From the NCBI GenBank assembly GCA_046497275.1, contig JAWOFX010000035.1, forward strand, positions 5,751-37,750: a stretch of DNA of 32,000 nucleotides, read 5' to 3'. Position 1 is the first letter of the stretch. Every line of letters begins with the position of its first letter. Made by a program: the position numbers and the translations under genes. The notes under the pieces are model-generated. The model did no database searches. It had not been told where the DNA came from and was given only the letters and a program-made list of their open reading frames with translations. Positions 1 to 32,000 of this stretch are shown one piece after another. The DNA comes from Promethearchaeia archaeon (lineage in GTDB: Archaea > Asgardarchaeota > Lokiarchaeia > Sigyniarchaeales > SOKP01).

Positions 1-1
1 T

Positions 2-1312
2 AGAAAAGTTTATGCATCAATATTAGATATTCCCGAAGACAAACCAATAGACTACGTAATTATTGCAGTTCCAGCTAAAATTGTTCCCAAAATAATGAAA
101 GAAGTCGGTCAAAAAAGTGTACCTTTTGTAACTATCTTTAGTTCCGGGTTCAGTGAAGTTGGAAATGAGGGATTAGAGGATGAAGTACTAAGCATCGCTA
201 AACAATTTGGGGTCAGAATTATCGGTCCAAACTGCATTGGAGTATACTGTCCCGAATCTGATTTATATTTTGGGAGGGATCAATCAAAAAAAACAGGAAA
301 TTTTGGTGGAGTATTCCAATCTGGAGGTCTTGCGGTAAATGCATCTCAATTGGCTGTTGCATATGGGTGCTATATATCGAAAATGATTTCAATCGGAAAT
401 GCGATTGATCTTTCCCATCCAGACTTTCTTGAATATTTTTTGGAAGATGATAAAACAGCAATAATAGGTTTATATTTAGAAAACTTGAAAAACCAGAAAT
501 ATGGTAGGCGTTTTATGGATGCTGCGATAAAATGCAATTTAAACAGAAAGCCTGTCATATTATGGAGAGCTGGATACGGAGAGGCAACTAAAAAAGCTAT
601 ACAATCCCATACAGGAGGTTTGGCAGGAAATAATGAAATCTGGAAAGCAGTAGCAAAACAAACAGGTTGTTGTTTGGTCAATAATTCCATTGAACTTTCT
701 GCTCTTGCTGCGGCATTTAAATTAACTCATTTACCCTCTTCAAGAAACATTGGATTGATAGGAATAGGAGGAGGCTCTACAATTGAGGCAAGTGACACAT
801 TAGAAAAGTATAATATAAAAATACCTCAATTAACAAAAAAAACTATTAATATAATGGCAAGATTTCTTCCAGAAGTGAATACTAATTTGAAGAATCCATT
901 AGACCTCGGAGCTTTAGGAGCAATGCCTCATTTATATTATCGAACTATTATAACTCTTGATAAAGACCCTAATATCTCTTCAATAGTTTTTGTAAAAGAT
1001 CCAGAAAGATTTAAAAATTTAGAAGAAACAATGATTTCGAAAATGGGATTTAAGGAAGGTGTGGATTTAAATAGAGCTTTTATAAAATACATAACTAAAG
1101 CGAAAAGAGTATGTGATAAACCGATGTATTGTGTTATGCTTAAAATATCTGAGGGTTTTGAAGAATATAAAAGCCGCTACAAATTCAAGCTAAAGCTTCT
1201 CAATAGAAATGTGCCTGTATATGAGAATTTCGAATTAATCGGAACTGTTCTTGATCAAATGAATAAATATAGAGAATTCCTACAAGCGCACGGGAAATAT
1301 CCAAAAAATTAG
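2..1312 (+). CDS. Acyl-CoA synthetase (NDP-forming) alpha-subunit-like / CoA-binding protein; 5'-truncated by the window edge
   Basis: The frame is open from base 2 (RKVYASILDIPEDKPIDYVIIAVPAKIVPKI) before the track's ATG at 95, so the true start lies upstream. Motifs: CoA-binding region (SSGFSEVG, RIIGPNCIG), succinyl-CoA-ligase-like domain (QSGG, SIGNAIDL), phospho-His motif SHTGGLAG, and NPLDL. No ATP-grasp domain in the visible part. Confidence 0.88.
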   Translation, partial: RKVYASILDIPEDKPIDYVIIAVPAKIVPKIMKEVGQKSVPFVTIFSSGFSEVGNEGLEDEVLSIAKQFGVRIIGPNCIGVYCPESDLYFGRDQSKKTGNFGGVFQSGGLAVNASQLAVAYGCYISKMISIGNAIDLSHPDFLEYFLEDDKTAIIGLYLENLKNQKYGRRFMDAAIKCNLNRKPVILWRAGYGEATKKAIQSHTGGLAGNNEIWKAVAKQTGCCLVNNSIELSALAAAFKLTHLPSSRNIGLIGIGGGSTIEASDTLEKYNIKIPQLTKKTINIMARFLPEVNTNLKNPLDLGALGAMPHLYYRTIITLDKDPNISSIVFVKDPERFKNLEETMISKMGFKEGVDLNRAFIKYITKAKRVCDKPMYCVMLKISEGFEEYKSRYKFKLKLLNRNVPVYENFELIGTVLDQMNKYREFLQAHGKYPKN

Positions 1313-1354
1313 AATATTTTATTAAATATTTGCTCTCATATTTTATCTTCAACC

Positions 1355-2014
1355 TTATTTTTTGTATTTTTTTAAAATCATCATAATATCTGAGCCAAAA
1401 TTTATAAATTTCGGGAGTGGAATAAAGCCCATCCAATAATAGTTCTTCTCAAGAATTATAAAACCTATTTTTTTTAATTTAGAAATTAAAACTCTTTCAG
1501 GAAGAATAGAAACATGTGTGGGATCATTTTCAAATCTTAAAAATTCTGTTATTTTATATTGAGTGCGTATTGGTATTCTTAGTAGAAATATGCCATCTTC
1601 TGCCAAACATTTATGTATATTTCTTAGAGGTGCCTCAATATTATTAATATGTTCTATAACATCCATACATATTATTACATTGAAATAATTTTTAGGATAT
1701 GGAAGTTCCTTTGTGATATCATGAACCCAAAAATGTTTTTCATTTAAATCTGGTAAAATTTTCTTACACATTTCAATCGCGTGTTTAGAAATGTCGCATC
1801 CATAGATTTCAAACCACTTTTTCATAAAATAAAGCATAAATCCATAACTGCATCCAATGTCTAAAGCCTTGCCACTTTGAACATATTTTTTTATTAGATC
1901 TATTTTGCCTTTCCAAAATATTTCTCTCCTAAGAAAGAGATATCCCCCTGGTAATTTAGCGTAGTTTGATCCCGATCCTATATAATAATCTTCTTCATAT
2001 TTTTCTGATTTCAA
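1355..2014 (-). CDS. Class I SAM-dependent methyltransferase
   Basis: Motif I ALDIGCSYG, then YGCDIS, FNVIICMDVIEHI and LAEDGIFLL. The annotated start is TTG and the frame stays open further upstream, so the start is uncertain. Confidence 0.85.
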   Translation of the reverse strand: MKSEKYEEDYYIGSGSNYAKLPGGYLFLRREIFWKGKIDLIKKYVQSGKALDIGCSYGFMLYFMKKWFEIYGCDISKHAIEMCKKILPDLNEKHFWVHDITKELPYPKNYFNVIICMDVIEHINNIEAPLRNIHKCLAEDGIFLLRIPIRTQYKITEFLRFENDPTHVSILPERVLISKLKKIGFIILEKNYYWMGFIPLPKFINFGSDIMMILKKYKK

Positions 2015-2109
2015 ATCATCAGAATTCTTCAGTTGAAATCGTCTCCCTTTCTTTTTAATTTTATAATTGTAAAACTTATGTTTAATTAATATTGTAAAAT
2101 TTATTAAAA

Positions 2110-2904
2110 TTATTTTTTTTCATTTATTAAAGGTTTAGCCGGACTTCCCGAATAAAACCCTTGATCTGGTTTCCCTCTCCAGCCTTTATGCAAAACAGAT
2201 AAAGGATATATAACATAATTACTTTTCGCTTCCGCATTTGGCCCAGCTATAACTCCAGGATAGAATATAGTATTTTGACCTAGTTTAATCTCCATAATAC
2301 TAATTTTTCCAAATATAGTATTTACTGCGTGACTTGAAATTGCTGCTGTTGGATAAAAAAAAGAATTTTTTCCAATATCTGTAAATTCTAATCCAACGAA
2401 GTTATCACAATATATAACATTTTCCTCAATTTTATTATGCCCTATTTTTCTTAATGCATGATTAACTAACCAAGGAAAAGGGGACTTTGAACTTAACCAT
2501 ACTGGAAACTTAATAATAAAGCCTCTTCTATGATAGTATTTTAAAATCTTTCCCTCTTCTGATTCCAAATCATTTAAAACCCTCTTAAAAACCCCTTGCT
2601 TTGGAGCAGATTTCTTATTCCATCTTTTAACCCAGAATGCTGAAAATTCTATCAATATAAGTATATATAAATAATAGAGAAATAGAATTAAAAAAGATAA
2701 TAAGACTAAATGTAAAAGCAAATTAATTGCGAATAAAATTCTAAAAACATATTCAAATAATAAAAATAATCCTAAACAAATATAAAAAGGAAATAGAAAA
2801 CAAATGAAATTAATCAGAAAGAATTCTAATATAGGAAGCTCCACTTTCTTCTCAATATCACTGTCATTCATCTTTCTTAATTGACTATCTACATTAGCTT
2901 CCAT
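2110..2904 (-). CDS. Membrane protein with C-terminal LbH/acyltransferase-like domain (resembles one repeat of the Pls/PosA NRPS terminal domain)
   Basis: Two long N-terminal hydrophobic helices, then LRKIGHNKIEENV..TDIGKNS..ISSH..IKLGQN and the terminal YSGSPAK, typical of hexapeptide-repeat-like domains. Confidence 0.6.
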   Translation of the reverse strand: MEANVDSQLRKMNDSDIEKKVELPILEFFLINFICFLFPFYICLGLFLLFEYVFRILFAINLLLHLVLLSFLILFLYYLYILILIEFSAFWVKRWNKKSAPKQGVFKRVLNDLESEEGKILKYYHRRGFIIKFPVWLSSKSPFPWLVNHALRKIGHNKIEENVIYCDNFVGLEFTDIGKNSFFYPTAAISSHAVNTIFGKISIMEIKLGQNTIFYPGVIAGPNAEAKSNYVIYPLSVLHKGWRGKPDQGFYSGSPAKPLINEKK

Positions 2905-2962
2905 AATATTATTATTTATAAACTATTATTAAAAATTAATCTTAAAATTATTTTTTATTCAT

Positions 2963-3943
2963 ATGATTGACATATTCACTGTTATTGGCGGAATAATATT
3001 ATCTTTAGTGGCAACATTTTGCTATGCGATAGGATTTGTGTTGCAAAAAATGGGGCTTTTACAAGGTTTACCTGAGCTTCATTTTAATCGTGGAATAAAA
3101 ACAATACTCAAATCCTTTTTACAATTTTTTGGGAATAAATTATGGATTTCAGGCTTCTTATTAAGCTTAATTGGATGGATCCCATTTATGATCGCCGTAT
3201 CCCTAGTAGGAGTTGTGGTTGTCCAACCTCTAACTGGTGTAGGCTTAATTGTATCACTTATAGCTTCTCATATTTTATTGAATGAAAAAATTTCTTTCAT
3301 AGAAACTATTTCTGCTGGATCTTTAGTTTTTGCTCCTCTCCTAATCACTTTTGCGGGAATAACTGATGTATCTATAAATTTATATGAATTTTTAGTTCGT
3401 TTCTTAATTTATTTTATCTTAAGTTTAATCTTTTCATCATTAAGTTTTTATATTTCAAAGAAAATGAATAATAAGAGATATGAAGCTACATTTCTAACAA
3501 TAACAGGTGTAATTTTAAATGCTAATGCTATTTTATTTACAAATATTATGTCTCAAGCCCTTAAAGATGCAAATATTAATTTGATATCATGTTTTGGTTG
3601 GGCAGAGGTAATTTTTGGAATATTTTGGTTTGATTATTACCACTTTTGGGCATTTATTTCATTTTGGGGTCTTGCAATCTTTTTTTTAATAGGTTTTATA
3701 TTTTATCAAAGTGGATTCCAAAAAGGAAAGGCGTCGACAATGTATCTTATCATAAATTCTTTATCAATTATAATTCCTATTATAGTTGGTATATTTATTT
3801 TTAATCAAAACTTCCAAAATATTGGATTGTTCATTTTAGCTGTTATAATTATTATCTTAGCTGATATGAATCTAAGCAAATATCAAGCAGAAATTGAGAA
3901 ATTAGATAAAATTAAAAAAATCAAAAAGAACTCTTCAATCTGA
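2963..3943 (+). CDS. DMT-superfamily transporter (NIPA/EamA-like)
   Basis: About 9 hydrophobic segments; motifs GFVLQKMG, WISGFLL..IG, VVQPL and LLNEKI. Confidence 0.7.
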   Translation: MIDIFTVIGGIILSLVATFCYAIGFVLQKMGLLQGLPELHFNRGIKTILKSFLQFFGNKLWISGFLLSLIGWIPFMIAVSLVGVVVVQPLTGVGLIVSLIASHILLNEKISFIETISAGSLVFAPLLITFAGITDVSINLYEFLVRFLIYFILSLIFSSLSFYISKKMNNKRYEATFLTITGVILNANAILFTNIMSQALKDANINLISCFGWAEVIFGIFWFDYYHFWAFISFWGLAIFFLIGFIFYQSGFQKGKASTMYLIINSLSIIIPIIVGIFIFNQNFQNIGLFILAVIIIILADMNLSKYQAEIEKLDKIKKIKKNSSI

Positions 3944-3965
3944 TTTATTGGGTCAAAATTTAAAC

Positions 3966-8353
<4,388 letters not shown>

Positions 8354-8503
8354 ACACTAATCACATTCACAATAATTTTGAAATATAATCTAAGATAACT
8401 CCTATTTTTAAATAAGATTTCGTAATAAAATACGATGTTTCTACTAAAAATTTTCAGTTATTTTTGATAAAAATTTAAGAAGAAAAGAAAAAAAGATAAA
8501 TTT

Positions 8504-9346
8504 CTAGACTTTTAAGAAATCTATGATGTGTTGATTAACTTCTGGGGCTTTTTCTTTCGGAGATTCGTGTCCAGCATTTTCAATTACAATTAGTTGACTA
8601 TTTGGAATTTGATTGTGAATTTTTTCGTTCATAATTTTTGGGGTTTGACGATCTTTCTCAGCAGTTAAAATTAGTGTTTCAGCTTTTATTTGCGGTAAAT
8701 CATCATAGACATCATAAATACCCAGAGCATGGGCTTGGTTTTTAATATCTTGTGGTCTTGAGGGATTAGTTTTGCTTATTTCTATCAAGTCTTCTGCTGA
8801 AAATAGATTATAAAATTTCTTTTTAGGATTTTCTTCCATTTTTTTTCGAAACTTTCGATCAAAACCCATTTTAGCACCCTCAAAAAATGAACTTTTAGGA
8901 TCTTCTAACATTTTATGATATTTATCAATTTGGGATTGTTTATACATTTCTAACCCTGACTTATCTCCAGGCCATTGTGGTAAAGTATTGATTAATATTA
9001 ATTTCTTTAATCTTTCCGGGTAATTAATTGCGAAGGTCTGAACGATCATACCTCCTAATGACCAACCAAGAACGTGTGCTTTATCAATTCCCAAATGATC
9101 CATTAATCCTGCCACATCATCGGCAAACATATACATGCTATAAGGTTCATCTGGTCGATCTGATTTTCCCGCTCCTCTATTATCAAATCTTACTACCTTA
9201 AAATACTTGGAAAGAGGTTCAAATTGTGCTATCCATACTTCTTTATCTGCTCCGAATCCATGAACTAAAATTAAAGGCTCTCCTTCACCTTTAACTTCAT
9301 AACACATTTTTATTCCATTTATTTCAGCAAATTTTTCTTCACTCAT
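8504..9346 (-). CDS. Alpha/beta hydrolase (Abhydrolase_1; enol-lactonase/esterase-like)
   Basis: LVHGFG, FDNRGAGKS, nucleophile elbow GWSLGG, Asp in EKDRQTP, His in AGH. Confidence 0.9.
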   Translation of the reverse strand: MSEEKFAEINGIKMCYEVKGEGEPLILVHGFGADKEVWIAQFEPLSKYFKVVRFDNRGAGKSDRPDEPYSMYMFADDVAGLMDHLGIDKAHVLGWSLGGMIVQTFAINYPERLKKLILINTLPQWPGDKSGLEMYKQSQIDKYHKMLEDPKSSFFEGAKMGFDRKFRKKMEENPKKKFYNLFSAEDLIEISKTNPSRPQDIKNQAHALGIYDVYDDLPQIKAETLILTAEKDRQTPKIMNEKIHNQIPNSQLIVIENAGHESPKEKAPEVNQHIIDFLKV

Positions 9347-9391
9347 AATTAATCTTATATTGAATTTTATTATAAATTTTTATCTTTAAAT

Positions 9392-10228
9392 TTAATGTAT
9401 TAAAAATTTGATTAAAATTTTATTTACTTCAGGAGCGTGAGAAAGATGAAGAAAATGTCCAGAATTTTCGATCACTTGAATTCTACTTTTAGGTATTCTC
9501 TTATGTATTTCCATCATTGAAATCTTAGGTGTTAGTCTATCATGGGAACCAGCAATCAATAGAGTTTCTTGTTGGATTTTTTCTAAATGATCTAAAATGT
9601 TATGGGATCTGAGAGTATTACTCAAATTTTCAATATCTTGAGGAGTTGAAGGATTTTTAATAGACTCTTCTATAAGATCATTAGCCGAAAAAATTCCATA
9701 GAATTTTTTATCAGGGTTTTTCTTCATCTTTTTTATGAAATTCCTATGAAATAAATTTCGAGACTTATTCCAAAAAGATTTCTCAGGATCTTTTTGAAGT
9801 AGTTTGACTTCCTCAGTTCGCCCATTTTTTATAAATTCTACTGCGTTTTCATCGGGTATTCGAGGATTTGTAGTCATTAATACTAATTTATCAACTTTTT
9901 CAGGATATTTCAGGACAAAATGTTGAGCAACCATTCCTCCTAGAGATCTTCCGATAATATGGGCTTCATCAATTTTTATGTAGTCCATCAAACCAGCAAT
10001 ATCGTCTGCAAGCATTTCCATGGTATAGGGTATATTTGGTCTGTCTGATTTTCCCACTCCTCTCATATCGAATGCTAAAACGCGGAAATGCATACTTAAT
10101 TCATTTACTTGAGCAACCCAAGTCTCTTTTTTACCTCCTATCCCATGAATTAAAACAATAGGCTTCCCTTTTCCAAAATCATTATAACATAATTTTACTC
10201 CATCTATAAATGCAAATTTTTCGGTCAT
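9392..10228 (-). CDS. Alpha/beta hydrolase, tandem paralogue of 8504..9346
   Basis: LIHGIG, FDMRGVGKSDRP, GRSLGG, HDRLTP, SGH. Shares the lid segment K(M)xxNPxKKFYxxFSAxDLIE with its neighbour. Confidence 0.9.
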   Translation of the reverse strand: MTEKFAFIDGVKLCYNDFGKGKPIVLIHGIGGKKETWVAQVNELSMHFRVLAFDMRGVGKSDRPNIPYTMEMLADDIAGLMDYIKIDEAHIIGRSLGGMVAQHFVLKYPEKVDKLVLMTTNPRIPDENAVEFIKNGRTEEVKLLQKDPEKSFWNKSRNLFHRNFIKKMKKNPDKKFYGIFSANDLIEESIKNPSTPQDIENLSNTLRSHNILDHLEKIQQETLLIAGSHDRLTPKISMMEIHKRIPKSRIQVIENSGHFLHLSHAPEVNKILIKFLIH

Positions 10229-10331
10229 TTTAAATTTGAAATCTATTTTTTAATTTCTCTAGATTAAAATCATCAATCCTTTTATTCTCGTAGAAATATT
10301 GGAGCTCTTCCGTTCTTAATACAATAATTAA

Positions 10332-11309
10332 TTATAAGTGTTTGTTAATAAAAGCAGCTATTTCTTCGAATGCTTGCCTGCCAGTAGGGTGATTATCACC
10401 ATATTTATGAAAATCATGTGGCATATTCTCCCATATTTTAAGTTCAACCTCAACTTCTTGATCTCTTGCTTTTTCAGCTAAATTTTTTGCATCATCAAGT
10501 AAACCATCATGGCTTCCAGCATGGATTAATAGTGGTGGTAGCCCATTTAAGTCTCCGAATAAGGGTGATAAATACGGATTTTTTTTGCTTTCACCTTTGG
10601 AATATAAATATGATATTGGTTTCAATCCGGTCCCTAATTCAGGTTCTAAATCTCTAAATTTCTTAATTGATTTAGCTCTACATTTAAGATCAACCCAAGG
10701 CGAGATTAGAATTGCTGCTCTGGGCATTTCTAAACCTAAATCCCTAGCTTTTAGAAGCATTGCCATCGCAAGTCCTCCACCTGCTGAAGCTCCACCGATA
10801 AATATTTCATTCGATTCAAATCCATTAGATAAGAGCCAATCATAACCTTTAATCGCATCTTCCAAGGCAGCAGGAAATGGTTTCTCAGGAGCAAGAGAAT
10901 AATCAATTCCAAGAACATTTAGATTCATATATTTAGATAGTAAATAACGCACATAGCTGTTCTCGCTTAAGCTCCCCGCAACATAACCACCTCCAAAAAA
11001 ATAAAGAAATGCTTTATTTTTAGGATTATTTGGAAGTATCGTCCATTCGGCTTCAGTTCTTTTAATATTAAAATGATCCGATATAACGTTATCGGGGATA
11101 TGATTTTTCATAACTTTTCCAACATATTCAGTGGTATATCGTTCCAGTTCTAAAATCAAATTCCAATCTCCCTTCATTTCCATTGCCTCTTCAACTGGAA
11201 TATCTTTCAATTTTGCAAACTCAAATGTCGCCTTTTTTTTTAATTCCTCTTGATTTTTTAAGATTTTTTCAAAAGCAGCATCTACTTGAATAAGATTAAG
11301 ATTTACCAT
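10332..11309 (-). CDS. HSL-family (Abhydrolase_3) esterase/lipase
   Basis: FGGGY (usually HGGG), DYSLAPEKPFPAALED, GASAGG, SPWVDL, SPLFGDL.GLPP, D.LLDD, MPHDF. Confidence 0.88.
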   Translation of the reverse strand: MVNLNLIQVDAAFEKILKNQEELKKKATFEFAKLKDIPVEEAMEMKGDWNLILELERYTTEYVGKVMKNHIPDNVISDHFNIKRTEAEWTILPNNPKNKAFLYFFGGGYVAGSLSENSYVRYLLSKYMNLNVLGIDYSLAPEKPFPAALEDAIKGYDWLLSNGFESNEIFIGGASAGGGLAMAMLLKARDLGLEMPRAAILISPWVDLKCRAKSIKKFRDLEPELGTGLKPISYLYSKGESKKNPYLSPLFGDLNGLPPLLIHAGSHDGLLDDAKNLAEKARDQEVEVELKIWENMPHDFHKYGDNHPTGRQAFEEIAAFINKHL

Positions 11310-11373
11310 ACTACCAAAAATTCATTATTCAATTAAATCTCTTACGATTATAATCTAATTCTTGCACTAAAAG

Positions 11374-12426
11374 TTATCTACTACAAACAGAATACCCACA
11401 ATGATTACAATTACCTGTATCATCAATATCCAATTTTACTATATTAAATTCAGATCTTTTAATCACTGTATCTCCACAGTTCGGACAACTTGTATCGCTT
11501 CCTTTGCCACCTAAAATATTTCCCAGATACACATAATCTAATCCTGCTGCTTTCCCCATATAAAATGCTTTTTCTAAAATATCTAAATTAGTATTGGATG
11601 TGAAACCATAATCCTTAGACTTAAAATACGGAAATGCTCTGGTAAAATGTAATGGTATTGATTTTCCTAAGTCATCTTTTATACGATCTATTACTCCTTG
11701 AACTATTTTCTCGTCTGTATTGAAATCTTCTATTAAGAGATTAGTAATTTCAACATGAACATCATTATTGACAAAAAGTTTAGCATTTCTCCAAACTTTA
11801 TCCACATCAGCCCCACAATATTTTTGAACCATTTGTGAATCGCCTTTAATATCAATATTAATTGCATCTAAACCATTCTCTATTAAATCTTTTACAACCA
11901 TTTCAGTCATATAACCATTAGAGACATAAGTGGTATATAACCCTTCTTTTTTTGCTAATTGAAATGCATCTAAAGAATATTCAAACAAGAGAGTTGGTTC
12001 ATTAAATGAAATAGAGATCCCTTCACAATTATTTTGTATAGCTTTTTCTATAAATTCTTCTGGAGATAAATAATCTTTTAAATTTTTTACTTTCTCTCTG
12101 ATTGGAGCTTCAGGGTGAGAAAGATGATAATTCTGACACCAAAAACAACCAAAATTGCAACCGTAGGTTCCCACTGTATAGGCTTTCGTGCCAGGATGAA
12201 AATTATAAAAGGGTTTTTTTTCAATAGGATTTATAGACTCTGCTGGGATCTTTCCATAAACAATTGTATAAATTTCACCATCTAAATTCATACGAGTCCC
12301 ACAAAATCCCGTATTATCTTTTTTAATCTTACATTTTCTTTCGCAAGTGAGACATTGTGAAAGATTTTCATTGATTTTGAATTGAAATTTGCTTTTTCTT
12401 AAGAATTTCTCATGAATAGCCGACAT
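11374..12426 (-). CDS. amrS: AmmeMemoRadiSam system radical SAM enzyme
   Basis: N-terminal CxxCxxxC..G.CG.R, PIEKKPFYNFHPG, radical SAM motif GCNFGCFWCQN, FNEPT, NIDIKG, PLHFTRAFP, YVYLGN and C-terminal CPNC/CNHC. Confidence 0.88.
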   Translation of the reverse strand: MSAIHEKFLRKSKFQFKINENLSQCLTCERKCKIKKDNTGFCGTRMNLDGEIYTIVYGKIPAESINPIEKKPFYNFHPGTKAYTVGTYGCNFGCFWCQNYHLSHPEAPIREKVKNLKDYLSPEEFIEKAIQNNCEGISISFNEPTLLFEYSLDAFQLAKKEGLYTTYVSNGYMTEMVVKDLIENGLDAINIDIKGDSQMVQKYCGADVDKVWRNAKLFVNNDVHVEITNLLIEDFNTDEKIVQGVIDRIKDDLGKSIPLHFTRAFPYFKSKDYGFTSNTNLDILEKAFYMGKAAGLDYVYLGNILGGKGSDTSCPNCGDTVIKRSEFNIVKLDIDDTGNCNHCGYSVCSR

Positions 12427-12556
12427 TTTTTCCTAGCAAGAATAAACGATTATGGAATATAAAAAATATGTTTGCAATTTATTTAATGGTAGAATCAATT
12501 AACTTTTATCACACAAAATCATTTGATATAAATACCACTATGACAAATTATAATCT

Positions 12557-14785
12557 ATGATCAACTGGATTATTTTAATTTTTTATTTCTTGGATATCAA
12601 TAACATAATCACTATTGATAGCATATTTTTCGTAAATTTTCCAATATTACTAATATCACGTTTAATTCTCATTAGTACATTTATTTTAAGCCATAGAGAA
12701 GAATATCCAAATGATCTAACAAAAGATCAAATGTCTTTCGTTAAAAAAAATAAAAAATATCGAATTCTAAAAGAAATAATTATCCTCCTCTTTGGTATAA
12801 TTTATTCCCCAATAACGATTTTTTTGACTCTATACACACTTATGAGAGTAGGGCTTATTCTTGAGAATAGAGGAACATTAAAAAGAACACATAAACTTGA
12901 GATATGTGGGAAATTTATAATTTTTTTCTTTCCAACCGGAGCATTATTATGGTTCAGTATCGTAAATGATTTATTTTCGCTAATAGCTACTTCTTTTAGT
13001 TTAATACTCTTCCTTTATAAGTATCGAAGAAACTATTTATCTAAGTTAGTAGAATATGTTGAAAAGCATAGAAATAGACGCATAAATAAAATGGGGAGAA
13101 CAGGTACAATAATTAAGGTTATAGGGCTTTTTTTTCTGATATCATTTCCCTTTTCTTTCATTTTAATCACTGGAATATATTCTCCTCCTGAAAAAATTAC
13201 TAGAATGGTTAAAATGGAAGATGGTGTGGAATTAGCCACAGATGTTTATCTAGCTCCCGGATCTTTTGGCTCCCCTAGACCAGTAATTTTAGTAAGAACG
13301 CCATACGGAAAAAATGCGATGGGTGAATATTATGGACTGTTATATAATACCCAAAAATATCACATGGTTGTTCAAGATTGTAGAGGAACTTTTGATTCAG
13401 GTGGTAAAGATGACTTTATTATATTTATGGAGGCATTTAGCGATGGAGTGGATACGATTGAATGGATAATGAATCAGAGTTGGTGCAATGGAAAAATAGC
13501 AAGTGTTGGTCCATCTGCACTTTGCATCAATCAATATTTTTATGCCGGAATGAATCCGAATGGACTTGTTGGACAATCTCTTATGATTGGAACACCTGAT
13601 TTATATAAAACAAGTATTTTTCGTGGAGGAGCTTTTCAGCAAAATTTAGTGCTTGAATGGATTAAAGGTGTCGCACCAGAAAATTATGAAGAACAACTTC
13701 AAACAATCATAAGTCACCCTAAAAAAGACTATTTATATAACTCAACTTCACTTTTTATGGAAACGGGTCCAAATTTCGGAAATGTTAGCGTTCCTGCGAT
13801 TCATATTGGTGGATGGTATGATACCTTCCAGCAAGGCACTCTAGATGGGTATATGGGATATGATGATGAATCGCAAGCTCAAGGAAAGCAACTTTTAATA
13901 ATGACACCCTCCACTCACGGAATGCCCAGAGAAGGTAAGATCGGAAACTTGACTTTTCCCACAACAAACTATAATGGATTTAATTTATATTTAGATTGGG
14001 AACAGAAATTATTAGATCATGTCTTATTTGGAAAACCTTTTGATTGGTCGGGGAATAGAGTTGCTTATTATTTGATGGGAGATGTTGATGATAAAACTAT
14101 AACTGCTAATGAATATAAATTTGCTGAAGATTGGCCAGTTCCTTACGAGAATAATACTTGGTATTTAAATTCGACAAGTGGGATTGGATTTTCTAATGGA
14201 ACTATACCTTCGATTAATTTAAATCATTCATATCTTTTCGATCCTCGACACCCCGTTCCAACTGTTGGAGGAAATAACTTATTATTAGATTCGGGACCTT
14301 ATGATCAAAGAAAAGTGGAAACAAGAGATGATGTGCTTGTTTTTACTTCATCTTCTCTTGAAGAACCTTATACGATCGTAGGAAGAATGTGGGCAGAGCT
14401 TTTTGTGAAATCCAACTGCACAAATACTGATTTTACAGTAAAATTATGTGATGTATATCCTGATGGGAGGTCAATTTTAATTACTGATGGAATTATTAAT
14501 GCTGCGAGGAGAGATGGATTCAATAAAACAGCACCAGACTTGAATGCAAGTGGAGTTCAGAAAGTGATTATTGACTTATGGTCTACAGCCTACCAATTCA
14601 ACACAGGACATAAAATCCGTGTTTCGATATCGAGTTCAAATTATCCTCGTTTTGGAATAAATCCAAATACAGGAGAAGAACCAAAATTATATTCATATCA
14701 ATATCTTCAAAGAAATATCGCAAATAATACTATTTTCGCTGGAAATCCATGTAATTCCTCTATAATTTTACCAAAGTTGCTATAA
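12557..14785 (+). CDS. CocE/NonD-family (peptidase S15) hydrolase with N-terminal multi-TM extension
   Basis: MEDGVELATDVY, RTPYGK, QDCRGTFDSGG, DGVDTIEWI..QSWCNGK, GGWYDTF, FDPRHPVPTVGG, PYDQRKVETRDDVLVFTS, DFTVKLCDVYPDG, GHKIRVSISSSNYPRF. The first ~200 aa contain several hydrophobic helices. Confidence 0.9.
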   Translation: MINWIILIFYFLDINNIITIDSIFFVNFPILLISRLILISTFILSHREEYPNDLTKDQMSFVKKNKKYRILKEIIILLFGIIYSPITIFLTLYTLMRVGLILENRGTLKRTHKLEICGKFIIFFFPTGALLWFSIVNDLFSLIATSFSLILFLYKYRRNYLSKLVEYVEKHRNRRINKMGRTGTIIKVIGLFFLISFPFSFILITGIYSPPEKITRMVKMEDGVELATDVYLAPGSFGSPRPVILVRTPYGKNAMGEYYGLLYNTQKYHMVVQDCRGTFDSGGKDDFIIFMEAFSDGVDTIEWIMNQSWCNGKIASVGPSALCINQYFYAGMNPNGLVGQSLMIGTPDLYKTSIFRGGAFQQNLVLEWIKGVAPENYEEQLQTIISHPKKDYLYNSTSLFMETGPNFGNVSVPAIHIGGWYDTFQQGTLDGYMGYDDESQAQGKQLLIMTPSTHGMPREGKIGNLTFPTTNYNGFNLYLDWEQKLLDHVLFGKPFDWSGNRVAYYLMGDVDDKTITANEYKFAEDWPVPYENNTWYLNSTSGIGFSNGTIPSINLNHSYLFDPRHPVPTVGGNNLLLDSGPYDQRKVETRDDVLVFTSSSLEEPYTIVGRMWAELFVKSNCTNTDFTVKLCDVYPDGRSILITDGIINAARRDGFNKTAPDLNASGVQKVIIDLWSTAYQFNTGHKIRVSISSSNYPRFGINPNTGEEPKLYSYQYLQRNIANNTIFAGNPCNSSIILPKLL

Positions 14786-14797
14786 ATATTAAAAATC

Positions 14798-14805
14798 TTT
14801 TTTTT
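14798..14805 (+). terminator. Oligo-T tract, likely archaeal terminator of the CocE gene
   Basis: T8 run 12 nt after the stop codon at 14785. Confidence 0.4.
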
Positions 14806-14898
14806 ATAATTATATTGAAAAAACTTCTCAACATTAGTTCTTCTTAAACCGTTTTATCCTCACAAAAATAAGAAATAAAAAGAAAATTAAGTTAAATA

Positions 14899-15438
14899 TT
14901 AAGGAATGATAATTAAACCAAAAAAATCCAATAAAATAAAAATCAAGGAAATAAATTCGAGAAGAATCCACAGATTTCTCTTCAAACTTCTTAAACTTTT
15001 AAGACTTTTTCCAGAATAATTGATGTTATTATAAATTAAAATCAGTATCCATGCGGTTATAAGAAATGTAATTGGTAATGCAAGTGTTAAATAATTTTTT
15101 CCAACGAAATCTATTAAATATTTATATCCTAAGAAGGTGAAAGCATTTATAACAAATGTAAATCCTAATCCAAATGAATATTCCGCAAAAGAAACAAATT
15201 TATTAACTTTTTCTATATCAGCATCGCCTTGTTTTATTTGAAATTTCGCTGATGAATTAGCAGAAACTGAATTAACGAATAATATAAAAGCAATCATTAA
15301 TAGAAATGTTGCGATAACAATACCATTACTCGGGACATTTTGCCAAATTAAAGCCAAAATAGTCAAGACAATTCCTATCATAGTTGTTGAAAGTACAATC
15401 CAATCTTTTACATTAATTTTATCTACTTTTGAGCTCAT
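14899..15438 (-). CDS. Hypothetical integral membrane protein (about 5 TM)
   Basis: 179-aa ORF with ATG start and hydrophobic helices; no family recognised. Confidence 0.7.
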   Translation of the reverse strand: MSSKVDKINVKDWIVLSTTMIGIVLTILALIWQNVPSNGIVIATFLLMIAFILFVNSVSANSSAKFQIKQGDADIEKVNKFVSFAEYSFGLGFTFVINAFTFLGYKYLIDFVGKNYLTLALPITFLITAWILILIYNNINYSGKSLKSLRSLKRNLWILLEFISLIFILLDFFGLIIIP

Positions 15439-15639
15439 TTTAATTATTTAAGGTTAATTGAATATTATAGAAACAAAATTATTTAGAGATATTTAAGTTT
15501 TTATAATAACCTCTTTCTTAGATATAAATTATTTTATAAATATTAAATCTCTAAAATATCCCCTCTTAAAGAAAACGGTTGGATTTCAAAGAATATTTAA
15601 ATTTTTATTTAGGTTAAGTCTAATCTTATTATTTTTTAG

Positions 15640-17805
15640 CTAAATAAAATATTCTTTTACGATAATTCTTGAGAATTGAATCATTTTTTCTCCAAGATCC
15701 GTTTTTTCTCTTGATTTTGCTAAGATCCAATACTTTCCATAAAGTTTATCTAAGTACTCCCCCTCAGCATCTATCGAAAAAGCAAATACATTAAATTTCT
15801 TTCTAACATCTTGAATTTCATCAATAGCATCATTCAATCCATAACCCGTACCTGCAGGTTGTCCATCAGATATAACTATAATTATTTCATTACCTTCAAG
15901 TTTAGAGGCTTCATATTGAATAGATATACCATCTAAATTTGAATTGATATATCCATGACATCCAAATAAATCTAATTTTTTAATTTGTATTTGTTCATTG
16001 AAATCTTTTACTAGAATATTTCTTGCATCCCGTTCTCCAGTAAATAATACGATTCTTAAGAAAGCAATATCCTTTAAAGCTTCACATAATAATATCATAG
16101 CTATTTTCGCAGCTTCTAATTTTATACCCCTCATACTCCCGCTGATATCCACCATGAGCAATATTTTCAGAATTTTGCGGTTTAACTTCCTTGTAAAACA
16201 TTTTTTGTAATTATAATTACTGGTTATTGCCTTAATGAATCCTTTATTCAATCGCCCAATATTTTGAAAAGCATCATATTCTTTTTCATTATTTAAAGTG
16301 CTAAAGATGTTCTTTATTTTATTTACCATGTTATTATGCACTGAGAGAATCTCTTTATAAGTTAAATCAATAGGATTCATTTTTTCATCCTCTATATTTG
16401 TATCTATAACTTTACACGATAATTCTTTTTTATTCTTTTCATCTTTAAGAGTTAAGGTTTCTAATCTTATGAATCTTTCTTTCATTTCCTCATCTGAAGT
16501 CTCAATTAAACCTAAGATATCATCAATTATCGCTTTTTTGGCATTAGATCGATCCAAGCTATTCTCTTCATTTTCAATAGGAATATAAGTTATTTTTTCG
16601 GAATCTTTTTCTAAATCCTTCAATTCAACCAAATCCTCCATATGATCATCTGATTCTTTAGATTCGAAACTATCAAGAATTTGACTTTTTTTGCTAAAAT
16701 TATCGATCATTTTCTCAAAGTCTTCAGTTTCAGTAGGATTCTCTTGATTTTCTTCTTCCTTAATTTCTATTTTATTTAATAATTCCTTCAAATCTTCATG
16801 CTTAAGATCGTTTTTCTCAAGTTCTTTAATAGTTTCTTCACTTGATTTATCAATATTCGATTTTTCCCTCTTTTCTTCTCGAAATGAGAAATTCTCGACC
16901 TGTGATAGAAATTCTTCATTATCTTGAATGTTTATAGGACCTATTCTTCCTAAATCTTCATCTTCTAAATAAAAAGGATCTGCTAATTTGTTTGGTTCAT
17001 CAAGAGATGATATTTCGAATTCTTCTTTCTCTCTTTGATTACCATCAATGGATTCCTCATCTAAAATAACATAATCAGATCTATTTCTACAATTTCGATT
17101 ATAATTATTACTAATAGAGTTATGTGCACCAGATCTTCCTTTTGGTTTCATTATAACCTTTTTTTTTCGAAAATACTTTTTTAATATTTTACAGAATTGA
17201 TCTATTACGATTATCGAAGTATTGGGAGTTAAGGATTTCAATAAAAGCTTCTTGATGGTTTTAATTGTTTCCCAATCTTCATTTTTCATTTCTCTAGTTG
17301 AAAAAACAGGTTTCATTTGGAATTCATGATAATCTTCCATAAAAAGATTGATATAAAGTAAAATATCTCCTGATAATTGCATTCTTTTTATAAGCTGAGG
17401 TAATATTTCTAGAGTATATTTTCTTAAATAATAATAAAAACCAGGAAATCTCTGTTTGTTTATCATATCGATTCTTACATCTTCTACAATATTTACAATC
17501 CTTTTTACTAAATTCCCGGGTAAATCATATTTTTTTGATAAAACTCTCACTAAATTCAAAATAGAGAGTTCAAAGGAACCATATCCTATATGTCCACTCT
17601 CATGAGCAATAAATCCTTGAGAATAAGTGATATTTTTTTTAAATTTTATAGGTATATATATAAAAGGACCATCAGTATAGATTAAAGATGTGTTTAAATA
17701 TTGGATTTTTATATCTCTTTTTCCACTTATCCTTTTTGCTAGACTTGTCAACGCAGACAAATCAGTAAAAAAGTCTGGCTCATAAAGCTTATATATTCCA
17801 TCCAT
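15640..17805 (-). CDS. VWA-domain protein (CobT/NorD/CbbO-like): N-terminal HExxH metallopeptidase-like domain, acidic linker, C-terminal MIDAS VWA
   Basis: YTDG..IYIP, HESGH (17590-17604), NIVEDVRID, a long D/E/N/K-rich linker, MIDAS VDISGSM (DISGS at 16135-16149), NLDG and VISDGQP. Confidence 0.85.
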   Translation of the reverse strand: MDGIYKLYEPDFFTDLSALTSLAKRISGKRDIKIQYLNTSLIYTDGPFIYIPIKFKKNITYSQGFIAHESGHIGYGSFELSILNLVRVLSKKYDLPGNLVKRIVNIVEDVRIDMINKQRFPGFYYYLRKYTLEILPQLIKRMQLSGDILLYINLFMEDYHEFQMKPVFSTREMKNEDWETIKTIKKLLLKSLTPNTSIIVIDQFCKILKKYFRKKKVIMKPKGRSGAHNSISNNYNRNCRNRSDYVILDEESIDGNQREKEEFEISSLDEPNKLADPFYLEDEDLGRIGPINIQDNEEFLSQVENFSFREEKREKSNIDKSSEETIKELEKNDLKHEDLKELLNKIEIKEEENQENPTETEDFEKMIDNFSKKSQILDSFESKESDDHMEDLVELKDLEKDSEKITYIPIENEENSLDRSNAKKAIIDDILGLIETSDEEMKERFIRLETLTLKDEKNKKELSCKVIDTNIEDEKMNPIDLTYKEILSVHNNMVNKIKNIFSTLNNEKEYDAFQNIGRLNKGFIKAITSNYNYKKCFTRKLNRKILKILLMVDISGSMRGIKLEAAKIAMILLCEALKDIAFLRIVLFTGERDARNILVKDFNEQIQIKKLDLFGCHGYINSNLDGISIQYEASKLEGNEIIIVISDGQPAGTGYGLNDAIDEIQDVRKKFNVFAFSIDAEGEYLDKLYGKYWILAKSREKTDLGEKMIQFSRIIVKEYFI

Positions 17806-17863
17806 TTCTAATCTTAATTTTAATAATTTAAAATTTAAAAAAATGAAAATATTTAAGTAAAAT

Positions 17864-19105
17864 TTAATAGCTTAATTGGCATTTTCCACTCAAGAATTCC
17901 CCTAATTCCTTATTTTTATTACTATAAACCCACTTAATATAAGTTAAAGTAAGGCCTCCTGCATATATATGAGTCTTCCCCGTCTTTCTTTTGAAATCAT
18001 CATGCCAACCAAATTTTTCCGTTAATCTAAAAAACCTCTGAAGTGCTTTTTTATGATTTTTCCATAACCAATAAATAGATTTCCATAAAATTCCTCCTTT
18101 TTGCTCAAAGATGGATCTTCTTTTATGTATATGCAAATAATCATCTACTGCTTTCTTCATATCCTCAATTAAATATTTCTCTGTTTTATTATTACTATGA
18201 TTTTGTGCTTGATGTTGCTTTTTTTTTCCATCTCCTCCAGATAAAATATCTTTAAGTCTCTCTTCGAACATTTTTCCGTCTAAAATCATAGCAATTGATT
18301 TTCTCTCTTCCTGATTTTCACCAAGTTTATTTATGATTATATTTTCAATATTTTGTTTTAGATATTCTGGTGGCATTTTAGAAATAATATAACAAAAATT
18401 TACTATTAATCTTGTTGAAAAAATTTTCGTTAATGTGAAATCTTCAATGGCTTGTTTTCTTATTTGTTGAGCGGCATCAACAACTAACTCTGCTAGTTGT
18501 TGTTTACAATTCGTTATTTTTGTAGTTATAAAAACTTCTTTCTGTCTTTTAGGATAATTTAACTCTGGACAAACTACGAAACGATCTTCAAAGGCAGATT
18601 GTAATTGATTAACTCCAATAACTCCTTTATTCATAGTCCCAATAATTATTAATTTACTTTCCTGATTTAATTCGAATTTTTCGAATCCTTTGGAAATTAA
18701 ATTAATATGGTTCTCAGAAAGAAGAGAATTAAGTGAAATCTGCTCACTATCTCGTATAGCGTTTATTTCGTTAATAATAATAAATGAAATACCCTTCTCA
18801 TTAGCTATTTTTATAGCTTGCGTTAACGGGCCATAATTAAATTTCGTACCACCTTGAATTAGTTCCCAATATCCCTCAAGATCTCGACGATCTAAATCCG
18901 GAGAACCATCAATAATAAAATATTGAGAATCAAAACGATTTGCTAAAGAAATAGCAAGTAAGGTCTTTCCTGTACCAGGAGGGCCATAAAGTAATATTCC
19001 TGCGCAGCTTCCTTTCTCAAGAGATTTTATTAAATCAAAAAGATAATCGAATTCATTTTTTTGTTGAATATAATTTAAACTACTTTTTTCTTTTGATGCT
19101 AGCAT
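17864..19105 (-). CDS. MoxR-family AAA+ ATPase (CbbQ/NirQ/NorQ-like) with extra C-terminal domain
   Basis: Walker A GPPGTGKT, DLEG..GPL, Walker B IIINEIN, sensor GTMN, arginine finger region AFEDRF, YP..E, CbbQ_C-like FSTRLI. Confidence 0.88.
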   Translation of the reverse strand: MLASKEKSSLNYIQQKNEFDYLFDLIKSLEKGSCAGILLYGPPGTGKTLLAISLANRFDSQYFIIDGSPDLDRRDLEGYWELIQGGTKFNYGPLTQAIKIANEKGISFIIINEINAIRDSEQISLNSLLSENHINLISKGFEKFELNQESKLIIIGTMNKGVIGVNQLQSAFEDRFVVCPELNYPKRQKEVFITTKITNCKQQLAELVVDAAQQIRKQAIEDFTLTKIFSTRLIVNFCYIISKMPPEYLKQNIENIIINKLGENQEERKSIAMILDGKMFEERLKDILSGGDGKKKQHQAQNHSNNKTEKYLIEDMKKAVDDYLHIHKRRSIFEQKGGILWKSIYWLWKNHKKALQRFFRLTEKFGWHDDFKRKTGKTHIYAGGLTLTYIKWVYSNKNKELGEFLSGKCQLSY

Positions 19106-19302
19106 TTTGTATTCTTATCTACTATATCTATAATTTATTAAATTATACAGATTTGATATCCTAATTTAAACGTCTTATGGTATAATTAATCGATAATTCT
19201 TTTCGAAAATAGTTATATTATCCATATTTGATTAAGTATAAAAACTACGATAATAAAAAATATTAAAAAATGAGAGATATAAGAATCTAAAAATTAATTT
19301 AA

Positions 19303-20664
19303 TTATCTTGTGGTAAAAATCCTCATCATAAGAAGAAAAAATTTGCGATAAAATTTTCTAACAATGGAGAGATTAAATAAATGTCTTATAATTTTAAGTA
19401 GTGTATAATTTTTCGGTTTAAATGTGCTTTTTTCCAAATCATAACTAACCTCTTCAATAAAAAAATTTGATTTGAATAAAGATATAAACCACTCATATGA
19501 AATTATCGCAATTATATCCCATGCACGTTTAACATGATCTTGTGGATAATTAAGTTTTTCTCCCATAGCCATTCTAACTATTTCAATAATATGATATATA
19601 TCTATTTTACTTCCAAACAGTTCTCTTGTAGCCCATAATAAATAGATACATCCCCCACAATAAGAAACTAAAGCCTCTGCCCCAGTCCGTTCCGCTTCAT
19701 CAAACTTTTTGATTCCTTCATGGATAATATCGAATGGAATAGAAATGTTTCTTACCCATGAAGCACCCGCTCCAAATCCACAACATAAGGAATCTGCTCG
19801 ATTGTGTTTCATTTCTATTATTTTACAACCGCATTTTTCAACAATCTTACGTGGGGGTTCCCAATATTTACCGTTCGAAACTTTCGAATAACAATTATCA
19901 TGTATGGTTACCGTCATATCTAATTTATTTTTGATATCTAAAACTCCTGAATTAATCTTATCTAGCATCCACTCTTGAAGACTCTCAAATTCGTGAGAAT
20001 GTTCTACCCCCATCTCTTCTGGATGAGCCTTTTCATAAATATATTCAACTGCATCTAAGCTAGCTACTATTTCTTTACTCTCCCATTTATCAAAATCCCT
20101 TTTAGTTTTTTGTGCAATCTTTTGAACAACATCCAAAAACCCTCCTTGATATAAATAAGCTCCACCTTCCCAGTGATCAATTAAATCCACAGGAATAAAA
20201 TAATCTAAAATTTTACTCCCTCCTATGATAAAGGGAAAAAGATGAGTATAATTTCCTATCAATAGAGGTATGTCTTCTGGTTGAGGGGTATTAGTCATCC
20301 AATTCAAAATCCATTTTATTTCTTTTCGGGATAAAAAGATATTTAGCAATTGCCAAATATTTGGCTCCCTTGTTGGACAAACAAATGTATAAAGAGCTGG
20401 AGCACCTCGAATATAATATAGGTCATTCCATCGTTCCAATATTAGCTGATAAGGATTAGCATCTTCTGGGCAATAGATATTACAGGAAAAACATGTATTG
20501 CATTTATAAAGAACCAAACTAGGTTCTTTTCCTTCAATTAATCGAATTATTTCGGTTTTTGCTTCATCAATTGGCAGTTTAAGAACAGGACATTTATTAA
20601 AGCATATTCCACATCTAGTACATGCCTGTTCGTCAAATTTTGATTTTCTTTTTAACTCGGTCAT
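19303..20664 (-). CDS. (Fe-S)-binding protein, HdrD/GlpC/GlcF-like: 2x[4Fe-4S] plus CCG domains (first CCG domain has lost its cysteines)
   Basis: CTRCGICFNKCP and CNTCFSCNIYCP; second CCG domain HDNCY..LCCGFG..YCGGC. Confidence 0.85.
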   Translation of the reverse strand: MTELKRKSKFDEQACTRCGICFNKCPVLKLPIDEAKTEIIRLIEGKEPSLVLYKCNTCFSCNIYCPEDANPYQLILERWNDLYYIRGAPALYTFVCPTREPNIWQLLNIFLSRKEIKWILNWMTNTPQPEDIPLLIGNYTHLFPFIIGGSKILDYFIPVDLIDHWEGGAYLYQGGFLDVVQKIAQKTKRDFDKWESKEIVASLDAVEYIYEKAHPEEMGVEHSHEFESLQEWMLDKINSGVLDIKNKLDMTVTIHDNCYSKVSNGKYWEPPRKIVEKCGCKIIEMKHNRADSLCCGFGAGASWVRNISIPFDIIHEGIKKFDEAERTGAEALVSYCGGCIYLLWATRELFGSKIDIYHIIEIVRMAMGEKLNYPQDHVKRAWDIIAIISYEWFISLFKSNFFIEEVSYDLEKSTFKPKNYTLLKIIRHLFNLSIVRKFYRKFFLLMMRIFTTR

Positions 20665-20739
20665 CTCTTAAATCCACTTATTTACTAACTCTAATAATTT
20701 TATGATTTTAGTGTATATTAAAATTGAATTTTTTATAAT

Positions 20740-22014
20740 TTACCATGCTTTTTTATATTCAGGAGGTTTTTTGGGGATTTCCTCGATTTTAAATCTTTTT
20801 CTGGAGAGAAGCATAGGCATTTGATTTTTCATAATTCCCCAAAAAAAGCCACTAGCTCTTTCTTTCTTTCTTTCTTCCGTTATAGCTGGTTCTTCCCCGA
20901 TTGCTTTTTGAATCAATTCTATAATATGATAAATTTTCATATGCTTCTTGAAATATAACTTCTGAGCAGTTGTTAGAGTTGCTAAACAACCCGCACAATA
21001 AACACATATAGCATCTGCTTCCGTTTTTCTAAAATCCTTAAAATTTCTGAAAGAAGAACGCATAAGATTAAATGGATTATATGAGGAATCAACAGAAAAT
21101 CCACCACCAATCCCACAACACCTCATATCTTCACGGCACGCATCAATTTCAATTATTTCACATCCTAAAGAATTTAATATTTTTCTTGGTAAATCCATGT
21201 ATTCATCCCCAAACATTTTGGCATAACAAGATTCTTGAATTGTTATTATCATATCTAATTCTTTTTTTATTACAATCTCATTATTCTCTAGTTTCTCCCA
21301 TAAATACTGAATATAAGACTTAATCGAATCAAATGTATATTTTAAACCATAATGGGGGAGAATATTTTTAAAAACATTTGTTCCGGCAGTACACAAGACT
21401 AGAAGATTTTTAGGCTTCAAAATATTAAACCATCTATCTAATCTTTGTGTCACCTCTCTCAATTTATCTTCGAATCCTGTTCGAAATAACGTCTCTCCAC
21501 AACAATATTCCAATCTTCCGCGTATATCTAAATCCTTAAATAGTGAAGTTTGGGTAAGTTCAGCAAAAGTTATCACATTACATCCTGGATAAGTTAAAGT
21601 ATCACTTTTCAATGGTTTTAAACTAGCCCATTCAGACACAAGATTCTTTGTATCCTCTGGGAGATGTTCCATTACATAACTACGAAAATTTGGATATTGA
21701 GGATAATGTGTAATATAATACTTAGCTCTCTTTTTTAAGCCTTCTTCCTTGTACTTCTCATTCCATCTTTTTAGAATTAAACTAGCAGGATGAGCATTTT
21801 GGGGACAATAAAAATTACACGTGAAACAGCTTTGACAATTCTCCAAAATCTCTGAGGATTCTCCGTTTATTAATTTTTTCATTTCCTCTACAGATTCTTC
21901 CTTCGAGATATCCATGATCGGACAGTTTAGAAGGCATTCACCACATAAATTACATCTTTCTCTATTAAAAGGATCAAAAAAACTAATATCGATCGGTTCT
22001 ATCTTTTCTTTCAT
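20740..22014 (-). CDS. (Fe-S)-binding protein, HdrD/GlpC/GlcF-like: 2x[4Fe-4S] plus two CCG domains; paralogue of 19303..20664
   Basis: CNLCGECLLNCP, CQSCFTCNFYCP, YPGC..YCCGE..LCTAG, QESCY..RCCGIG..YCAGC. Confidence 0.87.
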   Translation of the reverse strand: MKEKIEPIDISFFDPFNRERCNLCGECLLNCPIMDISKEESVEEMKKLINGESSEILENCQSCFTCNFYCPQNAHPASLILKRWNEKYKEEGLKKRAKYYITHYPQYPNFRSYVMEHLPEDTKNLVSEWASLKPLKSDTLTYPGCNVITFAELTQTSLFKDLDIRGRLEYCCGETLFRTGFEDKLREVTQRLDRWFNILKPKNLLVLCTAGTNVFKNILPHYGLKYTFDSIKSYIQYLWEKLENNEIVIKKELDMIITIQESCYAKMFGDEYMDLPRKILNSLGCEIIEIDACREDMRCCGIGGGFSVDSSYNPFNLMRSSFRNFKDFRKTEADAICVYCAGCLATLTTAQKLYFKKHMKIYHIIELIQKAIGEEPAITEERKKERASGFFWGIMKNQMPMLLSRKRFKIEEIPKKPPEYKKAW

Positions 22015-22172
22015 TTTATATTACTAATTGAGTAATAGGAAATAAAAATTTTTAATTTGCAATATAAAATAATTCTTAAGTATAATAAATATTGAAGTAA
22101 TAGACTTTTGAGTAATGGATTAAGATTAAAACCAATAGAATATTTATTAATAAAGCTAAAGGTTATTATTAA

Positions 22173-22853
22173 ATGAAGGTAGGAATAATTAAAAAATTCT
22201 TTAGAGGTCAGGCTTCTAAAACGCAGCATGGAATTATCATTGGTCTGGTTTTATCCATTGTTGCAGTATTATGGTTAAGTGCGCAAATATTATTCGAAGG
22301 AGAATACTCTATTCTTAATAATCATATAAGCAATCAAGGAAGACCGGATTTAAATCCTAAGGGATTTTTATTTTTCACAGTAGGTTGTATGATTTCTGGT
22401 ATATTTTTAATTTTCCATTTTATATATCTTTATAATAACTATTCTCCAACTTTAAAACCAATTCTCATATTATCGACAGCATTCGGTGTAATAGCGAGTA
22501 TTTCATTTATTGTTGTAGGGTTTATACCAGGAACTATTAGCTGGTCAGTCCATAATTTTTTCGCTGATTTAGCATTTAGTTCCTTCTATTTAAGCAGTTT
22601 TCTTTTTCTAATAATAATGCTTAGAAAAATTCAAAAAAAGCAAGCTTGGCCTTCTATAAAAAAGGTGGGAATTGTATATGGAATTTTCTTTATTATTCTA
22701 ATATTAACAATTGTAATTCCTCAATTAGATTTTCTGGCTGATGAGTGGAATTTAGATGAAAGACTTTTTCAACCTCCACTATGGCAATGGACTTCTTTAT
22801 TTAATATAGTAATTTGGTTATTGAATATTTATCTTATAATACCCTCCGAATAA
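22173..22853 (+). CDS. DUF998-like membrane protein
   Basis: About 6 hydrophobic helices; YSILNNHISNQG loop, VGFIP..VH motif and a C-terminal WQW, resembling DUF998/Frag1-like proteins. Confidence 0.55.
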   Translation: MKVGIIKKFFRGQASKTQHGIIIGLVLSIVAVLWLSAQILFEGEYSILNNHISNQGRPDLNPKGFLFFTVGCMISGIFLIFHFIYLYNNYSPTLKPILILSTAFGVIASISFIVVGFIPGTISWSVHNFFADLAFSSFYLSSFLFLIIMLRKIQKKQAWPSIKKVGIVYGIFFIILILTIVIPQLDFLADEWNLDERLFQPPLWQWTSLFNIVIWLLNIYLIIPSE

Positions 22854-23018
22854 ATTTAATCAGAATTTTTCTCACTCCGTAGAATTAAAAAGAAAAGCGA
22901 TACTAAATAAAAGCAAGATTTAGTTTATAATATTATAGCATAATTTATTTAAGCTTCTTGAGAGATTAAATCAAAAATATTTAACCATTAGTATTAAATA
23001 TAATTAAGTGATAAAATT

Positions 23019-23837
23019 ATGAGCAAAGGATTTAGATTATTACGGTTGGAATATTTATTTACTGTGTTAATTCCACTACTCATCGCTATTTACTTAAATA
23101 ATTACTCGATTATAGATAATATTGCAATTATAGGAGCTTTTGCTTTTTGGGCAATAACAGGGAATACATTAAATGATTTGAAAGATATGGAAAACCCAGA
23201 TGATAAAGAAACGAGGGAAAGAATTATGGGTTATTCAAAAAAAGAAATTGCTGTTTTGGCGATATCTTCTTTCATTTTGGGGATTGCATTATTTTATAAT
23301 CCGATTTTAGATAATCCTATAATCTCATTATATGTCTTTTTAACAGCTATTATGGTTATATTATACTGTATTGCTTTGAAAAAAATATTAGGTATAAATT
23401 GGATCTTATTGGGGATTTCTCATATTTGGTTTCCATACTTTATAATAAAATTAAACGCAAATATAACAGAATTTTTTCCTACTTTAGAAATATATGAGTG
23501 GTTCTTTTTAGTATCTGCGTCTCTTGTTGCTTTATCAGGTAATCTTATTCATGAAGTCATCGATAATGATGCCATTACGCGTTTAAAACCAAGATATCAA
23601 CAATTTATCATTTGGTTTGTATCTATATGTGCTATTGGGTTCAGTATTATATCAATTCTCCTTTTTACTGAAGAACTCTTTCTTCTCACCCCTGTGTTAA
23701 TAATTCCCTTGGGAGTTTTGTATATGGCTCGATCAAAACATAATCTACCCCATAATGCAACTTCTATCAAGGATATAGGGATTATAATTGGAAATCTATT
23801 ATTAGCATTTATAACAATTCTTCTTATAACTTTTTAA
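23019..23837 (+). CDS. UbiA-superfamily prenyltransferase-like membrane protein (divergent)
   Basis: RLLRL at the N-terminus, first Asp-rich motif GNTLNDLKD, second motif HEVIDND, about 8 TM helices. Confidence 0.7.
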   Translation: MSKGFRLLRLEYLFTVLIPLLIAIYLNNYSIIDNIAIIGAFAFWAITGNTLNDLKDMENPDDKETRERIMGYSKKEIAVLAISSFILGIALFYNPILDNPIISLYVFLTAIMVILYCIALKKILGINWILLGISHIWFPYFIIKLNANITEFFPTLEIYEWFFLVSASLVALSGNLIHEVIDNDAITRLKPRYQQFIIWFVSICAIGFSIISILLFTEELFLLTPVLIIPLGVLYMARSKHNLPHNATSIKDIGIIIGNLLLAFITILLITF

Positions 23838-23870
23838 AAATAAGATTTAGAAAAGGGCAATAATCTGAAT

Positions 23871-24677
23871 TTATACATATAACATTTTCATAATAATTAG
23901 TGCTATAAAATATATCATAAGAAAATTCCCTATAAGGATTCCCACATCTTTAACGCCTTGCGTTGATTTTGTAGGGCGTCTAAATGTAAATATTGTTCCC
24001 AAAGGAACAAATAAAAATGGCAAGAAATAATAATCCAGAATCAGAAAGAATGCCCACATTGCTAAAATTATTGTCAAGATGGAAAAAATCCAGATAACTA
24101 TTTGACATTGCTTTAAACTTAAATGCTTTCTAATAGCATCATGGTCAATTACTTCATGGACGAGTTGTCCTAAAACAGCAAATGTAAAAAATGCTGATAG
24201 AAATATCAATTCCCCAAATCCTATAGAAAATAAACCAGCATCGATTTTGATTATAAAGTAGGGTAAAATAACGTGAGATAAAGCTAAGAAAATTTGATTT
24301 ATAATCGGAATGGGTTTAATCCAAATGCAATATGTAATCACCATTACAATTATTATTCCAAGAAAAATTCCATTGATATAATTTTCTATACACGTTCTCA
24401 AAAGCAGAGTGATTCCAAAAACAAAACTCCCTAACCCAATAGTAAATATTTCGCGTGGATGGTATCCTTCTATTCTTTTTAGGGTTTCTATTTCTTCTGG
24501 ATTTTTCATATCAGTCACATCATTCCAAGTATTACCAGTAATCGCTAACAATCCAAATCCGAATATAATATCAATATGCTCAAGTGGATTTAAATCATTT
24601 AAGTAAATTGCGATGAGCAATGGAACTATTACACTGAATAAATAATCTAATCGCAATAAGTTAATTCTATTTGCCAT
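23871..24677 (-). CDS. UbiA-superfamily prenyltransferase-like membrane protein, convergent paralogue of 23019..23837
   Basis: LLRLDYLF, GNTWNDVTD, HEVIDHD, VKDVGILIGN; the same motifs as its neighbour. Confidence 0.7.
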   Translation of the reverse strand: MANRINLLRLDYLFSVIVPLLIAIYLNDLNPLEHIDIIFGFGLLAITGNTWNDVTDMKNPEEIETLKRIEGYHPREIFTIGLGSFVFGITLLLRTCIENYINGIFLGIIIVMVITYCIWIKPIPIINQIFLALSHVILPYFIIKIDAGLFSIGFGELIFLSAFFTFAVLGQLVHEVIDHDAIRKHLSLKQCQIVIWIFSILTIILAMWAFFLILDYYFLPFLFVPLGTIFTFRRPTKSTQGVKDVGILIGNFLMIYFIALIIMKMLYV

Positions 24678-24895
24678 TTTCTCGATTTCTTTAAATTATC
24701 TTATGAAATTATATTAAATCATAACTATAAATTTTATTACTCTAAACATAGAATTAAACAGAGATATAAAAGTTATTATAAGCTTTTTTAAAATTTAATA
24801 AAAATAATATAAATAAAATTAATATTATCCGAATTGATTACCTGATTTAAGATAATGATGAGAACTAATTTAGGAGAAAAATACAGAAATAAAAT

Positions 24896-24904
24896 AAAAA
24901 AAAA
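24896..24904 (-). terminator. Oligo-T tract downstream of the large beta-helix gene
   Basis: A9 on the + strand (T9 on the - strand) 11 nt after the stop codon at 24916. Confidence 0.45.
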
Positions 24905-24915
24905 TGAATAGTTAA

Positions 24916-27900
24916 TTAGGTTGATCTTCTTTTTTTTGTTATTTGAATCATGAGATAGACTCCTAAAATGCCTGTTATTATCAATAGTAAGAAAATATCA
25001 AATCCAGGTATTCCTGATGATGGTGAAACCGGTTCTGACTCTACTGTGACCTCAATTGTAGCTGAACAGAAATTATCATGAGGATCATATGCTCTAATCT
25101 CAATCGAGTAAGTTCCTGAAGAAAGTGTTCCCACGTTTGTGATGACTCCATTAACATCAATCTGAAAATTTGTCGTATCATTGATCCAATAGTGGTCGAT
25201 GCCTGCAAGATCGGACGCGTTTACCTCATAGTTAAAGGGAATACCAAACTCTATTATTTGATTAGAGGGACTTTCCAACCAATTAGGGATGGTCGTATCT
25301 TCCACCGTGATGTTAATAATACTACTTGTGATCAGCCCTATCGTATCATTAACGTGAATCTCAAGCCAATATACCTGCACTGTTAGTAATGAGCAATTTG
25401 TAATCAATCCGTTACTATTGATTTGAAAATTACTTGTATCATTGACCCAATATGCATCAATTCCAGAAGCGTCCCAGGCACTCACATCACAACTTAAAGA
25501 ATCTCCATATTCAAGATTTTGGTCTTCAAGGATATAAACCCAATCGGGCGGTGTTGTATCTTGAATCGTAATTTTAATCACGGTAGAATTTAAATTTCCA
25601 AGAGTATCATTCACGCTGATTTTTAGCCAATATACACCAACAGGAATCTCTATAAGATGTGTAATTAGTCCATTATCATCAATTTGAAAGTATGTGCTCT
25701 CGTTTATCCAGTATGAATCAATACCCGAAAGATCCAACGCGTTCACGTCGTACGCAAAGTTCGTACCAAATTCGTCTACTTGATCCATTGGGAGGGGATC
25801 CCAGCTTGGAGGCGAGGCTGGTTCGATGGTAATTTTAATGGTAGTTGAGAGGATATTACCGTATGTATCATTGACTGATACTTCAAGCCAGTATTCTCCC
25901 GCAAATAGAGTCGTGATATTAGTTATTATGCCAGCTAAATCAATCTGGAAATTACTTGTATCATTAATCCAATATGCATTAATTCCCGAGGTATCAGAAG
26001 CATTTATGTCATATAAAAATGTGATTCCAAATTCTAAAGTCTGGTTGGTTGGCATTTGATCCCAGGTTGGAGGATGATTCTCTCCAGGTCCATCATCCCA
26101 AATCGGATATCTATCTTGACTTCCCGCACTCCCAGTAATATTGTAGGGTATATCTCCGATTCCATCATCGTCGAGATCTACGCCTGAATACATTTCCCAG
26201 TAGTCACTCCAATAATTTCCTATTGTTCCATTATCCCATTGATTATTAAAGCCATTATCAAGAGCTTGAACAGTATTATCGATAAGATCGTTCATGAAAA
26301 TCGAAGTATCATTTGTTTGATATAAATAAATAGCAGTTGAAGAGTTAAAAACAGTATTTTCTGTTATTACATTATTTGGACCTGAATGTTCAAAGAAAAT
26401 TCCAACATTTACATTCGAAGAAATCACATTCTCCGATATTGTGTTATTTTTCGAGGAATAGAATCTAATTCCATATGAATTCGCGGAGCAGTTATTATTC
26501 AAAATTGTATTATTAGATGAGTAATAGCCTTGTATCCCAACCCAACCGTTTAAATAGCAATCATTATCGAAGATCATGGTATTGTTAGACGATACTAACA
26601 AAATTCCATTATGAACATTAAATGATAATTGATTCTTGGAAATCTTGTTATCAATTGAAGAATCTGAGTAAATTCCATCTGAATTCGAGAGAAGTATGTT
26701 TTTCAGAATTTTATTATTATTAGCTGCATTTCTTAAATAAATCCCACGATTATTGGAAGAGCAGTTATTACTCGTAATGTTATTAGCACTGGATTGATAT
26801 AAGTAAATCCCATTTTCTTGATTCATAGAGCAATAATTCAGCAAAACAGTATTATTGTTGCTTAAGGTATCTAATCCAATTCCGCCCCACTCGTTTAAGT
26901 TACAGTTATTTCCTGAAATCGTATTATTTTTACATGAATAATATATATTAATTCCATCATTTTTGTTAAAGGAGCAGTTGTTTTCTGAAATTATATTATT
27001 ATTGCTTGAATAATATAAGCGAATACCGTTATTTTCATTCAGAAAGCAGTGGTTCCTGTTAATTGTATTGTTTTTTGAAGTAACCAAGTAAATTCCACTA
27101 TAATTATTTAAGAAACAGTTATTTTCTGAAATAGTGTTATTTGAAGAATATAAGTAAATCCCATAAAGGTTCGAGGAGCAATTATTCTCTAAAACTAAGT
27201 TCTCATTTGAGGAATGTAATATAATTCCGTGCCACTCGTTTAAGTTACAGTTATTTCCCGAAAGGGTATTATTATCGCTAGAGGCATCTAGTCTAATTCC
27301 ATCGGCTAAATTCAAGGAGCAGTTATTTCCTAAAACCGTGATGTTATTTGATGAGGATACGTAAATTCCACGATAATTTGAGTATAATATATTCCAAGCA
27401 AGCGTGTTTTTGCTAGAAGAGATCAAATGAATTCCATAGTACCCATTTAATGAGCAAAGATTATCTGAAATCATGTCATTATTCGAGGAATCTATATTGA
27501 TACCATCATTTTCATTAGAAGAACAGTTGTTCCCTGAAACAGTATTATCATTGCTCGAAGATTCCAAATGAATCCCATAATCATCATTCGAATTGCAGTT
27601 ATTTCCTGATATCTGGTTATCATCAGAAGCTAATAAACGGATTCCAGAACGGCCGTTTGAATTGCAGTTGTTATCCAAAATTTCATTATGATCACAATTA
27701 CCACCATATAATTCAATCCCAAAAATTGAGTTATCGGAGCAATTATTACGCACTATTTTGTTGTAACTACTTGTTTGACATAAACGAATTCCGCTATATC
27801 CATTAGATGAGCAGTTATTATCGAATATATCGTTATCTTCACTCCACCGCAAGTCAATTCCAAACCAATTATTCAAGAAGCAGTCATTTTCCGAGATTTC

Positions 27901-30579
27901 AGTATCGTATGAATAAAGTAATTCAATCCCCCTATCATTTGAGAAAAGTTTGTTTCGTGATATTTTCCCATATTCAGTATGGCTTAGATGAATACCCCAT
28001 CCATTCGTAGCGTTGAAGAGAGTACAATTTTCAATTAAGAAATATTCTGAAGATCGCTTAATATCAATACAATAAGTTGATCCCATTCCGTCTATCGTTA
28101 AATTAGCGATTACATAAGGATCATTTTGAGTTCCACTGCCAGTACACCATGGCTGGTTTGCTGCCCAGGTCCAATTATGCGCTCCAACACCTGTGGCATC
28201 ACCATCGATGAATATCGGATTCAGTACATAAAAGAACCAGATCGGATAATTATCAATCCCGCCACCCGATCCACTTATTGAATACGGATCGTCACCAATT
28301 CCATCTAAATCAGTGTCAGAACCAGTGTAATCGTCCCAATAATTTCCAATAATGTCATTGTCCCAGTAATCATCAGAACCATCATCCCAAGCATTTTCAT
28401 CATTATCAATAAAATAGTTCCGGTAGAAAGTGTTATTATGTACATTGGTATCAACTATATTGACTCCATAGTGATATGATTGTCTAATCTCGTTGGAGCA
28501 GATCTCATTATAACGGCTATTGTCTATTAATCGAATCCCATCATAAGTAGTATTGTAAATAAAGTTATCATAGATTTCACAGAAAGCAGTAGTGTCTAAG
28601 CGGATCCCATGATTCCAAGAATGATGAATGGTATTTTGAGATATTATAGAATAATGACCATGTCGCAAGCTTATCCCTACTTGATTCCATTCAAAAGTAT
28701 TACTTAAGAGAGTTGTATGTTCCGTGGCATGGATTCGAATCCCTGCTGAAGAGCCTTGTACAATGTTATTTGTAAAGGTTCCATAATGACTTTGGAGCAG
28801 ATATACTCCAAAAACTCCCGTTGAGTTCGCTATCCAATTTTCCGTTATCATATTTTGAGGGCTATATCTCAAAGAAATCCCGGATCCATCGTTATTATGG
28901 ATAATATTTCCCTGAATTGTATTATTATAACAACTATCATAGAGAATTATACCAATATGACCGTTATCGGAACAATTATTCTCGAGGATGAGGGAATTAT
29001 TAACGTGATCGAAATGAATCGCCCCATGATAATTCAGAGGTGAGGCATTGTGTAAAGTAGAATTACGTATGACGAATGGTACGTTGGAATTTCGGATTTC
29101 TATGCAATTGTCAGTTCCTTGGCCATCAATGATCACATCCTTGATGACATAAGGATCATTCCACGTGCCGCTCCCATCACACCATGGCTGATATGAAGCC
29201 CAGGTCCAGTTATGCGCACCAACTCCCGTGGCATCGCCATCGATAAATATTGGCTTCAGGTTGTAAAAGAACCAAATGGGATAGTGATCAACTCCTCCCC
29301 CTGTTCCACTTACTGAATATGGATCGTCTCCAATGCCATCTAAATCTGTATCAGAACCAGTGTAATTGTCCCAGTAATTCCCTATAATACCATTATCCCA
29401 GACATTATTTATGCCATTATCACGGGCATGTATTTCATTATCTATAAAATAGTTCTGATAAAGTTTGTTATTATTGTTCGAAGATTCCAAATAAATTCCG
29501 AAATCATTGAAGTTTAAATCATTCTCGGAGATCTCGTTATTATTTGAGTAATAAAAGTATATTCCATAATCATTCAAACTTAAATTATTCTCCACGATAT
29601 TGCTATATTCAGTGGAATCCAAGAATATCCCAAAGTCATTCACTTCGCAAATGTTATCCGAGATCTCGTTATAAACTGAATTATGAATATAGATCCCATA
29701 ACGATTCATATAACAATGATTTTCCGAGATTTCACTATAATTCGAAGTGTAAAATAAAATTCCGACGACACCATTCGAGAAACAGGTATTTCTTAGAATA
29801 GTATTATTTGAAGTGTCCAAACGAATCCCATATTGACCATTCAAGCTACAAATATTGCCAGAAATCTCATTTTTATCGCTCATATCAGACAATTCAATGC
29901 CATAATAGAAGTTAGCGGAACAGTTATTACTCAAGATTTTGTTATATTTACTATAATAATCCACATAAATTCCACTATTCCCATTCGAGGAGCAATTATT
30001 TCTCAGAATATCGTTGCTCTCACTCAATACTAGTATCATTCCAAATACAGTATTCGAGAAGCAGTCATTCTCTATAATCTCGTTGTTCGATGATTCAATT
30101 AACCTAATTCCATTGTAATTCGAGAAAATTCTATTCTTGAATATTTTTCCATTTTGAGTATTGGTTAAATCAATGCCCCATGCATTCGTGGCATTGAAAA
30201 GGGTGCAATTTCTAATTACAAAAAATGCATTAGAATCTTTTATTTTAATACAAATATTTGTCCCCATTCCATCTATCGTTAAATTGGCAATTACATACGG
30301 ATCATTTTGAGTTCCACTGCCAGTACACCAAGGTTGACTCGCAGCCCATGACCAGTTATGAGCCCCGGGACCTGTCGCATCCCCATCAATGGCAATTGGT
30401 GTCATTGAATTATTAAAATATGCTCCATGTAACTCTCGGTGGTCTTGGTTTCCATCTTTTTCGCTTATATTATCAACTTTTATTAATGGAAACATGTTTA
30501 GAAACGTAGCACTTAAAAGCAGGGAGAATCCTAAGAGAAAAATAATCTTTCTTTTAATTTTTGTCTTAAAACTTTTCAT
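24916..30579 (-). CDS. Large secreted/cell-surface protein: signal peptide, three NosD/CASH-like right-handed beta-helix modules, four Ig-like repeats, Loki-CTERM-like anchor
   Basis: N-terminal basic + hydrophobic signal. Three modules start PIxIDGDATGxGAHNW and end GNYW..D.D.DGIGD.PY..YPIW, with many GI.L..S.NN.I..N.C..N coils. Four ~88-aa repeats follow, then the tail GIPGFDIFLLLIITGILGVYLMIQITKKRRST. Confidence 0.9.
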   Translation of the reverse strand: MKSFKTKIKRKIIFLLGFSLLLSATFLNMFPLIKVDNISEKDGNQDHRELHGAYFNNSMTPIAIDGDATGPGAHNWSWAASQPWCTGSGTQNDPYVIANLTIDGMGTNICIKIKDSNAFFVIRNCTLFNATNAWGIDLTNTQNGKIFKNRIFSNYNGIRLIESSNNEIIENDCFSNTVFGMILVLSESNDILRNNCSSNGNSGIYVDYYSKYNKILSNNCSANFYYGIELSDMSDKNEISGNICSLNGQYGIRLDTSNNTILRNTCFSNGVVGILFYTSNYSEISENHCYMNRYGIYIHNSVYNEISDNICEVNDFGIFLDSTEYSNIVENNLSLNDYGIYFYYSNNNEISENDLNFNDFGIYLESSNNNNKLYQNYFIDNEIHARDNGINNVWDNGIIGNYWDNYTGSDTDLDGIGDDPYSVSGTGGGVDHYPIWFFYNLKPIFIDGDATGVGAHNWTWASYQPWCDGSGTWNDPYVIKDVIIDGQGTDNCIEIRNSNVPFVIRNSTLHNASPLNYHGAIHFDHVNNSLILENNCSDNGHIGIILYDSCYNNTIQGNIIHNNDGSGISLRYSPQNMITENWIANSTGVFGVYLLQSHYGTFTNNIVQGSSAGIRIHATEHTTLLSNTFEWNQVGISLRHGHYSIISQNTIHHSWNHGIRLDTTAFCEIYDNFIYNTTYDGIRLIDNSRYNEICSNEIRQSYHYGVNIVDTNVHNNTFYRNYFIDNDENAWDDGSDDYWDNDIIGNYWDDYTGSDTDLDGIGDDPYSISGSGGGIDNYPIWFFYVLNPIFIDGDATGVGAHNWTWAANQPWCTGSGTQNDPYVIANLTIDGMGSTYCIDIKRSSEYFLIENCTLFNATNGWGIHLSHTEYGKISRNKLFSNDRGIELLYSYDTEISENDCFLNNWFGIDLRWSEDNDIFDNNCSSNGYSGIRLCQTSSYNKIVRNNCSDNSIFGIELYGGNCDHNEILDNNCNSNGRSGIRLLASDDNQISGNNCNSNDDYGIHLESSSNDNTVSGNNCSSNENDGINIDSSNNDMISDNLCSLNGYYGIHLISSSKNTLAWNILYSNYRGIYVSSSNNITVLGNNCSLNLADGIRLDASSDNNTLSGNNCNLNEWHGIILHSSNENLVLENNCSSNLYGIYLYSSNNTISENNCFLNNYSGIYLVTSKNNTINRNHCFLNENNGIRLYYSSNNNIISENNCSFNKNDGINIYYSCKNNTISGNNCNLNEWGGIGLDTLSNNNTVLLNYCSMNQENGIYLYQSSANNITSNNCSSNNRGIYLRNAANNNKILKNILLSNSDGIYSDSSIDNKISKNQLSFNVHNGILLVSSNNTMIFDNDCYLNGWVGIQGYYSSNNTILNNNCSANSYGIRFYSSKNNTISENVISSNVNVGIFFEHSGPNNVITENTVFNSSTAIYLYQTNDTSIFMNDLIDNTVQALDNGFNNQWDNGTIGNYWSDYWEMYSGVDLDDDGIGDIPYNITGSAGSQDRYPIWDDGPGENHPPTWDQMPTNQTLEFGITFLYDINASDTSGINAYWINDTSNFQIDLAGIITNITTLFAGEYWLEVSVNDTYGNILSTTIKITIEPASPPSWDPLPMDQVDEFGTNFAYDVNALDLSGIDSYWINESTYFQIDDNGLITHLIEIPVGVYWLKISVNDTLGNLNSTVIKITIQDTTPPDWVYILEDQNLEYGDSLSCDVSAWDASGIDAYWVNDTSNFQINSNGLITNCSLLTVQVYWLEIHVNDTIGLITSSIINITVEDTTIPNWLESPSNQIIEFGIPFNYEVNASDLAGIDHYWINDTTNFQIDVNGVITNVGTLSSGTYSIEIRAYDPHDNFCSATIEVTVESEPVSPSSGIPGFDIFLLLIITGILGVYLMIQITKKRRST
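25045..26075 (-). repeat. Four tandem ~88-aa Ig-like (cadherin-like) domain repeats within the large surface protein (boundaries approximate)
   Basis: Consensus PPxW..xQ.lE(F/Y)G..YDVNAxDxSGIdxYW(I/V)NDTxxFQIxxxGxIT..G.YWLxIxVNDTxG, seen four times in the translation. Confidence 0.8.
26095..30405 (-). repeat. Three homologous beta-helix modules (about 29270-30405, 28230-29260, 26095-28225)
   Basis: Repeated cap sequences. Modules 1 and 3 share the identical 30-nt stretch atcattttgagttccactgccagtacacca (near 30301 and 28120). Confidence 0.85.
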
Positions 30580-30659
30580 ATAATTTTATCAACTCATTTT
30601 TTTATTAGATTTCTAAATTTCTAAAAAAAACCATTGAATATTGACTATGATTCAGTTCT

Positions 30660-30688
30660 ATATATATGCGTCCTTATGAAAGTTTCAT
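30660..30688 (-). promoter_or_regulatory. Candidate TATA element (30660-30667) with adjacent palindrome ATGAAA-G-TTTCAT (30676-30688), upstream of the large surface-protein gene
   Basis: A TA-alternating tract ~80 nt upstream of the ATG at 30579, and a perfect 6-bp inverted repeat just upstream of it. Confidence 0.3.
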
Positions 30689-30965
30689 GGAAGCTTGGAA
30701 TAAAAATGGAAGTTTTTTTTAAATATACTATCACCTTTTTTCAATTCCTTGGAAAAGTTATATATATTTGCAGAATCGAATAGAATATCCAGTCTTCATT
30801 TTTTAATTATTTCAATCAGTTTTTATGTCCACCCTCTTTTTTGATTTATAAAAACACTTACAATAAAAAAATAAAGTTATATTGGTAATTCAAGATATAA
30901 CTTATAATAAGAGATTAATTTATTACTTTAAGAGTGAGTTTTTGACTTAATGACTGATTTACAAA

Positions 30966-31021
30966 ATTATGAGGGCTATATCTCAAAGAATATTCTGAGG
31001 GCTGTATCTCAAAGAAATTAT
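30966..31021. repeat. Intergenic imperfect 26-bp tandem repeat (TGAGGGCT[A/G]TATCTCAAAGAA) that matches coding sequence inside both flanking beta-helix genes
   Basis: Cores at 30970-30990 and 30996-31016. The first is identical to 28856-28876; the 16-nt core of the second (30996-31011) is identical to 31799-31814. Confidence 0.9.
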
Positions 31022-31033
31022 AAAAAAAAAAAA
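31022..31033 (-). terminator. T12 tract, likely terminator of the 31054..>32000 gene
   Basis: A12 on the + strand, 20 nt downstream of the stop codon at 31054. Confidence 0.55.
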
Positions 31034-31053
31034 TTGAAATTATAATATGAAAC

Positions 31054-32000
31054 TTATGAATTTCTTCTTTTGATGGGATAACCCATTCCTATAATACCAA
31101 CAAGAGAAATGCTGAGAATGACGATTAAATTGTATCCTGGGATAACTCCTCCATTCACAGAAATATCATCACCATCATCCCAAATAGGGTAATTATCTTG
31201 AGCACCTGAGCTACCAGCAATATTATAAGGAATATCCCCAATTCCATCATCGTTGAGATCCACACCTGTATAGTCATCCCAATAATTACCAATGCTTCCG
31301 TTGTCCCAATAATTATCGGTTCCATTATCAACAGCATTTACATCATTATCGATGAAATAATTCATATAAAGCGTATTATTATTGACATTTGCGTCATACA
31401 TATATGCACCATAGCGAAATGATTTTTCAATTTCATTGCTATAGATTTCATTGTCGTGACTATTATCTATTAGGCGGATCCCATCATATGTGGTATTGTA
31501 AATGAAATTGTCAGAGATTTCACAGAAGGCGGTGGTATCTGAAAATATTCCATACTTCGAAGAAGAGTAAATCCTATTTTGAGTAATTATCGAATAATGC
31601 CCATGTCGCAAACTTATCCCGACTTGATTCAATTCAAACGTATTATTATATACTGTTATATGTTCTGTAGCATGGACTCGAATTCCTGCTGAAGAACCAA
31701 GTACCGTGTTATTTGAAAAGGTTGCATAATGGCTTTGGAGCAGATATACTCCAAAAGCTCCCGTTGAATTCGCTATCCAATTATCAATTATTGTATTATG
31801 AGGGCTGTATCTCAGTGAAATCCCAGCATTTTGATTGTCATGCATGATATTTCTTTTTATGGTATTATTATTGCAATGTTCATACAAGATAATGCCGATG
31901 TGGCCATTATTGGAACAATTATTCTCTATAATGAGGGAATTATTGACATGATCCAAACGAATAGCGGCTTTATAATTCGCAGATGAGGCATCATATAATG
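31054..32000 (-). CDS. NosD/CASH-like beta-helix surface protein with Loki-CTERM-like anchor; 5'-truncated by the window edge; paralogue of module 2 of 24916..30579
   Basis: The frame is open to the window end (..LYDASSANYKAAIRLDHVNNSL..); the track's start is an internal TTG. It is closely similar to module 2 (DHVNNSLIxENNCSxNGHIGIILY, WIANSTGxFGVYLLQSHY, QVGISLRHGHYSII). Tail: VIPGYNLIVILSISLVGIIGMGYPIKRRNS. Confidence 0.9.
   Translation of the reverse strand, partial: LYDASSANYKAAIRLDHVNNSLIIENNCSNNGHIGIILYEHCNNNTIKRNIMHDNQNAGISLRYSPHNTIIDNWIANSTGAFGVYLLQSHYATFSNNTVLGSSAGIRVHATEHITVYNNTFELNQVGISLRHGHYSIITQNRIYSSSKYGIFSDTTAFCEISDNFIYNTTYDGIRLIDNSHDNEIYSNEIEKSFRYGAYMYDANVNNNTLYMNYFIDNDVNAVDNGTDNYWDNGSIGNYWDDYTGVDLNDDGIGDIPYNIAGSSGAQDNYPIWDDGDDISVNGGVIPGYNLIVILSISLVGIIGMGYPIKRRNS

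Follow-up and report, generated by a model that had tools for sequence, protein, structure and literature searches.

A two-copy intergenic element as a probable rearrangement scar between beta-helix surface-protein genes of an Asgard archaeon

We analysed a stretch of 32,000 nucleotides (the window) from a Promethearchaeia archaeon that carries two neighbouring surface-protein genes, both on the − strand and separated by an intergenic region of 474 bp. The large gene (24916-30579) is an open reading frame for a protein of 1887 aa with three capped NosD/right-handed beta-helix modules, an Ig-like stalk and a Loki-CTERM-like tail; Pfam matches of this protein included NosD (5e-146) and Beta_helix (3e-122). 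The second gene (gene 2, 31054-32000, where it runs off the contig end) encodes about 440 aa, with a signal peptide, one beta-helix module and again a Loki-CTERM-like tail. NosD/Beta_helix reached 484 and 146 bits in the two flanking proteins (cut-off 23.6), and Loki-CTERM scored 18.6 bits (large protein) and 13 bits, below its curated cut-off of 19.9. The N-terminal part of gene 2 was found on another contig, C181: the end of the window's contig (C9) overlaps the reverse complement of the C181 end by exactly 191 nt, and the assembly L031 is contiguous across this join. When C9 and C181 are joined, gene 2 encodes 440 aa that include a signal peptide, a single module and an anchor. On the − strand between 26089 and 30579, every module of the large protein ends with the cap NYWD..DGIGD..YPIW, so that this C-cap motif forms three internal repeats, and the same cap precedes the anchor of gene 2. 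Judging by the shared cap, the 1887-aa protein looks like a head-to-tail fusion of single-module genes minus the anchor, the spacer and the signal peptide.

Within the intergenic region lie two short copies of a motif that also occurs inside both genes. Copy A (30966-30990) matched at 25/25 positions the M2-type genic motif that is kept in the metagenome contig L032 (position 7950), and its part 30970-30990 was identical to 28856-28876 in the large gene (21/21). Copy B (30990-31018) matched 28850-28878 at 27/29 positions and the M2-type genic motif at 22/23; it has the G variant as in gene 2 and the M2-type end AAAGAAAT, and its core (30996-31011) was identical to 31799-31814 in gene 2. In addition, 30966-30989 matched 31795-31818 at 21/24 positions. 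The two genic sites are thus the one in module 2 of the large gene (28850-28878, A variant, family D13), which codes on the − strand for ISLRYSPQN, and the one in gene 2 (31799-31814). The intergenic repeat has a period of 26 bp, all four sites are direct on the + strand, and the flanks of copies A and B had no further similarity. Direct reading confirmed the coordinates, the identities, the period, the orientation, the T12 run and the 474-bp length that a preliminary description of this DNA had given, as well as the − strand readings ISLRYSPQN and SLRYSPHN. The same description had pointed out that all mismatches among the sites are synonymous; these are variants already present in the paralogous genic templates and do not speak for selection on the intergenic copies.

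The 16-mer pattern TGAGGGCTRTATCTCA had four matches in the window, where 0.05 were expected, and none of 100 shuffles reached four. When the 3.85-Mb genome was scanned with up to one mismatch allowed, no site was found beyond these four at the locus, and 153 other genomes of the order yielded no exact match. A genome-wide repeat or a MITE is thus ruled out. Nor did we see a genome habit of copying coding 20-mers into nearby non-coding DNA: we counted 14 such pairs, spread over about 9 loci, and several lie within longer duplicated stretches. The element had also been called palindromic. The symmetry TGAG..CTCA is indeed there, but its arms are only 4 bp long and on neither strand did the element fold better than its shuffles (z = +0.72 and −0.83). 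As the element had no match in Rfam either, a structured RNA or a known RNA family is ruled out.

The window ends at a repeat-induced contig break 800 nt away, and the preliminary description had listed an assembly artefact among its options. However, the independent NCBI assembly L028 contains both copies unchanged, while over 18 kb it has 20 substitutions and one indel relative to the window; near the element it deviates only in the length of the run at 31022 (A11 instead of A12) and in one substitution at 30892. Both copies are also included in a 1106-nt contig from DNA run X1 that spans 30403-31509, and a 304-nt contig from the RNA library X4, which comes from another study, spans 30954-31257 with 0 differences. 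The independent assembly and the contigs from other runs rule out an artefact, which we regard as practically impossible. In DNA run X2 the depth of the intergenic contig was far below that of the genes, and the paralogous AT-rich region of C181 was equally low, which we read as library bias rather than absence. Look-ups via neighbouring proteins recovered only one further assembly of the locus. As the two strains that carry the element differ by only 0.1%, conservation between them is uninformative either way.

We then compared the two sides of the element with related loci. The region upstream of the large gene (30580-30949), which still has the divergent promoter region of a small Zn-ribbon gene, is paralogous to the stretch in front of gene 2 on C181, and its orthologue in L032 is the single intergenic stretch of that locus. 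Its identity to C181 was 88-91% at both ends, with the middle replaced (76% overall), and its identity to L032 was 82.5-87.6% up to position 30972. The paralogy continues into the small gene, 30582-30972 corresponding to the upstream region plus the start of this gene on C181; the earlier statement that the intergenic region has no other gene homology was wrong. By direct reading and in-register comparison, 30950-30972 on the + strand is a relic of the first 6-7 codons of the small gene (MTDLQN..). Its ATG is at 30950, and the homology ends at 30972 after about 6 codons, where the frame enters copy A; the frame crosses the element as a 31-aa ORF (30950-31045) whose terminal KKKK comes from the A12 run. 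Identical-protein look-ups of this ORF and of the 1887-aa protein returned no match. In C181, L032 and L063, the intact small gene could be aligned with both the relic ATG and the promoter-proximal 70 nt. The intact gene lies beyond gene 2 and is divergently transcribed (L030:8557-8967, − strand). It encodes a protein of 136 aa that has a CxxC..CxxC Zn-ribbon as well as a coiled coil and is about 47-54% identical across >70 Promethearchaeota loci, for which no Pfam family is on record and all NCBIfam matches were far below the cut-offs. As to the replaced middles of the two paralogous upstream regions, they are unrelated to each other (window 30700-30863 versus C181 18750-18553, 164 versus 198 nt), and the version in the window is the one common to L032.

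On the other side of the element, the 3′ flank of the gene-2 cassette (31019-31053, − strand) contains a T12 run on the − strand (31022-31033) that is likely an archaeal oligo-T terminator. It is here that homology to the 3′ flank of the single gene of L032 begins: L032 5813-6149 matched 31019-31357 at 86.5% identity and L032 5817-6301 matched 31022-31509. The left homology block thus ends at 30972 and the right one starts at 31019-31022, and the gap between them holds both copies and nothing else. In other words, the element is the 46-56 nt between a block made of the upstream region and the start of the small gene and a block made of the 3′ flank and gene 2. Because the copies fill exactly this gap, and because the relic ATG with its promoter-proximal 70 nt matches the intact small gene, we consider it fairly probable that the element is a neutral rearrangement scar, left by illegitimate recombination and free of a dedicated function, formed as templated filler or by short-patch conversion, in a hypervariable, module-shuffling surface-protein island. 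The confinement of the motif to this locus, its absence from the searched genomes of the order and the lack of an Rfam match and of a significant fold all agree with such a scar.

Related loci differ in what stands between the UbiA-like gene and the small gene. In L032, a metagenome contig of a sister lineage about 94% identical in the conserved flanks, this is a single 1260-aa three-module beta-helix gene, with the same 3′ flank and upstream region as in the window and without the element; the only exact copy of the motif there is the genic one in module 2. In L063, from a related species (about 74% identity), the UbiA-like gene is directly beside the small gene, with neither a beta-helix gene nor the element. 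L031 has a different multi-module beta-helix gene, this genome has two beta-helix genes, and beta-helix neighbours were present at only 2/72 small-gene loci (L031 and L032). The states of L063 and L032 and the small number of loci with beta-helix neighbours indicate that the island is young and variable, and they also argue for a scar. The beta-helix cluster of roughly 8 kb (24740-32000 plus C181, joined to about 32740) is a lineage-specific, strain-variable island. The more distant tandem beta-helix loci L104 and L105 had no motif-like element.

Two direct repeats 26 bp apart could also be sites of a protein-binding operator, repeated intergenically and inside both genes, as the preliminary description had proposed. 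Apart from this arrangement, nothing spoke in favour of the proposal. The intergenic sites are about 390 nt upstream of the large-gene start and downstream of the gene-2 terminator, they are not conserved in relatives, and the neighbourhood has no conspicuous regulator gene; as for the genic copies, they are plain coding sequence of a conserved coil. An operator is therefore very improbable.

The edges of the two copies are sharp. The paralogues around the filler are only 72-82% alike, so that short copies matching at 25/25 and 22/23 positions point to recent copying rather than to decayed gene remnants, as expected of a scar. The 26-nt units of copies A and B differ at 4 positions, 3 of which are within a 5-nt spacer, and the cores of both are still identical to their genic templates. 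Two separate templated copies fit this pattern better than an old 26-bp tandem duplication followed by drift, which is thus disfavoured. Moreover, both borders appear to have microhomology, which again suggests a scar. At the left border, codons 7-13 of the intact small gene matched copy A in register at 13/23 positions (p about 0.009), with the perfect blocks ATGA and CTCAAA (ATGA / ATA.CTCAAA). At the right border, the flank of L032, itself a 79-87% proxy, has AAAGAAATCC 7 nt before the A-run, which matches the motif end AAAGAAAT(CC).

The element is, however, on the cassette side of the junction, and L032 shows a faint resemblance to it (TATCT..AAAGAAAT) equally far from the A-run. This could mean that the element was already present in the 3′ flank of the donor cassette, as a decayed coding relic or a 3′-UTR feature, and was imported together with gene 2. 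Local alignment did not find the element in the L032 3′ flank, a 79-87% proxy for the donor flank, at a significant level (p 0.09-0.13, about 0.1 for the resemblance). In addition, a decayed relic would not retain 25/25 identity with sharp edges amid no similarity, and the left edge of the element overlaps the small-gene relic via microhomology. We thus find prior presence in the donor flank quite unlikely.

Gene 2 itself is a mosaic. Its tract 31672-31809 is of the M2 type (90-95% like module 2 of L032, 72-83% like L031) and ends inside the genic motif. To the right of the motif, gene 2 is 100% like L031 and 63-68% like the M2 type. Compared with the L031 allele, gene 2 has 63 differences, all within 31209-31809; the sequence from 31810 to 43188 is free of them. 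The interval of the crossover, TCTCA.. (31810-31817), is within the genic motif and is the only identity island there between the two module types. The same position is a fork for C181, for the second assembly and for the Logan contigs: C181 begins at the equivalent of 31810 and the Logan contigs of X1 and X2 at 31810 itself, and the L028 contig ends 55 nt past it. In all, contig ends of three assemblies meet at this fork. The depth of 31810-32000 was roughly double that of the flanks, and letters of the L031 type were present at about half depth in both DNA runs. The contigs break at 31810 because the gene-2 motif sits on the crossover of the alleles. The two co-occurring alleles that fork there are 100% identical rightward for at least 11.4 kb and diverged leftward. 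The L031 allele is without the motif (it reads ISLRESSEHN) and runs on into further modules instead of the anchor; the module order thus varies among L031, L032 and this genome. As judged from the sequences, the beta-helix island is recombination-active, and the mosaic gene 2 and the varied module order are a further argument for the neutral scar.

Three junction-type events, namely the two intergenic copies and the gene-2 crossover at 31810-31817, fall on the same motif, module order varies between strains, and the four sites are direct and in frame. These features would be compatible with a sequence-preferred recombination hotspot for in-frame module shuffling, the intergenic copies being by-products or spare sites, but we hold this to be decidedly unlikely. 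The gene-2 crossover is in the sole identity island of modules that are 63-68% alike, so that ordinary homology-guided resolution suffices, and neither the L031 allele nor other paralogues in the genome contain the motif. The symmetry extends over only 4 bp, the Pfam lists of the called neighbouring genes contain no recombinase family, and the joint between 28856 and 31799 was not seen. In the contigs of four runs, which drop rare variants, we found no joints at 28856, 30970, 30996 or 31799. One joint of low depth, 28612->31594 (side 27, with 38 extra letters), looks like a further paralogue rather than a recombinant. The preliminary description had suggested recombination sites or scars for module shuffling; the scar is upheld by the rearrangement junction and the crossover in gene 2, whereas dedicated shuffling sites lack support, with no recombinase family in these Pfam lists, no real dyad symmetry and no 28856/31799 joint in the contigs. 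The element differs in the first two respects also from known site-specific recombination sites, i.e. those of invertase/shufflon systems and integron attC.

If the element is a neutral scar, its origin could be as follows. The strain-variable NosD-like beta-helix island is bordered by the UbiA-like gene on one side and by the conserved small Zn-ribbon gene on the other. A second cassette, consisting of a 3′ flank with the oligo-T terminator, gene 2, an upstream region and an intact small gene, would have joined into the start of the resident small gene, which was cut after about 6 codons. The gap of 46-56 nt would have been filled by two short stretches (25 and 23-29 nt), whose probable source is the best-conserved coil of a beta-helix module of the M2 type (..GISLRYSP..). 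Microhomology may have primed the copying, through ATGA / ATA.CTCAAA towards the small gene and through AAAGAAAT towards the flank, and the process may have been template switching in repair or replication, or short-patch gene conversion. The breakpoints, the identities, the absence of the element from the searched relatives and its presence in two assemblies are direct observations; we infer both the molecular process of joining and the neutrality of the scar from its final product. Several points speak against this origin. The element could predate the junction in the donor 3′ flank, as L032 is only a 79-87% proxy and no pre-junction allele of the cassette was recovered. Templating twice from 0.8-2.1 kb away would be unusual for simple end joining, and the source of the G variant of copy B is not present as such in the genome. 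Furthermore, an RNA-library contig spans the element, which could therefore be transcribed and might have gained a role.

Templated insertions occur at microhomology junctions, as in MMEJ by polymerase theta in eukaryotes and in FoSTeS/MMBIR template switching. The element resembles such filler in that stretches identical to nearby sequence stand at a novel junction, with apparent microhomology at the borders and serial templates. It differs in that the archaeal host is not known to have polymerase theta, the templates would be 0.8-2.1 kb away or in an unsampled allele, and the process is deduced from the product. Another comparable process is homology-facilitated illegitimate recombination, which takes place during the uptake of foreign DNA in bacteria. 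Here the small gene and everything rightward of it are 100% identical to L031 and would anchor one end, while the other end would be at microhomology inside the resident gene, duplicating the anchor region. Unequal crossing-over between diverged alleles would yield the same product at this locus, and to our knowledge homology-facilitated illegitimate recombination has not been demonstrated in Asgard archaea. Finally, Neisseria pilE/pilS and Borrelia vlsE are systems in which surface proteins vary by gene conversion. The locus shares with them mosaic surface-protein genes, short conversion tracts from paralogous or allelic cassettes and strain-variable modules; in contrast to them, it has no silent cassette arrays and no known initiating element, and the copies are far too short as donors.

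We also considered whether the scar could be in use. The promoter-proximal region of the relic and that of the intact small gene share about 91% identity, so a + strand antisense RNA, another option of the preliminary description, could be transcribed from the relic promoter, starting near 30930-30950 and carrying copies A and B. Such a transcript would continue antisense into the 3′ end of gene 2, and its pairing would lower both surface proteins, e.g. via cleavage of double-stranded RNA. In agreement with this, the X4 contig (30954-31257) begins 4 nt past the relic ATG and extends across the T12/A12 run, with 30600-30953 uncovered there, and part of the stretch is present in several salt-lake RNA runs. 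The complementarity is perfect over 21-25 nt to the large-gene mRNA, with a 16-nt core (23/26) to gene 2, and the genome encodes, about 3.3 kb before the window, an RNase III domain (G000:C9:2065-2400) that scored above the cut-off at 62 bits. However, contigs carry no strand, the RNA runs were chosen for holding the stretch, and DNA carry-over or read-through of the gene-2 mRNA would explain the X4 contig equally well. Copy B has 3 mismatches to the present gene-2 site, two of them adjacent, and the element is confined to one species, forms no stable structure and matched no Rfam family. That the scar gave rise to an antisense RNA is therefore unlikely, although less so than the other alternatives weighed here. 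It is a little more doubtful still that the relic promoter transcribes A and B as target mimics of 21-25 nt, which would make the scar a de novo antisense regulator with a one-step origin. Like the antisense small RNAs of archaea, the + strand is complementary over 21-25 nt to two mRNAs and stands behind a plausible promoter; unlike them, it lacks conservation and structure.

If the neutral-scar reading is true, the element does nothing, yet it is a cleanly resolved record of how Asgard surface-protein genes are built and reshuffled. This record would include the insertion of a cassette at microhomology, short templated copies, mosaic conversion tracts and strain alleles that break assemblies. 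Such junctions would be a sequence-level hint on the DNA-repair routes of an uncultured lineage. For annotators, the contig ends at this locus are biological forks. A wider interest would arise only under the minority reading of an antisense RNA from the scar.

A minor difference between the two assemblies concerns the homopolymer at 31022-31033, which is A12 in the window and A11 in the second assembly. This may reflect an oligo-T terminator run of variable length or possibly a sequencing ambiguity.
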